Shown here: positions 1 to 64,000 of the stretch, one piece after another | Numbering within the stretch: the first letter of the stretch is position 1 | How the letters are laid out: each line of letters starts with the position of its first letter | DNA from: Candidatus Latescibacterota bacterium | Lineage (GTDB): Bacteria; Latescibacterota; UBA2968; UBA8231 | Assembly (NCBI GenBank): GCA_965248265.1 | Contig: CBDFJF010000001.1 | Span: 3,072,001 to 3,136,000 of the forward strand | Length of the DNA: 64,000 bases | Reading direction: 5' to 3' | Made by a program: the position numbers and the translations under genes | Notes under the pieces: model-generated | What the model saw: only the letters and a program-made list of their open reading frames with translations | Told to the model about the DNA's origin: nothing | Database searches by the model: none

Positions 1-107
1 GTCGCCGCATGTGGCCTGCCCGATCTGCTCGTCTCCGCCCAATCAAGACAGTACGTGACGCCGGACCCGCGATGCCGGCAGCCCGATATCAAGAGAATAG
101 TGCCCAG

Positions 108-3100
108 ATGACCCATCATTCACCCCGGCAGACCAAGCACGGGTATCCTTCGCCACAGGGTTTGTACGACCCGGCCCACGAACATGATGCCTGCGGGATC
201 GGTTTTGTCGCCCATATAAAGGGGGTCCCATCGCACGACATCGTGCGCCAGGGACTGACCGTGCTGTCCAACCTCGATCATCGAGGAGCGCGTGGCTGCG
301 AGATGAACACGGGTGACGGCGCTGGTATTCTGCTGCAGGTACCTGATCGGCTCCTGCGCGAGGAGATGTCAGCAGCCGGAGTCGAGCTTCCTGCGCGGGG
401 ACGGTACGGTGTCGGCATGGTGTTTCTACCTCCTGACGACGAACACCGGCTTCCATGCGAACAGCGGCTGGCACAGATCGTCGAAGAGGAAGGGTTGAAG
501 GTGCTGGGATGGCGCAGCACACCGGTACTCGACGCGGACCTGGGCCATACTGCACGTTCGTGCGAACCCGCCATGCGCCAGATCTTCGTCGGTGCCGTGG
601 ATTCACAGCAGGGGCCGTCTAGTGCCGAAGCCGAGTTGGCGCTGGAGCGGCGGCTCTACGTGGTCAGCAAGCGGGCAGCTCATGAGATCCGCCATAGCGG
701 CGACGGACCGGGTGGCGACTATTTCTACTGTGCCAGCTTTTCCTGTCGGACCATCGTCTACAAGGGGATGTTGACTCCTGCCCAGGTCGATGGCTACTTC
801 GCCGATTTGTCGGATCCCCGGATAGAGTCGGCGATCGCCATGGTGCACTCGCGCTTCAGTACCAACACCTTTCCCAGCTGGGAACGCGCCCATCCATACC
901 GCTATGTCATCCACAACGGCGAGATCAATACCCTGCGTGGAAACGAAAACTGGATGCGGACACGGCAGTCCATGTTGCAGTCCGAACTCTTCGGCGACAA
1001 GCTGCACAAGCTCTTCCCCATCGTCGAAGAAGACGGCTCCGATTCTTCGAAGCTGGACAACTGCCTGGAATTCCTAAACCTGTCCGGCCGCTCCCTCGCC
1101 CACGCCGTCATGATGATGATTCCCGAGCCGTGGGAAAAGCACGAGAGCATGTCGGAGGAGAAGAGAGCTTTTTACGAGTACCACAGCTGCTTGATGGAAC
1201 CGTGGGATGGTCCGGCGTCGATCGCCTTCACCGACGGCTCCGTCGTCGGTGCCGTGCTGGATCGCAACGGTCTACGTCCCTCCCGCTACTACATCACAAA
1301 GGACGACCGGGTGATCATGGGCTCGGAGGTCGGTGCCGTCGACGTGGATCCCGAGATGGTCCTACACAAGGGACGACTCGAGCCCGGGCGCATGTTTCTC
1401 ATAGATACGCGCGAAGGTCGAATCATCGCGGACGAAGAGCTCAAGCACTCGATTGCCGCAGAGCACCCCTACCGCGAGTGGCTGGATGAGAATCTGATAG
1501 ACTTCGAGGATCTTCCCGATGTCGAGGAGGTTCGCGTCGCGCGCGAACATGAGGAAGTCCTCCAGCGCCAGCAGGTCTTCGGGTTGACGTTCGAAGATTT
1601 GAGGGTCCAGTTCACGCCGATGGCCAAAAATGCCTTCTGGCCGACCGGTTCGATGGGTAACGACGCGGCGTTAGCGGTTCTGTCCGATCGACCCCATGTG
1701 CTCTACAGCTACTTCAAGCAGCTGTTTGCCCAGGTCACCAATCCTCCCATCGATCCCATTCGGGAAGAGCTGATTACTTCGACGGATACGACGCTGGGCT
1801 CGGAGGGCAATCTGCTGGATCCCGAAGCGGAGAGCTGCCGTCAGCTGCGAGTGCGCTCGCCGATTCTGACGAACGCTGAATTGGCCAAGCTCAAGCAGGT
1901 CAACGACCACGGTCTGAAACCGTACGCATTGACGATGGTGTTCGAAGCCTCTGAAGGGGAGGCGGGATTGAAGTGGGCGCTCGACGAGCTGTTCGCCACG
2001 GCCGACGCCGCGATCGCCAGCGGGGCGACGATCCTGGTCTTGACGGATCGCGATTTCGACGAGCGCTGGGCGCCGATTCCGGCCCTGTTGGCGACGGCCG
2101 GTTTGCACCATCACCTGATACGTGCCGGCACGCGGACGAAGGTCGGCATCGTCGTCGAGTCGGGAGAGCCACGCGAAGTCCATCACTTCTGCCTGTTGTT
2201 GGGCTACGGCGCCAACGCCATCAATCCCTACATGGTTTATGAGTCCCTCGTCGATATGATCAAGGAGGGGATGTTGCCGGATGTCGGTTTCGACGAGGCC
2301 ATCGACAACTACAACAAGGCGGTGGTCAAGGGCGTCGTGAAGGTGATGTCGAAGATGGGCATTTCGACCATCAAATCGTACCTGGGGGCGCAGATCTTCG
2401 AGGCCGTCGGCATCAAGCAGGAAGTCATCGACACCTACTTCACCTGGACGGATTCGCGTGTCGAGGGTATCGGGCTGGACGTCATCGCCGAGGAAACCTG
2501 CATGCGGCATCGTACGGCCTATCCGGCGTTCGACGAGGAACGCACCCTCGACGTGGGCGGAGAGTACCAGTGGCGCCAGGATGGTGAGTACCACCTGTTC
2601 AATCCGCACACCATCCACAAGCTGCAGAAGGCGGCGCGCGACAACGACTACGAGGTCTACAAAGAGTACGCTGAGCTGATTAGCGATCGCTCAAACAAGA
2701 TGGCGACGCTGCGCGCCCTGCTGGATTTCGACTACCCGGCCGACGGCGAGATCCCTCTTGATGAGGTCGAATCGGTCGAGGAGATCACCAAGCGCTTCAA
2801 GAGTGGCGCCATGTCCTACGGCTCAATCAGCAAGGAAGCGCATGAAACCCTGGCGATCGCGATGAATCGCATCGGCGGCCGCAGCAATACCGGCGAGGGC
2901 GGCGAAGACGCCGAGCGTTACCAGTTGGACCCGAACGGGGATTCCCGCAATAGTGCGATCAAACAAGTGGCATCCGGACGGTTCGGGGTGACGAGTCTCT
3001 ACCTGAGCCACGCCAAAGAGTTGCAGATCAAGATGGCGCAGGGGGCCAAACCGGGTGAAGGTGGGGAATTGCCGGGCGCCAAGGTTTATCCGTGGATCGC

Positions 3101-4748
3101 CAAGGTTCGGCAGTCGACGCCAGGGGTGGGGTTGATATCGCCGCCACCGCACCACGACATCTACTCGATTGAGGACCTGGCCGAACTCATCCACGATCTC
3201 AAGAATTCGAACCGCGAGGCCCGTATCAACGTCAAACTGGTTTCGGAGGTCGGTGTCGGCACGATTGCCGCCGGCGTTGCCAAGGGACACGCCGATGTCG
3301 TCCTCATAAGCGGTCACGACGGCGGTACCGGGGCGTCGCCGCAGACGAGTATCAAGCACGCTGGTTTACCGTGGGAGCTGGGCCTGGCAGATACGCACCA
3401 GACACTCGTCCTCAACGATCTGCGCAGTCGCATTGTCGTCGAGACCGATGGCCAGCTCAAGACCGGCCGGGACGTGGCGATCGCGGCTTTGCTGGGCGCG
3501 GAGGAGTTCGGCTTCGCGACCACCGGACTCGTGGCCATGGGTTGCATCATGATGCGGGTGTGCCACCTCGATACCTGTCCGGTGGGCGTGGCCACACAGA
3601 ATCCGGAGCTGCGCAAGAAATTCACCGGAACCCCCGACCACATCGTCAACTTCCTGCGGTTCGTGGCGCAGGAGTTACGCGAGTACATGGCAAAACTGGG
3701 GTTCCGCAGCATCAATGAAATGGTGGGAAGAACCGACCGTTTACGCCAGGTCGAAACGGATCACTGGAAAGCCAGGGGACTCGATCTGTCGAGAATCCTG
3801 CACCGGCCAGATGTGCCCGAACGCGTCGGTCGATACTGCCAAGTCCCACAGGACCATGGCATAGAACGCTCTTTAGACATCACACAATTGTTGCCGGCAT
3901 GCGCTCCCGCCATCGAGCGCGGTGAGCGTGTGCAGGTATCGTTGCCGATCAACAACATCGACCGGGTCGTGGGAACCATTACGGGCAATGAAATCACCAA
4001 GCGGTACGGGGCCGACGGGCTGCCTACCGACACCATTCAGGTGCAGTTCACGGGCTCAGCAGGGCAGAGCTTCGGTGCATTCGTGCCGCCAGGGATGACA
4101 CTGAAACTCGAAGGGGATGCCAACGACTACTTCGGCAAGGGGCTTTCCGGCGGCAAGTTGATCCTGTACCCACCGTCCTCAGCCACTTTCGTCACGCGGG
4201 ATGAGATCATCGTTGGCAACGTCGCCTTCTACGGCGCTACCAATGGAGAAGCCTACATCAGCGGCATGGCCGGTGAGCGTTTCTGCGTGCGTAACAGTGG
4301 CGTGCGTGCTGTCGTCGAGGCGGTAGGGGATCATGGCTGTGAATACATGACGGGCGGACAGGTCGTCGTCCTCGGGCCGACGGGTCGAAATTTCGCGGCC
4401 GGTATGTCGGGTGGCATCGCCTACGTCTATGATGAGGACGGGGTGTTCACGGACCACTGCAATCAGTCGATGTGTGAGTTGGGGCCCGTCGATGACGCCG
4501 ACGAGCAGGTGAACTTGAGGGAGACGATCGAACGACACGTCGAGTACACAGGCAGCGACATCGGCCGCCAGATTCTGACGTCCTGGGACGTTTCCCTGCA
4601 GTGCTTTGTCAAGGTGTTGCCGACAGACTACAAGCGCGTGCAGGAGGCCCTGGCACGCGCCCGCGAGTCCGGACTCAGCGGTGACGAGGCGGTCATGGAG
4701 GCCTTCGAAGCCAACAAGGCAGATGCGTCCCGCGCCGGAGGGAACTGA
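108..4748 (+). CDS. gltB: Glutamate synthase large subunit
   Basis: HDACG amidotransferase Cys after a short propeptide, [25 protein letters not shown] region and the 3Fe-4S motif [12 protein letters not shown]. Start set at ATG 108 (MTHHSPRQ). Confidence 0.97.
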
Positions 4749-6235
4749 TGGGGAAACCTACCGGATTCATAGAATTCGAGCGTGAGCTTCCAACTGACCG
4801 GGCGCCTGAGGAACGCGTTCAGGATTGGGCAGAATTCCACCTGCACATGAAAGAGGAGAAGCTGCGGGAGCAGGGAGCTCGCTGCATGGACTGCGGCGTG
4901 CCCTTCTGTCACACCGGGGCCACGATGAGCCGCGATGATAAAGGCTCTGGTTGTCCGATCAACAACCTCATCCCCGACTGGAATGACCTTGTTTACCATG
5001 GTTTGTGGCAAGAGGCACTGGAGCGCTTGCACAAGACCAACAACTTTCCCGAGTTCACCGGCCGTGTCTGTCCCGCTCCGTGCGAAGGGGCCTGTGTGCT
5101 GGGCATCAATGATCCCCCGGTGACGATCAAGAATATCGAGTGTGCCGTCGTCGACAGGGGCTTCGAGGAGGGTTGGGTGGTTCCTGAACCCCCAGAAAAA
5201 CGCACGGGAAAACGCGCGGCCGTGGTTGGCTCGGGCCCGGCGGGGTTGTCCTGTGCCGCCCAGTTGAACAGGGCCGGCCACTGGGTCACCGTGTTCGAGC
5301 GTGCCGATCGAGTCGGCGGCCTGTTGATGTACGGCATCCCCAACATGAAGCTGGACAAGCGCTTCGTAACTCGGCGCGTGCAGCTGATGGAATCGGAGGG
5401 AATCCAGTTCATCACCAACACGGAGGTGGGCAAGGACATCGCTGCCGCCGAATTGCAGGATCGGTTCGACGCGGTGGTGCTGTGCGGTGGTGCCACCAAG
5501 GGCCGCGACCTGCCGATCGAGGGTCGGGAATTGAAAGGCGTTCACTACGCCATGGAGTTTCTGCACGCCAACACCAAGAGCCTGCTGGACTCGACTCACG
5601 CCGATGGGGAGTACATCGATGCCGCTGACAAGCACGTTATCGTCATCGGTGGCGGGGACACCGGCACCGACTGCGTCGGCACTTCCATGCGTCATGGCTG
5701 TCGCAGCCTGACCCAGTTCGAGATCATGGCGCGGCCGCCGGACGAGCGTGCGGCCAGCAACCCCTGGCCGGAATGGCCCAACGTCTACTCCCTGGACTAC
5801 GGTCAGGAGGAGGCGGCCGAACGGTTCGGTGACGATCCACGCGAATACCTGATCATGACGACGAAATTTGTCGGGGACGACGGCGCGGTTAAGGAATTGC
5901 ACACGGTCAACTGCGAGTGGAAACAGGGAGACGACGGGCGCTTCAGCCCACAGCCCGTCCCGGGTTCTGAAAAGGTATGGCCGGCCGATCTGGTGTTGCT
6001 GGCCATGGGGTTTCTGGGTCCCGAGGATCCGGTTCTTGAACAGCTCGGCGTCGAACGCGACGAGCGTTCCAATGCCAAGGCGGCGCACGGTGAGTTCGCC
6101 ACCAGCGTTGAGGGTATTTTCGCCGCCGGCGACATGCGACGAGGTCAGAGTCTGGTGGTGTGGGCGATCAACGAAGGGCGTGGAGCAGCTCGCGAATGTG
6201 ATCGCTTTCTCATGGGTACCACGGCGCTGCCGTAG
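4748..6235 (+). CDS. gltD: Glutamate synthase small subunit (NAD(P)H)
   Basis: MGKPTGF start, [10 protein letters not shown] and GRVCPAPCE Fe-S motifs, GSGPAG and GGGDTG Rossmann motifs. Overlaps the gltB stop (TGATG). Confidence 0.97.
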
Positions 6236-6246
6236 TCAGGGCCCAG

Positions 6247-7290
6247 TCACCGGTTGCCGTACGGTGATGGCTCCGGTAGAGGCTCGAACAGGTACTCCGC
6301 TTTCGGAAACAATAGGTCCGCCCCGGACCGATCAATGCTGAAGACCATCCCGGCAGATTGGTTGCGCAGGTAGACCGTCTGTTTGGAAGCCGCGCCGCCA
6401 ATATCAAGTACATCGACTTTCCCATCGTCAGCGATCAACTCTATCTGGCGCCCATCCACGAAACCATAGCCACCCTTGCGCGGGTCGTGTACCCGGTGAT
6501 ATCGCAGGCGTGACAAGAATGAGCTGTAGGCGTAGACCCCGGCATTCAGGCAGGTATCCTCGCGCCCATCGACGGTGGCCAACCACACGAAGGTCGGTTC
6601 GCTGCGCTGGGCCAGCAGGGCGGCGGGATCGTCCCCGCTGGCAGAAACCTCCACCCGTTGCAGCCGGGCAACGGCTCCGGGGAACCCTGTTTCAAAACGA
6701 ATCGATGACAGGGATGGGCGTGCCAACGCCTTGGGCAGCACCAGTGGGTCGATCATCGGGGGGTTGCCCGGATCCAGGGCATGCCGCGGATTGGCATGCC
6801 AATGCAGAACCGTATCCACCGAGCTCTTTCTCAGGTAGGATTCCCCGGAGGCAGCACCGGTGACACCCTCCCCGACCTGCACCTCAATCAACTGGACACC
6901 CTGCGCATCCAGGAGCGTGACCGTCAGCGCCTGGTCGACGGCCAGCCCGTAGCGGTGAAAATCTTCCGTCTCAGCACTGACGAAGGTACCCAGACTTTGC
7001 AGGATGCTGCGGAGGATGAAATCGATCCGGTCCGCCCTCACGTAGGCGTCGAAGTGTCCGGGGAACCGCCAGTGGCTGCCCTGTTTGTGGTAGGTCCACT
7101 CCTGAGGGTTGCCGCCGTGATGGATGCGGATGGTCCGCACACGTTCGGGAACGATCTCGGCACCTGGGTCGACGAGTGGTCGCAACGCACTGCGCAGGCT
7201 GCGGTCCTCCTCTCGAGCACGAAGGATCCAGTATTCCGATGCCGCCAACAGTGCGACGAGGACAACGAAGGCTGCGATGATTCGGTTCAT
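6247..7290 (-). CDS. DUF4340-like membrane-anchored periplasmic protein (Gld-like ABC operon accessory)
   Basis: N-terminal TM (IIAAFVVLVALLAA), W..AD..R..YGL...VG pattern, ATGA overlap with the upstream gldG-like stop. Its position after the ABC/GldG genes is typical for this family. Confidence 0.7.
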   Translation of the reverse strand: MNRIIAAFVVLVALLAASEYWILRAREEDRSLRSALRPLVDPGAEIVPERVRTIRIHHGGNPQEWTYHKQGSHWRFPGHFDAYVRADRIDFILRSILQSLGTFVSAETEDFHRYGLAVDQALTVTLLDAQGVQLIEVQVGEGVTGAASGESYLRKSSVDTVLHWHANPRHALDPGNPPMIDPLVLPKALARPSLSSIRFETGFPGAVARLQRVEVSASGDDPAALLAQRSEPTFVWLATVDGREDTCLNAGVYAYSSFLSRLRYHRVHDPRKGGYGFVDGRQIELIADDGKVDVLDIGGAASKQTVYLRNQSAGMVFSIDRSGADLLFPKAEYLFEPLPEPSPYGNR

Positions 7291-10200
7291 GATGGTTGGA
7301 CCGCGATGCGTCGCCGCAGTCCCTGCCTCAACAACAGCAGTCCCAGGAGCAGGATCGGCCCGCCCGCCACGGCGATGAGGCGCCACCAGAGTTTGGCTGT
7401 TGCCGGCTGGTATTCGAAGCCGTGTGGTTGGCGATGGCGTGACTGCAGGAGGGCCATGTCGGGACCGTGAACGGTCAGCGCCAGGGCGTTGAGGAGAAAC
7501 TGGTCATGTTGAAACTCATCAGCGAACAGGTATTCGTTCTTGAACATTTCAGAAGAGCCGATGAGCAGGAGCGTCCCCGTCTCCGCGCCCGGTGATTGGG
7601 TAACTGCGAGCTGGGCACGGCCCTCATCATCCTCGATGAACTCAACCTGCGGAAAACGGCCCTCTAATTGTACAGCGAGCGTCTGCGGACCGGGCAGGAG
7701 CCCGACCGGGTCGAAAGCGGCCTCCGGCAGCCAGCCGCCCTGCCATCCGTAGGACCAGCTCTGGTCCGAGGTCGTTATCAAGGGATGGTACGACATGCCA
7801 TGCTTTCTCAACTCCCCCTCATGCCGGTCGAAGCGATTACCCCATATGAACAGCAGGTCTCCCAGGTTGCGGGTGACGGGAGATGAGTGCGAGTAGAAGG
7901 GGTTGACCGCGCGAATAAGAAAAGGCAGCGCCACTTCCTGTGCGTCGTACTCGCGTACCGCGGTACGATTGACCTGGGTGTCAAGTCTCAGATGATGACG
8001 GGTGCGATCCATCAGCACCTCTCTGACCTGCTCAACGCCGATGAGGCGCAGGTAGCGGTCGAAGTCTTGAAACTGGGGTTGCGGCCAATAGACGGTCTGG
8101 AAGCCGATGCCTCGATACTGACGCTGCTGGATGTTGAAGTGCTGCATGGCGACGATGGCGCGGCCGCCACGAGCCAGGTGGTCGCTCAGCTGGAGAATGA
8201 TGGGACCCGAGTCGCGACGCGGCTGCAACCACAGCACGACGTCGGCATCATCCGGCAATATGGGGTCACGCGGGTTGATGTGGTCGACGTGGTAGCCATT
8301 GTCGCCCAGTAGTGACTTGAGACGGCTGTACACGTCGGCGCCTCTCGGTGCCGAGAGCCCTTTCTTCTGATAATCCTCGAGCGCCTCGGCAGGAGAAAGG
8401 CGCGGCAGGTCCGAAACGACGGCAACTCGATTCCCATCCGTGGTTGAGAGTCGTCCGACAGCCGCTGTAAGCAGGAAGTCGAAGTGCTCGATCGTGCGCT
8501 CGTCCAGCCGTCGGATCACGGCAGCGCGGTGATTGCGCCGCAGGCGCAGCCCACTCCAAATCTGCGACGAGATTACCGTGTCCCGGAGGACGCGTTCTAT
8601 CTCGAAAGGCAGCACTCCAGAGTCGATGAGCTGTTGACGCAGCGAAGCCGGCTGTTCCTCCGGGTGAACCGTCCTTACTTCCACGTCGAGGGTGGCCAGC
8701 ATCGATCGCACCCGGCGCTCCACGGTTCGCAATGTTGGTGGCAGATGTGAGCGAGGGGACAGTACGAACTCGACCTCGAGGCCGTTCCCTTCTCGCTCAA
8801 GCAGCTGCTTAAGGCTGGGTGCGGGCGTGTTGAGCTGGTCCTGGGTCAGGTCCAGTCCAACGTGATCCCAGCGCGACAACAGGCCCGTGGCCAATATGAC
8901 TACCAGGGTCAAACCCATGCCACCATACTTCAACGCGCTCTGCCATTGGATCCGAAACAACAGCAGACCGCGCCGGTTTCCCGCTCGTCTATAGCGCCAT
9001 GCACCCACCATCAAAAACAGACACGGAATGGCGAAGACGGCGAACCCGCGCCAGAACACTCGTTCGCCCAGGCTTGTCGGCTGTAAGAGGTCCGGCGAGC
9101 GCGTTGCCGTGTGTAAGCGTACCAGGCGGTCAGCGGAGGCAAAGCTGCGCACCAGATCGTTGACGAATACGGTATGGCCGTACCCCGATTGGGTTATGAT
9201 TCCGTCTCGAAAGGGTGCAGCAGAGGCCAGCACCAGGAGCTGTCCTGACCAGGCATCACGGGGTGATAGCAGGACCATCAGGTTTTGTTTGGGTACCGCG
9301 ATTGAGGTTGCCAGATCCGCATCCGTGAAAGGTCCCGTCGGCAACACTCGGACTCGGGCGTGCTCCGTCGTCGTCGCCACGATGTCAGCCTGGTAACCGG
9401 CCTGGGCAACGCGTAGAGGGTCGATCTGCAAGGGACTGGCCGCGACAAAGGACAGACCTCCGCGCGCCGGTGTGCTCAGACGGCGGAAATCGCGGAAAGC
9501 GGGCAGGTTGCGCAGATGGAAAGGAGTCTCCAAAGAGCGCGGCGCTCCGTCCGACATCATCACGGTTGCAGGACCGGCATTGCGATCCATGAGCAGGTCG
9601 GGAACCGGTTTGAGACCAAAGGGGCGCAGCAGTTGTTCCCATGCCGCGGATCGCCTGTGGATGAGGTAGGACACGGCCTGCGGCGCATCCGAACCGGAAG
9701 CGATGTACTCGACATCGTAGGCGCTGCCGGCCACAACCACCGTGCGGCCGCTGTCCAGGAAGCGCCTGATGTTTCTGATGTGACTCTCGGAAACACCCTC
9801 GGGTTCGATCCAGAACAGGACATCGGCATCAGCGGGAAGATGGGGGGGACTGCGGCTGAGATCGATGCTGACGACGGGTCCATGTTGGCTCAGATAGCGC
9901 GGAAATTCATCGAACCCTGCCGGAGCAGACAGGACAAAGGTCGGTTGCAGCGGTTGGCCAACATGAACCAGTCGGGTGCGGATCCAGTCCTCGAGTCTCG
10001 GCAAGTCCCGCGCCTGGATGTCTTGAATGAAGACATCCGGATGACCCTCATAGCTGATGGCCAGCGAGGACCAGATCCTGGTCTCGCTGTGCTCATCACG
10101 CGTGACGCCGCGTACGCTGACCGGGGATATTTTCTTGCTGGCTGCGTAGCCGACCCCGTTTCCCCCACCACTGACCTGGGGGTCGATGATGCGAAAACTG

Positions 10201-10520
10201 ACACGCTCAGGTGCCTCGTCCCGCAGTGCCTCCAGCAATTGCTGGACGTGATCTTCGACCCCCTTGAGATGCGAGGGCATCGACTCTCGGGATGAGACGA
10301 AAAAGGTGAAATGAAGCCGACTCGGTGCAGAGTGCTCGATGAAGTCGCGGGTTTGCGGTGACAGGCTCGCGGGAGCCATGTCTGCGACATCGACGAACAC
10401 TCCACCATCGCTTAACTGGGCCACGCGGGTGAGGTAGACGACACTGACCAACAGCAGGCCGAAGGCGATCACGCTCTGGCAGAGAAATCGATTTCTATGC
10501 GAGCGAAGGGGGTCGTTCAT
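7287..10520 (-). CDS. GldG-like ABC auxiliary protein with two tandem GldG (ABC_transp_aux) modules
   Basis: Two TM-periplasmic domain-TM modules. Repeated motifs: SETRIWSSLAI / SSQIWSGLRL, DADVLFWIEP / DADVVLWLQP, LLMDR / VLMDR, PFHLR / PFLIR. Start ATG 10520. Confidence 0.8.
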   Translation of the reverse strand: MNDPLRSHRNRFLCQSVIAFGLLLVSVVYLTRVAQLSDGGVFVDVADMAPASLSPQTRDFIEHSAPSRLHFTFFVSSRESMPSHLKGVEDHVQQLLEALRDEAPERVSFRIIDPQVSGGGNGVGYAASKKISPVSVRGVTRDEHSETRIWSSLAISYEGHPDVFIQDIQARDLPRLEDWIRTRLVHVGQPLQPTFVLSAPAGFDEFPRYLSQHGPVVSIDLSRSPPHLPADADVLFWIEPEGVSESHIRNIRRFLDSGRTVVVAGSAYDVEYIASGSDAPQAVSYLIHRRSAAWEQLLRPFGLKPVPDLLMDRNAGPATVMMSDGAPRSLETPFHLRNLPAFRDFRRLSTPARGGLSFVAASPLQIDPLRVAQAGYQADIVATTTEHARVRVLPTGPFTDADLATSIAVPKQNLMVLLSPRDAWSGQLLVLASAAPFRDGIITQSGYGHTVFVNDLVRSFASADRLVRLHTATRSPDLLQPTSLGERVFWRGFAVFAIPCLFLMVGAWRYRRAGNRRGLLLFRIQWQSALKYGGMGLTLVVILATGLLSRWDHVGLDLTQDQLNTPAPSLKQLLEREGNGLEVEFVLSPRSHLPPTLRTVERRVRSMLATLDVEVRTVHPEEQPASLRQQLIDSGVLPFEIERVLRDTVISSQIWSGLRLRRNHRAAVIRRLDERTIEHFDFLLTAAVGRLSTTDGNRVAVVSDLPRLSPAEALEDYQKKGLSAPRGADVYSRLKSLLGDNGYHVDHINPRDPILPDDADVVLWLQPRRDSGPIILQLSDHLARGGRAIVAMQHFNIQQRQYRGIGFQTVYWPQPQFQDFDRYLRLIGVEQVREVLMDRTRHHLRLDTQVNRTAVREYDAQEVALPFLIRAVNPFYSHSSPVTRNLGDLLFIWGNRFDRHEGELRKHGMSYHPLITTSDQSWSYGWQGGWLPEAAFDPVGLLPGPQTLAVQLEGRFPQVEFIEDDEGRAQLAVTQSPGAETGTLLLIGSSEMFKNEYLFADEFQHDQFLLNALALTVHGPDMALLQSRHRQPHGFEYQPATAKLWWRLIAVAGGPILLLGLLLLRQGLRRRIAVQPS

Positions 10521-10525
10521 CGTAG

Positions 10526-11284
10526 CTAGTACTTGGCCCGCCGCAGTGTGATCTCGTTCATCCAAAGAAAAAAGGCACACATCAGGATGAAGTAGAGCAG
10601 GGCGGTCAGACCGATAACCCCGGCCACGAACGACTGGTAGTGTGGCAAAACAGAGAGCGACTCATACAACCAGGAACCCAGCTGCCAGGAGGGAGCCAGA
10701 CCGTCTACGACCTCCACGACCTTGTCGTAGCCGCTGAGGACGAACAGGGCGCCCGTGAGGGTTGTCAGCACGAAGGCGACGATCTGGTTGTGCGTCAGGC
10801 CGGACAAAAAGAGGCCGAATGCCAGGAACAGCAGACCCAGGAAGACCGCACCGATGTAGCCGGACAGGATCAGCCCAAGATCTGGTTCACCCAGCCACAC
10901 CAACATGACCACGATGGGTAGGGACCCGCACAGTACGAGCAAGTAAAACAGCGCTGCCGCCGCGTACTTGCCGATGACGATTTGCAGCGAGTTTAGAGGC
11001 AGTGTCATCAACAACTCGAAGGTGTTCTGGGCATGCTCCTCGGCCCAGGCACGCATGGTGATGGCCGGGGCAAACGGAATCAACAAGTAGGGCAAGGCGT
11101 CGAAGTACGCCGTCATGTCGACGACCCCGTCCAAGAAGAAGGAGTTCATGAATCCGGCGCAGGATAGAACCAGAAAGACGGTTGTGTAGATGTAGGCGAT
11201 GGGAGAATCGAAGTAAGCGCGCGTCTCCCGCATCATGATGACGCGACAGCCGGAGACGAAGCCAGGATCCAGACGCTCAACCAC
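10526..11284 (-). CDS. ABC-2 type permease, GldF-like
   Basis: RETRAYFDSPIAY, PAITMRAWAEE..TFELLMTLP, IVIGKY; about 6 TMs. GTG start overlaps the ATPase stop. Confidence 0.88.
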   Translation of the reverse strand: MVERLDPGFVSGCRVIMMRETRAYFDSPIAYIYTTVFLVLSCAGFMNSFFLDGVVDMTAYFDALPYLLIPFAPAITMRAWAEEHAQNTFELLMTLPLNSLQIVIGKYAAAALFYLLVLCGSLPIVVMLVWLGEPDLGLILSGYIGAVFLGLLFLAFGLFLSGLTHNQIVAFVLTTLTGALFVLSGYDKVVEVVDGLAPSWQLGSWLYESLSVLPHYQSFVAGVIGLTALLYFILMCAFFLWMNEITLRRAKY

Positions 11285-12020
11285 GGCTTGGCCCCACAGC
11301 GGAAGATTGCACAAGGTGAGCAAAGATATCCTCCAGTGATGCGCCCGGACGCTCGATCTGGTCACCCAACTGAGCGATCGTGCCCTGAGCAAGCAGTTGA
11401 CCCTGGTGGATGATTAACACGCGATCGGATATGGCTTCGACGTCGGCGACGATGTGGGTGCTGAACAGAATTGCTCTTCCCGGCTTGAGTTCTCGCAAGG
11501 TGTCGCGGAAGGCGATCACCTGCATTGGGTCAAAGCCATGGGTCGGTTCGTCGAGCAGGAGAATGGAGGGATCGTGAATGAGTGCCGTGGCCAGGCCAAC
11601 CCGCTGGCGAAATCCGGTCGAACACTCCCCTACTCGCTGACGGAGGACAGCTTCAACGCCACACAGGTTGATAACGCGCCGGAACCCTTGCTCCAGATTG
11701 TCATCACGCAGACCGCGTGCCTCGCCTATGAATCGAAGAAACTCGTCTACGCGCATGTGCTGGTACAATGGAGTGTCGCCGGACAGATAACCCAGGCGCC
11801 GGCGCACCTCGAGGGCGTGCTCGCGCACATCCAGTCCATCTACGGTGATGCGGCCGGTGGTAGGATAGATGTAGGTAGAGAGCATCTTCAATACCGTGCT
11901 CTTGCCGGCACCGTTGGGCCCGACGAAGCCGACGATTTCGTTCTGTCCGACCTCGAAACTGACACGGTCCACCGCTGTGAGCTGACCGTATCGCCTGGTA
12001 ACGTCGTCGAGAACGATCAT
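11277..12020 (-). CDS. ABC transporter ATP-binding protein, GldA-like
   Basis: Walker A GPNGAGKS, signature CSTGFRQR, Walker B LLLDEP, H-loop STH. Confidence 0.92.
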   Translation of the reverse strand: MIVLDDVTRRYGQLTAVDRVSFEVGQNEIVGFVGPNGAGKSTVLKMLSTYIYPTTGRITVDGLDVREHALEVRRRLGYLSGDTPLYQHMRVDEFLRFIGEARGLRDDNLEQGFRRVINLCGVEAVLRQRVGECSTGFRQRVGLATALIHDPSILLLDEPTHGFDPMQVIAFRDTLRELKPGRAILFSTHIVADVEAISDRVLIIHQGQLLAQGTIAQLGDQIERPGASLEDIFAHLVQSSAVGPSRG

Positions 12021-12094
12021 TGTGCAGTGTTGAGTGGAGACATAAGCATCAATTAAGCAAATACGTGAGGTAGTTCAACACGGGTCCCGGACGG

Positions 12095-13822
12095 TCAATG
12101 GGGCACCTGCTCGACCTGCAGAGTACGCAGCCGGTTGATGGCCGCCGCCAATTCGTGCGCTCTGAAAGCCGCGCGATCCCCCAGCGGCGATTCTTCGAGC
12201 GCATCCAGTCCTGCTGAGTCGATATCCGCCAGCACCCGATCCAGGATCTGCCGCACGGTGGCTGATTCATCCATGTAGCGGTTGCGCGCATACACCATTG
12301 CCGCGGCGAGAGCCCGGGTCTGGCTCGAGTCGACGAGTTGCTCGACGGCTGACAAGTCGATGGTCTGGGTGCCAAACTGTATCGTTCGACGACCACGGGC
12401 CACGACTTCGACCTCACGCCGGCCCCTGCGCGGATCAATGCTCTGGCGAATCGGAGTACGCTCACACGTTGAACCCAAGGGGCCGCTATGCTCGATCACA
12501 CGGGGGTAGGCAGAGGCGGCGGCTATTGCGAGCGCCGGCTCGGTCAGATCGCGCGCGGTGTACTGCTCCATGCCGATGACGGTGTCGGCGACGGCGAAAT
12601 AGTCGCCGCTGCCTCCCATGACGAGGATGGTGGAAACGTCACGCTCCTGGTACAACTGCCGGACCCTGTCGACGAAGGGGACGATCGGCTCCTGTTCCGC
12701 GGACACCAGCTGCTGCATGCGCGCGTCGCGAATCATGAAGTTGGTCGCAGATGTGTCTTCGTCAAGCAGCAGCAGCCGACAATCGCATTCCAGGGCTTCG
12801 GAGATGTTGGCCGCCTGCGAGGTCGAGCCCGAAGCATCCTGCGTCGTAAAGCAGTCCGTGCTTCCACCGAACGGCAGGTCTCGGACGAAAGCGGAGATAT
12901 CGACTCCGGCAACCGCCCTGCCGTCTTCGGCCCGAATCTTGACGGCACTAGGGTCTGTAACGACGCGTTCACGTCCGTCTCCGGGAACATGATCGTACAC
13001 GCCGCGCTCGATGGCCCTCAGCAGCGTCGACTTGCCATGAAAGCCGCCGCCGACCATCAGGGTAACTCCGGACGGGATACCCAAGCCGCGGACAAGACCT
13101 GCGTGTGGAAGCTCGAACTCCGCGCGAAGGCTTGTTGGGGATTGAAAGGGCACGACCGGGCCGCCACCATCGGTCAGCGGGCAGTCGTCGATGCCGCTGC
13201 GCCGGGGCAGGATACTACCATCACCCACGAAAGCGACGAGCCCCGAGCCGGCCAGCTGTTGACGCAGGCTTTCGGCATCCTCACCGGTCTGGATGTAGCG
13301 CTCAATCAGGTCGGCATCGTTGGACCGATAGCGCAGACTGGTGCGTACAATGTCCGGGACACGGTCGCACAACAGTTGTGCAGCCGCCGTCCCCAGGATC
13401 CGACGGCCAGCAGCCGGCAGTCCGACGGTGAAGCGGGCTTCGACCAGGCCGGCGTCGATCTGGATGCAGGTCCGTTCGAGGATCTGCTGACCGGGCATGT
13501 CAATTTCGATCTGGCCGCTTTTTCCCGAACCAGTCCGTTCCAGCTGAGCACCGGCGGCGGCGCGACCGAATTCCCCAGCAAGGTAGGTAGCCAAAGCCCG
13601 ACGGCGACTTGGCCGGTCGTAGGTGCTGGCTGGATAGGCACCGGTACCAGGATCAACGCGAACTCTCAACCGGCTGGGCGCTGCGAAGGGATCACCCTGT
13701 ACGTGATCGACAATCAGACTGAAGTCACCGAATGAGTAGGAGCCCTTTATGTCTTTGTAGGCTTTGTAACCGCGGCCGTCGAGTCGGTGAAGAGTCTTTC
13801 GTAGATCTTCCGCCTGCTCCAC
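12095..13822 (-). CDS. Stand-alone ABC-class ATPase domain protein (ABC_ATPase family)
   Basis: LDGRGYKAYKDI, DHVQGDPFAAPS, Walker A GGGFHGKST, KIRAEDGR, ASGSTSQAA, LLLDEDTSATNF. Start GTG 13822; the longer ORF-track extension overlaps the divergent gene. Confidence 0.88.
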   Translation of the reverse strand: MEQAEDLRKTLHRLDGRGYKAYKDIKGSYSFGDFSLIVDHVQGDPFAAPSRLRVRVDPGTGAYPASTYDRPSRRRALATYLAGEFGRAAAGAQLERTGSGKSGQIEIDMPGQQILERTCIQIDAGLVEARFTVGLPAAGRRILGTAAAQLLCDRVPDIVRTSLRYRSNDADLIERYIQTGEDAESLRQQLAGSGLVAFVGDGSILPRRSGIDDCPLTDGGGPVVPFQSPTSLRAEFELPHAGLVRGLGIPSGVTLMVGGGFHGKSTLLRAIERGVYDHVPGDGRERVVTDPSAVKIRAEDGRAVAGVDISAFVRDLPFGGSTDCFTTQDASGSTSQAANISEALECDCRLLLLDEDTSATNFMIRDARMQQLVSAEQEPIVPFVDRVRQLYQERDVSTILVMGGSGDYFAVADTVIGMEQYTARDLTEPALAIAAASAYPRVIEHSGPLGSTCERTPIRQSIDPRRGRREVEVVARGRRTIQFGTQTIDLSAVEQLVDSSQTRALAAAMVYARNRYMDESATVRQILDRVLADIDSAGLDALEESPLGDRAAFRAHELAAAINRLRTLQVEQVPH

Positions 13823-13861
13823 TAGGGAAATCTCGAGGTATTGGGTAAATAGAAGGAGTTG

Positions 13862-13877
13862 TATAATTAGGAATATG
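13862..13877 (+). promoter_or_regulatory. Putative -10 box (TATAAT) 7 nt before ATG, possible leaderless transcript
   Basis: TATAAT at 13862-13867 in an AT-rich divergent spacer; ATG at 13875. Confidence 0.45.
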
Positions 13878-15350
13878 AACACGACCGGAGCAATCGACCT
13901 CACCGCATCATCGCTACCTGGCCCGAACCCCGAACTGCTGGAAGCCCAGGCTCGCGTCTGCACCGGTCCGCACCAGGCGCGTCCGTTGGGTGTGCGCGAG
14001 GGCGACCCGCAACCGGAACACATCATCGCACTCATACTCCAGTCATCTCGGGGTGAACTGCCCTGGGATGAGCGGGTCTCGACTGCGCAGATGGGTGCCT
14101 TTTTCGCGGCAATGACCATCCGGCGCGGATTCGCGGCCGCAACCAATTGGAGTGCCGCCGAGCAGGCAGCCTTCGAGGCGAACGCAGAAGCGTTGCGGCG
14201 AGAACTCCCCAGCGACCTGCTGTTCCTGATGGAGCCGGATCGGGGATGTGAGGCAGTTGCCGTGGAGGAGGAGGCCGTAATTGATGGCCTCTCTCGGATC
14301 CTACGAGGAGAGCATCTGTCGCACGCTGCCACGCGCGCCGCCTGCGCTGCCATCCTCGACCAGGGAGTGCGCCCCTCCCTTGCAGCAGCTCTATTGATCG
14401 GGCAGCGGATGAACCTGGAGACCTACGACGAACTGCGCGGCCATCTCGATGCCATGCGCCCAGCCGATGCTGCCGTGCCCCTGTCGGTGCCGGTGTTGAC
14501 ACACTTCGGCCAACCCTACGATGGCAGCCGCCGCTACCTCCATGCGGGTGTATTTGCAGCAGCCGTGCGCGCGGCTGGGGGACACCCCTCGGTCCTGCAC
14601 GGAGTCGAGGAGCTGGCTCCCAAACGCGGCATTACCCAGGAACAGATTCTCAATGCGCTCGGAGCTCGTACCGATCTGACGTTGCAGCGCGCGGGGCAGC
14701 TCATCGAGGATGAGGGCATCGGCTTCGCCTACGTCAGTCAGCGGGAGTATGCTCCGGCCGCTTACCGGCTGCGTGAGTTGCGCGCTCACATCGCCAAACG
14801 CCCCACCTGGGCGACGGTGGAAAAGGCGCTGCAGCTGTTCAGCGCCACTCAGGCCGATCATATGATCGTCGGCTATTACCACGCCGGCTACGAACAACGG
14901 CTACTCAGACTCATGTGGGAGCGCGGTTTTCAATCCGGCATCGTCGTCAAGGGCGAGGAGGGCAGCTGCAACTATTCGCTGCGCGCGGGCAAGCCCTCAA
15001 CCGATGACCGCAAGGCGATCAACTACACGCAAGGTTTCCGGCGCGACGCCGGCGGGCGGATCGATTTCGCCGTCGATGTAGATCCAGCAGCATTAGGCTT
15101 GGAGTACGAGCAGAATCCAAGACCCGACGAGGTCACGGCAACCGCATGGGCGCAAGCCGGGGTACGCGCGATCTCGGGAGAACGTGGGCCGACTTTTGAT
15201 GGCATAGTCCTCAACGCGGCCATGCCGCTGGTGTGGACGGGCGTCTTCGCTGACGCGGAGCCGGGTATCGCCTGGGCGCAGGACATCATCGCTGCCGGTG
15301 CTGCATTACAGCATCTGAAGGGATACATCAGCGCGAGCAAGTCCGGCTAG
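13875..15350 (+). CDS. Anthranilate phosphoribosyltransferase-like protein (glycosyltransferase family 3, YbiB/TrpD2-like, plant type)
   Basis: VSTAQMGAFF helical domain, then a second helical unit (AALLIGQRMNLET), PYDG, VLHG, KGEEG. Lacks the canonical TrpD GTGGD and KHGN motifs. Confidence 0.8.
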   Translation: MNTTGAIDLTASSLPGPNPELLEAQARVCTGPHQARPLGVREGDPQPEHIIALILQSSRGELPWDERVSTAQMGAFFAAMTIRRGFAAATNWSAAEQAAFEANAEALRRELPSDLLFLMEPDRGCEAVAVEEEAVIDGLSRILRGEHLSHAATRAACAAILDQGVRPSLAAALLIGQRMNLETYDELRGHLDAMRPADAAVPLSVPVLTHFGQPYDGSRRYLHAGVFAAAVRAAGGHPSVLHGVEELAPKRGITQEQILNALGARTDLTLQRAGQLIEDEGIGFAYVSQREYAPAAYRLRELRAHIAKRPTWATVEKALQLFSATQADHMIVGYYHAGYEQRLLRLMWERGFQSGIVVKGEEGSCNYSLRAGKPSTDDRKAINYTQGFRRDAGGRIDFAVDVDPAALGLEYEQNPRPDEVTATAWAQAGVRAISGERGPTFDGIVLNAAMPLVWTGVFADAEPGIAWAQDIIAAGAALQHLKGYISASKSG

Positions 15351-15373
15351 ATTTGGGCCACAACCAGTCACAC

Positions 15374-16042
15374 TCAGGTGGACCAGATGCCGATGTCCAC
15401 CCGTTGCTCGTCGAGGTAGGTGCGGATAGCGGTGAACGATTTGCGGAAGACATCTAGAATGGGCGCAGGGTAGGAGGCGAAGGCTTGTGGTGTGATGGCC
15501 ATTTCGACGTGGCGCCCGGGATCCTGACCGAATCTTGCTCTGCCCAGCACGGTCGTTGATCCGGGGTCGGGTCCCAACAGACCGCCGACATCATCCAAGG
15601 ACACCAAAACAAAGCCGCTGACCTCCGGGTTGAAATCGAGCTGCATGATGTCAACCGGGTTGTGGTACAGGTAGAAGTGCTGCACCACACGCTGGCAGGA
15701 GCCCTGCGGATTGACGAGCGGTCCGCACCCGAGATAAATCAGAGCATCCGGTTTACACTGTAACCCGGCTTCTTCTTCGAGTTCGCGGGCGGCAGCGAGC
15801 CGATGACCCTCAGCGGCCTGCACATGGCCGCCGGCCAGTGCATCGAGGCTGTCGATGAACGGATCCCCCGGCCGCGCCCGTTGTTGCAGCAGCAACAGAG
15901 GGCACCCATCGCCGTCGAGCCAGGCACACCACACGAATACCAGCCAGTGCCAGTCGCCATCCGAGTGAACCTGTTGCCGTGATTTAGTACCAAGCTGGTG
16001 TCCCGCTTCGTCGAAGTAAGCCAGCTGTTCGTGGTCGCTCAT
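15374..16042 (-). CDS. Nudix hydrolase, IPP-isomerase-like
   Basis: VHSDGDWH, LLLQQR, Nudix box GGHVQAAEGHRLAAARELEEEAG. Start ATG 16042. Confidence 0.82.
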   Translation of the reverse strand: MSDHEQLAYFDEAGHQLGTKSRQQVHSDGDWHWLVFVWCAWLDGDGCPLLLLQQRARPGDPFIDSLDALAGGHVQAAEGHRLAAARELEEEAGLQCKPDALIYLGCGPLVNPQGSCQRVVQHFYLYHNPVDIMQLDFNPEVSGFVLVSLDDVGGLLGPDPGSTTVLGRARFGQDPGRHVEMAITPQAFASYPAPILDVFRKSFTAIRTYLDEQRVDIGIWST

Positions 16043-16062
16043 TTTTGTCAGCGATCCAGCAC

Positions 16063-16887
16063 TCACACTAGTGCCGCACTCACGAACTGCAAGAGGAAGG
16101 CAGCGACGGTAAGCACAACGCAAGCGCCTGCTGCGATGTAGGTCCCAAGACCTTCGCGACTGCCCGGATTCCTGCTGAACAGGTAGGAAACTGCGTAGCC
16201 GCCGATGAAGCCACCAGCATGGGCCCAATTATCGACGCCGCTCATGATGAAACCGAACACGAACAGCAACACCGCCCATTGCAGGAATTGTCGCGTGAAC
16301 AGCGTACTGCCTGTCCTGCGGCCATAGACGATGGCGGCTGCCAGCAGGCCGAAGATGGAGCCGGACGCACCGAGGCTGCTGCGCGGAAAGCCGACCGAGC
16401 CCGGGGCGATCAGTGTCGAAAACAGAAAACCGACGACACCGGCCACGGTAAAGATGACGAACAGCCTGAAAGGGCCGTAGAGTTCCTCGACCAGTGGACC
16501 CAGTTGGCGTACCCACATCATGTTGAAGAAGATGTGAAGGAGTCCGCCATGAAGGTATATGGCCGTGATCAAGGTCCACCACCGGCCCTCGACGAAAGCA
16601 AAGTAGTAGCCCGTCATGCCCATCAAGTAACTCGACTTTATGCTCGGTGCCAGCAGGCTCATCAATCCATTGACCTGGAAGACGGCGCTGATATCGAGGA
16701 GCAAGCTGATGGCGAAGAGGCCGACGCACAGGAGGGTGATCATGTGCGGGAAGTCGATCCGCAGCCCAAGGCGGCGGAAGAGGGTGGTCAAGCCCCACAG
16801 TCCGGGCCGCGCCTGGCCGCAAAAAGGACAGCGCGGTTCGTCACTGCTGATGAGCTTGCGACAACTGGGGCACAGAATGGCCGCCAC
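16063..16887 (-). CDS. Rhomboid intramembrane serine protease with N-terminal Zn ribbon
   Basis: CPSC...CPFC N-terminus, H..LLHIFFN, GASG catalytic Ser, AHAGG catalytic His; AGGAG SD. Confidence 0.92.
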   Translation of the reverse strand: MAAILCPSCRKLISSDEPRCPFCGQARPGLWGLTTLFRRLGLRIDFPHMITLLCVGLFAISLLLDISAVFQVNGLMSLLAPSIKSSYLMGMTGYYFAFVEGRWWTLITAIYLHGGLLHIFFNMMWVRQLGPLVEELYGPFRLFVIFTVAGVVGFLFSTLIAPGSVGFPRSSLGASGSIFGLLAAAIVYGRRTGSTLFTRQFLQWAVLLFVFGFIMSGVDNWAHAGGFIGGYAVSYLFSRNPGSREGLGTYIAAGACVVLTVAAFLLQFVSAALV

Positions 16888-16990
16888 GCGTCAACTCCTG
16901 AAAGCTGAATGATGAAGAGCCGTGTCTGTCAATATAGACCGAGCGACTGCTGACCTCCACGAGACCTCTGGCGTCAGCCGTCGCGGTCCC

Positions 16991-17006
16991 TATACTGACA
17001 GCCATG
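16991..17006 (+). promoter_or_regulatory. Putative -10 box (TATACT) 7 nt before ATG, possible leaderless transcript
   Basis: TATACT at 16991-16996, ATG at 17004, no SD in between. Confidence 0.45.
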
Positions 17007-17765
17007 CGACCTATCATACTCGGTGCCGGCAGGGGCAGCCGTTTGAACGCCATGACCACAGATCAGCCCAAGCCCTATGTGCGGATCGATGGTCGACGCA
17101 TTCTGAACTGGGTGTTGGACTCGCTGCTTGCCGCCGGCCTCCAGCGACCGGTCTTTGTCGGCGGTTACCAGATCGACCTCATCCGGTCCGACTACAGCTT
17201 CCTGGATTTTTGTCACAACGAGCGCTGGGAGAGCACGAACATGCTGGCCTCCCTGTTCTGCGCCGAGGAGCACATGGAGGGTGGCTTTGTCTGCACCTAC
17301 GCCGATATCCTTTACCGGCCCAGCGTGGTACGTCGGGCGCTTGAGCATCCGGCCGATATCGTCCTGTGCGTGGACGTCGACTGGCGAGCCCGCTATGCCG
17401 ATCGCAGTCAGCATCCTGAAGACGATGCCGAGAAGGTTCAGGCACAAGAGGACTTGGTGCACGAGATCAACCGCTCAATGCCTTCCGATCAGGCCAGCGG
17501 TGAATACATCGGGGTAGCTCGTTTCTCGGCTGCCGGAGCACAGTGGCTTCGCGAGCACTATCACCGCTTGCGAGAGCGCTTCGAAGGGGTTACCTGGCGC
17601 GACGGCCGTACCTTCGAGCATGCTTACCTGATCCATTTGTTCCAGGAGATGATAGAGAGCGGCGTCCCCTTTCACATGGTGACGACGGAGGGTGGTTACA
17701 TGGAAGTGGACACGGAGGAAGACTATGCCCTTGCCAACCAGATCTGGCCACAAAGCTGGGAGTAA
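17004..17765 (+). CDS. Nucleotidyltransferase, LicC/PntC (phosphocholine/phosphonate cytidylyltransferase)-like
   Basis: IILGAGRGSRL...PKP, TNMLASL, YADI, GEYIG, EVDTEEDY. Confidence 0.8.
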   Translation: MRPIILGAGRGSRLNAMTTDQPKPYVRIDGRRILNWVLDSLLAAGLQRPVFVGGYQIDLIRSDYSFLDFCHNERWESTNMLASLFCAEEHMEGGFVCTYADILYRPSVVRRALEHPADIVLCVDVDWRARYADRSQHPEDDAEKVQAQEDLVHEINRSMPSDQASGEYIGVARFSAAGAQWLREHYHRLRERFEGVTWRDGRTFEHAYLIHLFQEMIESGVPFHMVTTEGGYMEVDTEEDYALANQIWPQSWE

Positions 17766-17768
17766 GCG

Positions 17769-18857
17769 ATGTCCACGGTGAAGGACTACGGCACCCTGTT
17801 TCCGACCGGGGTCGTCGGCTCTCTTCCTCGTTCAGCCTTCGTTCGCGATCTGATAAGCGGAGAGGCAGGTGGCGACGGTTTGCGAGAGGCATCCCTGGAT
17901 GCGGCCGTTGCCTACGCCGTAGGTCTGCAGGAGGCCGCGGGATTGGATATCGTTACAGACGGCGAGTGGCGCCGCACCTCCTACATCGGAGTGATCGCCG
18001 AGCTCGCTCATGGATTCGAGACGGGAGTCAATCCAGCGGACGGCCGTCCATGGACGACGGTTACTGCACCCGTGGCTCCAAAGAGTGCGGGGTTCGTTGC
18101 TCGCGAAGCGCAGTTCCTCAAGAGCGTCACCCGAGTCAGGACGAAAGCGACTCTGCCGGCGCCGGCGTTGCTGGGGGAGCGCATGTGGGATCCGGAGCGG
18201 TCCGCGAGCGCCTACCCCGAGCGCAACGACTTCGTGCGCGCCTGTGTTCCCATCCTGCGCACAGAGGCCCAGCTACTGGTTGAGGCCGGTGTGGATGTAC
18301 TGCAGATCGATGACCCTCACCTGTGTCTGTTCGTCGATCCCGAGGTCTGTGGCCAGTACGATGACGGTGGTGCCAGCGAGGCGGCCTTCAGCGTGGAGAT
18401 GAACAACGCCGTACTGGATGGGTTGGGAAGTAGCAGCACGGTGCGCCGGGCGGTGCATTTGTGCCGACGTGCCGGTGCCAGGGTGCGTGGTGAGGCCTGC
18501 TTCGCCGGAGGCTACGAGACTATCATCGAGCACCTCAACTCGTTGCAGGTCGATCAGCTGACGATGGAGTTTACTTCACCAGGCGCCGGTGAAATCGCCG
18601 CTCTTCGGGGTTTGCGCCCGGACCTCGAAATCGGCCTGGGCTGTGTCAGTGTACACCCAGGTCAGGTGGACGAGGCCAGCACCATCGTCGAGCGGGTCGA
18701 GGAAGCTCTCCAGGTCGTCGACGTGGATCGGATTCTATTGAATCCGGATTGCGGCTTTGCCCCGGGTTCAGCTGCGCGCGTCGATCTCGACGAGGTCTAC
18801 GTCAAGTTGAAGAACCAGACCGAGGCTGCTCGCCGGTTACGCGAGCGCCATGGTTGA
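17769..18857 (+). CDS. Cobalamin-independent methionine synthase II family (single-barrel core MetE-like Zn enzyme)
   Basis: VVGSLPR, GLDIVTDGEWRR, LQIDDP; Zn ligands HLC, E (MEF) and NPDCG. Confidence 0.88.
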   Translation: MSTVKDYGTLFPTGVVGSLPRSAFVRDLISGEAGGDGLREASLDAAVAYAVGLQEAAGLDIVTDGEWRRTSYIGVIAELAHGFETGVNPADGRPWTTVTAPVAPKSAGFVAREAQFLKSVTRVRTKATLPAPALLGERMWDPERSASAYPERNDFVRACVPILRTEAQLLVEAGVDVLQIDDPHLCLFVDPEVCGQYDDGGASEAAFSVEMNNAVLDGLGSSSTVRRAVHLCRRAGARVRGEACFAGGYETIIEHLNSLQVDQLTMEFTSPGAGEIAALRGLRPDLEIGLGCVSVHPGQVDEASTIVERVEEALQVVDVDRILLNPDCGFAPGSAARVDLDEVYVKLKNQTEAARRLRERHG

Positions 18858-18866
18858 TGTCTCCAA

Positions 18867-20192
18867 TCATCTATCAACGTGCCCTCTTGCCCGTCGTTGC
18901 CACACGCGCAGCTGTGCCATCGTAGGCATCCGGCCTGTTTCCGTTGTCGCGGAGAGGCGTTCGGACAACTCTGCAGTGGAGTAGCCAACGAGGTCTCCGA
19001 CGGACGTTACGCCCGCTCGTACCAGGGCATTGCCGTGCTCGGTTCCGATCCCCTGATGCAGATATAGGCCGGTCAGTCGCTCGATCCGCTTTTGTTGCGA
19101 CGAGTCCAACTGTTCGGACAGCGTTCGCCACTTCTGAGTTGACCCCGGTCCCCTCAGCTGAGTCAAATAGACGATTCCGTTATCCTCAAGTCGCCGTCGT
19201 ACATCGGCGTCCAGAGACTCAACCTGAGACACACGTGGTGTCATCGAGGCCACCGTCCAGGATTCGACGCCGAAGAACACGAACACGCTGAATATTCCTC
19301 CGAAAACCAAGGCCAGGGATTGGTGGCTCCCGTTCAGAGACGGTTTCTGCTGTGAGAATTCCCCAAAGGCCGGAGCCAGGCGGTGCCAGACCAACAGGCG
19401 GTAGGTACAGGCGCATTCCACGGCGAAGGGAGGGAAGCCGATGAAGCCGGCCAGGGGCATCTCGAAGAGCTTGAGCTCGTCGAAGAAGGGCACGGTGTAA
19501 ATCCACTTGGCTCGCGCCCAATAGTTGAAGAACTCCCAGCACAGGCCAGCTATCATGCCCGCCAGAAGCATGCGCACGGTCGGTCCGTATTCACCTCGCT
19601 CAAGCTGTCGCAACAGGCCGTCGATGCCACGCCGGTAGTTGATCGGCGCGACAAAGAGGATGGCGGATCCCCATACCAGTGCGAAGAAGAGCTGTGGCTT
19701 CAGCATCGGCAGCACCAGAAACAATACTCCGGCGACTTGCAACAGAACGAGTTGGCGAGCGGAGAAGACGAGAGCGGGACCCCGAATGCGTCGACCCAGC
19801 CGCAACAGGGACAACGTATGTCCAATCCAGAAGATCCCGGGAAACACGGTACCGAAGGCGATGAACGTGCCGACGAGTCGGATCACTGCCGAATCAGTCA
19901 CGAACACGTAGTACCAATTCTGCAGGCGAAAATTCAACATCTCAAAGAAAAACCAGACCACGGCTGACCAGAACAGTATCAGGCCGAATCCGCGCAAACC
20001 GCAACGGCCGATCAGTGAGGTGCCTTCGATCTGGTGGATGATGCGGTCGAGGGAGAAGATGAGGCCGTACCAGGCGACCAGGTAGAAATGCGTCGACACC
20101 GGCTCGCTCTGCATCAAGGTCAAAGCAAACGCCGCAGCAATCACCAGGGGTCCGGCAGCAAGGAGGACCATTCCGAGGGCTGGATGCTGCAT
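18867..20192 (-). CDS. Multi-pass membrane protein with C-terminal DUF4332-like HhH region
   Basis: About 9 hydrophobic segments (WEFFNYW, EMPLAGFIGFPPF), then GIGTEHGNALVRAGVTSVGDL...MPTMAQLRVW. Confidence 0.7.
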   Translation of the reverse strand: MQHPALGMVLLAAGPLVIAAAFALTLMQSEPVSTHFYLVAWYGLIFSLDRIIHQIEGTSLIGRCGLRGFGLILFWSAVVWFFFEMLNFRLQNWYYVFVTDSAVIRLVGTFIAFGTVFPGIFWIGHTLSLLRLGRRIRGPALVFSARQLVLLQVAGVLFLVLPMLKPQLFFALVWGSAILFVAPINYRRGIDGLLRQLERGEYGPTVRMLLAGMIAGLCWEFFNYWARAKWIYTVPFFDELKLFEMPLAGFIGFPPFAVECACTYRLLVWHRLAPAFGEFSQQKPSLNGSHQSLALVFGGIFSVFVFFGVESWTVASMTPRVSQVESLDADVRRRLEDNGIVYLTQLRGPGSTQKWRTLSEQLDSSQQKRIERLTGLYLHQGIGTEHGNALVRAGVTSVGDLVGYSTAELSERLSATTETGRMPTMAQLRVWQRRARGHVDR

Positions 20193-20216
20193 GAGCAGAT
20201 CACCGTCCGCGAGGAC

Positions 20217-22103
20217 TTACCTCGTGAGCGGACCCCGCATACGGTCAAGCACCGGCACCGGTGCCGCCAGTTCAATCAGATCGGGCAGATCAAACTCAGC
20301 CAGCAGGCCGAAGCAGAAGAGGGGTGCGGCCTGATCGTATGGGATGGGCCAGTCAATCAATTGATGAAGCGAAACCATCAGGCGATCTGCGCGGTAGAAG
20401 CAGACGCTCTCAGGCTCCAAGGCCGTGGCGATCAAGGCAGCAACGGGAAGCACATTCCCCGTGGCACTTAAGTGCACGGCATCGCAGCGGAAACGTCGGC
20501 GGGCCCAGTCGATCAAGGCGATCAACTGACCGACCTGAATGCCCAACGGGCGCTCACCGGTTGAGGCCAGAACCATCGACAGACGTGAATCGAAGGCGCA
20601 TTCGCCGCTATCGAACAGATCGGCTGCCAGCACCCGCCGGCCATCAGCCAGCGCCGATGTCACGTGGTGCCGCATCCGTTTGCGCCCAGTGTCGCCAACG
20701 ATGATTTCAATTCCCCCGCGCCCACGGCTCGAGGGCGTGAATTCGGTCACCGGTACACTCCACGAACGGTCGAGTCGCAGGATGCTGTGTTGCCACTGCA
20801 GTTCTCGGCGCACTTTCCGACGCCCGATGCTGCGGGCCACGACCTTGTCGAAGCTGACCAGCCGAATGACCTCGCCCAGCTTGCGCCGCGCCGCCGCTTT
20901 CCGTCGACCCGTGAGCAGGCGCCGGCCGTCGGGTCTGGCTGATCGCTGTCGCTTTGTTTTGATGGAGATGAGGTTGTCGCGAGCCAGCGAGTGCAGGGTC
21001 TGATTGTTGGCGGGAAGCCCCGTGTTGAGCTCGGCCTCCGTCAAGATCTCGCTTTCCCAGGGCAATTCCTCATCCGGGGTATCCAGGTCGAAGTGGCGGT
21101 TCAGGAAGCGGTACAGCTGCTCGCGGTTGTTGCGATCATAGTTGTGAACACGCGGATCCACACAATCGTAGAGCACGAAGTTGTCAGCCGCATCCAACAG
21201 CTCGAATACCGGTTTCACCGGCAGGTACACGGACTTGCGGGTCCGTTTGGTCTGAAAGCAGCAATCGTCATAGCGGTTGTAGATCAACAGCGTTGGCCTT
21301 GGCGCGAACAGGGCCGTAAGAACGTCGTAATCGACGATGGAACAGAAATCAGATGGTACTTGTTCGAGGTCGCCGATGTCATCCATGCAGGTACGTCGTT
21401 GCCACACGGGTGAGTAACCGGCTACCGGAACGATGACGCGGACACGTTCATCCAGGGCGCTCAGCAGGGCCGTCTGCCATCCTCCTCCAGACAGTCCCGT
21501 CATCGCTACTCTGTCATGGTCGGCGCGTGGGCGCGCAAGCAGCACGTCCAGACCGCGTTTCATCACGAGGTAGAAAACACCGATTCCGGCGATGCCGCAC
21601 AGATCCAGCAGGCCGATGCGGTTGTGGTCGCTGTCAGCCCGCAACTCGCCCATGCCGATGAACTCCGTCGATAGCGCCAGCATGCCGCGTTTGGCAAGGT
21701 TGATGCAGCGAGCCTGCTTGTAGTCCATGGCCTTGCCGCCCACGTGGTGGCCATTGGGGTTGAGGACGACCGGCAGTTTACCTCGTCCGGGCAGAGTCGG
21801 CTCGTACAACAACGCCGGCACCCACATCCCGGGGTAACCTTCGTAGGTCAGCTTTCTGATGCGGTAACCGGCGCCGGTTTCGATAACGCCGGTCTCACGA
21901 ACCCGTGGCGGCTCCTTCAACAATCCTTCGGCGTGGCCGCGAAACAAAAGCTTCAGAACATTCGTACGAAATGCCTTTGCCTGTTTTAGCCAGACGCTAC
22001 GGGACTTCGGAAGCTCCAGTGGCTGCAGCCGCCGTCCTGCATAAGCGATGAGTTCGCGACTAGCGCTGCCGCCGATCAGTTTTCTGGCCAGTGCTTCTTC
22101 CAA
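20217..22103 (-). CDS. Alpha/beta hydrolase, acetylxylan-esterase-like
   Basis: VPALLYEP, PVVLNPNGH, nucleophile elbow TGLSGGG, APRP. Start uncertain (TTG). Confidence 0.8.
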   Translation of the reverse strand: MEEALARKLIGGSASRELIAYAGRRLQPLELPKSRSVWLKQAKAFRTNVLKLLFRGHAEGLLKEPPRVRETGVIETGAGYRIRKLTYEGYPGMWVPALLYEPTLPGRGKLPVVLNPNGHHVGGKAMDYKQARCINLAKRGMLALSTEFIGMGELRADSDHNRIGLLDLCGIAGIGVFYLVMKRGLDVLLARPRADHDRVAMTGLSGGGWQTALLSALDERVRVIVPVAGYSPVWQRRTCMDDIGDLEQVPSDFCSIVDYDVLTALFAPRPTLLIYNRYDDCCFQTKRTRKSVYLPVKPVFELLDAADNFVLYDCVDPRVHNYDRNNREQLYRFLNRHFDLDTPDEELPWESEILTEAELNTGLPANNQTLHSLARDNLISIKTKRQRSARPDGRRLLTGRRKAAARRKLGEVIRLVSFDKVVARSIGRRKVRRELQWQHSILRLDRSWSVPVTEFTPSSRGRGGIEIIVGDTGRKRMRHHVTSALADGRRVLAADLFDSGECAFDSRLSMVLASTGERPLGIQVGQLIALIDWARRRFRCDAVHLSATGNVLPVAALIATALEPESVCFYRADRLMVSLHQLIDWPIPYDQAAPLFCFGLLAEFDLPDLIELAAPVPVLDRMRGPLTR

Positions 22104-22142
22104 GGGGGACTTTCAGTGGTCGGAAGGATACGTCGGAGGGAA

Positions 22143-22177
22143 TAGCAAAACGGGGCGACCGACAGAGTCGGCGCCCC
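22143..22177 (-). terminator. Intrinsic terminator after the 66-aa gene
   Basis: Minus strand reads GGGGCGCCGAC-TCT-GTCGG(T)CGCCCC (11-bp stem, one bulge), followed by GTTTTGCTA. Confidence 0.65.
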
Positions 22178-22225
22178 ACAAGGTCCTGCTCAGTAAAAGT
22201 GGATACGAATTCGGCGGAGAAGGTC

Positions 22226-22426
22226 CTACTTGTTGGATCTTTTCAAGACTGGCAGACCGTTCTTGCTCTCGGAAACCTCATAGCCATCAGGAACGGCGTC
22301 CAATGAGCCTTCCCTTTCTTCCTTAGCGAAGAAATAGATGGTCTGAGAGTTTCCGTTCTTAAGGGTCGTTGTCTTGGAATGAAGTAAATACGACTTGCCC
22401 TTGGAATTCGTAAACGAGAATGCCAT
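22226..22426 (-). CDS. Small basic conserved-looking hypothetical protein (66 aa)
   Basis: MAFSFTNSKGKSYLLHSK...TIYFFAKE...GYEVSESKNGLPVLKR; AAAGGAG SD, upstream TATAAT and downstream terminator. Confidence 0.8.
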   Translation of the reverse strand: MAFSFTNSKGKSYLLHSKTTTLKNGNSQTIYFFAKEEREGSLDAVPDGYEVSESKNGLPVLKRSNK

Positions 22427-22485
22427 GGAGCCAGCTCCTTTCAATATTAGACAAATGTATTCGACATCGCCGAGTCTTCCTAGCT

Positions 22486-22515
22486 ATTATACCGAAAATT
22501 CCCGAAATCTGCCAT
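22486..22515 (-). promoter_or_regulatory. Putative sigma70 promoter for the 66-aa gene
   Basis: Minus strand ATGGCA-18 nt-TATAAT (-10 at 22491-22486). Confidence 0.5.
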
Positions 22516-22554
22516 GTATGACCCATGGCCGTACACGACGCATCAGGACAAACC

Positions 22555-23316
22555 ATGAAGCTGATTGAATCCACGGAGAATGCATTCGGGGGAGTTATCA
22601 TCGAACCGGCGGCATTGCAGGCGGATCCCGCCGAGTTTGACAGGATGCTGGCGTACTCGATCGAGGCCTGGAAGCAGGCCGACTACCGCGTGGCGTGGCT
22701 GCAGGTACCGATTGAGCACTCGCAACTCATTCCGATCGCTGTCGAACAGGGTTTCACCTTTCATCACAGCGAAGAAGACTACCTGATGATGACGCATCAG
22801 CTTGAAGAAGGTGCGTTCGTCCCGGCGCACGCCTCCCACTACATCGGCGCCGGCGGTGTCACCATCAACGACAAACGCGAACTGCTGGTGGTGAGCGAGC
22901 GTTACCATCGACAGAAGAGTGACGGACCTCCTCGTTACAAACTGCCTGGTGGCGCGTTGCACGCCGGAGAGCACCTGGTCGAAGGTGTCATCAGGGAGGT
23001 TAAGGAAGAGACGGGAGTTGATACCGAGTTCGACGCACTCGTCTGTTTTCGTCACTGGCACGGGTATCGATATGGCAAGTCGGACATTTACTTCGTGTGT
23101 CGCCTGCATCCGGTAAGCCATGAGATTTCCATTCAGGCGGAAGAGATCGCGGAGAGTCTGTGGATGCCGGTGGAAGACTACCTGGGGGCGGAGAACGTGA
23201 GCGTTTTCAACAAGAAAATCGTGGCTGCCGCTATGGACAGTTCAGGGATTACGCCGACACCCGTGGATGGCTATGGGGATCCCGAGCGCTACGAGTTTTT
23301 CATGCCCTCGATATGA
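22555..23316 (+). CDS. Nudix hydrolase, NUDT6/plant NUDT2-like with pre-Nudix domain
   Basis: N-domain WLQVP..S.LIP.AVE.GF.FHH.E; Nudix box GGALHAGEHLVEGVIREVKEETG; SDIYF. Confidence 0.85.
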   Translation: MKLIESTENAFGGVIIEPAALQADPAEFDRMLAYSIEAWKQADYRVAWLQVPIEHSQLIPIAVEQGFTFHHSEEDYLMMTHQLEEGAFVPAHASHYIGAGGVTINDKRELLVVSERYHRQKSDGPPRYKLPGGALHAGEHLVEGVIREVKEETGVDTEFDALVCFRHWHGYRYGKSDIYFVCRLHPVSHEISIQAEEIAESLWMPVEDYLGAENVSVFNKKIVAAAMDSSGITPTPVDGYGDPERYEFFMPSI

Positions 23317-23323
23317 CATAACA

Positions 23324-23375
23324 GCGACTGCCCGTCGCCTGGCTTGGCGACTGCCCGTCGCCTGGGTGGCGACGG
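23324..23375. repeat. Tandem 19-bp palindromic repeat (23-bp period) between convergent genes
   Basis: GCGACTGCCCGTCGCCTGG at 23324-23342 and 23347-23365; alternative hairpin CCGTCGCC-TGGGT-GGCGACGG at 23355-23375. Confidence 0.75.
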
Positions 23376-23378
23376 TTG

Positions 23379-24371
23379 CTATTTCAGGTCCAGTTTCTCG
23401 AGCACTTCTGGATTGACCACGTGTTCGGGAACCCTGCCCTGCAACATCGCCAGCACCTCACGACCGGCCATCAGGTTCATCTCACGTCGTGCCGTCACCG
23501 TATTCGAACCCGCATGGGGCATGGCGATGACGCGCTCGTGCTCGACGAGTTCGCTGGAAATCCCAACCGGCGGCTCTGTTGCCTGGCAGTCCAACCCCGC
23601 GCCGGCGATATGGCCGGTGGTCAGAGCCTCGAGCAGGGCCTCTTCATCGACCAATCCTCCACGGGCGGTATTGATGAAGAAGCTGCCCGCTTTCATGCGC
23701 GTGAGAAAGTCGGCGTTGACGATCTTCTCGTTTTCAGTCGTGGAGGGGATGTGGAGGGTGATCGCGTCAGATTCGCTCAGTAACTGGTCCATGGTCGCCG
23801 GGGTGGCACCGAGTTCGCGAATCGATGACTCCTCGACCCAGGGATCGTGCACCAGTATGGCCATCTTGAATCCCCGGGCACGGCGTACGACCTCCGCTGC
23901 GATGCGGCCCCCGCCAAGCAAGCCCAAGGTCATCGAGCACAGGTCCTCGCCCATCGGTACCTGGTACTGGCCGGCCTTGACGTTCGCGCTTCCCGCGGGG
24001 ATGCGCCGGACCAGTGCCAGCAGGAGACCGAGGGTCTCGTCGGCGACCGCGTTGGCCATGACACCGGGGGTGTTGACGACGACGATGCCGCGTTGAGTGC
24101 AGGCCTGCAGATCGACCTGGTCGTAGCCAACGCCGTTGCGGGCTACGATCCGCAGTCGTTCGGCCTTTTCGAGGGTGAAATCATTGATCCGGTCGCCACC
24201 GGCAATGATGGCGTCGACGCCCTCGAGTTTCTCCCGGGTCTTCGCCTGCGGTTGCCCTGGGGCGGTGCGAGCGCAAACTACCTCAAACCCCGCCTCTTCC
24301 AACATGGCTTGTGCCGGAGGTACACCGCCGAAATCAAGCCCGGCTGTGAACAACACTTTCGGTGTAGGCAT
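23379..24371 (-). CDS. D-isomer-specific 2-hydroxyacid dehydrogenase (SerA-like, no ACT domain)
   Basis: ARNGVGYD, GGGRI, INTARG, EPP, PHAG. Confidence 0.9.
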   Translation of the reverse strand: MPTPKVLFTAGLDFGGVPPAQAMLEEAGFEVVCARTAPGQPQAKTREKLEGVDAIIAGGDRINDFTLEKAERLRIVARNGVGYDQVDLQACTQRGIVVVNTPGVMANAVADETLGLLLALVRRIPAGSANVKAGQYQVPMGEDLCSMTLGLLGGGRIAAEVVRRARGFKMAILVHDPWVEESSIRELGATPATMDQLLSESDAITLHIPSTTENEKIVNADFLTRMKAGSFFINTARGGLVDEEALLEALTTGHIAGAGLDCQATEPPVGISSELVEHERVIAMPHAGSNTVTARREMNLMAGREVLAMLQGRVPEHVVNPEVLEKLDLK

Positions 24372-24500
24372 AGCTATCGCGATCGGGAGTCTGGTGATTT
24401 TGGTCAGGGCTTGGAGCAGACCATATCTTAATTGTTACGGATCATCGTCTGGTCCGAGATGAAGCGAACTAATTAAATGGGAGATTATTCCCTGTCAACG

Positions 24501-25067
24501 ATGAGTACGCGAAAAAAACCGAGTGACTGTGAGAAACTGGCGGGAGGTTTCCGTTTACTGCTGCTCTTCGCTGTCCTGTCCGCATGCGGCTCCGGTTTGC
24601 TGCGCAAGGAGATCGTCTTCACGCAAGCGGATCTGCAGTCCAAGGTCGAGAAGAGCTTCCCGGTCAACAAAAAGAAACGACTAGTCAAGGTCGAACTCAG
24701 CAACCCGAGCATCCTGCTGGCAGCCGGATCGGAACGTATAGGCATGCGGCTGCAGATCGCCGCGGCCTTGCCGGGAATGGGCACGGTAACCGGTTCAGCA
24801 GAGGCCGACGGGGACCTGGTGTACCGATCCGACCATGGGAAGATCGCCATCACCAATGCAAAACTGCGCCAACTGGATATCGGCGAAGTGCCTTTGGCAT
24901 ATCGCAAAACGGTTGAGGCCATCGCAGCCAGTTTGACAAAGAGGTACCTCTCCGACGTCACCATCTACACATTGAACCAGGACGAGTTCAAGGAATCGTT
25001 GGCGAAATTGATATTGCGCACCATAGCGGTCGAGGACGGCCGCGTTGTCGTGGAAATCGGACTCTGA
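24501..25067 (+). CDS. DUF1439 (YceB-like) lipoprotein
   Basis: Lipobox LSAC, FTQADLQSKVEKSFP, C-terminal I.VEDGRVVV. Start could also be 24477. Confidence 0.72.
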   Translation: MSTRKKPSDCEKLAGGFRLLLLFAVLSACGSGLLRKEIVFTQADLQSKVEKSFPVNKKKRLVKVELSNPSILLAAGSERIGMRLQIAAALPGMGTVTGSAEADGDLVYRSDHGKIAITNAKLRQLDIGEVPLAYRKTVEAIAASLTKRYLSDVTIYTLNQDEFKESLAKLILRTIAVEDGRVVVEIGL

Positions 25068-25068
25068 T

Positions 25069-26142
25069 ATGCCTCACTCGACGGACGACCTTCGTATAGC
25101 AAACCTCAAGCCGCTGATCCCGCCAGCCATCCTGATGGAGGAGCTGCCGGTGGAGGAGACGGCCGGTCTCACGGTGAGTAAGGCACGGCATCAAATTCGC
25201 GAGATCCTCGAAGGCAGGGACGATCGTCTCGTCGTCGTCGTCGGCCCCTGTTCCATCCACGACACGGGCGCAGCCACAGAGTACGCCCAGCGCCTGGCGA
25301 AACAGGCAGCCGAGCTCAACGCCGCACTCCTCGTCATCATGCGGGTTTACTTCGAGAAACCGAGAACGACGGTCGGTTGGAAGGGGTTGATAAACGATCC
25401 GCATCTGGACAATCGTTTTTCAATCAACGAAGGGCTGCGCATTGGCCGCCGGTTGCTACTCGACCTTGCGAATATGGGGATGCCGGCCGGCTGCGAATTC
25501 CTCGATACCATCATGCCGCAATTCCTGGCCGACCTGGTTTCGTGGGGGGCCATCGGAGCGCGGACGACCGAGAGTCAGGTCCACCGCGAGTTGGCGTCGG
25601 GTCTGTCGATGCCGGTCGGATTCAAGAACGGCACCGACGGCAACACCCAAATTGCTGTGGACGCCATCAAGGCAGCGCGAGATCCGCACCATTTCTTGTC
25701 AGTAACCAAGCAGGGCATTTCCGCGATCGTGGCGACGGCGGGCAATGACTGTTGCCACGTGATTCTGCGGGGCTCGACCCATGGGCATAACTACGATAAA
25801 CGCAGCGTGGACATTCTTGCGGATACCCTGCGTGTGGCCGATTTGCCTTTTCGGTTGATGACGGACTGCAGTCATGGCAATAGTGAGAAAGACGCCAGTC
25901 GGCAGCCTCATGTGGCTGACGAAATCGCCGGCCAGATCGGTGGAGGCTCAGACAACATCTTCGGAGTCATGCTGGAGAGTCACCTCGTCGAGGGCCGCCA
26001 GGATCTCGCCGATGGCAAAGCGCTCGTCTACGGGCAAAGCATCACCGATGCCTGTATCTCTTGGGAGACCACCGAGCAGGTATTGGCTGATCTTGCCGAG
26101 GCGGTCGAAGAACGTCGAGCCACGAAGCGCTCCACATCCTGA
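25069..26142 (+). CDS. aroG: 3-deoxy-7-phosphoheptulonate (DAHP) synthase, class I alpha
   Basis: GPCSIHD, RVYFEKPRTTVGWKG, IGARTTESQ, DCSHGN, SITDAC. The aroF/G/H isoform cannot be resolved. Confidence 0.93.
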   Translation: MPHSTDDLRIANLKPLIPPAILMEELPVEETAGLTVSKARHQIREILEGRDDRLVVVVGPCSIHDTGAATEYAQRLAKQAAELNAALLVIMRVYFEKPRTTVGWKGLINDPHLDNRFSINEGLRIGRRLLLDLANMGMPAGCEFLDTIMPQFLADLVSWGAIGARTTESQVHRELASGLSMPVGFKNGTDGNTQIAVDAIKAARDPHHFLSVTKQGISAIVATAGNDCCHVILRGSTHGHNYDKRSVDILADTLRVADLPFRLMTDCSHGNSEKDASRQPHVADEIAGQIGGGSDNIFGVMLESHLVEGRQDLADGKALVYGQSITDACISWETTEQVLADLAEAVEERRATKRSTS

Positions 26143-26153
26143 ATACTTCCAGA

Positions 26154-27336
26154 TTGAACCGACCCTCGATTGACCTCGGCCTGCTGGTCGTATCCGAGGC
26201 CATGAATCGGACCAGTACGCTCATCGTCCTGGCTGCGTTGGCGCTGGCAAGTCGCCAACTCGGACCGCCGGCCGCTCTCACCACCTTGCCCGTGGCGTTA
26301 TTGATGGTTGCCACGATGGTGACGACGGTGCCTGCCGCTCATCTGATGAGGCGTTGGGGGAGAAAGCCAGGCTTCCTGCTCGGGGCTGGCCTGGGTGTGG
26401 CCGGAGCGGGTGTCTGCACGGCAGCACTTCTGCAGAGTCACTTCGTGTCGCTGTGCATGGGCGCCTTCATCCTTGGCGGGGTGAACGGATTCGCCACCTA
26501 CTACCGCTTCGCAGCCGCCGAGACGGCAGCCGACGACGCCAAGCGCAGGAGCAAGGCGATTTCCCTGGTCATGGCCGGTGGCATCGTCGGGGCCCTGCTC
26601 GGGTCCTATCTATCGACCTACTTCAAGGATTGGATCCCGGATCATCCCTTCGCCGGCAGCTTCATCTGCGTCGGCGCGGTGCAGCTATTGGTGCTGATCA
26701 CGCTGTCGTTCGTGTCGCTGCCAAAGGCGTCCACGTCCGTGTCAGAATCTTCTGGCCGGTCGCTGCGGGAGCTTGCCCGACAGCCCTACCTGTTGATCGC
26801 CGTCCTCGGCGCCGTGACCAGCTGGAGCTTGATGTCCTTGCTCATGCATGCCACTCCGCTGGCCATGGCGCGCGTCGAGCACTCCTTCGCCGACACCACG
26901 CAAGTCATCATGTGGCACGCCCTTGGCATGTACGGGCCCTCTTTCGTCACCGGCCACCTCATCGCTCGCTTTGGCGAAATGAAATTGATGGTGAGCGGTT
27001 TTGTCCTCATCGGGGCCGCTGCCTCGATCAATCTCGGCGGCACCAGCTATATCTACTTCTTGAGTGGACTGACCGTGCTGGGGCTTGGGTGGAACTTCCT
27101 CTTCGTGAGCTCGACGTCTTTGCTAACCGCGACCTACACTCAAGGAGAAGGTGCGAAGGTGCAGTCAGCCAATGACTTCTCCATCTTCGCCGTGTGGGCT
27201 TGGCGACGGGCCCACTCGGCACCACGTGGGTTGGGACGGGATCAACCGCCTGGCTCTGGTCATCCTTGGTGTGGCGTGTGTGAGTTGTGTCGTGCTGCGC
27301 CTGAGGGCACGGGGACCATTGACGATCAGTCAGTGA
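26154..27336 (+). pseudogene. MFS transporter with apparent frameshift(s) near 27190-27220 (pseudogene or consensus error)
   Basis: MFS motifs MRRWGRK, YRFAAAE, GLGWNF, VQSANDF. The last helix (HHVGWDGINRLALVILGVAC) continues in a different frame and ends at 27336. Confidence 0.65.
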
Positions 27337-29692
27337 CCCAAAATCCGGACACGGCTTGGCGGATCTGGGCAGCGCTGTCGACGCGTTCGACAGCGCCCCA
27401 GTGTGCGGGGAAAAGCTCGAGGTAGGAAGGCTGCGCGAAGCGGCGGTCGACGAGGACGATGACTCCACGATCCTCAGCTGAGCGAATGACCCGGCCGGCC
27501 GCCTGCAGTACTCGATTCATTCCCGGAAAAGCGTAGCCGTAGGAGAACCCGGAGATTCCCTTCTCGTCGTAGTAGCCCCGAATGAGGTCGCGCTCCAGGC
27601 AGATCTGCGGCAAGCCGACGCCGACGATGATGGCACCGACCAGACGCTCGCCCATCAGATCGATGCCCTCCCCGAAGATGCCGCCCATGACCGCGAAGCC
27701 GATGACGGTGTGCTGGTTGTCGGCGGCGAACAATTCTAGAAAGTCCGCCTTCTGAGACTCAGACATACGGCTGTGTTGGGATACCGTACTCACATCAGGT
27801 CGCAGAGTCTGGAAGCGCGCGTAGACTTCCTCCAGGTACTTGTAGGATGGGAAGTACGCCATGTAATTACCCGTCTTCGATTCAGTGGCGGCCGCGATGG
27901 AGGCGGCGACCTCGTCGTAGAACAGGTGACGCTGGCGGTAGGTTGTGTCGACGTGCTCGGCGAGGATGACCTTTACGTTGTGGGTAGGGAAGGGAGAGGG
28001 CAGCGCCAGGTTGAAATCACTCAACTCGCCGCCCAGCAGATCCCGGTAGTAGTCGATCGGTGCCAGCGTGGCAGAGAAGAACGCCGAGGCGACACCCCGC
28101 TTGAGCGCCTGCCGAATTTGATCCGATGGATCGAGGCAGTACAGGCGCAGTCTCAGGTCGCGGCTCAATTTTTCCGCGTAGGTGACGTAGTGCTCGTCAA
28201 ACAGCTCGGCCACGCGGAGGAATCCGAAGGCGGCGAAGTACAACTCCCTGAGTGGGTCGGCTGCATCAGCTGACAGCTTCGACGACAACACGGGCTCTGC
28301 TTCATCGAGAAACCGCTGGAGCAACGGCAGCAATTCGGCCGGTAATTCCCGCTCGAGCAGCGACTCCCCATCCCCTTCTGTTTCGCAGCGACGCTGCTGA
28401 GCCAGCAGGTAGCGGTTGAGATTCCCGAGGATTCGCTTGAGCGTCGAGTGACCCTCTGCCAGGGCCTTCGACGCTCGCAGCACGCCTGATTTGTGCAACT
28501 CGGCCGAGTACATCTCCCTGGCTCGATCGACCAGGTTGTGGGCCTCGTCAATGAGGAAGGCGTAGACTCCTCCCCCCTCAGCGAAGTAGCGTTTCAGGTA
28601 CACCCGGGGATCGAAAACGTAGTTGTAGTCACAGATGATGCTGTCGCAGTGCTCGGAGATGTCCAGGGACAGCTCGAACGGACACACCTGGTGCCGCCGC
28701 GCCACGTCTTCAACAACTGGGCGTGTCAACGCATCGTGGTGAAACAGGTCTTCGAGTGCGTCGTTGAGCCGATCGTAATAGCCTATGGCGAATTCGCAGG
28801 TTTCCTGATCGCACGGCTGCCCACCGCGGGCGTTGAAACAGACTCGGTCGCGGGCCGTCAGGGTGAGACTCTTGATCTTGAGTCCGCCGGTGCGCAGATC
28901 GTCGAAAGCCTTTTCGGCGGCGATGCGTCCGCTCGTCTTCGCGGTCAGGAAGAACACCTTCTCGATGCGGCGCTTCCCCAACGCCCTTGCCGCTGGAAAC
29001 AGGACTGAGATGGTCTTGCCGATTCCGGTTGGTGCCTGGGCATAGAGGGTGCCGCCTGCATCGATGGTCTCGCCCACGGTGGTTTGCAGCTCCTGCTGGC
29101 CCTCCCGCATCGAGGGGAAAGGGAAGCGGAGGGATTCGACCGAGCGGTCGCGCTCCTGACACCAGGAGTGGTAGGCGTTTGTCCATCTGAGATAACGGGC
29201 GATAACCAGATCGAAAAACGAAGCCAACTCTTCCAATTTGAAATCCCTGCGATCTTCAACCAAAGCTCCGGTGCCAAGTTGGACGTAGGTAAGCTGGATC
29301 TGGACTACTTTGAGTTGGCCCTGAACTCCGAGGATGTAGGCGTAGATTTTTGCCTGCGCCCAGTGCACGGGATTGTCCTTGCGGGCGGGATCCGGTGCCC
29401 GTGAAGTGCTCTTGATTTCCTCGATGAGCAGATCGTTACCGCGGCGCACCAGTCCATCCACGCGTCCACTGATCTCGAGCGAGAGGGGCTCACCTTCGTG
29501 CAGGATACTGACGGCGACCTCGGACTCGTAATCTTCCGGGCGGCTGCTCTGGACGAGTTGGTGGGCACGAGTACCGGCTACAGCACGGGCAGCGGATACG
29601 AAGGGTGCAGCGAGGTCTCCCGAGCGGAAGACGAACTCCACTAATTCACGAACTGAGATTTGTATTACTTCAGACAAACGGACGGATTTCAC
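27326..29692 (-). CDS. XPD/DinG-family Fe-S DNA helicase with N-terminal PD-(D/E)XK nuclease domain
   Basis: GRVDG..IEEIKS..WAQAKIY nuclease; APTGIGKT; Fe-S Cys set (VCF..PC..TC..VCP); IDEAHN; SATL; QAAGRVIR. Confidence 0.9.
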   Translation of the reverse strand: MKSVRLSEVIQISVRELVEFVFRSGDLAAPFVSAARAVAGTRAHQLVQSSRPEDYESEVAVSILHEGEPLSLEISGRVDGLVRRGNDLLIEEIKSTSRAPDPARKDNPVHWAQAKIYAYILGVQGQLKVVQIQLTYVQLGTGALVEDRRDFKLEELASFFDLVIARYLRWTNAYHSWCQERDRSVESLRFPFPSMREGQQELQTTVGETIDAGGTLYAQAPTGIGKTISVLFPAARALGKRRIEKVFFLTAKTSGRIAAEKAFDDLRTGGLKIKSLTLTARDRVCFNARGGQPCDQETCEFAIGYYDRLNDALEDLFHHDALTRPVVEDVARRHQVCPFELSLDISEHCDSIICDYNYVFDPRVYLKRYFAEGGGVYAFLIDEAHNLVDRAREMYSAELHKSGVLRASKALAEGHSTLKRILGNLNRYLLAQQRRCETEGDGESLLERELPAELLPLLQRFLDEAEPVLSSKLSADAADPLRELYFAAFGFLRVAELFDEHYVTYAEKLSRDLRLRLYCLDPSDQIRQALKRGVASAFFSATLAPIDYYRDLLGGELSDFNLALPSPFPTHNVKVILAEHVDTTYRQRHLFYDEVAASIAAATESKTGNYMAYFPSYKYLEEVYARFQTLRPDVSTVSQHSRMSESQKADFLELFAADNQHTVIGFAVMGGIFGEGIDLMGERLVGAIIVGVGLPQICLERDLIRGYYDEKGISGFSYGYAFPGMNRVLQAAGRVIRSAEDRGVIVLVDRRFAQPSYLELFPAHWGAVERVDSAAQIRQAVSGFWVTD

Positions 29693-29788
29693 CGAATTCG
29701 TCGGGAGGTATAAAATGGACCGGTTGAATATAACCGATTAGCTTATCCGCTCCTGACAGGGACAAGACAGCGAAGGGAGCTGGGAGAG

Positions 29789-30679
29789 GTGACGGACACA
29801 TCGACCACGCCGGTGCGCCTTGGGGTCATCGGCGGCTCTGGTGTTTACCAGATGGAAGGGGTAGACATCGTCGGCGAGTATGACATGGAAACCCCTTTTG
29901 GAGCCCCGTCAGATAGGGTCATTCATGCCCGTATCGGTGAGCGCGCCGTGTTCTTCCTGCCGCGCCACGGCAAGGGGCATCGCATCATGCCCTCGCAGAT
30001 CAACTTCAAAGCCAACATTCACGCCCTCAAACAGCTCGACGTGACGCACGTGCTGGCCGTGAGTGCCGTCGGCATCATGAAGGAACACATCAAACCCGGA
30101 GAAATGATGGTGCCCGATCAGCTGTTCGATCGCACCAAGGGCATCCGTCCCTCCACCTTCTTCGGCGATGGTATTGTCGGTCACGTCTCCATGGCGGACC
30201 CGTTCTGCCATGACCTGCGTGAGATCGCCTTGCAGGCAGCGAAGCAGTGCGGGGCAAACGTTCATGATGGGGGCACCTACGTGTGCATGGAGGGCCCCCA
30301 ATTTTCCACGCGAGCCGAATCTCATTTCTACCGTCAAAGCGTCGACGCTTCCGTCATCGGCATGACGGCTGTCCCCGAAGCCATGCTCGCCCGCGAAGCA
30401 GAGATGTGTTACGCGCTGCTGGCCATGGGCACGGACTACGACTGCTGGCACGAGGAGGAAGATGACGTCTCCGTCGAGGCGGTGCTCGAGATCGTGCACA
30501 AGAACGCTGCCCTGGGGAACGATATCGTCAAAGCAGCGGCTGGTCTGCTGCCGGCCGACACGGACTGCGAGTGTCTGCACGCTGCACAGCATGCCGTCAT
30601 CACGGCGCCCGACGCCGTCAGCGACGAGGCCAAGGAGCGCCTGTCACTGCTGTACGGCAAGTACTTCGGTGAAACCTAA
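29789..30679 (+). CDS. mtnP: S-methyl-5'-thioadenosine phosphorylase
   Basis: GVIGGSG, PRHG, EGPQFSTRAES, IGMT..PEA, TDYDCW. Confidence 0.92.
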   Translation: MTDTSTTPVRLGVIGGSGVYQMEGVDIVGEYDMETPFGAPSDRVIHARIGERAVFFLPRHGKGHRIMPSQINFKANIHALKQLDVTHVLAVSAVGIMKEHIKPGEMMVPDQLFDRTKGIRPSTFFGDGIVGHVSMADPFCHDLREIALQAAKQCGANVHDGGTYVCMEGPQFSTRAESHFYRQSVDASVIGMTAVPEAMLAREAEMCYALLAMGTDYDCWHEEEDDVSVEAVLEIVHKNAALGNDIVKAAAGLLPADTDCECLHAAQHAVITAPDAVSDEAKERLSLLYGKYFGET

Positions 30680-31776
30680 TGAAGACGCCGCTGAGGATGG
30701 CGGTCGTCGGTGTTGGGCGCATCGGCATGTACCATGCTCAGCACGCCCAGGAACTGGCTCACTCCCGCCGCGACTGCGAGCTGGTCGCCGTCGTGGACGG
30801 TTTTCCCGGCACGGCACAGCGCGCTCGGGATCAGCTGCAACCCGGCCAGGCCCATGAGATAGTGACCTTCGACGATGTGGATGCTCTGGTTGAGTCTGAA
30901 GTGTGCGATGCCGGCGTTGTTGCCTCACGGACGGTGGATCACCATCGCGACGCGAAGGTACTCGTGAACGCCGGCCTGCGCGTCCTGCTGGAAAAACCGC
31001 TGACACATTCCCTCGAATCCGCCGCCGCCTTCGCCGCGTACCTGAACGACGAACCTCGCAGACAGCGTGCCGTCATGCTCGCCTTCATGCGGCGATTCGA
31101 TCCAGCTCTTCTGCACGCCAAGCTCCTGCTGGAGCAGGGCGCTATCGGCAAGCTCTTCAAATTGGTCTCCATCCTGGAAGATCCTGCAGCCCCGCCCGAA
31201 GGCTACAGCAGTCCCGGCCTGCTCGTCGACATGGCCGTTCACAACGCGGACGAAGTCATGTGGCTTGCCGGAGGACAGCGACCCCAGGCGGTGACGGGTG
31301 CCGGGTCCAGACTGTACAACCAGATGCATACCAGCGTCGTGGAAGACTTTGATGACAGTTTCCTGCAGATGTGGTTCGAAGATGACCTTGCGGCGCAGGT
31401 GCAGGTCAGCCGCAACCACGTGGCCGGTTATCGCAACGAGACCCTCCTCTACGGCGAGACCGGCTTGATTCACGTCGGGGCCTTTCGCGGGAATCCGGGT
31501 AGCGTGACCGTCGAGCACTACGGAGCCGACGGTTTGGTTGATGAGCGCAGCTTCGAAACCCGGGATTACGGCCGGGACGTCCCCGTTTTCATCACCCGCT
31601 TCGGCACGGCCTACGCGGCGGAGCTCGACGACTTCATCGACAAGTGCCTTCAGGACCAGGCCTTCTCCGTCAATCACGACGACGGCCTGCGTGCCATGCA
31701 GGTAGTGACGGATGGCATGGGCTCACAGATAACCCGTGTGCAAGCGGCGCCCGTCGCATGGAAGCCTCCGAGCTAG
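30679..31776 (+). CDS. Gfo/Idh/MocA oxidoreductase, myo-inositol dehydrogenase-like
   Basis: GVGRIG, EKP, FMRRFD, DMAVH; TAATG coupling to mtnP. Confidence 0.88.
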   Translation: MKTPLRMAVVGVGRIGMYHAQHAQELAHSRRDCELVAVVDGFPGTAQRARDQLQPGQAHEIVTFDDVDALVESEVCDAGVVASRTVDHHRDAKVLVNAGLRVLLEKPLTHSLESAAAFAAYLNDEPRRQRAVMLAFMRRFDPALLHAKLLLEQGAIGKLFKLVSILEDPAAPPEGYSSPGLLVDMAVHNADEVMWLAGGQRPQAVTGAGSRLYNQMHTSVVEDFDDSFLQMWFEDDLAAQVQVSRNHVAGYRNETLLYGETGLIHVGAFRGNPGSVTVEHYGADGLVDERSFETRDYGRDVPVFITRFGTAYAAELDDFIDKCLQDQAFSVNHDDGLRAMQVVTDGMGSQITRVQAAPVAWKPPS

Positions 31777-33968
31777 CCCAGCGCATCCTTTTCGGCGAAA
31801 CCCTCGAAGACAAGCTCGTCGACGGTGGGCGCATCCTGGACCGAAAACCGGGGTTGGCACAATCCACGCCTGATCAACCGGGCCGTCCCTCCGAACTGCG
31901 CCTCGACAGCTGGCACGGGCGCGAGCGCGTGCGCTTTAATGATGTGCGCAAGTTCAACAGCGACAAAGAACGCGGCCTGGTCCTGCATTTTTTCGCCAAC
32001 CATGAATTGCTGGCACTGGAGCTTCTCGCCCTCGCCCTGCTGAAGTTTCCCGACGCCCCGCCCAAGTTTCGCCGCGGCCTGATCGCCACGCTCAAGGACG
32101 AGCAGAAACACCTGGGCCTCTATATCGATCGTATGGAGGAGATCGGTGTCGGCTTCGGGGAGATTCCGGTCAGCGATTTCTTTTGGCGCAGCATCAGTGG
32201 CATGGAAACACCCCTGGACTTCGTCACCCGTTTGAGTCTGACCCTGGAACAGGCCAATCTCGATTACGCGCCTCATTATCGCGATCTCTACAAAACGCTG
32301 GGAGATGAGGCCACTGCGGCCCTGATGGGGCAAGTGTACCGGGACGAGATCCGCCATGTGCGCTACGGGCTCAACTGGTTCGAGACCTGGCGCGATCCGG
32401 CACCCTCTCTATGGCAAGCCTACTGCGATTCCCTGAACAAGCCGCTGACGCCGAATCGGGCCAAGGGCATCGGCTTCAACGTGGAAGGCCGCCGCCGGGC
32501 CGGGTTGTCGGATGAGTTCATCGCCGAACTCGAGATTTATTCGCGCTCACGCGGCCGCTGTCCCTCTATCTACTGGTTCAATCCCACGTGCGATCAGGAA
32601 GCGGGTCTGCGCGCACGATACACGCCGACCAAGGTGATTCGGGAAATGGCGCGGGACCTGGCGAGCTTGCCGATGTACCTGGGCGCGGGGGATGACGCGA
32701 TACTGGTCCCGGAGCGTCCAACGGTCGGTTTTTTGCGATCCATCCACGAGGCCGGCTTCGCGATCCCCGAATTCGTCACCTACGGTGACGGCTCGTCTGG
32801 CGACGGATCGTCAGTCGACGGCTCGCTGAACGTGTCCACGACGGATCTGGCGGATCGCCGGTTGCAGAGCCTGCGCCCATGGGGATGGAGTCCCGAGGGC
32901 ATGCGAGTGCTGGGTCCCCTGTTCGACAATCTACCTCTGGGTCACAGTTCAGCACCCGATGCGGAGGCCATGCGAGGCCTGTACTCAAAAAGCTGGAGTC
33001 TGGAACTCCTCAAAAGCCTGTTGTCTGACATCGATGACAGCCTGGATTGGATATGCGACTCCAGTGTTGTCGGGGAGGGTTGTATCTCGGTGGGGCAAGT
33101 GGAAATCTGCGTCGATCGGCTGCTGGCGTCCGGTCATTCGCAGGTCGTCATCAAGGGACCGTTCGGAGCCGCCGGTCAGGATCAGATTCGTCTGGCAAGT
33201 GGACAGGGGAAAACCTTCGAAGAGAGGATGACGGGTGCCAAGATCGCCTGGCTGCAGCGTCTGCTGCGTGACTTCGGTGAAGTCGTCGTCGAACCCTGGC
33301 TGGCAGGGAGGATCGATCTGTCCGCCCAGTTCCTGACCGAACCCAATCGCACGATTCGCTTCCTGGGTATCACGCGATTCGTGACGGATGTCCGGGGTCA
33401 GTACGCCGGCTCTTTCATCCACCAGAAAGTTGCAGGACTGGATGAAAACGAGCGGCGCTTTTTGTACGGTGGAAGCCCGGGTGGCAAACGTCTGCAGAAC
33501 CTCTTCGAGCGGCTGGGGCCGATCATTCAGCAACAGACTGACGGCATTAGCTATTACGGCCCGATTGGCGTCGACGCACTGGTCTACAAAGAGGGCTTGT
33601 CCGGTCAACTGAAGCTGAAACCCGTGATCGAGGTCAATCCGCGTCATACCATGGGGCACCTGGCGCTCAAACTCGCTCCACGGGTGAATGCCTCGCGGAC
33701 GGCGTTGTGGACGATTCTGCGCGCTCAAGATCTGGTTGAAGCCGGCTTCGATAGCATCGCCGACTTCGCCGTTCACATGGAACGCGAACATCCATGCGAG
33801 ATGACGGATGGCGGTCTGATCTCCAATGGCATCCTGTTCACGACAGACCCCTCCCAAGCGCAGGCCTACACCAGCCTACTCGTCGTCGGTCACTCCTTGG
33901 AGCAATGCGTGGGGTATTTCGAGAGCTTCGGAGGTCGTCTTGGTCGGTGGACGAAACGTTGGGTTTGA
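31758..33968 (+). CDS. DUF455 ferritin-like diiron domain fused to an ATP-grasp-like domain
   Basis: N-half: HFFANHELLA, DEQKH, LEQANLD, DEIRH. C-half: VIKGPFGAAG, VVVEPW, GPIGVD, IEVNPR. Start ATG 31758. Confidence 0.78.
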   Translation: MEASELAQRILFGETLEDKLVDGGRILDRKPGLAQSTPDQPGRPSELRLDSWHGRERVRFNDVRKFNSDKERGLVLHFFANHELLALELLALALLKFPDAPPKFRRGLIATLKDEQKHLGLYIDRMEEIGVGFGEIPVSDFFWRSISGMETPLDFVTRLSLTLEQANLDYAPHYRDLYKTLGDEATAALMGQVYRDEIRHVRYGLNWFETWRDPAPSLWQAYCDSLNKPLTPNRAKGIGFNVEGRRRAGLSDEFIAELEIYSRSRGRCPSIYWFNPTCDQEAGLRARYTPTKVIREMARDLASLPMYLGAGDDAILVPERPTVGFLRSIHEAGFAIPEFVTYGDGSSGDGSSVDGSLNVSTTDLADRRLQSLRPWGWSPEGMRVLGPLFDNLPLGHSSAPDAEAMRGLYSKSWSLELLKSLLSDIDDSLDWICDSSVVGEGCISVGQVEICVDRLLASGHSQVVIKGPFGAAGQDQIRLASGQGKTFEERMTGAKIAWLQRLLRDFGEVVVEPWLAGRIDLSAQFLTEPNRTIRFLGITRFVTDVRGQYAGSFIHQKVAGLDENERRFLYGGSPGGKRLQNLFERLGPIIQQQTDGISYYGPIGVDALVYKEGLSGQLKLKPVIEVNPRHTMGHLALKLAPRVNASRTALWTILRAQDLVEAGFDSIADFAVHMEREHPCEMTDGGLISNGILFTTDPSQAQAYTSLLVVGHSLEQCVGYFESFGGRLGRWTKRWV

Positions 33969-34005
33969 GGACACGCGACGGAACCGGTGCACCTTGGGGG
34001 TGCTC

Positions 34006-34416
34006 TCAGGATCGCTCATTCGCATCCAATAACGCATGTACCTCATCCGGCAATCCGGGTTTACCGGCGATGATACCGGTGCCGATGATGCGGGCCTCCA
34101 GTACCAGCTCCTTCCCAGGGAGGCGGTGGACGGCTTGCTCGAACACGAAACGCAAGCGGCTCTCACGTCCAATGTTCAACCGCACGACGAAGCGATCACC
34201 CGATCGCAGTGGTCTCTTATAGTCGATCTCAGCCCGCGTCATCACCAGATCGCAGCCCTGCTCATGCAATTGCGCGAAATCCAGGCCCTGTGTGCGCAGG
34301 TAGCTGTGGCGGGTATGCTCCAAATAGTTGAGGTAGACGGCGTTGTTGACGAAGCCCTCCAGGTCACACTCGTAGTCGCGGACTTCAAATTCAAGCTCAA
34401 ACACATATTCAGCCAC
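34006..34416 (-). CDS. Acyl-CoA thioesterase (YbgC/4HBT hot-dog fold)
   Basis: VRDYECDLEGFVNNAVYLNYLEHTR, IDYKRPL. Start GTG 34416. Confidence 0.88.
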   Translation of the reverse strand: MAEYVFELEFEVRDYECDLEGFVNNAVYLNYLEHTRHSYLRTQGLDFAQLHEQGCDLVMTRAEIDYKRPLRSGDRFVVRLNIGRESRLRFVFEQAVHRLPGKELVLEARIIGTGIIAGKPGLPDEVHALLDANERS

Positions 34417-34559
34417 GGTGATTCCGATCGATCTGCCGGATTCTTGTCGCTCGTCCCCGGCGGTTGTATTTTGCACCTCTACGGCCACCGGAATCTGACT
34501 TCTGCCCCCGGTCCGTGCACAGGTAACTCGATCGAGAATGTAAGAAAGGGAGGAATCCG

Positions 34560-35618
34560 ATGAGATCTGGATGGAGAATCGCGGTTATTTCACTGGCTGC
34601 CACGGCGCTGACCTTCTCGCGTGCGGCAGCTGAAGAAGAGATGGAGTTGGCAGGCCCCAGTGGCGATCCGAGCATTGTTTCGCCGGATGCGAAGATCGAG
34701 ATGCTTTTCGATGGCGCCATTTTCACGGAAGGCCCGGCAGTGGCTCCAGACGGGTCCGTCTACTTCAGCGATATCACCTTCACGGCTTTGTCCGGCATGC
34801 AGGCAGGCCACATCTGGCGCTATGATCCGAAAACGGGCAAGACGGCTGTGTACCGCTCTCCGAGTGGCATGTCGAACGGTCTCAAGTTCGATGCCTACGG
34901 ACGATTGATCGCTTGCGAGGGAGCCGATTTTGGCGGCCGTCGCGTCACTCGAACGGATATAGCTACCGGAAAAGCCGAAATCGTCGCCGGCCTGTACATG
35001 GGGCGACCGCTGAATGCACCGAATGACGTCAGCCTCGACGAAATGGGAAGGATCTATTTCAGTGATCCGCGTTACCTCGGTCATGAGCCTGTCGATCAGG
35101 AGATCCCGTCCGTCTACCGGGTCGACCCCAATGGATCGATCGAGCGCATCATCACCGATGCGGGCAAACCCAATGGTGTGGCCGTGTCTCCCGACCAGAA
35201 GAGTCTATACGTGGTCAGCAACGACAACGGTTCGATGGGTCTGTTCCGCTACCCAGAAGAGCCGCCCGTGCACAAGGGACGCATGGCCCTTTCTGCCTAT
35301 GACCTGCACGAAGACGGCACCGCAACCTATCGAGAGGAGCTGGTCAACTACGCGCCGGAGGATGGTCCCGATGGGTTGGTGTGTGATGTGGACGGTAACC
35401 TGTGGGTCGCGCTCAGAGATCTTACACGCTTCGGTATCGCAGTCTATTCACCAACCGGTGAGGAGTTGGCCTTCATTCCCACGCCCCACGTACCGACCAA
35501 CGTAGCTTTCGGCCGTGGCAAAGAGGCCAAGACTCTGTACATGACGTACAGCGGTGAAAAGGGCATACTCGGGAAGATTCAAGTAAACAAGAAGGGCTAT
35601 CACCTGCCGAACAAGTAG
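34560..35618 (+). CDS. SMP-30/gluconolactonase family beta-propeller, exported
   Basis: Signal peptide ending AAA, TEGP, SNG, PND, PNG, PDG, PTN; GGAGG SD. Confidence 0.9.
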   Translation: MRSGWRIAVISLAATALTFSRAAAEEEMELAGPSGDPSIVSPDAKIEMLFDGAIFTEGPAVAPDGSVYFSDITFTALSGMQAGHIWRYDPKTGKTAVYRSPSGMSNGLKFDAYGRLIACEGADFGGRRVTRTDIATGKAEIVAGLYMGRPLNAPNDVSLDEMGRIYFSDPRYLGHEPVDQEIPSVYRVDPNGSIERIITDAGKPNGVAVSPDQKSLYVVSNDNGSMGLFRYPEEPPVHKGRMALSAYDLHEDGTATYREELVNYAPEDGPDGLVCDVDGNLWVALRDLTRFGIAVYSPTGEELAFIPTPHVPTNVAFGRGKEAKTLYMTYSGEKGILGKIQVNKKGYHLPNK

Positions 35619-35716
35619 AGCAGCTCGGTCACCGACGAGGTGAGGCTTTGGGGGGCAGCCGAGTCGAGTCATCGGCGACTCGGTCAACGCGCCATCAGTT
35701 TGAAAGAGAGTGGCTC

Positions 35717-36235
35717 ATGTTAAGCGACAGGATGCAGGAAACACTGAACAGACAGATCAACCGGGAATTTTTCTCGGCCTACAGCTACCTGGCGCTGACG
35801 GCCTACTTCGAGGATATCAACCTGAAGGGGTTCGCCCACTGGATGAGGACGCAGTACGAGGAAGAGCTCGTCCATGCCAACAAGGCATTCGACTTTGTCA
35901 TCAACCGGGATGGTCGCGTGACCCTGGCGGCATTGGAAGCACCCAAAGTGAGCTGGGGATCACCGGTGGAGGCCTTCGTCTTTGCCCTCGAGACGGAGCA
36001 GGCGAACAGCAAGCAGATCTATGAAGTGGTCGAAACCGCCATGGGGGAACACGACCATGCCACCCACACCTTCATGCAGTGGTTCGTGAACGAGCAGATT
36101 GAGGAAGAGGCGCTCGTCAACGACATGCTACAGAGGCTGCGACTCGTCGGTGACAACAACACCGGACTGTTCCTCATCGATCACGAACTCGGGCTGCGCA
36201 AGCCTCAAGAAGCTGAAGCCGATGGAGGGGGCTAA
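35717..36235 (+). CDS. ftnA: Non-heme ferritin
   Basis: LNRQINRE..SAY, EELVHA, QWFVNEQIEEE ferroxidase residues. Confidence 0.92.
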   Translation: MLSDRMQETLNRQINREFFSAYSYLALTAYFEDINLKGFAHWMRTQYEEELVHANKAFDFVINRDGRVTLAALEAPKVSWGSPVEAFVFALETEQANSKQIYEVVETAMGEHDHATHTFMQWFVNEQIEEEALVNDMLQRLRLVGDNNTGLFLIDHELGLRKPQEAEADGGG

Positions 36236-36236
36236 G

Positions 36237-36923
36237 TTACCGTAGGACGGGCGCTTTCTCGACCACCAAGCGAACGACGGCTCCCGGTCCCCGGTGCATG
36301 CCCTCGTCCAGTTCGACAACCGTGTCCTCGTAGTGCCTGATGCGGAAGCCTGAGAAGGCCAGCAACAGTTCGTTCGGTTTAGCCAGGTAAGCCGGATTCT
36401 TCGGACCGAAGCGCCCGGTGGCCGGCTGGTCAACGGTGAAGTTCTGGAGGATGAAGAAACCACCCGGCTTCAAGGCGGCGAGGATCTTCGGAAACAGGTC
36501 GGGCTGGTGATAGTAGAAGTCGGTTATCAGGTCGTACCCTTCGACACCCAGATCGAAGGTGGTGAGGTCGGCGGTGACGGTTTCGACCTCCACTCCACGG
36601 AGCTGTGCCAACGCACGGCATTTCTCCAGGCCCACAGCTGAAATATCCACCGCGACGACTTCGAAGCCCTGTTGTGCCAGATAGACGGCGTTTCGTCCCT
36701 CTCCCGCGGCAAGGCACAGGGCCCGGCCCTTGCGGCGCGTCAACTTCGGCATCTGCTCCTTGAGAAAACGCACCGGCTCTGAACCGTACACGAACGATTC
36801 CGCCTTGCCGTAACGGGCGTCCCAGCGCTCAGCGGTCGAATTATCGTCAACAGCGAAGGTGCGACTCGCGAGGGATGCTGCTAGCAGGATCGCTGCGAGC
36901 GGGACAGGTATCAAGGCATGCAT
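36237..36923 (-). CDS. Class I SAM-dependent methyltransferase (TehB-like) with signal-peptide-like N-terminus
   Basis: WDARY, LCLAAGEGRNA, AVDIS, LKPGG; GAAGGAG SD before ATG 36923. Confidence 0.85.
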   Translation of the reverse strand: MHALIPVPLAAILLAASLASRTFAVDDNSTAERWDARYGKAESFVYGSEPVRFLKEQMPKLTRRKGRALCLAAGEGRNAVYLAQQGFEVVAVDISAVGLEKCRALAQLRGVEVETVTADLTTFDLGVEGYDLITDFYYHQPDLFPKILAALKPGGFFILQNFTVDQPATGRFGPKNPAYLAKPNELLLAFSGFRIRHYEDTVVELDEGMHRGPGAVVRLVVEKAPVLR

Positions 36924-37019
36924 TGGGATGACTCCTTCGAGCTGTGTTTCAAGCAATGCCATGTGTCGTCGGCGCGTGAAAGACAATCCCCGATCTCTTT
37001 GCCTACATTTGCCGGCAGG

Positions 37020-38597
37020 ATGGATACCTACCTGCAACGGTTTGCCGATCAACTCGAGTCGCGTCGTGGGCGCTGGATGGCGCCGCTCATGGTGGCGCTG
37101 CTGGCATTCAGCCTGAGTGCCTGGACGTTCGACATAAAGCTTTCACTTACCGGAGACAATACCGAGTTCATAACCCTGGCTCGCAGTCTGACCCAGGGAG
37201 ATGGGCTCAGCTATATCAACCAACCCGATCCCAGGCCGGCCACGAAGTACCCCTTCGGCTTCCCCCTGATGCTGGCGCCTCTGGCGGCGGTGGAAACCGG
37301 GGGCGGTCAACCGGTCTCCGACTGGGTTGCCATGAAGTGGCTGATCGTGTGCCTGTTTGCCGCAGGCATGGCACTCGTCTACCTGTGGCTGCGTGAACTA
37401 TTAGGGGTGCTGGCCGCCAGTATCGGAGCCCTGCTATGTCTGACGAATCCACTGCTCCTCGCCTACAGCCACCAGGTGATGTCGGAGATCCCGTACCTCC
37501 TGTTCGCCATGTTCGGACTCCTCGCCCTCGCCCGGGCCTGGCCGGAATCCGGGAGTCTCAGCATCAACGCGTGGTCGGTACTGGGATTCATCAGTATGAT
37601 GTGGGCGTACCATGTGCGCAGCTTCGGTGTGGTCCTGATCGCAGCGCTGGTACTGTTGCTGGTGGTGCGCAGGAACTGGCGCCAGGTGGCGATCGTTGTC
37701 ATGGCGTCAGTGGCAATGACGCTGCCCTGGATGCTGCGCAATCGTTCGGTGAGTGGCGGCGGCTTCTACGTCAAACAGCTATTCCAGGTGAATCCCTATC
37801 AACCGGAGTTGGGCTACTTGGATGTTTCGGGATTCCTCACCCGCCTCAGTTATCATGTGGTGTGGAATCTGTTCGAGCGTTTGCCGGCGGCCTTCGTCCG
37901 CAACCTGGAGGCCGATCACCCGCTGTCCAGACTCGTCGCGGTTGCCCTGGTGACGGCGGGGATCTACGCCATCGTTCAGTGTGTGAGGCACCGACAGTTT
38001 CTGCTGCCTCTCGTCTACACGGTGTTGTCGATGGGATTGATCTTTTCTTGGCCCTGGGTCGACGAACGATTCCTACTGCCGTTGATACCCCTGTTCATCT
38101 TCTTTGTCCTGTATACGACTCGGATGATATTGCGACGAGCTGCGGGCACGACGACGACGGTGATAGCGGCCGTCCTCCTGGTTTTAGTGTTGGGATCGAA
38201 CGCCGCGGCGCTGGTAGATCTTCGGGTCAAGGGCCAGGCCGAGTACGAGCCGCGGTGGAATAACTATTTCAAGGCAGGGCTGTGGTTGCGCAGCAATGGC
38301 GAAGGGGGACAGATCGTGGCTTGCCGAAAGCCGTTCTGGATGTACGTCGTCTCGGGACTCCCGACGATTGTCTATCCCTTCAAACCCCCGAGCGAAGTCG
38401 TCGACACCATGCAGCGACGAAAAGTGACGTACGTCGTTGTCGAGCAGCTTGGATTCCCGCAGACTCCACGGTTTCTGGTGCCGGCAATCCGGCAAAACAG
38501 CGAGCGTTTCAAGGCGCTGTGGCACGCTCCCGCGCCGGATACCTACGTGCTGGCTTTCGGCTCCGTCACTCAGGAACCGGAGCGTCAGCCCGAATAA
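37020..38597 (+). CDS. GT-C fold membrane glycosyltransferase (PMT_2/ArnT-like)
   Basis: GDNTEFITLARSL, YPFGFP, VMSEIPY, PWMLRN, RFLLP; many TMs. Confidence 0.8.
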   Translation: MDTYLQRFADQLESRRGRWMAPLMVALLAFSLSAWTFDIKLSLTGDNTEFITLARSLTQGDGLSYINQPDPRPATKYPFGFPLMLAPLAAVETGGGQPVSDWVAMKWLIVCLFAAGMALVYLWLRELLGVLAASIGALLCLTNPLLLAYSHQVMSEIPYLLFAMFGLLALARAWPESGSLSINAWSVLGFISMMWAYHVRSFGVVLIAALVLLLVVRRNWRQVAIVVMASVAMTLPWMLRNRSVSGGGFYVKQLFQVNPYQPELGYLDVSGFLTRLSYHVVWNLFERLPAAFVRNLEADHPLSRLVAVALVTAGIYAIVQCVRHRQFLLPLVYTVLSMGLIFSWPWVDERFLLPLIPLFIFFVLYTTRMILRRAAGTTTTVIAAVLLVLVLGSNAAALVDLRVKGQAEYEPRWNNYFKAGLWLRSNGEGGQIVACRKPFWMYVVSGLPTIVYPFKPPSEVVDTMQRRKVTYVVVEQLGFPQTPRFLVPAIRQNSERFKALWHAPAPDTYVLAFGSVTQEPERQPE

Positions 38598-39555
38598 GTT
38601 CCTCGTCCCGCAGTTCTGCCCAAAACTGGGCCGGGATTTCCACCTTCAGCAGATCATAGTTCTCCTGCACGCGCTCTGGTCTGCGCGTGCCGGGAATGAT
38701 GCAGGTCACGGCCGGATGCGCCAGCGCGAACTGGGAAGCGGCCGCTTTGATGTCGACATCGTGGCGTTCGGCGACGGCTTCCAGCCGACGCGCCTTGTCG
38801 ACGATCTCGGCTGGCGGATCCCCGTAGTTGTACCTGGCACCTTCGCCGGACCCCTTGGCCAGTATGCCGCTGTTGTAGGTTCCACCCGCCATGATACCGA
38901 TATCCTTCTCCAGGCACAGGGGCAAGAGCTCGTCGAGAGATTCCTGTTCGAGCAGACTGTAGCGACCGGCGAGGAGGAAGCAATCGAAGTCGCCTTCGCG
39001 CGCGAAGCGCGCCAGCATCTCCCACTGGTTCATGCCGGCGCTAACGGCCTTGATGGTACCCTCGGACCGCAGCTTATCAAGGGCTGGGTAGGCGAAACGG
39101 ATTGCCTCATCGTAGTGGTTGTCCGGATCGTGGATGTGCAGGATGTCGATGCGGTCCAGTTTCAACCGCTCCAGACTCTCTTCCACCGAACGCATGATGC
39201 CATCATGGCTGTAGTCGAACACCGGTTTGAGCGGGGGCAGATTGTCGAAGATGCCCTCGCCGCTGTCTTCCTCATCCGTGGGTACCAGCAACCGCCCGAC
39301 TTTGGAGGCCAGCATATAGCTGTCGCGAGGCGCGTCCTGAAGTCCACGGCCTACGCGGGTCTCACTCTTGCCGGAGCCGTAGAGCGGGGCGGTGTCGAAC
39401 AGATTCAATCCCAGATCGAGGGCCGCGTGCACGACGGCATCTGACTGTTCCTCTGGAATGTCTCCGTACAGCCCTCCCAGAGCAGCGCATCCCAGTCCCA
39501 GACGGGTGACTTCAAGGTCGCTGCTACCCAGTGTCCTGCGTTCGAGCGGATCCAT
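38566..39555 (-). CDS. Aldo/keto reductase (aldose/L-fucose dehydrogenase-like)
   Basis: LGLGCA, FDTAPLYG, SKVG, IHD, LAGRY. Confidence 0.9.
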   Translation of the reverse strand: MDPLERRTLGSSDLEVTRLGLGCAALGGLYGDIPEEQSDAVVHAALDLGLNLFDTAPLYGSGKSETRVGRGLQDAPRDSYMLASKVGRLLVPTDEEDSGEGIFDNLPPLKPVFDYSHDGIMRSVEESLERLKLDRIDILHIHDPDNHYDEAIRFAYPALDKLRSEGTIKAVSAGMNQWEMLARFAREGDFDCFLLAGRYSLLEQESLDELLPLCLEKDIGIMAGGTYNSGILAKGSGEGARYNYGDPPAEIVDKARRLEAVAERHDVDIKAAASQFALAHPAVTCIIPGTRRPERVQENYDLLKVEIPAQFWAELRDEELIRADAPVPE

Positions 39556-39570
39556 CGGTGATCTCCTCAG

Positions 39571-40353
39571 CTATTGCCGTGTCCTCAGTTTGTTCTCCAC
39601 GATCTGTTTCAAGCGGGGGTGCATGGTGAAATACTGCTTGCCGTCGTTTTCGTGCTGCTCAGATCTTGGCAGCTGAGAGCTGGCAAATCCCTCGACGGCC
39701 CGCACCACCAGCTCAACGCTCGTCACCAACGCCTTGGCACGCAAGGTGGCGATGGTATCTCCAGCTTCGACGGCGATCTCCTCAAACAGCAGGGTGTCAC
39801 CGGTGTCTATGCCGCGATCGATCAAGTGCACGGTGACCCCGGCCGGCCGATCGTGCAAGAGACTCCATTCCAGCACGTTCATGCCGCGAAATGCCGGTAG
39901 CCATCCCATGTGGGCGTTCAAAATACCGATGCGAGGGGTCTGGATGATGCCCGGCCTGAATATTCCGCCACCGGCATTGATCAACAGATCGGTTTCACGC
40001 TGCCTGACGTAGTCGACGGCCTCCGGGCCGTTCATACTATCAACGCGCCGGAACTCCATGCGGTTGGCTTGACACACGCGTGTCAGCGGCCAGTCCCAGC
40101 CGGTCAGCTGGTTCGCCTCAGCGTGAGCCCGCAAGCTCTCGGTTGCCTCCGACGTGTGCGCGCGCAACCGTCCCAACCAGGCGCCGGCGCTCGAACCCGC
40201 GACAGCCCTCCTGAAACGGGGCTTCCACCCGGGTCGCGTCTGCCGGCGCGAGCACAAAACGTACGCTGGGGCATGGCCGCCGCTGGCAAGTTGCTCAACC
40301 AGGGTGGCGGCGTAGTCGTTGACACGTGAATCCGAAGTGACACCGACGATCAT
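39571..40353 (-). CDS. Formyltransferase family protein (N10-formyl-THF dependent)
   Basis: LNAHMGWLPAFRG, GVTVH..DRGIDTG; ATGA overlap with the upstream gene. Confidence 0.85.
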   Translation of the reverse strand: MIVGVTSDSRVNDYAATLVEQLASGGHAPAYVLCSRRQTRPGWKPRFRRAVAGSSAGAWLGRLRAHTSEATESLRAHAEANQLTGWDWPLTRVCQANRMEFRRVDSMNGPEAVDYVRQRETDLLINAGGGIFRPGIIQTPRIGILNAHMGWLPAFRGMNVLEWSLLHDRPAGVTVHLIDRGIDTGDTLLFEEIAVEAGDTIATLRAKALVTSVELVVRAVEGFASSQLPRSEQHENDGKQYFTMHPRLKQIVENKLRTRQ

Positions 40354-41588
40354 GTCCCAACTCCCGGTGGGCAACCGCTCTCCAACGGTTCCATGAGCGT
40401 TTCTTGCAGCATCAAAGCGTCGGCGAAAAACTTTGCCGCCCAGTTTGGGTAGGCGAGAGGCAAATAGGGTCCCCAAACCGGATAGGAGCCGGCGACACCA
40501 CCGCGGATCCCGGCGTTTCCACTGCTCAGATCCTGGGTCTGTTTGACCTGATCCAACATCTTCAACGCCGCATTCAGGAATCGTGCGTCTTGTGTCAGCT
40601 GATAGACCTTGAGCCAGACGATGGCCATCTGTGCGTTGCCCACCAGGCAGGAGGAGGGGGAGCGGGCTGGACGCCAGTTCTCGGCGAAGGCCGCGGAAAA
40701 AAAAGCCGGCATGTCTTCGGGAGCCAGTTTGCGCAGTTCGTACAGACGCAAGGTTTTGTGGGCGGCCGCCAGGACCAGGTCCCTCGCTTTGTCGGCAGTG
40801 GCTTCCGTCAAAAACGGTGCCGATTCCAGCAAGCCTCTCAGGGTATAGGCGATGGTGTGGCTGAAAGGAGGCTCATCCGGAGTGAACCCCATGTGCTCGA
40901 GCCAACCGTGTCTGCCCGAGAGGGACAACGCCCAATTAATGTTGTTCTCGGCAGCGTGCCGGTGGCGATCCTCGCCGGCCAATTGATAGGTCTCCAGAAG
41001 GGCCCACGCCACGCGGGTGTGGTAGGCATGCGGGGTGTCCATGAACGAGTGCCGGCGCCACTTGCCATCGGCGTCCTGAACCGTGAGCAGCCAGTTGGCG
41101 GCATCGACGGCCGCCGTCAAGAAACGGTCCTCGTGGGTGACACGGTACAGGGCGCACCAACCCAGCATCACCTGACCGGTGTTGAAGACGATCGGATAGT
41201 CGTTGATGCCGCGGCCACCCCGTACGGCCCCCGAAGCGAGCTGGATGTCGATCTCCCAATCCCCCATGGCTAGGGCACGATCGACGTAGCTACTGTCCCC
41301 ACATCGGTCAGCGTAACGCAACAATGTCGGAATTACGTACCCGGTGGTTTCGGGATAGGGCGGTCCCCACCCGGTTTCGAAAAAATACCCCGACGACGAT
41401 CCACTACCGTCCACGACATCTTGAGAGCGGCACAGCCACGCGATCGTTGCCTCGAGGTGATCGCTGTCAGCATGGACTGGGCCATGCCGCCGGCACACCT
41501 GGCGGGCGATCACGGCCAGGTGAGAGGGGCGCGAGTAGGATCTCAGGACCCGGTAGCCCTTGGAGCCAAGCTTTCTGAGAGCTGTCAT
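40350..41588 (-). CDS. Alpha/alpha-toroid protein (YPETTGY family, prenyltransferase/six-hairpin-like)
   Basis: AWLCRSQD, YPETTGY, FNTGQ, WLLTVQDADG, HTIAY, YPNWAAKF. Confidence 0.7.
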   Translation of the reverse strand: MTALRKLGSKGYRVLRSYSRPSHLAVIARQVCRRHGPVHADSDHLEATIAWLCRSQDVVDGSGSSSGYFFETGWGPPYPETTGYVIPTLLRYADRCGDSSYVDRALAMGDWEIDIQLASGAVRGGRGINDYPIVFNTGQVMLGWCALYRVTHEDRFLTAAVDAANWLLTVQDADGKWRRHSFMDTPHAYHTRVAWALLETYQLAGEDRHRHAAENNINWALSLSGRHGWLEHMGFTPDEPPFSHTIAYTLRGLLESAPFLTEATADKARDLVLAAAHKTLRLYELRKLAPEDMPAFFSAAFAENWRPARSPSSCLVGNAQMAIVWLKVYQLTQDARFLNAALKMLDQVKQTQDLSSGNAGIRGGVAGSYPVWGPYLPLAYPNWAAKFFADALMLQETLMEPLESGCPPGVGT

Positions 41589-41706
41589 GAATGAGGCGCT
41601 GGCTTCAAAGACTTATCTTTGTCCGGGCGATGAAGTGGGGTATAGAAAAGAAGATAATCGCGCGGTCGATCGTAGGGTCAAGGTCCCGGTTGAGAGGAAG
41701 GATCAA

Positions 41707-43311
41707 GTGAACGGCTCGAGAGTCTGGAGTTGGAGCTCAACCCTTGCTCTGCTGTTGGCCAGTTGTGCAGACCACCAGGTGCCGTTCCGGGAGGCCGACT
41801 CTGCGCAGAGCGCCATACCAGGGTCCACGACTGTCGGTCTCAGGGAGGCCTTTTCCGTCCCCGATCCAGGCGATGAACAGATCCAGTGGCAGGCGTTGGA
41901 GCCGGCCGTGTTCGAGGCAGCGCGTCAGCAAGACAAGCTGGTGCTCCTCTTCATGATTTCATCATGGGATGGAGCGAATCCTATGGCGACGACGGGCCAT
42001 GCCTTTCGCGCTCTGGTAGCGGATCGCTTCGTCCCCATACGAGTCGATCCGCTACGCAGACCAGACATTGCTCGTCGATATGCGCCGGCCGGATGGCCGG
42101 CGTTGGCCGTGACCCTGCCAGACGGTCGGCTTGTGGCCACTGCCACCGATATCCCCCAAAACAACATTCATGAGTACCTCCGGAGTCTGGCGAATCACTA
42201 TCGCGACCGTCCAGACGAGGTTGTGAGCCGGGTGCAGGCTTCTCACCTGCCTTCTTCCAAACCAGGCGACGCTTCGACGGTGACTGTTCCAGCTTTGTAC
42301 GCCGATGTCGCGGCCGCATACGACTCACTCCATGGGGGCTTCGGCACTGGTGCCAAATTTCCTGAGACCGGCGTTGTGCAGTTTCTGCTCAGCTATTACG
42401 AACTCCACCGGGACGGGCAGGCGCTTGAGATGGCTCTGCGGAGTCTGGAAATCCAGTCCCGGGCCCCGATGTGGGATGAACGGGAAGGTGGAGTGCTCTC
42501 CTATTCGTTCACGCCGGACTGGTTGTCGCCGATATTGGAGAAGGACGGAGCGGACCAGGCTGGTTTGCTGGAAGCGCTCATGCACGCCAGGCAGTTGACC
42601 GACGAGACCTTCAGCGATTCTGTGGCTCGACTGCTGGCCTATATTCGAGGCGAACTGTTCGACGTCCAAAAAGGCGTTTTCTACAGTCGCCAGGTGAGAC
42701 GCCCCCGCAGCGAAGAGTTTTCAGCCTGGTGGACCGACCCGACGGTGTACACGGATAGAAACGCGCTGCTGATTCTCGCCTGTCTGCGAGCCACGGGAGC
42801 CGAAGTGCCAGGTCCGGATTCGGCTGACATGGGCTTGGCCGCAGCCGCCTATCTGATGGAAGAGTGTGTGCGACCAGATGGCGCGGTGTTCCACTGCGTG
42901 ACTGAGAGTGGCCCCCAAGTGGTCGGACTGCTGGAGGACCAGATGTTGGCTGCCCAGGCGCTGTGGGAGGCCTATCGAGTTTCGGGCAACGACGAGTTTG
43001 TCAGTACCACTCGTCGTATTCTGAAGTGGACGGAGACCAATCTGCGTGACGCCAGGGAACAAGCATTCATCGACGGGCAGGAAGATGCCGCCATACCCGC
43101 CTGGAAGCAGGCGATACGGTTCGCGGATGAGGTGGTGCCGGCCGGGAATGCGATTGCCGCAACGCTGTACCTGCAAATGGGTCAAGAGGCTATGGCCTCT
43201 GAGCTCTTGAGCGACCGGGTGTTCGATTCCAAGGTTCCTCGGCGCTCGTACGTCTCCTTTGGCCGCGCCCTCCTGCGGTGGCAGGCAGCGACGGGAGTGA
43301 CCACAGAGTGA
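41707..43311 (+). CDS. DUF255/YyaL(SPATA20)-like thioredoxin-fold plus toroid lipoprotein
   Basis: Lipobox LASC, IQW..A..QDKLV, FVPIRVD..RPD, GWP, YD..HGGF..AKFP; the CxxC is absent. Start GTG 41707 after GAGGAAGG. Confidence 0.78.
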   Translation: MNGSRVWSWSSTLALLLASCADHQVPFREADSAQSAIPGSTTVGLREAFSVPDPGDEQIQWQALEPAVFEAARQQDKLVLLFMISSWDGANPMATTGHAFRALVADRFVPIRVDPLRRPDIARRYAPAGWPALAVTLPDGRLVATATDIPQNNIHEYLRSLANHYRDRPDEVVSRVQASHLPSSKPGDASTVTVPALYADVAAAYDSLHGGFGTGAKFPETGVVQFLLSYYELHRDGQALEMALRSLEIQSRAPMWDEREGGVLSYSFTPDWLSPILEKDGADQAGLLEALMHARQLTDETFSDSVARLLAYIRGELFDVQKGVFYSRQVRRPRSEEFSAWWTDPTVYTDRNALLILACLRATGAEVPGPDSADMGLAAAAYLMEECVRPDGAVFHCVTESGPQVVGLLEDQMLAAQALWEAYRVSGNDEFVSTTRRILKWTETNLRDAREQAFIDGQEDAAIPAWKQAIRFADEVVPAGNAIAATLYLQMGQEAMASELLSDRVFDSKVPRRSYVSFGRALLRWQAATGVTTE

Positions 43312-43336
43312 CAACTAGAGTGACAGCTAGAGTACC
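43295..43336 (+). repeat. 11-12 bp tandem repeat (GAGTGAC core)
   Basis: GAGTGACCACA / GAGTGACAACTA / GAGTGACAGCTA / GAGTACC, spanning the upstream stop codon. Confidence 0.7.
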
Positions 43337-43342
43337 CCAGCG

Positions 43343-44251
43343 ATGAAGATCCTCGTAACTGGTGCCCACGGTTTGCTGGGACAACATCTTCTGCGAGTGG
43401 ATCGCGAGGGGGTCGAGTTGGTGGGCAGTGGTCGCAGCAGTGAGCTTGTGGGATCGGCCAGCTACCGATCCGTCCAGCTGGATGATCCGGATGCCGTCGC
43501 TCGCCTGATGGAGGAGGTACGACCCCAGTGGGTCATTCACACCGCGGCCATCACCAACGTCGATCGTTGTGAGACAGAGAGGGAAGAAGCTCGACGGGTC
43601 AACCTCGGATTGGTCGAGATTCTCGTCGGTTGCTGCAAGGCGGCCGACATCGGACTGGTGCAGTTGTCAACGGACTACGTGTTCAGTGGTGATGACGGTC
43701 CCTACAGCGAAGATGCCGAACCGCGACCGCTGTCCTACTACGGCCAGCTCAAGTTGGAGAGTGAGCACCGGGTGCTGGAATCCGGGATCCGCGGAATCGT
43801 CCTGCGCACGTTGTGGCTTTACGGTTACCTGCCGGAAACCAGGCCGAACCTGGTGACTTGGCCTCTGGGAGCCCTGCATCGTGGCGAAGCTCTGCGCATC
43901 GTGGATGACCAATGGGGCAATCCGACCTTCGTCGTCGACCTGGCGGACGCGCTCATCGATTTGTGTCGGGGAGAGGGTGCCGGTGTCTTCCACATGGGGG
44001 GCGCCGACTTCATGACCCGGCATCAAATGGTGGAACAACTGGGCGCATTCTTCGGCCTCGACACAGCTGGCGTGGAGCCGATCAAGACAACGGACGCTGG
44101 CCAGAGTGCGCCGCGTCCAAGACGCTCAGGTCTAACCAGCGATCGCCTCACCACCACTCTCGGCCGCCGTCCGTTGACCCTGGAGCAGGGCTTGACTCGG
44201 ATGACGGAAGACGAACACTTTCGGCGTGATTTCGACTACTTATTCACATAG
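43343..44251 (+). CDS. rfbD: dTDP-4-dehydrorhamnose reductase family SDR
   Basis: TGAHGLLG, HTAAITNVD, STDYVF, YGQLK, DDQWGNPT. Confidence 0.88.
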   Translation: MKILVTGAHGLLGQHLLRVDREGVELVGSGRSSELVGSASYRSVQLDDPDAVARLMEEVRPQWVIHTAAITNVDRCETEREEARRVNLGLVEILVGCCKAADIGLVQLSTDYVFSGDDGPYSEDAEPRPLSYYGQLKLESEHRVLESGIRGIVLRTLWLYGYLPETRPNLVTWPLGALHRGEALRIVDDQWGNPTFVVDLADALIDLCRGEGAGVFHMGGADFMTRHQMVEQLGAFFGLDTAGVEPIKTTDAGQSAPRPRRSGLTSDRLTTTLGRRPLTLEQGLTRMTEDEHFRRDFDYLFT

Positions 44252-44266
44252 GAACCCAGACAACCC

Positions 44267-44983
44267 ATGCGAAGCGAAAGCCAGCAGACGCTATCCGTTT
44301 CACTGATCACCCCGACCTACAACGAGAAGGAGAACATCGGTCTTCTGGCGGACGAAATCTTTCAGGTCTTGGCCGGGGTGGACGATATCGATCTGGAGTT
44401 GATCGTAGTCGATGATAACTCGCCCGATGGCACCGGCGAGGCAGCCGAGAAGCTCAAGGAGAAATACCCGGTGCAGGTCGTCCATCGAGCCGGCAAGCTC
44501 GGTCTTGGGTCCGCCGTGATGGAGGGCTTTGCGTTGTCGGAGCGTCCTTACGTGGGGGTCATGGATGCCGACATGAGTCACGACCCCGTCGTCCTGCCGC
44601 AGTTGATTCATGCGCTGCGAGACTTTGACCTGACCATCGGCAGTCGCTTCGGAGAGACCAGCCTGGTCGAGGAATGGGCATGGCACCGCAAGTTGGTGTC
44701 GCTGGTTGGAGTGGCCATGGGGCGAATGCTCACCGGAGCCGAGGATCCACTTACTGGATTCTTCTTCGTTCGCACCCGCTCGCTGGAGGGGTTGTCCCTC
44801 ACCTCTTCAGGATTCAAGATCCTGCTAGAGATTTTGTGCAAGGGGCGCTGCCGAAACCATCTGTCGATACCCATCGTCTTCCGCAATCGTGAATTCAGCG
44901 CGAGCAAGCTCAATTGGCGCGAGCACTTGCTGTTTATGAAGCAGATCCTCTACTTCGCGTTGCGGAAACTGGCCGGGCGCTAG
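44267..44983 (+). CDS. Polyprenol-phosphate mannose synthase-like GT2 (DPM1-like)
   Basis: PTYNEKENI, DDNSPDGT, GLGSA, MDADMSHDP, GSR. Confidence 0.88.
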   Translation: MRSESQQTLSVSLITPTYNEKENIGLLADEIFQVLAGVDDIDLELIVVDDNSPDGTGEAAEKLKEKYPVQVVHRAGKLGLGSAVMEGFALSERPYVGVMDADMSHDPVVLPQLIHALRDFDLTIGSRFGETSLVEEWAWHRKLVSLVGVAMGRMLTGAEDPLTGFFFVRTRSLEGLSLTSSGFKILLEILCKGRCRNHLSIPIVFRNREFSASKLNWREHLLFMKQILYFALRKLAGR

Positions 44984-44987
44984 TCTC

Positions 44988-46706
44988 TTGAGCGGCGGGG
45001 GAGAACTCCTCAGACCACAAACGCTCGATCTGAGCGTGGTTATCCCAAGCTTCAACACCTGCAAGCTGATCGAACGGGCGTTGCGCACCGTATTCGAAGC
45101 CTCGAAGGATCTGGACATCGAGGTCATCGTCGTCGACAACGCTTCGAACGACGGTAGCCCGGAGATGATCGAGGACAAATTCCCCGACGTCCGGCTCATC
45201 AAGAATGACAACAATCTCGGTTTTGCGGGCGCCAACAATATGGCATTTCGCCAATCCGAGGGCCGACATGTGCTGCTGCTCAATTCCGACACGCTGGTGC
45301 GACCGGACACGCTGCGCTGCCTGGTGGAGTTTCTCGACACGCACCCCGAAGCCGGCGCCGCCGGCTGCAAGATCCTCAATCCAGACGGCACCTTCCAACA
45401 TGATTGCCGGCGGGGATTCCCCACGCCGATGGCGGCGATCTACAAGCTCTCGGGATTGAGTCGGTTGTTCCACAACAACCCTCGATTTGCTCGCTACAAC
45501 CTGACGTATCTCGATCCCGATGAGTTGAGCGAAGTCGACGCCCTGTCCGGTTCGTGCATGATGGTTCGTCGCGAGGTTCTCGACCAGGTGGGTTTCCTCG
45601 ACGAGGACTACTTCATGTACGGAGAGGACCTGGATTGGTGCTTCCGGATGAGGCAGGGTGGTTGGCGGATCTACTATGTACCGACGACGACGATCATCCA
45701 CTTCCGCGGTCGGAGCGGGCACCGGCAACAGATGCGGATTCAGTACCGAAAGAACGAGGCGATGGCGATCTTCGTGCGCAAGCATATGAAGGATCGCTAT
45801 CGCATTTTTCCGACCTGGGTTCTGCATCTGGGCATACTGATTTACGGTGCGTATTCCTTTGTTCGACCGGTGGCTCAGAGACTGGCGCTGCCGCTATTGG
45901 ATGCTGTGCTGGTGCTGAGCAGCCTGAAACTCGGCATCGTGCTGCGATACCACGAAAAACTCACACCGGTCATCCGCGACATAGAAGCGGCAGGTACTCG
46001 ATTCGATCTGGATTTTGAACCGACGCGATGGCTGGAGCTACCTGCGTACAGTGATGCACAGTGGTTGGTCGTCTATGCCGTGTCGACGGCGCTGTGGTTG
46101 TTGGCCTTTTCCATTTGTGGACTATACGACAAGCACAAGTACTCTCCAGTCCGGGCGGTAATGGCTGTATCGATGGGATTCGCCTTCGTGGTCACCACGG
46201 TGTTTTTCTTCAAGGCCTACAACTTTTCGCGCCTGGTCGCGGGGACGGCATGGTTTTTCAGCGCACTTCTTGTTGCGGGCTGGCGCGCCGGCTCAAGGCT
46301 GGTCATGCATTCAAAAAGAAGCCGCCGGATGAGCCGCAGAAAGGTGATCGTCGTCGGCACCGATGCCGACGCTGAGCGCTTGCTGAAATACCTGCACAGC
46401 GTCGGAGGGCTGGATTGCGACCTGCTCGGAATCGTCGCCGCCGAAAGGGAGGCCATCGGCAGAGTGGTTGCCGATGTTCAAGTCATCGGTCCCGTCGAGG
46501 ATCTGGCCGAGATCGTCAACGAGTACGGTGCTGACGAACTGCTGTTCACGTCGCATACCATCGTTCACTCCCTGCACCAGGTCGGCCACGGTTTCGCCTC
46601 TCGGCATCTGCGCCTGCGGATAATCCCGACATCCTTTCATGACCTCATCGCCGCAGACCCACCGCAATCATTGGACGATCTACCTCTTGTCGACGTCAGC
46701 AGGTAA
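44988..46706 (+). CDS. GT2 glycosyltransferase fused to membrane segments and a WcaJ-N-like nucleotide-binding domain
   Basis: DNASNDGS, NLGFAGANN, LLNSD, FMYGEDLDW; then 4-5 TMs, FSR and VIVVG...ADELLF. Confidence 0.85.
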   Translation: MSGGGELLRPQTLDLSVVIPSFNTCKLIERALRTVFEASKDLDIEVIVVDNASNDGSPEMIEDKFPDVRLIKNDNNLGFAGANNMAFRQSEGRHVLLLNSDTLVRPDTLRCLVEFLDTHPEAGAAGCKILNPDGTFQHDCRRGFPTPMAAIYKLSGLSRLFHNNPRFARYNLTYLDPDELSEVDALSGSCMMVRREVLDQVGFLDEDYFMYGEDLDWCFRMRQGGWRIYYVPTTTIIHFRGRSGHRQQMRIQYRKNEAMAIFVRKHMKDRYRIFPTWVLHLGILIYGAYSFVRPVAQRLALPLLDAVLVLSSLKLGIVLRYHEKLTPVIRDIEAAGTRFDLDFEPTRWLELPAYSDAQWLVVYAVSTALWLLAFSICGLYDKHKYSPVRAVMAVSMGFAFVVTTVFFFKAYNFSRLVAGTAWFFSALLVAGWRAGSRLVMHSKRSRRMSRRKVIVVGTDADAERLLKYLHSVGGLDCDLLGIVAAEREAIGRVVADVQVIGPVEDLAEIVNEYGADELLFTSHTIVHSLHQVGHGFASRHLRLRIIPTSFHDLIAADPPQSLDDLPLVDVSR

Positions 46707-46744
46707 GCCCGAAGATGCCTTGCCCAAGGCTACTAAACCGACCT

Positions 46745-46810
46745 ATGTTTACCACCTTCGATGTTTACCGTATTCGACGTCTACCGTATTCGACGTCTAC
46801 CGTATTCGAC
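46745..46810 (+). repeat. 4 x 16-bp tandem repeat upstream of the ABC permease
   Basis: ATGTTTACCACCTTCG / ATGTTTACCGTATTCG / ACGTCTACCGTATTCG / ACGTCTACCGTATTCG. Confidence 0.88.
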
Positions 46811-46878
46811 CCCATGCTGCTGCTTTTGGAGCGCGGGGAGGTAGTCCAGGCAGGTTCGTACAGGTGAGGTAACACGTG

Positions 46879-47583
46879 ATGGCCAATCAAGAGATCAGAG
46901 TGGCGGGTGGAAGAGAAATCGTCCTGCCGATCAGCAAGGCAGTCGAGATTAGTATCCGCAGCCTCAAGATCCGCTTTGGCCGATCTCTGATAACGACCAG
47001 CGGTATCATCCTAGCCATCGCTTTCCTGATGTCGGTGTGGAGCAGCAATGACATCGTCAGCAGTCTCCGCGACGCCAACAAGAATGATATAAACCTGCTG
47101 CTTCAAAAGAACGGGATTGCGACAATGGACGCGGCTGGCACCGCCACCGGGGAATCGGCGAAACGAGCGATGGAAGAGCAGTCCAAGCAGACCTGGCTGA
47201 TCTCCCTGTCCCTGCTGGTGTGCGTGGTCGGCATCGCCAACGCCATGCTGATGTCGGTGACCGAACGATTTCGCGAGATCGGCACGATGAAATGCCTGGG
47301 CGCACTGGACTCGTTCATCATCAAGCTTTTTCTGTTGGAATCGACCTTTCAGGGACTCGCAGGGACGATCTCAGGGATCGCCATCGGTCTGTTGATGACG
47401 GTGATCCTGGCAACCATCGACTACGGCCAGTTCGTCTTCGAGTATTTCCCGCTGGCTTCCGTTATCAGGTCTGCCGTTGCCGCCATAATCGCCGGCACGG
47501 TCCTGTCGCTGATCGGTGCCATGTTGCCTGCCTACAAGGCGGCGAAGATGGAACCGGTCGAAGCCATGCGGCTTGAAGCGTAG
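46879..47583 (+). CDS. Short FtsX/MacB-family ABC permease
   Basis: RSLIT..GI, GIANAMLMSVTERFREIGTMKCLGA, PAYKAAKMEPVEAMR; GAGGT SD. Confidence 0.88.
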   Translation: MANQEIRVAGGREIVLPISKAVEISIRSLKIRFGRSLITTSGIILAIAFLMSVWSSNDIVSSLRDANKNDINLLLQKNGIATMDAAGTATGESAKRAMEEQSKQTWLISLSLLVCVVGIANAMLMSVTERFREIGTMKCLGALDSFIIKLFLLESTFQGLAGTISGIAIGLLMTVILATIDYGQFVFEYFPLASVIRSAVAAIIAGTVLSLIGAMLPAYKAAKMEPVEAMRLEA

Positions 47584-47612
47584 ACTTGGTAGAGGCCACA
47601 AGGAAGGACACT

Positions 47613-48386
47613 ATGTCTGAGAGCTCTCAAACCACAACCAGCCAGCCATCGACGGAGCAGCGCACCGTCGTCCGAACTCAGGGCGTCAAGAAGCTCTACC
47701 AAATGGGGGCGATTGAGGTGCATGCCCTGCGTGGAGTGGACATAGAGATTTACTCAGGAGAGTACATGTCCATCATGGGGCCTTCCGGTTCCGGCAAGAG
47801 CACGCTGTTCAACATGGTTGGGGGGCTCGACAAGCCGTCCGAGGGCAAGGTCTACATCGATGAGGTAGATGTCGCCCAGCTCGATGCCTATGAACTGGCG
47901 TGGCTGCGTTGCCGCAAGATCGGCTACATCTTCCAGTCCTTCAATCTCATACCTGTTATGACTGCCCTGGAGAATGTCACGCTGCCCATGGTGTTCGCCG
48001 GGCTGAGTAGCGACGAATCACGCGACAAGGGCATGGACCTGCTCGAAAAGGTCGGTCTCAAGGACCGGCACTCGCACAAGCCATTCGAGCTGTCCGGTGG
48101 ACAGCAGCAGCGTGTCGCCGTTGCTCGCGCTCTGGCCAACGATCCCGCCGTGGTGCTGGCTGACGAACCCACCGGAAATCTGGATCTGCACACTGGTACC
48201 GAGATCATCGAGCTGTTGAAGACGATGAACGAAGGGTCCGGGGTCACGGTCATTTCTGCCACGCATGATCACAAGATGCTCAGCGTCTCCGATCGTGTCG
48301 TCTGGATCAAGGATGGGCAGGTGGAAAACATCAAGCACCGCGAGGAGCTGGAGATCGAGGTCGCCTCCGTCGAAGGGGAGGACTAG
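47613..48386 (+). CDS. ABC ATP-binding protein, LolD/MacB family
   Basis: GPSGSGKS, LSGGQQQR, LADEPTGNLD, ATHD. Confidence 0.92.
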   Translation: MSESSQTTTSQPSTEQRTVVRTQGVKKLYQMGAIEVHALRGVDIEIYSGEYMSIMGPSGSGKSTLFNMVGGLDKPSEGKVYIDEVDVAQLDAYELAWLRCRKIGYIFQSFNLIPVMTALENVTLPMVFAGLSSDESRDKGMDLLEKVGLKDRHSHKPFELSGGQQQRVAVARALANDPAVVLADEPTGNLDLHTGTEIIELLKTMNEGSGVTVISATHDHKMLSVSDRVVWIKDGQVENIKHREELEIEVASVEGED

Positions 48387-48398
48387 TCCTCGACCACC

Positions 48399-49148
48399 AT
48401 AGCTGAACTGCCCCTCTCGTTCTGGGTTGCCGCCACTGCGGCCGTCATCCTGCTTGGCGTCGCCAAGGCCGGGTTTGGTGGTGGGGCCGGAGCAGCGGCA
48501 ACCCCGCTGCTGGCGATGACGATTTCAATAACGGACGCCGTCGCCTTGTTGCTGCCGCTTCTGATGCTGTGTGACGTGTTTTCCGTATGGCACTACCGTG
48601 GAACCTTTCACCGGCGCAGCGTCAAGTTGCTGTTGCCCGGATCGATAATCGGTGTTGCCATCGGAACGCTCTTCTTCGGCTACTTCATCGAAAATCAGAG
48701 GGTCCTTGAGGTCGGTCTCGGTGTCGTGACGCTGCTGTTCGTCGGATTTCGCCTGGCGAGTCAACGCTGGACGGCGGCGCTGCAGAGTCGGCATCCCACC
48801 GCCGCCGAAGGGGTGTTCATGGGCATGGTCTCCGGCTTCGCTTCCACCATAGCGCACGCGGGAGGACCGCCGACTACCATCTATTTGCTGCCACTGCGCA
48901 TGGCCAGGGATCTATTCGTCGGCACGACGGTGATCTTCTTCGCCGGGCTCAACTGGTTAAAGCTGGCCGCGTTTATTTTTCTCGGCCTGTTGAACCCCAA
49001 CAATTTGACCGCAGTGGCGATCTTGGCACCCCTGTCTCTGTTCAGTGTCCGCCTCGGAATCATCCTGAACAGGCACTTCTCCGATGTTTGGTTCAACCGC
49101 ATCGTCTACGTGGTACTGGTCGCGACTGGCATTCGACTGCTGCTTTAA
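48399..49148 (+). CDS. Sulfite exporter TauE/SafE family membrane protein (start codon unclear)
   Basis: The N-terminal motif FW..A..LLGVAKAGFGGG..TPLLA lies upstream of ATG 48516; HAGGPP, FVGT, NWLK. The 5' end is placed at in-frame ATA 48399. Confidence 0.8.
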   Translation: MAELPLSFWVAATAAVILLGVAKAGFGGGAGAAATPLLAMTISITDAVALLLPLLMLCDVFSVWHYRGTFHRRSVKLLLPGSIIGVAIGTLFFGYFIENQRVLEVGLGVVTLLFVGFRLASQRWTAALQSRHPTAAEGVFMGMVSGFASTIAHAGGPPTTIYLLPLRMARDLFVGTTVIFFAGLNWLKLAAFIFLGLLNPNNLTAVAILAPLSLFSVRLGIILNRHFSDVWFNRIVYVVLVATGIRLLL

Positions 49149-49154
49149 ACTCTC

Positions 49155-49183
49155 TTGACATTGGCTGCTGAGCCCGTTAGTTT
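49155..49183 (+). promoter_or_regulatory. Sigma70 promoter of the trp/aro operon
   Basis: Perfect -35 TTGACA (49155-49160), 17-nt spacer, -10 TAGTTT (49178-49183). Confidence 0.78.
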
Positions 49184-49193
49184 CCAACACGTT

Positions 49194-49286
49194 ATGGAAA
49201 AAGCAACGAACGCAGGCCGTTACCGGGTGTGGCGCTTTTGGCGAAGCGCGACAAGAGTAGGGCTGCGTCCACATACTAGACGGTAA
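49194..49286 (+). CDS. trpL: trp operon leader peptide (30 aa, MEKATNAGRYRVWRFWRSATRVGLRPHTRR)
   Basis: Two TGG codons (49230, 49239) in a short ORF lying between the promoter and the terminator upstream of trpE. It is below the ORF-track size cutoff. Confidence 0.8.
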   Translation: MEKATNAGRYRVWRFWRSATRVGLRPHTRR

Positions 49287-49314
49287 TATTCGAGACCCAC
49301 CGAATTACTTTACG

Positions 49315-49351
49315 ACCGCGGACGCACTGATTGCGTCTGCGGTTTTTTTTT
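49315..49351 (+). terminator. Attenuator (intrinsic terminator) upstream of trpE
   Basis: ACCGCGGACGCA-CTGAT-TGCGTCTGCGGT 12-bp stem (one G-U) followed by a T run to 49351. Confidence 0.9.
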
Positions 49352-49437
49352 GCGAGCCGGTGCCGCTGCCAGTGCGCCGGCCGGCGCCAGGTGCGCCGCC
49401 CCCTTACGTGGGGATTCTGCTGAGGATGGTTAATACG

Positions 49438-51027
49438 ATGTCACAGAGCAATAGCACTCAATCGGCCATCAAACCGGTGCTCGCGGATTTCCAGAATCTG
49501 GCTGGCCGGGGAAACATCGTCCCCGTGTACAAGGAAGTGCTGGCGGATACAGACACCCCCGTGTCGGCGTACCTGAAACTGCGCGGGGAGAGCGACTGCA
49601 GCTTCCTGTTCGAAAGTATTGAAGGCGGGGAGCGCGCGGCTCGTTACTCGTTCCTCGGTATTGCGCCAACCAAGGTGTTCCGCTCGCGCGGAGATCAGAT
49701 TCAGATCGAGGATCGCAAGAGCGGTGAGAGCCGGCAGTTCACCGGTGTCGCCATCGACGAACTAAAAGCGCTCATGCAGGGCGCTAAAGGGGTCCATCTG
49801 CCCGAACTTCCCCGCTTTACGGGAGGGGCGGTCGGGTACCTCGGGTACGACGGCATCCGCCTGGTCGAGGACCTTCCAGACACCTGTGAGGACGATCTGG
49901 ATCTTGACGACATGATCTTTGCCGTGTTCGACTCGATTCTGGCGTTCGACAATCTGCGTCACACGGTGTTGTTGATCGCCAATGCCGATCTGGGCGAAGG
50001 ACGCGATATTGATGTGGCCTATGCCGATGCTTGCGACCGCATCGAATACCTTGAGCAGTTGCTGGCGAGGCCGACGACGTCCACCCCCTTGCGGGGTGGA
50101 GGAACGATGCAGCCGGTGCGATCCAACATGAGTCACGACTACTATCTCAGCAGCATCGAAAAGTGTCTGGAGTACATACGCGCCGGAGACATCTTCCAGG
50201 TCGTGTTCTCGCAGAGGTTTTCCCTGGAGACCGACTGTGACCCGCTGGATATTTACCGCGTTCTGCGCACCATCAACCCATCGCCTTACATGTTCATGAT
50301 CGAGCTGGACGGATTGCACATTCTCGGTGCCTCTCCGGAAATTCTTGTGCGCGTGGAAGACGGCACCCTGGAGGTTCGTCCCATCGCCGGAACGCGGCCT
50401 CGTGGCAAGACGCCGGAAGAGGATCGCGACCTGGAAGCCGAACTGTTGGCAGATGACAAGGACCGCTCAGAGCATGTCATGCTGGTTGATCTGGGCCGCA
50501 ACGACGTGGGCAGGGTCGCCGACTACCATACCGTGGGTGTCACCGAAATGATGCTGGTGGAACGCTATTCCCACGTCATGCACATCGTCTCGAACGTGAG
50601 CGGCAAGCTCAGCCACAACATGGATTCGATCGATGCGCTGTTCGCCTGTTACCCGGCGGGCACGCTGTCAGGTGCCCCGAAGATCCGCGCGATGGAGATC
50701 ATCGACGAGTTGGAGCCGACGCGCCGCGGGATTTACGGAGGCGCCATCGGCTACATCGACTTCTCCGGGAATCTGGACACCTGCATCGCCATTCGCACGA
50801 TGGTGGTCAAAGACGGGCGCGCCCATATCCAGGCTGGCGGGGGCATCGTCGCCGATTCGCAGCCAGAAGCAGAGTACCAGGAGACCGTCAACAAGGCGAT
50901 GGCCTTGCTGCGCGCAGTGGAAATGGCATCACGGGGAAGTGTCGAGGCCTCGGGCGCAAGCATCAGCGGCCTGCAGGAGGGTAGCCTGCCGACATTCTTG
51001 AGCGTGAGTGCTACGGAGAAGAGGTGA
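49438..51027 (+). CDS. trpE: Anthranilate synthase component I
   Basis: DTDTPVSAY, LFESIEGG..ARYS, NPSPY, EHVMLVDLGRND, PAGTLSGAPK. Start at 49438 or 49426. Confidence 0.95.
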   Translation: MSQSNSTQSAIKPVLADFQNLAGRGNIVPVYKEVLADTDTPVSAYLKLRGESDCSFLFESIEGGERAARYSFLGIAPTKVFRSRGDQIQIEDRKSGESRQFTGVAIDELKALMQGAKGVHLPELPRFTGGAVGYLGYDGIRLVEDLPDTCEDDLDLDDMIFAVFDSILAFDNLRHTVLLIANADLGEGRDIDVAYADACDRIEYLEQLLARPTTSTPLRGGGTMQPVRSNMSHDYYLSSIEKCLEYIRAGDIFQVVFSQRFSLETDCDPLDIYRVLRTINPSPYMFMIELDGLHILGASPEILVRVEDGTLEVRPIAGTRPRGKTPEEDRDLEAELLADDKDRSEHVMLVDLGRNDVGRVADYHTVGVTEMMLVERYSHVMHIVSNVSGKLSHNMDSIDALFACYPAGTLSGAPKIRAMEIIDELEPTRRGIYGGAIGYIDFSGNLDTCIAIRTMVVKDGRAHIQAGGGIVADSQPEAEYQETVNKAMALLRAVEMASRGSVEASGASISGLQEGSLPTFLSVSATEKR

Positions 51028-51034
51028 ATGAACC

Positions 51035-51598
51035 ATGATCTTCGTTCTTGATAACTACGATTCCTTTACATACAATCTCGTCCAGTATTTGGGAGAGCTG
51101 GGCGCCGAGCTGCAGGTCTCTCGAAACGACAAGATCACCACCGACGAAATTGCCGCGCTCGCGCCCCAAAAAATCGTCATCTCTCCCGGTCCGTGCACTC
51201 CCAGCGAAGCCGGCATATCCGTCGATCTGGTTCGACGTTTCACTGGCGAAATTCCCATTCTTGGCGTTTGCCTGGGTCACCAGTCGATCGGCCAGGCCTT
51301 CGGCGGGGTAGTCAAGCGCGCCCCCTACATCATGCACGGGAAGACATCACAGATCAGCCATGACGGGAAGGGCATGTACAGTGGCCTGCCCAATCCGTTT
51401 ATGGCAACCCGCTATCACTCCCTGGCCGTGGAACGAGAAAGCCTGCCAGATTGCCTCGACGCTGTCGCTGAGACCGAAGATGGGCTGCTGATGGGGATCC
51501 GTCACAAGGAGTATCCAGTCGAGGGAGTGCAGTTCCATCCGGAGTCCATTCTGACGACAGAAGGCAAGAGTCTGTTGAGCAACTTCCTGATATTGTAG
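51035..51598 (+). CDS. trpG: Anthranilate synthase component II (glutamine amidotransferase)
   Basis: [31 protein letters not shown]. Confidence 0.95.
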
Positions 51599-51644
51599 TG
51601 TGACTGTAGAGTGACTTAGAGTGATTTGAGGGACAGAGTCAGAC
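51596..51644 (+). repeat. 10-11 bp degenerate tandem repeat (TAGAGTGAC core)
   Basis: TAGTGTGACTG / TAGAGTGACT / TAGAGTGATT, then decayed copies; starts at the trpG stop. Confidence 0.65.
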
Positions 51645-51670
51645 CAGGCAACAGGGGAGTATTGGTAACC

Positions 51671-52684
51671 ATGATACAGGATGTCATTCAGCAGCTGTTG
51701 GCCGGCAACGATCTGGATCGCGACACCGCCCGGGCGGTTATGGATCAGATCATGAGCGGCAACGCCACGGACGCACAGATTGGCGGCTTCCTGATCGCCT
51801 TGCGATGCAAGGGCGAGACGGTAGACGAAATAGCTGGATTCGCCGAAGTGATGCGGGAAAAAGCCACGCCCATCGAAGCGGGAAAGGGCACCCTGGTGGA
51901 TACCTGCGGCACGGGAGGGGATGGGTCGGGGACCTTCAACATCTCAACGACAGTCGCCTTCGTTGCAGCCGGCGCCGGGTTGACGGTCGCCAAGCACGGC
52001 AACCGCGCCATGTCGAGCCAGTGTGGCTCGGCCGACGTACTGCAGGCGCTGGGTGTCAACGTGGAGGCTGGTCCCGACCAGGTGAGTAGCTGTCTGGATC
52101 AAGCCGGAATCGGGTTTCTCTTCGCCCCCATGTTACACGGGGCCATGAAGCACGCCATCGGGCCGCGCAAGGAGCTGGCAACGCGCACGGTGTTCAATGT
52201 GCTGGGACCGCTGACCAATCCAGCAGGCGCCCGCCGTCAATTGCTGGGAGTCTACGACGCCTCGTTGACGGAGAAACTGGCCGGCGTGCTCGGGGCCCTC
52301 GGATCGGAACGGGCTTTCGTCGTCCACGGCAGCGATGGACTCGACGAGATCACCTCCACTGGACCGTCCACGGTAACCGAACTGAATGAGGGGAAGCTGG
52401 ATACGTATGAGGTCCAACCCTCTGATTTCGGATTCGACGTTGCCACGGCCGCGGATCTGAAGGGTGGCAGCGCCGCCGAGAACGCGAAGATTCTGTCCTC
52501 CGTACTCGATGGCGAGCGGGGAGCTGCCCGGGAAATCGTGGTCATGAACGCGGCTGCTGCGGTCGCCGCCGGAGGGTTGGCAAGCGACCTGAAGCAAGGA
52601 GCTGTGGTCGCTGCCGAGGCCATCGATTCAGGCAAAGCCAGGGCCGCCCTGGATACCTTGGTGTCCGTGAGCAATCAGAGTTAA
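51671..52684 (+). CDS. trpD: Anthranilate phosphoribosyltransferase
   Basis: DTCGTGGD, FNIST, KHGNR, GPLTNP, GLDE. Confidence 0.96.
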   Translation: MIQDVIQQLLAGNDLDRDTARAVMDQIMSGNATDAQIGGFLIALRCKGETVDEIAGFAEVMREKATPIEAGKGTLVDTCGTGGDGSGTFNISTTVAFVAAGAGLTVAKHGNRAMSSQCGSADVLQALGVNVEAGPDQVSSCLDQAGIGFLFAPMLHGAMKHAIGPRKELATRTVFNVLGPLTNPAGARRQLLGVYDASLTEKLAGVLGALGSERAFVVHGSDGLDEITSTGPSTVTELNEGKLDTYEVQPSDFGFDVATAADLKGGSAAENAKILSSVLDGERGAAREIVVMNAAAAVAAGGLASDLKQGAVVAAEAIDSGKARAALDTLVSVSNQS

Positions 52685-52705
52685 TCGATACGACCGTCAT
52701 CCGAC

Positions 52706-53485
52706 ATGGCCAACATCCTGGAAGAGATCGCCGCCTACAAGCGCGACTTCGTACGGCAGTGCAAATCACGCCGCTCCATGGCCGACATGCGTTCGGCCTC
52801 TGGCGATGCGCCTCCTCCGGAGGACTTCAGTGCCGCGCTGCAGGGGGACGGCATGGCCGTCATCGCCGAAATCAAGAAAGCCTCACCGTCCAAGGGCATA
52901 ATCCGGGAGGATTTCGACCCTGAGCGCATCGCCGCCAGCTACTCCGAGAACGGAGCCTCGGCGCTTTCCGTGCTCACGGACCAGGCGTATTTTCAGGGGC
53001 ACGATGACTATCTGATCAGCGCCCGCCGCATAGCCGAGTTACCGGTCCTGCGAAAGGACTTCACCATCGATCCATACCAGATCTACGAGGCGCGGGTGAT
53101 CGGGGCGGATGCGATCCTGTTGATCGTCGCCCTCATGGACGGGCAGCAGTTGGAGGACCTGATCGGTCTGAGCGGGGAGTTGGGGATGGCGGCGTTGGTC
53201 GAGGTGCACGATGACGGTGAACTGCAGCAAAGCCTGGCCAGTACGGCAGATCTGATCGGCATCAACAACCGGGATCTGCGCACGTTCGAGACCACATTGG
53301 AAACCACGTTCGCTTTGCGTCCGGCGATTCCGGATGGCGTTACGGTCGTGAGTGAGAGTGGTATCAACAGCAGCGATGATGTCGAGCGCCTGGCCGAGGT
53401 TGGTATCGACGCCGTCCTCGTCGGCGAAGCTATGATGCGCGAACCCGATCCAGGGGCCAAGCTGCGCGAATTGCTGGGAGCGTGA
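52706..53485 (+). CDS. trpC: Indole-3-glycerol-phosphate synthase
   Basis: IAEIKKASPSKG, LSVLTD, LRKDF, GINNRDL, SESG. Confidence 0.96.
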   Translation: MANILEEIAAYKRDFVRQCKSRRSMADMRSASGDAPPPEDFSAALQGDGMAVIAEIKKASPSKGIIREDFDPERIAASYSENGASALSVLTDQAYFQGHDDYLISARRIAELPVLRKDFTIDPYQIYEARVIGADAILLIVALMDGQQLEDLIGLSGELGMAALVEVHDDGELQQSLASTADLIGINNRDLRTFETTLETTFALRPAIPDGVTVVSESGINSSDDVERLAEVGIDAVLVGEAMMREPDPGAKLRELLGA

Positions 53486-53509
53486 AGTGAGAAGAAAGAA
53501 ATTGATTCA

Positions 53510-54493
53510 GTGAAAAAACGCGTGTTCTCCGGCATGCAACCCTCTGGGGAGCTGCATCTGGGCAACTACCTCGGCGCCCTGCGCAACTGGGTCGAAGAGC
53601 AGGAGGAGAACGAAAACATCTTCTGCGTCGTGGACCAGCATGCTATAACTGCAGACTACGATCCGGATCAGTTGCGTACCTCTGTGCGGCAACTCGTCGG
53701 TCTTTATCTGGCGGCCGGCCTGGACCCGGAAAAGACGACCTTGTTCGTGCAGTCGCATATGCCCGAGCACACTGAACTGGCCTGGCTGCTCAACTGCGTT
53801 ACGCCGATGGGTTGGCTTCAACGCATGACCCAGTTCAAGGACAAGTCCGAAGGTCAACGGGAGCGGGTCAGCACCGGACTGTTTACCTATCCGGTATTGA
53901 TGGCAGCGGATATCCTGCTGTACCAGGCGGACGGGGTGCCCGTGGGTGAGGACCAGAAGCAACACGTCGAGATTGCCCGAGATATCGCCCAACGATTCAA
54001 CAATCAATACGGCGACACCTTCACCGTGCCCGAGCCGATGATCAGGGGCATCGGTGCCCGAGTTATGGGGTTGGATGATCCCACCCGCAAGATGTCAAAG
54101 TCCGAGGAGGGCCGGTATCACAGTATTGGCTTGCTGGACGATCCCAAGGTCATCCGCAAGAAGTTCGGCCGCGCCGTCACCGACTCACAGAAGGAAATCT
54201 GTTTTGACCCTGCTCGGCCCGGGGTCCACAACCTGCTCACCATCTACCAGGCGTTAACTGGTGACGGGGCAGAAGCGATCGAGGCCCGTTTCGAGGGCAA
54301 GGGATACGGCGATCTGAAAGGGGCGCTCGCGGACCTCGTGATCGCAGACTTGGAGCCCCTGCAGGCACGCTACAATGAGATCGAAGCGGATCCCGGGTAC
54401 ATCGATCAGGTTCTCAGCGACGGCGCGGACAAGCTGAAACCCACGGTGACCGCCACCATGGACAAAGTCCGCCAGGTTATGGGCCTGCGTTAG
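53510..54493 (+). CDS. trpS: Tryptophan--tRNA ligase
   Basis: SGMQPSGELHLGNY, YPVLMAAD, VGEDQ, KMSKS. Confidence 0.96.
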   Translation: MKKRVFSGMQPSGELHLGNYLGALRNWVEEQEENENIFCVVDQHAITADYDPDQLRTSVRQLVGLYLAAGLDPEKTTLFVQSHMPEHTELAWLLNCVTPMGWLQRMTQFKDKSEGQRERVSTGLFTYPVLMAADILLYQADGVPVGEDQKQHVEIARDIAQRFNNQYGDTFTVPEPMIRGIGARVMGLDDPTRKMSKSEEGRYHSIGLLDDPKVIRKKFGRAVTDSQKEICFDPARPGVHNLLTIYQALTGDGAEAIEARFEGKGYGDLKGALADLVIADLEPLQARYNEIEADPGYIDQVLSDGADKLKPTVTATMDKVRQVMGLR

Positions 54494-54519
54494 GGCGGCA
54501 CTCCGAGGCGAAATAGCGA

Positions 54520-54792
54520 ATGGATATCAGTGACTGGCGCGCGCGCATCGACACCGTGGATCGCATTCTCGTAGACCTGATCAACCGACGCATGGAGTAC
54601 GCGTTGGAAATCGGCAAGATCAAAGGAGATCAAGGCCAACCGGTCAGAGACGCGGAGCGCGAACGCAGGGTATTGGCGACACTCAAACAGCACAACAAAG
54701 GCCCGGCCAGCGACGGGGCACTTGACGACATCTTTCAGCGTCTGATGGAAGAGGCGCGCCATCTCGAGGGCCCATCCACGGATGGAGAATGA
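54520..54792 (+). CDS. Chorismate mutase (AroQ/type II, monofunctional)
   Basis: R.RIDTVD..LV.LINRR..A.EIG.IK..VRD.ERE. Confidence 0.9.
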   Translation: MDISDWRARIDTVDRILVDLINRRMEYALEIGKIKGDQGQPVRDAERERRVLATLKQHNKGPASDGALDDIFQRLMEEARHLEGPSTDGE

Positions 54793-54819
54793 ACACCGCC
54801 GTGCACACTACCGAATAAC

Positions 54820-54851
54820 TGCGCGAATTGAAATGCGCGAATTGAAATGCG
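54820..54851 (+). repeat. 14-bp tandem duplication upstream of tyrA
   Basis: TGCGCGAATTGAAA twice, plus TGCG. Confidence 0.8.
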
Positions 54852-54869
54852 GTCAAACGCGGGAGCAGG

Positions 54870-55973
54870 GCGTTCTTTAATCGAGTAGCAGTCATAGGGG
54901 TCGGGCTGATCGGCGGGTCGCTCGGTTTGGCCTTGAAAAGAACCGGTTTCACTGGCCAGGTTGTTGGCGTAAGCCGGGCAGAGACCATCTCACAGGCACT
55001 CGATCTGGGTGTCATCGACGAGGGGTACTCCTATGAGGAGTTGCCGGCGGCGCTGTCCGGGGCCGACCTGGTATTTCTGTGCACGCCGATCGAACGCATT
55101 CTCGAGTTGTTGCCGCAGGTCATGTCGAACGTCATGCCGGGCACAGTGGTGACGGATGTCGGCAGCACCAAGCGGATGATCGTGGCGGAGGCAGCTCGTT
55201 GCAGTCGCGATGGGGTTCATTTCGTGGGCGGCCATCCCATGGCCGGTTCGGAGAAGGCAGGCGTGACGGCTGCTGACCCGTTCCTGTTCCAGAACGCAAT
55301 CTACATTCTGGTGCCCGATGAGGGGGAGGTGCCAGACGACAAGCACAATGCCCTGGTGGAGCTGGTGCGCACGCTGGGAGCCAAGGTCTTCCAGCTGTCG
55401 GTGGATGACCACGACGAAGTGGTCGCAGCGGTCTCGCACCTGCCTCAGATGATGGCGACGACCCTGGTGGAGATGGTTGGGGAGATGAACGAAGAGGGTG
55501 AGGGCCGGTTCCTGCCGCTTGCCGCGGGAGGGTTCAGGGACCTCACGCGCATAGCCTCGAGTCCGTTCTCGCCCGTATGGGCAGACATCTGTGCCACCAA
55601 TCGAGACCGGATTGTCGATACCATCGATCGCTACATCGACAAGCTGCGCTCGATTCGCGACAAGGTCGGCGACGCCGCTCTCGGAGATGATTTCGCGTAC
55701 GCGAACTCGGTGCGCGACCGGATTCCTCGCGATGCCAAGGGCTTTCTCCACACCTTGTTCGAGATTCTGGTAGTGGCGGAGGACAAACCCGGAGTGATCG
55801 CGGAGATCGCCTCGGTGTTGTCTGACGAAGGTGTCAACATAAACGACATCGAGGTAGTCAAAGTGCGTGAGGGCGAGGGTGGCACATTGCGGCTCGGCTT
55901 CGACAGTGACGAAGCGGCGAAGCAGGCCCTTGCATTGCTGCCGAAACTGGGATACCAGGCACGACGGCCCTGA
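54870..55973 (+). CDS. tyrA: Prephenate/arogenate dehydrogenase with C-terminal ACT domain (start codon unclear)
   Basis: FNRVAVIGVGLIGGS lies upstream of the ORF-track TTG 54927; TDVGSTK, GHPMAGSE, SHLP, RDLTRIA, ACT motif DKPGVIA. Confidence 0.9.
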   Translation, partial: AFFNRVAVIGVGLIGGSLGLALKRTGFTGQVVGVSRAETISQALDLGVIDEGYSYEELPAALSGADLVFLCTPIERILELLPQVMSNVMPGTVVTDVGSTKRMIVAEAARCSRDGVHFVGGHPMAGSEKAGVTAADPFLFQNAIYILVPDEGEVPDDKHNALVELVRTLGAKVFQLSVDDHDEVVAAVSHLPQMMATTLVEMVGEMNEEGEGRFLPLAAGGFRDLTRIASSPFSPVWADICATNRDRIVDTIDRYIDKLRSIRDKVGDAALGDDFAYANSVRDRIPRDAKGFLHTLFEILVVAEDKPGVIAEIASVLSDEGVNINDIEVVKVREGEGGTLRLGFDSDEAAKQALALLPKLGYQARRP

Positions 55974-56038
55974 ACGGGAAGCCATGGCAGCGATCAAATG
56001 GCAGTGATGAATGAGATGGCAATAACCGGGTTATCGAG

Positions 56039-57325
56039 ATGGAACAGACGCTGACGCCAGCGCGAAAGCTTTCGGGCGAGATCACGGTACCCGGAGAATT
56101 CGACATGGCCGCGGAAGCCCTCGTCCTGGCGAGTCTTTCTCCCGAGGAGAGCCGTATCGCCAATGTGCCCGTGTCCATCGATCCCGTCGTCGATGTCGTG
56201 CGTCGGCTCGGTGCACAAATCGAGAGCACTGATTCGTCTCTACAAGTAAAAGGGACCGGGTTGGGCCAGTGGTCAGCGCCGTTGGCAACCGTTGATTTGA
56301 GCGCCTGTGGTGAGGCCGCACTGCCCCTGATGGCAGTGCTGGCAGGCCACGCCTTTGTCGCCAGCGCAAGGGTCGATTCGGACAGCGTTGAGTTGGCACG
56401 CCGACTGCTAGAGCTGCTGTCCCCCATGGGGGTGACCGCATCGGAGGAATCAGAGGGGGTGTTTCGGTTCGATGGTGATCGACCCTTGCGAGGTGCCGAG
56501 TACGAGAATGAGGAAATTCCCCGGATCGTCAAACTCTCGCTCCTGATCGCGGCGATGTCGGCTGAGGGCAGGACTATTGTACGAGAACCTGTCTCTTCTC
56601 GAGACAAGGCGGATCACTTGTTGAGGGCTCGCGGTGTCGACATCCAGGGCACAAGGGGTGTCGATCGCTCGGAGCGTTGCCTGGGATTGGAGGGCGGGCA
56701 GTCAATTGGTGCCGCGCAACTGGAGGTGTCTGGCCAGCTCAACCTGGCCATGCCGATTCTGACCGCGGCTACGGCGCTGAGAGGATCCAAGGTCACGATC
56801 AAGAATGTGGACCTGCGCACCGGTAAACGGCTCTTTCTCGATCTGGCGCGACAGATCGGTGCCGACGTCGAAGTCCAGGATGAGGGTTCTGTCTGCGACC
56901 TGTTGGTGAAGGGTGGGGGGACGATCAAGGCAACGCGGGTAGCCGAAAAGCGGGCGGAGCACCTGTTGGACCATGTGGCATTGCTGGCCGTGCTGGCGAC
57001 GCAAACGGAGGGAGCCTTCGTTATCCGTGATGTCTCAACCCTGCGTCGTGTCCATGGGTTCGACTACATGGCTCACCTGGTTGCTGCCCTTCGAAGCATG
57101 GGCGCCAAGGTCGGCGAGTACCCCGAGGGCATCGTGGTAGAGGGAGGGCACGTTCTTAAGGGGGTGGCCCTGGACAGCAACGGCGATCCCGGTTTCGTCC
57201 AGGCCTTTTCGGTAGCCGCCCTGCTGGCACAAGGTGAGACCGTCATTCACGGGACGGAGTGCCTGGATGGTGTTTTTCCTGGTTTTTTCGACACGCTGAA
57301 TTCTCTGAAGGGAGGAAAGCGATGA
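56039..57325 (+). CDS. EPSP-synthase (AroA)-fold protein with degenerate active site
   Basis: Collinear with class II AroA over 428 aa (LSGEITVPG, EP..SRD, LAVLATQTEG..VI.D, FPGFF), but the KS/HR, GNSGT, RP, SAQ, KE..R and DHR motifs are replaced. Confidence 0.8.
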   Translation: MEQTLTPARKLSGEITVPGEFDMAAEALVLASLSPEESRIANVPVSIDPVVDVVRRLGAQIESTDSSLQVKGTGLGQWSAPLATVDLSACGEAALPLMAVLAGHAFVASARVDSDSVELARRLLELLSPMGVTASEESEGVFRFDGDRPLRGAEYENEEIPRIVKLSLLIAAMSAEGRTIVREPVSSRDKADHLLRARGVDIQGTRGVDRSERCLGLEGGQSIGAAQLEVSGQLNLAMPILTAATALRGSKVTIKNVDLRTGKRLFLDLARQIGADVEVQDEGSVCDLLVKGGGTIKATRVAEKRAEHLLDHVALLAVLATQTEGAFVIRDVSTLRRVHGFDYMAHLVAALRSMGAKVGEYPEGIVVEGGHVLKGVALDSNGDPGFVQAFSVAALLAQGETVIHGTECLDGVFPGFFDTLNSLKGGKR

Positions 57326-57462
57326 GGTCCTTATTTCGCTTGTTCGCACTGATGGCCATCGTCTTCGCGGGAGGGGTCATTCTGATCAAGCTGCTGTACA
57401 GCGTCTCCTGGGGAGAGAGTCTGGAGATCGCCGATCAATTCGCCGAAGACCTGCTGGCTTGA
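57322..57462 (+). CDS. Small membrane protein (46 aa)
   Basis: GGAGG SD; ATGA overlap with the aroA-like stop and TTGA overlap with the aroE start; one TM plus an acidic amphipathic tail. Confidence 0.72.
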   Translation: MRSLFRLFALMAIVFAGGVILIKLLYSVSWGESLEIADQFAEDLLA

Positions 57463-58301
57463 TCAGCGGAGAAACCAAGGTTCTCGGGGTGATCGGAGAT
57501 CCCGTCGGACATAGCTCGTCGCCGGCAATGCACAACGCCGCCATTCACGCGCTCGGCCTGGACTACGTGTACGTGGCTTTTCACGTACCGGCGGGACATG
57601 TGGCCGAAGTCGGCCGTGCTATGCGCGCCTTGCAGATAACGGGTCTCAACGTGACGGTTCCACACAAGGAAACCATCATGGCCGAGTTGGATGAAATTGC
57701 CGATGAGGCCACCGCGATCGGTGCCGTCAATACCATTCAGAACGATCAGGGTCGCCTCACCGGCCACAACACCGACGCTCACGGCATCATCACGTCTCTG
57801 GCCGTCGATGGTGGTCTCGAGCGGTTGCCGTCGCAAGTCGTCCTGCTGGGTGCTGGGGGCGCTGCAAGGGCCATCCTCTACGCGCTGCTGCACCGGGATG
57901 AAGTTGAAAGTATCTCGCTTCTGAACCGCACGGTGACCCGTGCCGAGCAGCTCGCCGCCCAACTGGATCCCCAAGCGGACAAAGTAACTGTGGGTACCCT
58001 GGCTGAATGCGGCTGTGTGCGTGAGGCCGGCCTGCTGATCAACGCTACTTCCATCGGTATGCAACCGGACGCGGCGCATTCGCCTGTGGCGGATCCCGGC
58101 TGCCTGCATGGAGACCTCGTCGTCCTCGACATCGTTTACCGGCCCCTGAGCACGTTGTTGTTGCAGCAGGCGAAGGAGGCGGGTGCGCGCACGGTAGACG
58201 GCCTGGGAATGCTGGTACACCAGGGGGCTCGGGCGTTTGAATTGTGGACGGGCCAGCAGGCTCCCGTTGACGTGATGAGACAGGCCATCACGCCCAACTG
58301 A
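57459..58301 (+). CDS. aroE: Shikimate dehydrogenase
   Basis: GDPVGHSSSP, NVTVPHK, GAVNT, NTD, GAGGAA, NRT, GLGML..Q. Confidence 0.95.
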   Translation: MISGETKVLGVIGDPVGHSSSPAMHNAAIHALGLDYVYVAFHVPAGHVAEVGRAMRALQITGLNVTVPHKETIMAELDEIADEATAIGAVNTIQNDQGRLTGHNTDAHGIITSLAVDGGLERLPSQVVLLGAGGAARAILYALLHRDEVESISLLNRTVTRAEQLAAQLDPQADKVTVGTLAECGCVREAGLLINATSIGMQPDAAHSPVADPGCLHGDLVVLDIVYRPLSTLLLQQAKEAGARTVDGLGMLVHQGARAFELWTGQQAPVDVMRQAITPN

Positions 58302-60028
58302 TGAACCCTTTCGTCGAAGAAATCGTCCAGAGAGCGGTCTCTGCCACGGGGCTGTCGGAAGACGCCGTACGGATCCTGGTCGCGGTGCCGCCGGACGAGA
58401 GTCTTGGGGACTACGCCATTCCCTGTTTCACCCTGGCAAAAGAGCGCAAACAGAATCCGGTGGCCATAGCTGGAGACATCGCTCGTATGATCAGCGATGG
58501 CATCGACGCGGATGGCAACGAACCAAGTCACATCGCCCGGGTTCAGGCGGCCGGGCCGTACGTGAATTTCACCCTCGACCGCGTGCGCTTCATCGCCCAT
58601 GTGCTGGATGAAATTTCCGACCAGGGTGTGAAGTACGGTTCACGCAACCAAGGGCAAGGCAAGACCCTCGCCATCGATTTTTCGTCACCGAATCTGGCGC
58701 GACCTTTCAGCATCGCGCATCTGAGATCGACGGCCATCGGCAACGCCATCTATCGCCTGCATCAGTTCGCCGGGTGGCGTTGTGTCGGCATCAATCATCT
58801 GGGTGACTATGGCGCCAACTTCGGACAATTGCTGGCAGCCTATCGCTTGTGGGCGGACGAAGACGCGGTGCGGGCGAACCCGATCCCTGAGCTGCTGGCC
58901 CTCTACGTTCGCTTCAACGAAGAGGCGAAGGACAATCCCGACCTGACCGAACAGGCCCGATCCTGCCTGCGTGCCCTGGCTGAAGGGGACGAAGAGATGG
59001 TCGGGCTGTGGCGCTATTTCATCGAGGAGGGTACCAAGGAAGCCGAGCGCATCTACGGCATCCTGGATGTTCACTTCGACGAAGTTCTCGGAGAGAGTTT
59101 CTTCGCCGACAAGCTGGACGACGTAGTGGCGCTGTTCCAGGACGCGGGCCTGGCGGAAGAAAGTGAGGGTGCCCTCATCGTACGCCTCGATAACGATGAG
59201 GACATGGCTCCCTGCATGTTGCGCACGAGCAACAACACCAGCACCTACCACAGTCGCGATATCGCCGCCTTGCTGTACCGGCACGAGCAGTACGACTTCG
59301 ACAAGATGGTCTACGTCACTGACATGCGTCAGAGCTTGCATTTTCGCCAGTTGTTCAAGGCGGTCAAGCTGCTTGGGTTGGAGTGGTCCTCGCAGTGCGT
59401 GCACGCACCGTTCGGAATGATGAGCTTCAAGGGAGCGGCGATAGCGACCCGCAAAGGCAATATCGTTTTCCTGGAAGAGGTGCTGGATAGGGCGGTGCAG
59501 CTGACTGCCGACATCATCGCCGAGAAGAATCCGGATCTCGAAGATCGCGACCAGATCGCCAACCAGGTAGGCATCAGCGCCGTCATCTTCACCGACGTCA
59601 ACAACCGCCGCACGCGAGACATATCTTTTGATCTGGACGAGGTTCTCAACTTCGATGGCGAAACCGGTCCCTACGTGCAATACACCCATGCCCGGTTCTG
59701 CAGCATTCTGCGCAAGCATGGCGCACCTGTTGCCGCTGATGCTGACTTGTCCTGTTTGGGCGAGATCGCAGAAATGAGGGTGGCGAGACAACTGTCTGAG
59801 TTTCCGGACTCGGTTGAACGGGCCTGCGAGGAGAATGAACCCTCCTACATCGCCGCGTACCTGATCGACCTGGCGACCGTGGCCAACCGTTTCTACAACG
59901 AGTTGCCTGTTCTGGTGGCGGCTGACGATCAGCTGACAGCTGCCCGTGTCCGGCTCGTGGACTGCGTCGGCCAGGTCCTGCGCAGCGGCCTGTCCCTTCT
60001 GGGTATGAAGGCTCCCAAACAGATGTAG
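58301..60028 (+). CDS. argS: Arginine--tRNA ligase
   Basis: GDY, GPYVNF, DFSSPNLARPFSIAHLRS, NHLGD, GPYVQYTHAR, C-terminal Met. Confidence 0.95.
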   Translation: MNPFVEEIVQRAVSATGLSEDAVRILVAVPPDESLGDYAIPCFTLAKERKQNPVAIAGDIARMISDGIDADGNEPSHIARVQAAGPYVNFTLDRVRFIAHVLDEISDQGVKYGSRNQGQGKTLAIDFSSPNLARPFSIAHLRSTAIGNAIYRLHQFAGWRCVGINHLGDYGANFGQLLAAYRLWADEDAVRANPIPELLALYVRFNEEAKDNPDLTEQARSCLRALAEGDEEMVGLWRYFIEEGTKEAERIYGILDVHFDEVLGESFFADKLDDVVALFQDAGLAEESEGALIVRLDNDEDMAPCMLRTSNNTSTYHSRDIAALLYRHEQYDFDKMVYVTDMRQSLHFRQLFKAVKLLGLEWSSQCVHAPFGMMSFKGAAIATRKGNIVFLEEVLDRAVQLTADIIAEKNPDLEDRDQIANQVGISAVIFTDVNNRRTRDISFDLDEVLNFDGETGPYVQYTHARFCSILRKHGAPVAADADLSCLGEIAEMRVARQLSEFPDSVERACEENEPSYIAAYLIDLATVANRFYNELPVLVAADDQLTAARVRLVDCVGQVLRSGLSLLGMKAPKQM

Positions 60029-60031
60029 CCG

Positions 60032-60056
60032 AGGGCTCCCAAACACCGGGAGCCTT
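60032..60056. other. Hairpin after argS containing a duplicate of the argS 3' end
   Basis: AGGGCTCCC-AAACACC-GGGAGCCTT; GGCTCCCAAACA also occurs at 60010-60021. No U tract on the plus strand. Confidence 0.5.
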
Positions 60057-60074
60057 AAAGAAGAATCGAGGACC

Positions 60075-60266
60075 ATGGACAAGAAAGAGTTGGTGTGTGA
60101 TACCTGCGGCAAGGTGGCCGAGTTTCTTCGGCGCGATGTCGTCGATGGCGGATACAATGCGATGATGAAAACACCGCTGTGGAACTGTGAGGATTGCTAC
60201 CAGATCAAGCGGGCCAGCAGGACAACGGCATCCGGTTCGGACGCGGCGACACCGCCACAGACATGA
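60075..60266 (+). CDS. Small CxxC...CxxC putative zinc-binding protein (63 aa)
   Basis: CDTC...CEDC, GAGG SD, ATGA overlap with aroK. Confidence 0.72.
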   Translation: MDKKELVCDTCGKVAEFLRRDVVDGGYNAMMKTPLWNCEDCYQIKRASRTTASGSDAATPPQT

Positions 60267-60799
60267 GAGGCCCGGTATTCCTCACCGGGTTCATGGCCAC
60301 CGGTAAGACCAAGATCGGACGCCTCCTGGCGGGACTTCTGGGGTGGTCATTCATGGACACGGATGCTATGGTCATCGAGCGAGCCGGCAAGAGCATTTCC
60401 GAGATCTTCTCCGCTGACGGCGAAGCCGCTTTTCGAGCCCTCGAACACGCCAGCGTGCTGGAGGCCTGCGGAGTCCCGCATTCAGTGGTCGCGCTGGGTG
60501 GCGGTGCGATCATGGAGGAAGGCAACCGCAAGGCGATCGTTGCTTCCGGCGGCACCCTGGTCTGTCTGCAAGCGGATGTCGACACCATCGTCGAGCGTAT
60601 ATCCCGCAAAGACAACCGGCCGTTGCTGGCTGGCTTGAGCCGCGCACAGAAACGCGCGAAGATCGAGCTCATGCTGGCAGAGCGGGCACCTCACTACGCG
60701 GCGGCTGACGTCACCTTCCGATCCTCGGAGAATCGCGACGCCACCGTGGCGGCGCGTCGACTGCTGGCGCAACTGGAGAGTCATGAATGCACCGCGTAG
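60263..60799 (+). CDS. aroK: Shikimate kinase
   Basis: GFMATGKT, DTD, GEAAFR, GGG, RPLL. Confidence 0.95.
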   Translation: MRGPVFLTGFMATGKTKIGRLLAGLLGWSFMDTDAMVIERAGKSISEIFSADGEAAFRALEHASVLEACGVPHSVVALGGGAIMEEGNRKAIVASGGTLVCLQADVDTIVERISRKDNRPLLAGLSRAQKRAKIELMLAERAPHYAAADVTFRSSENRDATVAARRLLAQLESHECTA

Positions 60800-61887
60800 A
60801 GGTTGAGGTCGCTGCCTGCCCGTACACCGTCCTGGTCGGGCACGACACTATCTCCGAACTCGGTAGCCATTGCCGTGCGCTTGAATTGGGATCGCGAGTC
60901 GCCGTGATCGTGGATCGAGCGTTGCAGGCGAGTTTTGCCCCGAAGGCCATCAACAGTCTCCGGGACCATGGTTTCGATCCGCTCGAGATCGAGTTTGCGG
61001 GCAGCGACGCCGCCAAGAACCTGACTACCGCAGAAGAAATCTTTGGACGCATGATCGAAGCAGAGTTGGATCGCGGCTCGTGGGTGCTGGCCCTGGGCGG
61101 AGGGGTTGTCGGTGATATGGGGGGGTTCGTCGCGGCCACCTACCTGCGCGGCGTCGACTGCGTGCAGGTTCCGACCACGGTTGTGGCGCAGGTAGATGCC
61201 AGCCTCGGTGGTAAGACGGGAGTCAATCACCGTCTGGGCAAGAATACGATCGGCGCCTTCCATCAGCCGCGACTCGTGTTCACGGACACGGCCAGCCTGC
61301 GCAGTCTGCCAAAACGCGAACGAGTCGCCGGCATGGCCGAGATGATCAAGCACGGTATCATTCGTGACGAGGAATTGTTTGCGTTTCTGGAACAGCACCT
61401 GGAGGCGGTCGTCGACATGTCCATCGACGCGGAGCGCCTGGATTGGTTGATTGCCCGCAATGTCGCACTAAAGGCGGGGGTCGTAGCCAGTGACGAGCGA
61501 GAGAGTGGCTTGCGTGCTATTCTCAACTACGGCCACACCATCGGGCACGCGATCGAAGCGGCGACCGAGTACCGTCAGTACAACCATGGAGAGGCTGTCA
61601 TCCTGGGCATGGCGGCCGCGGGGGAGATTGCTTGTCGAATGGGTTTATGGCCGCAGACACAACGGCAGCGCCAGGACGATTTGCTGGAAAGGCTGGGCGT
61701 ACCCGAAGGCATCGGTGGAGTCGATGCCGCGCGTATCGTCGAGCGTACGCACGCAGACAAGAAACGGATCAACGGCAAGATCCGCATGGTCCTCGCCCGC
61801 CAGGTTGGCCAAGCCGAACTCTTCGACGACATCGATGAAGCCACCATCCGTGCCGGTGTCGAGCATATCCAGGGTAAATACCGATGA
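60787..61887 (+). CDS. aroB: 3-dehydroquinate synthase
   Basis: LGGGVVGD, RG..QVPTT..QVDAS.GGKTG, LNYGHT.GHA.E, HGEAV. Confidence 0.96.
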   Translation: MHRVEVEVAACPYTVLVGHDTISELGSHCRALELGSRVAVIVDRALQASFAPKAINSLRDHGFDPLEIEFAGSDAAKNLTTAEEIFGRMIEAELDRGSWVLALGGGVVGDMGGFVAATYLRGVDCVQVPTTVVAQVDASLGGKTGVNHRLGKNTIGAFHQPRLVFTDTASLRSLPKRERVAGMAEMIKHGIIRDEELFAFLEQHLEAVVDMSIDAERLDWLIARNVALKAGVVASDERESGLRAILNYGHTIGHAIEAATEYRQYNHGEAVILGMAAAGEIACRMGLWPQTQRQRQDDLLERLGVPEGIGGVDAARIVERTHADKKRINGKIRMVLARQVGQAELFDDIDEATIRAGVEHIQGKYR

Positions 61888-63245
61888 CGCGACGGCCTGA
61901 TAAGGTTCACCTGGTCAGCTTGGGATGTCCAAAGAATACGGTGGACTCCGAACGCATGCTGGGATTGCTCAACGGCAACGATTACGAGATCACGGAGGAT
62001 CCTGAGGAGGCCGATGTCGTCATCGTCAACACGTGCGGGTTTATCGGTCCGGCGAAGGAAGAGTCGATCGAGGCCATCATGGAGGCCCACGAGCTACGCG
62101 AGAAGGGCCGATGCAAGGGCGTCATCGTCACTGGTTGTCTGGCGGAGCGTTACCAGAGCACGCTCAAAGAGGATTTGATCGAGGCGGATCAGGTACTGAC
62201 GCTGAGCCAGGAGAACGATATTGTCCGCAATGTCGACGAACTCCTGGGGAATGAGCGCGCAGCCTATCTGAACGCGCCCCGTTTGACCACGACACCCTCA
62301 CACTGGGCCTACCTGCGGATTTCAGACGGATGTGACCACAAGTGCGCCTTTTGTGCCATTCCCTTGATCAAGGGGCGCCACCGCAGTGAGACCATCGAAG
62401 ATCTGGTTGCCGAAGCCAAACGGTTGGCCGGCGGCGGTGTTCGCGAACTCGTCCTGGTGGCGCAAGACTCCGTCCGCTATGGCGCGGACCTCTACGGCCG
62501 CCCGCAGCTGGTTCCCCTGCTGGAGCAGCTGGCCGCAGTGAATGGAATCAAGTGGATGAGGTTGATGTACACCTATCCGGCCTTCTGGACGGACGAGATG
62601 ATCGACTTTTATGCCGATAGCAATACAATGTGTAACTACATCGACATGCCGCTGCAGCATATCTCCGATCCGGTGTTGAAAAGGATGCGCCGAGCAACGA
62701 CCAAGGCCAAAACAGAGCGCCTGCTGGATCGCCTGCGCGAGCGCCTGCCCAATGTTGGGTTGCGATCCTCTTTCATCGTCGGCTTTCCGGGAGAAACCGA
62801 AGCTCAGTTCGCCGAATTGCTGGAATTTGTGGAACAGACCCGTTTCGACAACGCCACCTGCTTCATCTACTCACCTGAAGAGGGCACCGAGGCCCACGGT
62901 CTGGATGGCGAACTTCCCGAAGACGTCAAGGAGGAGCGCTTTCGCCAGCTGACCGAGCTACAGGACGGCATTTCGGCCGACATCAATCACGGGCTGGTAG
63001 GCACGCAACAGGTCGTCCTCGTCGATGGGCTGGTCAACGACGAGGCGGGAAGCGGCTGGAGTGGACGGCTGCAGCGAGATGCACCTGAAATCGATGGGCA
63101 CGTGCGCATCGAAGCGTGCACGGACAAACCTGGTGTTGATAGAGATCCTGGTGTTGATCCGTTGGTCGGCAAGTTCGCCCAGGTCGAGATCATCGGCGCC
63201 TACCCCTACGAGCTTGTCGCTCGCTGGACAGGTAATTCCTGGTAA
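61884..63245 (+). CDS. rimO: Ribosomal protein S12 methylthiotransferase
   Basis: SLGCPKN.VDSE, NTCGFI, radical SAM CDHKCAFC, APEIDG TRAM domain. Confidence 0.95.
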   Translation: MTRRPDKVHLVSLGCPKNTVDSERMLGLLNGNDYEITEDPEEADVVIVNTCGFIGPAKEESIEAIMEAHELREKGRCKGVIVTGCLAERYQSTLKEDLIEADQVLTLSQENDIVRNVDELLGNERAAYLNAPRLTTTPSHWAYLRISDGCDHKCAFCAIPLIKGRHRSETIEDLVAEAKRLAGGGVRELVLVAQDSVRYGADLYGRPQLVPLLEQLAAVNGIKWMRLMYTYPAFWTDEMIDFYADSNTMCNYIDMPLQHISDPVLKRMRRATTKAKTERLLDRLRERLPNVGLRSSFIVGFPGETEAQFAELLEFVEQTRFDNATCFIYSPEEGTEAHGLDGELPEDVKEERFRQLTELQDGISADINHGLVGTQQVVLVDGLVNDEAGSGWSGRLQRDAPEIDGHVRIEACTDKPGVDRDPGVDPLVGKFAQVEIIGAYPYELVARWTGNSW

Positions 63246-63255
63246 GGAACGAGAG

Positions 63256-63609
63256 GTGGCAGAGGACAAGAGAAGGCGTCGCGCTCGGGCCGTCGAATTG
63301 ACCGAAGACCAACTTCTGATTCAATGGTTGGACGGTCACGAGAGCCGGCTACCCCTGGAAGATCTTCGCCGCGATTGCCCTTGTGCCGTCTGTCGCGAGC
63401 ATCGAAGCGCGCAGCCTGAGCCTTCGATTGGCGGTGGGGGAGAACTGCCGATGCTGAGCGCGGAAGCGGCCGCGGCGACGGCTGCGGCTACGGGATTTGA
63501 CTACGTCGGCCGGTACGGGGTTCGCATCACCTGGGCCGACGGCCACGATACCGGCATCTACGTCTTCGAAGCACTGAGGGAGCTTGATGACGACGACGAT
63601 GACTCATGA
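63256..63609 (+). CDS. DUF971 (GBBH-like N-terminal) family protein
   Basis: I.W.DGH..LRRDCPCAVC..VGRYGV.I.W.DGHDTGIY. Start GTG 63256. Confidence 0.88.
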   Translation: MAEDKRRRRARAVELTEDQLLIQWLDGHESRLPLEDLRRDCPCAVCREHRSAQPEPSIGGGGELPMLSAEAAAATAAATGFDYVGRYGVRITWADGHDTGIYVFEALRELDDDDDDS

Positions 63610-63643
63610 CTGATGAGCTCGAAGCTCATCAGTCATGAGTCAT
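63599..63643. terminator. Perfect 21-bp inverted repeat spanning both convergent stop codons
   Basis: ATGACTCATGACTGATGAGCT-CGA-AGCTCATCAGTCATGAGTCAT; no U tract on either side. Confidence 0.6.
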
Positions 63644-64000
63644 TCGTGTTCCGCGGTGCCCGGGCCAACCACAGTTCGATCAGAAGCAGCGCCAGGGCGA
63701 CCATCAGGAACTCCCGCCACAGTTCCTGACCGTAGCGATTGGCGAGCAGGGCTGCCCCGAAGCCCTCGGCCCCGACCAGGTGCAGCTGTTGGGTCGCGAA
63801 GAGGGTTTCAAAACGCTCGCGTGGTAGCGGCGCCAGCCGTGATTCCCGACGATCGACATTCACCGCGAATCGATCGACCACCTCGCCGTTGTTTGACAGC
63901 GTCCAGATCCCCGACTCATCGACCCGCCTGACTATCCACACCAGCCTGCCATTTACGATTTCAGCATCCAGGTATGAGCGGCGTCCAGAGGGCGACTCCG
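63633..64000 (-). CDS. C-terminal fragment of a BatA/vWA-type membrane-anchored protein (5' end outside the window)
   Basis: Frame open to the window edge; G.W...FAVN.D.RES.L, ELWREFL plus C-terminal TM. Confidence 0.65.
   Translation of the reverse strand, partial: ESPSGRRSYLDAEIVNGRLVWIVRRVDESGIWTLSNNGEVVDRFAVNVDRRESRLAPLPRERFETLFATQQLHLVGAEGFGAALLANRYGQELWREFLMVALALLLIELWLARAPRNTNDS

What the first reader, a model, noticed from the sequence alone, without database searches (positions are those of the whole stretch)
56039..57325. EPSP-synthase pseudoenzyme occupying the aroA slot of the operon
Seen: an intact 428-aa ORF collinear with class II AroA, directly after tyrA as in the usual tyrA-aroA order. 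Motifs are systematically replaced: PGDKSISHR to PGEFDMAAE, GNSGT to SACGE, the RPM Arg lost, SAQVKS to PRIVKL, RDHTE to RDKAD, GDISS to GQLNL, LRVKESDR to LRRVHGFDY, GDHR to GDPG. Only the Asp of IDE (LDH) seems kept. Known: these motifs carry the S3P/PEP-binding and catalytic residues (E. coli K22, R27, G96, R124, Q171, K340, E341, R344, H385, R386). Inference: the fold is under selection but EPSPS chemistry is lost, so it may be a scaffold, ligand sensor or neofunctionalised enzyme. The real step must be done by another aroA or a non-homologous enzyme. It also lacks MurA motifs.
Basis: partly seen in the sequence, partly recalled or inferred. Interest (0 to 1): 0.85.

Follow-up and report, generated by a model that had tools for sequence, protein, structure and literature searches.

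The report
Dead EPSP synthase kept in operon
This gene is an old copy of the shikimate-pathway enzyme EPSP synthase that lost every catalytic residue long ago, yet a whole class of uncultured Latescibacterota keeps it under selection while a second, intact aroA elsewhere very probably does the chemistry.

Summary
ORF 56039-57325 (428 aa) is a full-length, confidently folding EPSP-synthase homologue (PF00275; AlphaFold pLDDT 93.5). It keeps only 2 of 11 substrate or catalytic residues and scores far below the aroA equivalog cut-off.

It is not decay:
- Orthologues sit in the same tyrA-X-aroE slot in 65 of 66 genomes of the family.
- dN/dS is 0.11-0.22, close to that of the flanking enzymes.
- The former active-site positions are now among the least conserved.

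The genome holds an intact aroA on its other contig, plus murA.

In other classes of the phylum the same slot holds a canonical class II aroA and there is no extra copy. So X is the displaced native enzyme, retained as a pseudoenzyme.

In sister lineages, domain 2 was cut out at least twice. This leaves a 217-227 aa one-domain protein, so the retained role lies mainly in domain 1.

A conserved 46-aa membrane-protein gene overlaps the X stop and the aroE start.

My best reading, which is inferred and not shown, is a non-catalytic structural partner of its co-translated neighbours. No published description was found.

The parts
56039..57325 (+). X: catalytically dead class II EPSP-synthase homologue (pseudo-AroA), 428 aa, stop TGA at 57323-57325
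56039..56098 (+). X residues 1-20: N-terminal strands that belong to EPSPS domain 1; kept in the one-domain 'mini' forms of sister lineages
56099..56719 (+). X residues 21-227: EPSPS domain 2, under weaker constraint (dN/dS 0.14-0.375) and deleted in sister lineages
56720..57322 (+). X residues 228-428: main part of EPSPS domain 1, the best conserved part (dN/dS 0.04-0.18 together with residues 1-20); holds 10 of the 13 invariant family positions
57322..57462 (+). Conserved 46-aa small ORF (hydrophobic N-terminal helix plus SWxES(L/F)xIADQFxxDLL tail). Its ATG overlaps the X stop (ATGA) and its TGA overlaps the aroE TTG start (TTGA)
54846..55973 (+). tyrA (prephenate dehydrogenase plus ACT domain). 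The frame is open from 54846; the first ATG/GTG/TTG is at 54927, downstream of the Rossmann GVGLIGGS motif
57459..58301 (+). aroE (shikimate dehydrogenase)
54520..54792 (+). Chorismate mutase type II (90 aa) upstream of tyrA

Best explanation
X is the native operon copy of a class II EPSP synthase. Its catalytic job very probably passed to a second, unlinked aroA, and X has since been kept as a pseudoenzyme. Shown here: it folds as a two-domain EPSPS, it lacks the S3P/PEP-binding and catalytic residues, its old cleft drifts freely, and it is under purifying selection across a whole class of Latescibacterota. Selection is strongest on domain 1 (the N-terminal strands plus the C-terminal half). 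Domain 2 is dispensable, because sister lineages removed it. Inferred, not shown: X works without chemistry, as a structural partner or subunit of proteins made from the same coupled message. The candidates are the 46-aa membrane protein whose start codon overlaps the X stop, and TyrA, which is encoded just upstream and is fused to AroA in other phyla. This would continue a non-catalytic association that the ancestral enzyme already had. My confidence in each step: not an EPSP synthase and not decaying, about 0.9; role carried mainly by domain 1, about 0.75; partner of the small membrane protein and/or TyrA, about 0.4.
For: Fold kept: PF00275 matches end to end. AlphaFold2 gives pLDDT 93.5 and pTM 0.89. 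All top Foldseek PDB hits are EPSPS, then MurA.

Chemistry lost: 2 of 11 key residues remain. The 23 best-scoring representative clusters have 0-4 of 11, while nearly all full-length rows after them have 11 of 11. TIGR01356 scores 162.7 against a cut-off of 287.25. Mean entropy at 19 former ligand sites is 2.26 bits against 1.53 elsewhere, and 16 of 19 lie above the median. In canonical AroA the figures are 0.20 against 1.67, with 0 of 19 above the median.

Selection: dN/dS is 0.11-0.22 for X, against 0.05-0.13 for tyrA, 0.04-0.21 for aroE and 0.05-0.21 for argS. Domain 1 gives 0.04-0.18 and domain 2 gives 0.14-0.375; domain 2 was the higher in 7 of 7 pairs.

Conservation and synteny: tyrA-X-aroE is collinear in 19 of 19 loci. 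X is present in 65 of 66 family genomes.

Displacement: the genome's own intact aroA lies elsewhere. In other classes of the phylum the same slot holds a canonical class II AroA with 10-11 of 11 residues and 31-34% identity to X. In four of those genomes only two PF00275 genes were found, so there is no extra aroA.

Single origin: X, the mini forms and a full-length pseudo form make one clade with support 1.0, beside the canonical class II sequences.

Domain 2 dispensable: 217-227 aa one-domain forms occupy the same slot. They fold confidently, pLDDT 88.4, and arose at least twice.

Coupling: the X end lies within 5 nt of the small-ORF start in 44 of 52 parsed loci, and overlaps it in 26. An EPSPS-like gene sits directly upstream of the small ORF in 76 of 76 loci. 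The small ORF has dN/dS 0.02-0.29.

TyrA link: tyrA-aroA adjacency and fusions are widespread (paper PMC1173090, passages read; Verrucomicrobiota fusions; NF011381). The EPSPS N-terminus belongs to domain 1, so a fused TyrA sits next to the domain that is retained here (inference).
Against: No result here shows that X binds anything.

The conserved domain-1 motifs (GE.VIRD..LR, AKVGE.P.G, R..LD.LRR) are also present in the phylum's canonical operon AroAs. They may therefore be fold determinants rather than an interface.

X evolves faster than its neighbours: 26-59% identity where TyrA shows 53-73% and AroE 48-79%.

tyrA and X are not always tightly spaced. The gap is 5 nt or less in only 10 of 40 loci and reaches 1525 nt. 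A 320-aa ORF is inserted between them in L027.

No TyrA-X or other fused form of the pseudo-protein was found among longer proteins. The tool itself calls this weak evidence.

One family genome, G022 (86% complete), showed no X. One locus, L161, may be frameshifted.
Confidence: 0.55

Rival explanations
1. Ligand sensor or regulator. X lost catalysis but binds a pathway metabolite at a new or remodelled site and modulates neighbouring enzymes allosterically.
For: Purifying selection on a folded protein. It sits inside an aromatic amino-acid supraoperon. Domain 1 has conserved polar residues: R264, D268, R271, K297, T299, R300, R305, R330, D331 and E360.
Against: The inter-domain cleft, the natural pocket of this fold, is hypervariable and was destroyed by the domain-2 deletions. 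Cationic ligand residues were replaced by acidic or hydrophobic ones that are not conserved. Most of the conserved polar residues in domain 1 are shared with the canonical enzymes of the phylum. TyrA already carries its own ACT regulatory domain.
Confidence: 0.15
2. Neofunctionalised enzyme. X catalyses a different reaction with new residues.
For: The full two-domain fold is retained in families f1 and f4 and part of f2. dN/dS is low.
Against: No conserved polar constellation exists in domain 2 or at the cleft. The residues at former ligand sites differ between genera. Domain 2 was lost at least twice while the gene stayed under selection. No MurA-type Cys and no MurA score.
Confidence: 0.05
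3. The ORF is kept only as a translational-coupling spacer. Ribosomes must read from tyrA through X to reach the overlapping start of the 46-aa ORF and then aroE, so only an open frame is selected, not the protein.
For: ATGA and TTGA overlaps at both ends of the small ORF. The X-to-small-ORF spacing is 5 nt or less in 44 of 52 loci. In-frame internal deletions were tolerated.
Against: An open frame alone predicts dN/dS near 1. The observed values are 0.11-0.22 overall and 0.04-0.18 in domain 1, like the neighbouring enzymes. There are 13 invariant and about 55 nearly invariant residues in 72 sequences. The models fold with high confidence. Complete deletion has not occurred in any of the 76 loci that carry the small ORF.
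Confidence: 0.07
4. A 'prozyme'-type partner of the real AroA. The dead paralogue binds and activates or regulates the active EPSP synthase.
For: This is a common theme for pseudoenzymes (recalled, not tested here). Both proteins are present in nearly all genomes of the class.
Against: Within the one family that keeps X, the active AroA belongs to three lineages. They are 57-67%, 33-36% and about 27-28% identical to the window genome's own AroA. So X did not co-evolve with one catalytic partner. The genes are unlinked. EPSPS enzymes are, to my recollection, generally monomeric.
Confidence: 0.05
5. A slowly decaying relic with no function.
For: Catalytic residues are gone. X diverges faster than its neighbours. 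One possibly frameshifted copy exists, L161.
Against: The frames are intact in 65 of 66 family genomes and across four families. dN/dS is 0.11-0.22. The loss of catalysis predates the split of these families.
Confidence: 0.03

Closest known systems
Class II EPSP synthase (AroA), e.g. Bacillus halodurans 3RMT, Coxiella burnetii 3TR1/3ROI, Agrobacterium CP4 2GG4
   Same: Same two-domain fold, same length and collinear sequence. These are the best sequence and structure matches. The operon position after tyrA is the same. The closest relatives are the canonical operon AroAs of other Latescibacterota classes, at 31-34% identity.
   Different: X keeps 2 of 11 substrate or catalytic residues. It scores below the aroA equivalog cut-off. 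Its cleft positions are hypervariable. A separate intact aroA very probably does the step.
Truncated AroF (EPSPS) domain of the TyrA-AroF fusion in Pseudomonas syringae (Song, Bonner, Xie, Jensen et al., BMC Biol 2005, PMC1173090; passages read)
   Same: An EPSPS next to or fused to TyrA lost catalysis through a deletion of about 200 residues, together with acquisition of a stand-alone, probably laterally transferred aroA. The authors suggested the remnant might serve as a new regulatory domain. This parallels the one-domain mini forms found here.
   Different: That case is a recent event in one species, inside a fusion protein, and was reported as an observation only. The paper calls the deletion N-terminal in one place and C-terminal in another, and I could not check the sequence here. 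The present family is free-standing and old (class level), mostly full length, shown here to be under purifying selection, and linked to a small membrane-protein gene.
HisZ, the inactive histidyl-tRNA-synthetase paralogue that is a subunit of ATP phosphoribosyltransferase (recalled from memory; not searched or tested here)
   Same: A bacterial amino-acid-pathway protein derived from an enzyme, without that enzyme's activity, and kept as a non-catalytic subunit of a pathway enzyme. This is what I propose X works like.
   Different: Different fold and pathway. HisZ's partner and role are experimentally known, whereas for X they are inferred.
MurA (UDP-GlcNAc enolpyruvyl transferase), the other member of the enolpyruvyl-transferase fold
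   Same: PF00275 fold.
   Different: X scores 79 bits against a cut-off of 392.7 on TIGR01072. The genome has its own MurA, which scores 439.5 bits.

Membership tests
EPSP synthase / AroA (EC 2.5.1.19; NCBIfam TIGR01356 equivalog) | Two-domain enolpyruvyl-transferase fold (PF00275) over the full length | tested here: met
   PF00275 161.6 bits, 7-420 on 3-417/417. AF2 pLDDT 93.5. Foldseek top hits are all EPSPS.
EPSP synthase / AroA (EC 2.5.1.19; NCBIfam TIGR01356 equivalog) | Score at or above the curated equivalog cut-off | tested here: not met
   162.7 bits against 287.25. The genome's own AroA scores 372.8 and the in-phylum operon AroA scores 415.9.
   2 of 11 are kept (G96, D313). The family has 0-4 of 11 and canonical sequences have 11 of 11.
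EPSP synthase / AroA (EC 2.5.1.19; NCBIfam TIGR01356 equivalog) | EPSP synthase activity or aroA complementation | not testable with these tools
   Needs an enzyme assay or complementation.
MurA (TIGR01072) | Equivalog score | tested here: not met
   79 bits against 392.7. The Cys115-type catalytic loop was not examined at the MurA Cys115 position; no MurA-like loop is evident in the translation.
Bifunctional TyrA-AroA (NF011381) | Prephenate dehydrogenase and EPSPS in one polypeptide | tested here: not met
   X is a separate ORF, 65 nt after the tyrA stop. It scores 162.5 bits against 902. No longer fused relative was found, which is weak evidence.
Pseudoenzyme (general class) | Clear homology to an enzyme family with loss of the residues needed for its reaction | tested here: met
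Pseudoenzyme (general class) | Maintained by purifying selection, as opposed to a pseudogene | tested here: met
   dN/dS 0.11-0.22. Present in 65 of 66 family genomes. 13 invariant residues in 72 sequences.
Pseudoenzyme (general class) | A demonstrated non-catalytic function | not testable with these tools
   The complex prediction gave no verdict; see Tried and rejected.

The most novel reading that the evidence does not exclude
X, and its one-domain derivative, is an obligate non-catalytic subunit that docks on the cytosolic tail of the co-translated 46-aa membrane protein. Through this it anchors or organises TyrA and/or AroE at the membrane. On this reading the Latescibacterota operon AroA always had a second, structural role in a membrane-tethered aromatic-pathway assembly, and that role outlived its enzymatic one when catalysis moved to a xenologous aroA.
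Probability: 0.2. Interest if true: 0.8.

Novelty: new variant of a known kind. Interest (0 to 1): 0.62.

Why it matters
1. Annotation. JGI pipelines name these proteins '3-phosphoshikimate 1-carboxyvinyltransferase', while NCBI calls them hypothetical. Metabolic reconstructions and glyphosate-sensitivity classifications of EPSPS sequences could therefore count a dead protein as the enzyme.

2. Evolution. This is a clean natural series in a core biosynthetic operon: active enzyme, then full-length pseudoenzyme, then a single-domain protein. Sister classes still hold the active ancestor in the same slot, and the active gene was replaced by at least three different aroA lineages.

3. Biology. 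Strong selection on a catalytically empty EPSPS domain 1 implies a non-catalytic role of this ancient enzyme that has not been described. The tight coupling to a conserved 46-aa membrane protein gives a concrete partner to test.

4. The parallel with the truncated TyrA-AroF of P. syringae suggests that such retention after displacement may recur.

Tried and rejected
- Complex prediction, TyrA (375 aa, alignment A3) with X (alignment A1): 'no answer', score 0.00. This is no evidence either way.
- The look-up of sequencing runs, kind rna: no RNA holder listed; four runs of one sample hold the DNA. Expression is therefore untested.
- Rfam at E up to 0.1 on 53400-61000: no match.
- Promoter and terminator scan on 54400-58400: no promoter-like site, and terminator-like sites were not above the shuffles.
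- The search for homologous proteins with lengths 'longer': no fused relative at E up to 1e-30; the tool itself calls this weak.
- I tried to reach the P. syringae TyrA-AroF remnant by scanning genome contigs with a fused TyrA-AroA representative (P0295). It proved to be from Verrucomicrobiota, so the P. syringae domain boundaries were not checked.
- Literature. The searches were 'EPSP synthase' + pseudoenzyme (0 papers); EPSP synthase + 'catalytically inactive' + paralog (1 irrelevant); 'enolpyruvyl transferase' + non-catalytic + homolog (4 irrelevant); Latescibacteria + shikimate (2 irrelevant); P. syringae + tyrA + truncated + EPSP (nothing relevant among the 10 of 78 papers listed). The EPSPS classification preprint (passages read) mentions many 'unclassified' EPSPS sequences but no non-functional ones.
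- The 46-aa ORF at 55867-56007 was considered and rejected as a gene. It overlaps the tyrA 3' end out of frame, has no Pfam hit, and its weak similarity in close relatives is what the overlapping tyrA coding sequence would give.
- In the domain-wise dN/dS script the eighth pair failed on a codon containing N and was not rerun.
- In one search the pairs L056/L057 and L033/L034 give nearly the same values as L020/L021 and appear to be the same pair of genomes, so they are not counted as independent.
Full report
**1. What is there.**
ORF 56039-57325 (+) encodes 428 aa with no internal stop. Pfam EPSP_synthase (PF00275) matches from end to end at 161.6 bits. The aroA equivalog TIGR01356 gives only 162.7 bits against its cut-off of 287.25, and murA TIGR01072 gives 79 against 392.7. 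The best solved relatives are class II EPSP synthases: 3RMT at E 7e-39, then 1RF4, Coxiella 3TR1 and CP4.

I took E. coli aroA from NC_000913 as a ruler. On that numbering X keeps 2 of 11 substrate or catalytic positions, G96 and D313. AlphaFold2 with a 72-sequence family alignment gives pLDDT 93.5 and pTM 0.89, with the expected beta-alpha-beta-alpha-beta-beta units. The top Foldseek hits in the PDB are all EPSPS, followed by MurA. Contigs of four runs from one sample, possibly the source, match 54700-57500 without a single difference.

**2. Context.**
The window carries an aromatic supraoperon, all on the + strand. The genes in order are:
- trpE, trpG, trpD, trpC
- trpS
- chorismate mutase (54520-54792)
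- tyrA with an ACT domain
- X
- aroE
- argS
- aroK
- aroB (60787-61887)

The genome (7.32 Mb, 2 contigs) has three PF00275 genes:
- X.
- A MurA on contig 1, scoring 439.5 bits on TIGR01072.
- A 460-aa AroA on contig 2. It passes the aroA equivalog at 372.8 bits and has 11 of 11 key residues. It is only 24% identical to X.

Record titles of related contigs name Candidatus Latescibacterota. Some MAGs are labelled Gemmatimonadetes.

**3. A conserved family, not a decaying copy.**
A search of 5.8 billion proteins gave 68 clusters (P0002-P0069) at 38-94% identity, ahead of a sharp drop to canonical AroAs at 34% or less.
- All 64 full-length members begin the motif with VPGE or a variant instead of PGDKSISHR, and all lack K22, R124, H385 and R386. 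Only 6 of 64 keep Arg at R27 and 7 of 64 at R344. All 40 class II AroAs aligned with them keep every one of these.
- In an all-against-all HMMER search of 1.84 billion cluster representatives, the 23 best rows, query included, have 0-4 of 11 key residues. Nearly every full-length row after them has 11 of 11.
- In whole genomes X is present in 23 of 24, and in a wider sample 65 of 66, genomes of the same GTDB family. The one miss is 86% complete.
- It always lies in the order tyrA-X-aroE, in 19 of 19 loci.
- dN/dS (NG86) for X is 0.11-0.22 in eight independent close pairs. In the same pairs tyrA gives 0.05-0.13, aroE 0.04-0.21 and argS 0.05-0.21.
- The former ligand-contact sites went from the most conserved positions to among the least conserved. 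In canonical AroA their mean entropy is 0.20 bits against 1.67 elsewhere. In X it is 2.26 against 1.53, with 16 of 19 sites above the median.

So the fold is selected and the old active site is not. No new conserved chemistry replaced it.

**4. Where it came from.**
In other classes of the same phylum (families f5, f6, f9, f12, f13) the gene in the same position is a canonical class II AroA.
- It sits next to aroE, and after tyrA where the contig reaches that far.
- It has 10-11 of 11 key residues and is 31-34% identical to X.
- One of them scores 415.9 bits on TIGR01356.
- Four such genomes have only two PF00275 genes each, the operon AroA and a second that I take to be MurA but did not classify, so there is no extra aroA.

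In the class that holds the window (families f1-f4), every slot gene examined is degenerate, with 0-4 of 11 residues. A canonical AroA is found elsewhere in 38 of 41 genomes when the window genome's own AroA is the query. Two more genomes have a third AroA type with 10 of 11 residues. One genome, 90% complete, showed none.

Within family f1 alone the active AroA belongs to three lineages: 57-67%, 33-36% and about 27-28% identical to the window genome's own AroA.

A FastTree of the domain-1 columns (124 sequences, 233 columns, midpoint root) puts all degenerate forms in one clade with support 1.0, beside the 40 canonical class II sequences.

Where the slot gene is canonical it diverges at the pace of its neighbours: 58-64% identity against TyrA 59% and AroE 58-72%. 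Where it is degenerate it runs ahead: 26-59% against TyrA 53-73% and AroE 48-79%.

My reading is that the native operon aroA lost catalysis once, in the ancestor of this class, after a second aroA was available. It has been kept since under reduced but real constraint.

**5. One-domain derivatives.**
In genus g19 of family f2 and in family f3, the slot holds a 217-227 aa protein. It consists of the N-terminal strands joined directly to the C-terminal half. This is EPSPS domain 1, with domain 2 (X residues about 21-227) cleanly removed.
- About 25 clusters of this form exist, some on megabase contigs.
- It folds confidently as one compact domain, pLDDT 88.4 and pTM 0.87.
- A full-length degenerate form (G040, family f4) branches between the two mini groups, with supports 0.93 and 0.81. 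Other genera of f2 are also full length. So the deletion happened at least twice.
- A still shorter, possibly frameshifted copy was seen once, in L161.
- Both deletion junctions lie between the two similar '(V)PGD' motifs of the ancestral sequence, as read from the alignment. Recombination between these motifs is my inference.

In X itself domain 1 is more constrained than domain 2: dN/dS 0.04-0.18 against 0.14-0.375, with domain 2 higher in 7 of 7 pairs. Of the 13 invariant family positions, 10 lie in residues 228-428. The retained role therefore resides mainly in domain 1.

**6. The small ORF.**
The distance from the X stop to the aroE start is exactly 133 nt in 14 of 20 family loci. This stretch is a 46-aa ORF, window 57322-57462.
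- Its ATG overlaps the X stop (ATGA) and its TGA overlaps the TTG start of aroE (TTGA).
- It has a hydrophobic N-terminal segment (Kyte-Doolittle 19-residue mean up to 2.58) and a tail SWxES(L/F)xIADQFxxDLL.
- Seven positions are invariant in 30 sequences.
- dN/dS is 0.02-0.29 in 8 pairs.
- No Pfam family matches it.
- A pattern scan of one genome per species found it in 76 loci. Nearly all are titled Latescibacterota or Latescibacteria, or carry Gemmatimonad-type MAG labels. A few are titled only 'uncultured bacterium' or 'bacterium', and one Candidatus Handelsmanbacteria.
- In 76 of 76 loci an EPSPS-like gene lies directly upstream: 54 full-length degenerate, 20 short forms and 2 canonical. 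aroE lies downstream in 75 of 76.
- A variant also follows the canonical AroA of family f5.
- In the 52 loci my script could parse, the EPSPS-like gene ends within 5 nt of the small-ORF start in 44, and overlaps it in 26. For tyrA to X the gap is 5 nt or less in 10 of 40.

So the tightest and oldest linkage of this gene, whether active or dead, is to the small membrane protein.

**7. How it most likely works.**
Shown here:
- X is not an EPSP synthase by every sequence criterion.
- It is under selection.
- The selection is concentrated on domain 1.
- It is co-translated with its neighbours.

Inferred: X acts without chemistry, as a structural partner of proteins made from the same message. I consider two candidates.
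- The 46-aa membrane protein. Its start overlaps the X stop, and the pairing is universal and ancestral.
- TyrA. It is adjacent upstream, and TyrA-AroA adjacency and fusions are widespread: Song et al. 2005, passages read; Verrucomicrobiota fusions; NF011381. The EPSPS N-terminus is part of domain 1.

The conserved domain-1 motifs are shared with the phylum's canonical operon AroAs. This fits retention of an old non-catalytic association better than invention of a new one. It equally allows that these motifs are only fold determinants.

Arguments against the rivals:
- A pure translational-coupling spacer predicts neutral protein evolution, which is not seen.
- A regulator of the active AroA is unlikely, because that partner was swapped between three lineages.
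- A new enzyme or a cleft sensor conflicts with the variable cleft and the deletions of domain 2.

**8. Comparison with what is known.**
The closest family is class II EPSP synthase. X shares its fold and descent but fails its defining residues and the equivalog score, so I do not file it as an AroA.

The closest published case I found is the truncated AroF domain of the P. syringae TyrA-AroF fusion. That loss was coupled to acquisition of a foreign aroA, and the authors speculated on a regulatory reuse (PMC1173090). I could not check that sequence.

In function X would resemble non-catalytic enzyme paralogues such as HisZ (recalled, not tested here).

My literature searches found no description of an EPSPS pseudoenzyme family. 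Supplements were closed.

**9. Verdict.**
The finding is real, and I extend it in four ways:
- It is an old, class-wide pseudo-EPSPS derived in situ from the operon enzyme.
- The active gene was displaced.
- The protein was repeatedly reduced to one domain.
- It is coupled to a conserved micro-protein gene.

The mechanism remains inferred. The finding is a new variant of a known kind (a pseudoenzyme of a known family) and is of moderate to high interest.

Noticed in passing
window 57322-57462 (+): A conserved 46-aa ORF lies between X and aroE. It has a hydrophobic N-terminal helix and an SWxES(L/F)xIADQFxxDLL tail. Its start overlaps the X stop (ATGA) and its stop overlaps the aroE start (TTGA). 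It was found in 76 loci, most titled Latescibacterota, always directly after the EPSPS-like gene, with dN/dS 0.02-0.29 and no Pfam family.
   Followed up: yes
window 54822-54930 (tyrA 5' end): The Rossmann motif GVGLIGGS of TyrA lies upstream of the first ATG/GTG/TTG (54927). The frame is open only from 54846, after a TGA at 54843, and holds no canonical start before the motif. A 14-nt tandem duplication (gcgcgaattgaaat x2) lies just upstream. Short-read contigs agree with the sequence. An unusual start codon or some other initiation mechanism is implied.
   Followed up: partly
window 55867-56007 (+): A 46-aa ORF overlapping the last 107 nt of tyrA in another frame. It has no Pfam hit, and its similarity in relatives is explained by the overlapping tyrA coding sequence. 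It is most likely not a gene.
   Followed up: yes
G000 contig 2: 3948377-3949756 (-) = L001; L036, L048, L049 in relatives: Within the one family, the active aroA belongs to three lineages that are at most about 37% identical to each other, and it sits in different places. This implies repeated replacement, probably by lateral transfer.
   Followed up: partly
L161:2380-3010: In one family-f4-like genome the slot gene is shorter still (about 165-174 aa). A remnant of the N-terminal strand lies in another frame. This may be a third reduction, a frameshift or an assembly error.
   Followed up: no
L027:3069-4031: In one family-f3 genome a 320-aa ORF is inserted between tyrA and the mini form. By eye it looks like a phosphotransferase or kinase, but this was not tested. 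The mini form stays directly before the small ORF.
   Followed up: no
proteins P0258, P0260, P0270, P0324, P0327, P0329, P0334, P0381: Other EPSPS-like cluster representatives outside this family have only 2-7 of the 11 key residues. Further degenerate AroA paralogues may therefore exist in other lineages.
   Followed up: no
proteins P0053, P0054, P0056: Some family members carry N-terminal extensions made of short Thr/Pro/Glu-rich repeats (MPVTNEMPVTETT...), or the upstream start may be miscalled.
   Followed up: no
names: JGI names both the full-length and the mini degenerate proteins '3-phosphoshikimate 1-carboxyvinyltransferase'. NCBI names them 'hypothetical protein'.
   Followed up: no
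g14 genomes; L110-L135: One large genus has a shorter X, with an open frame of 404-415 aa. In alignment it lacks the K340/E341 region (shown as '--'). Several rows show one stop 'inside' the match, probably because the alignment reads past the gene's end. This was not examined.
   Followed up: no
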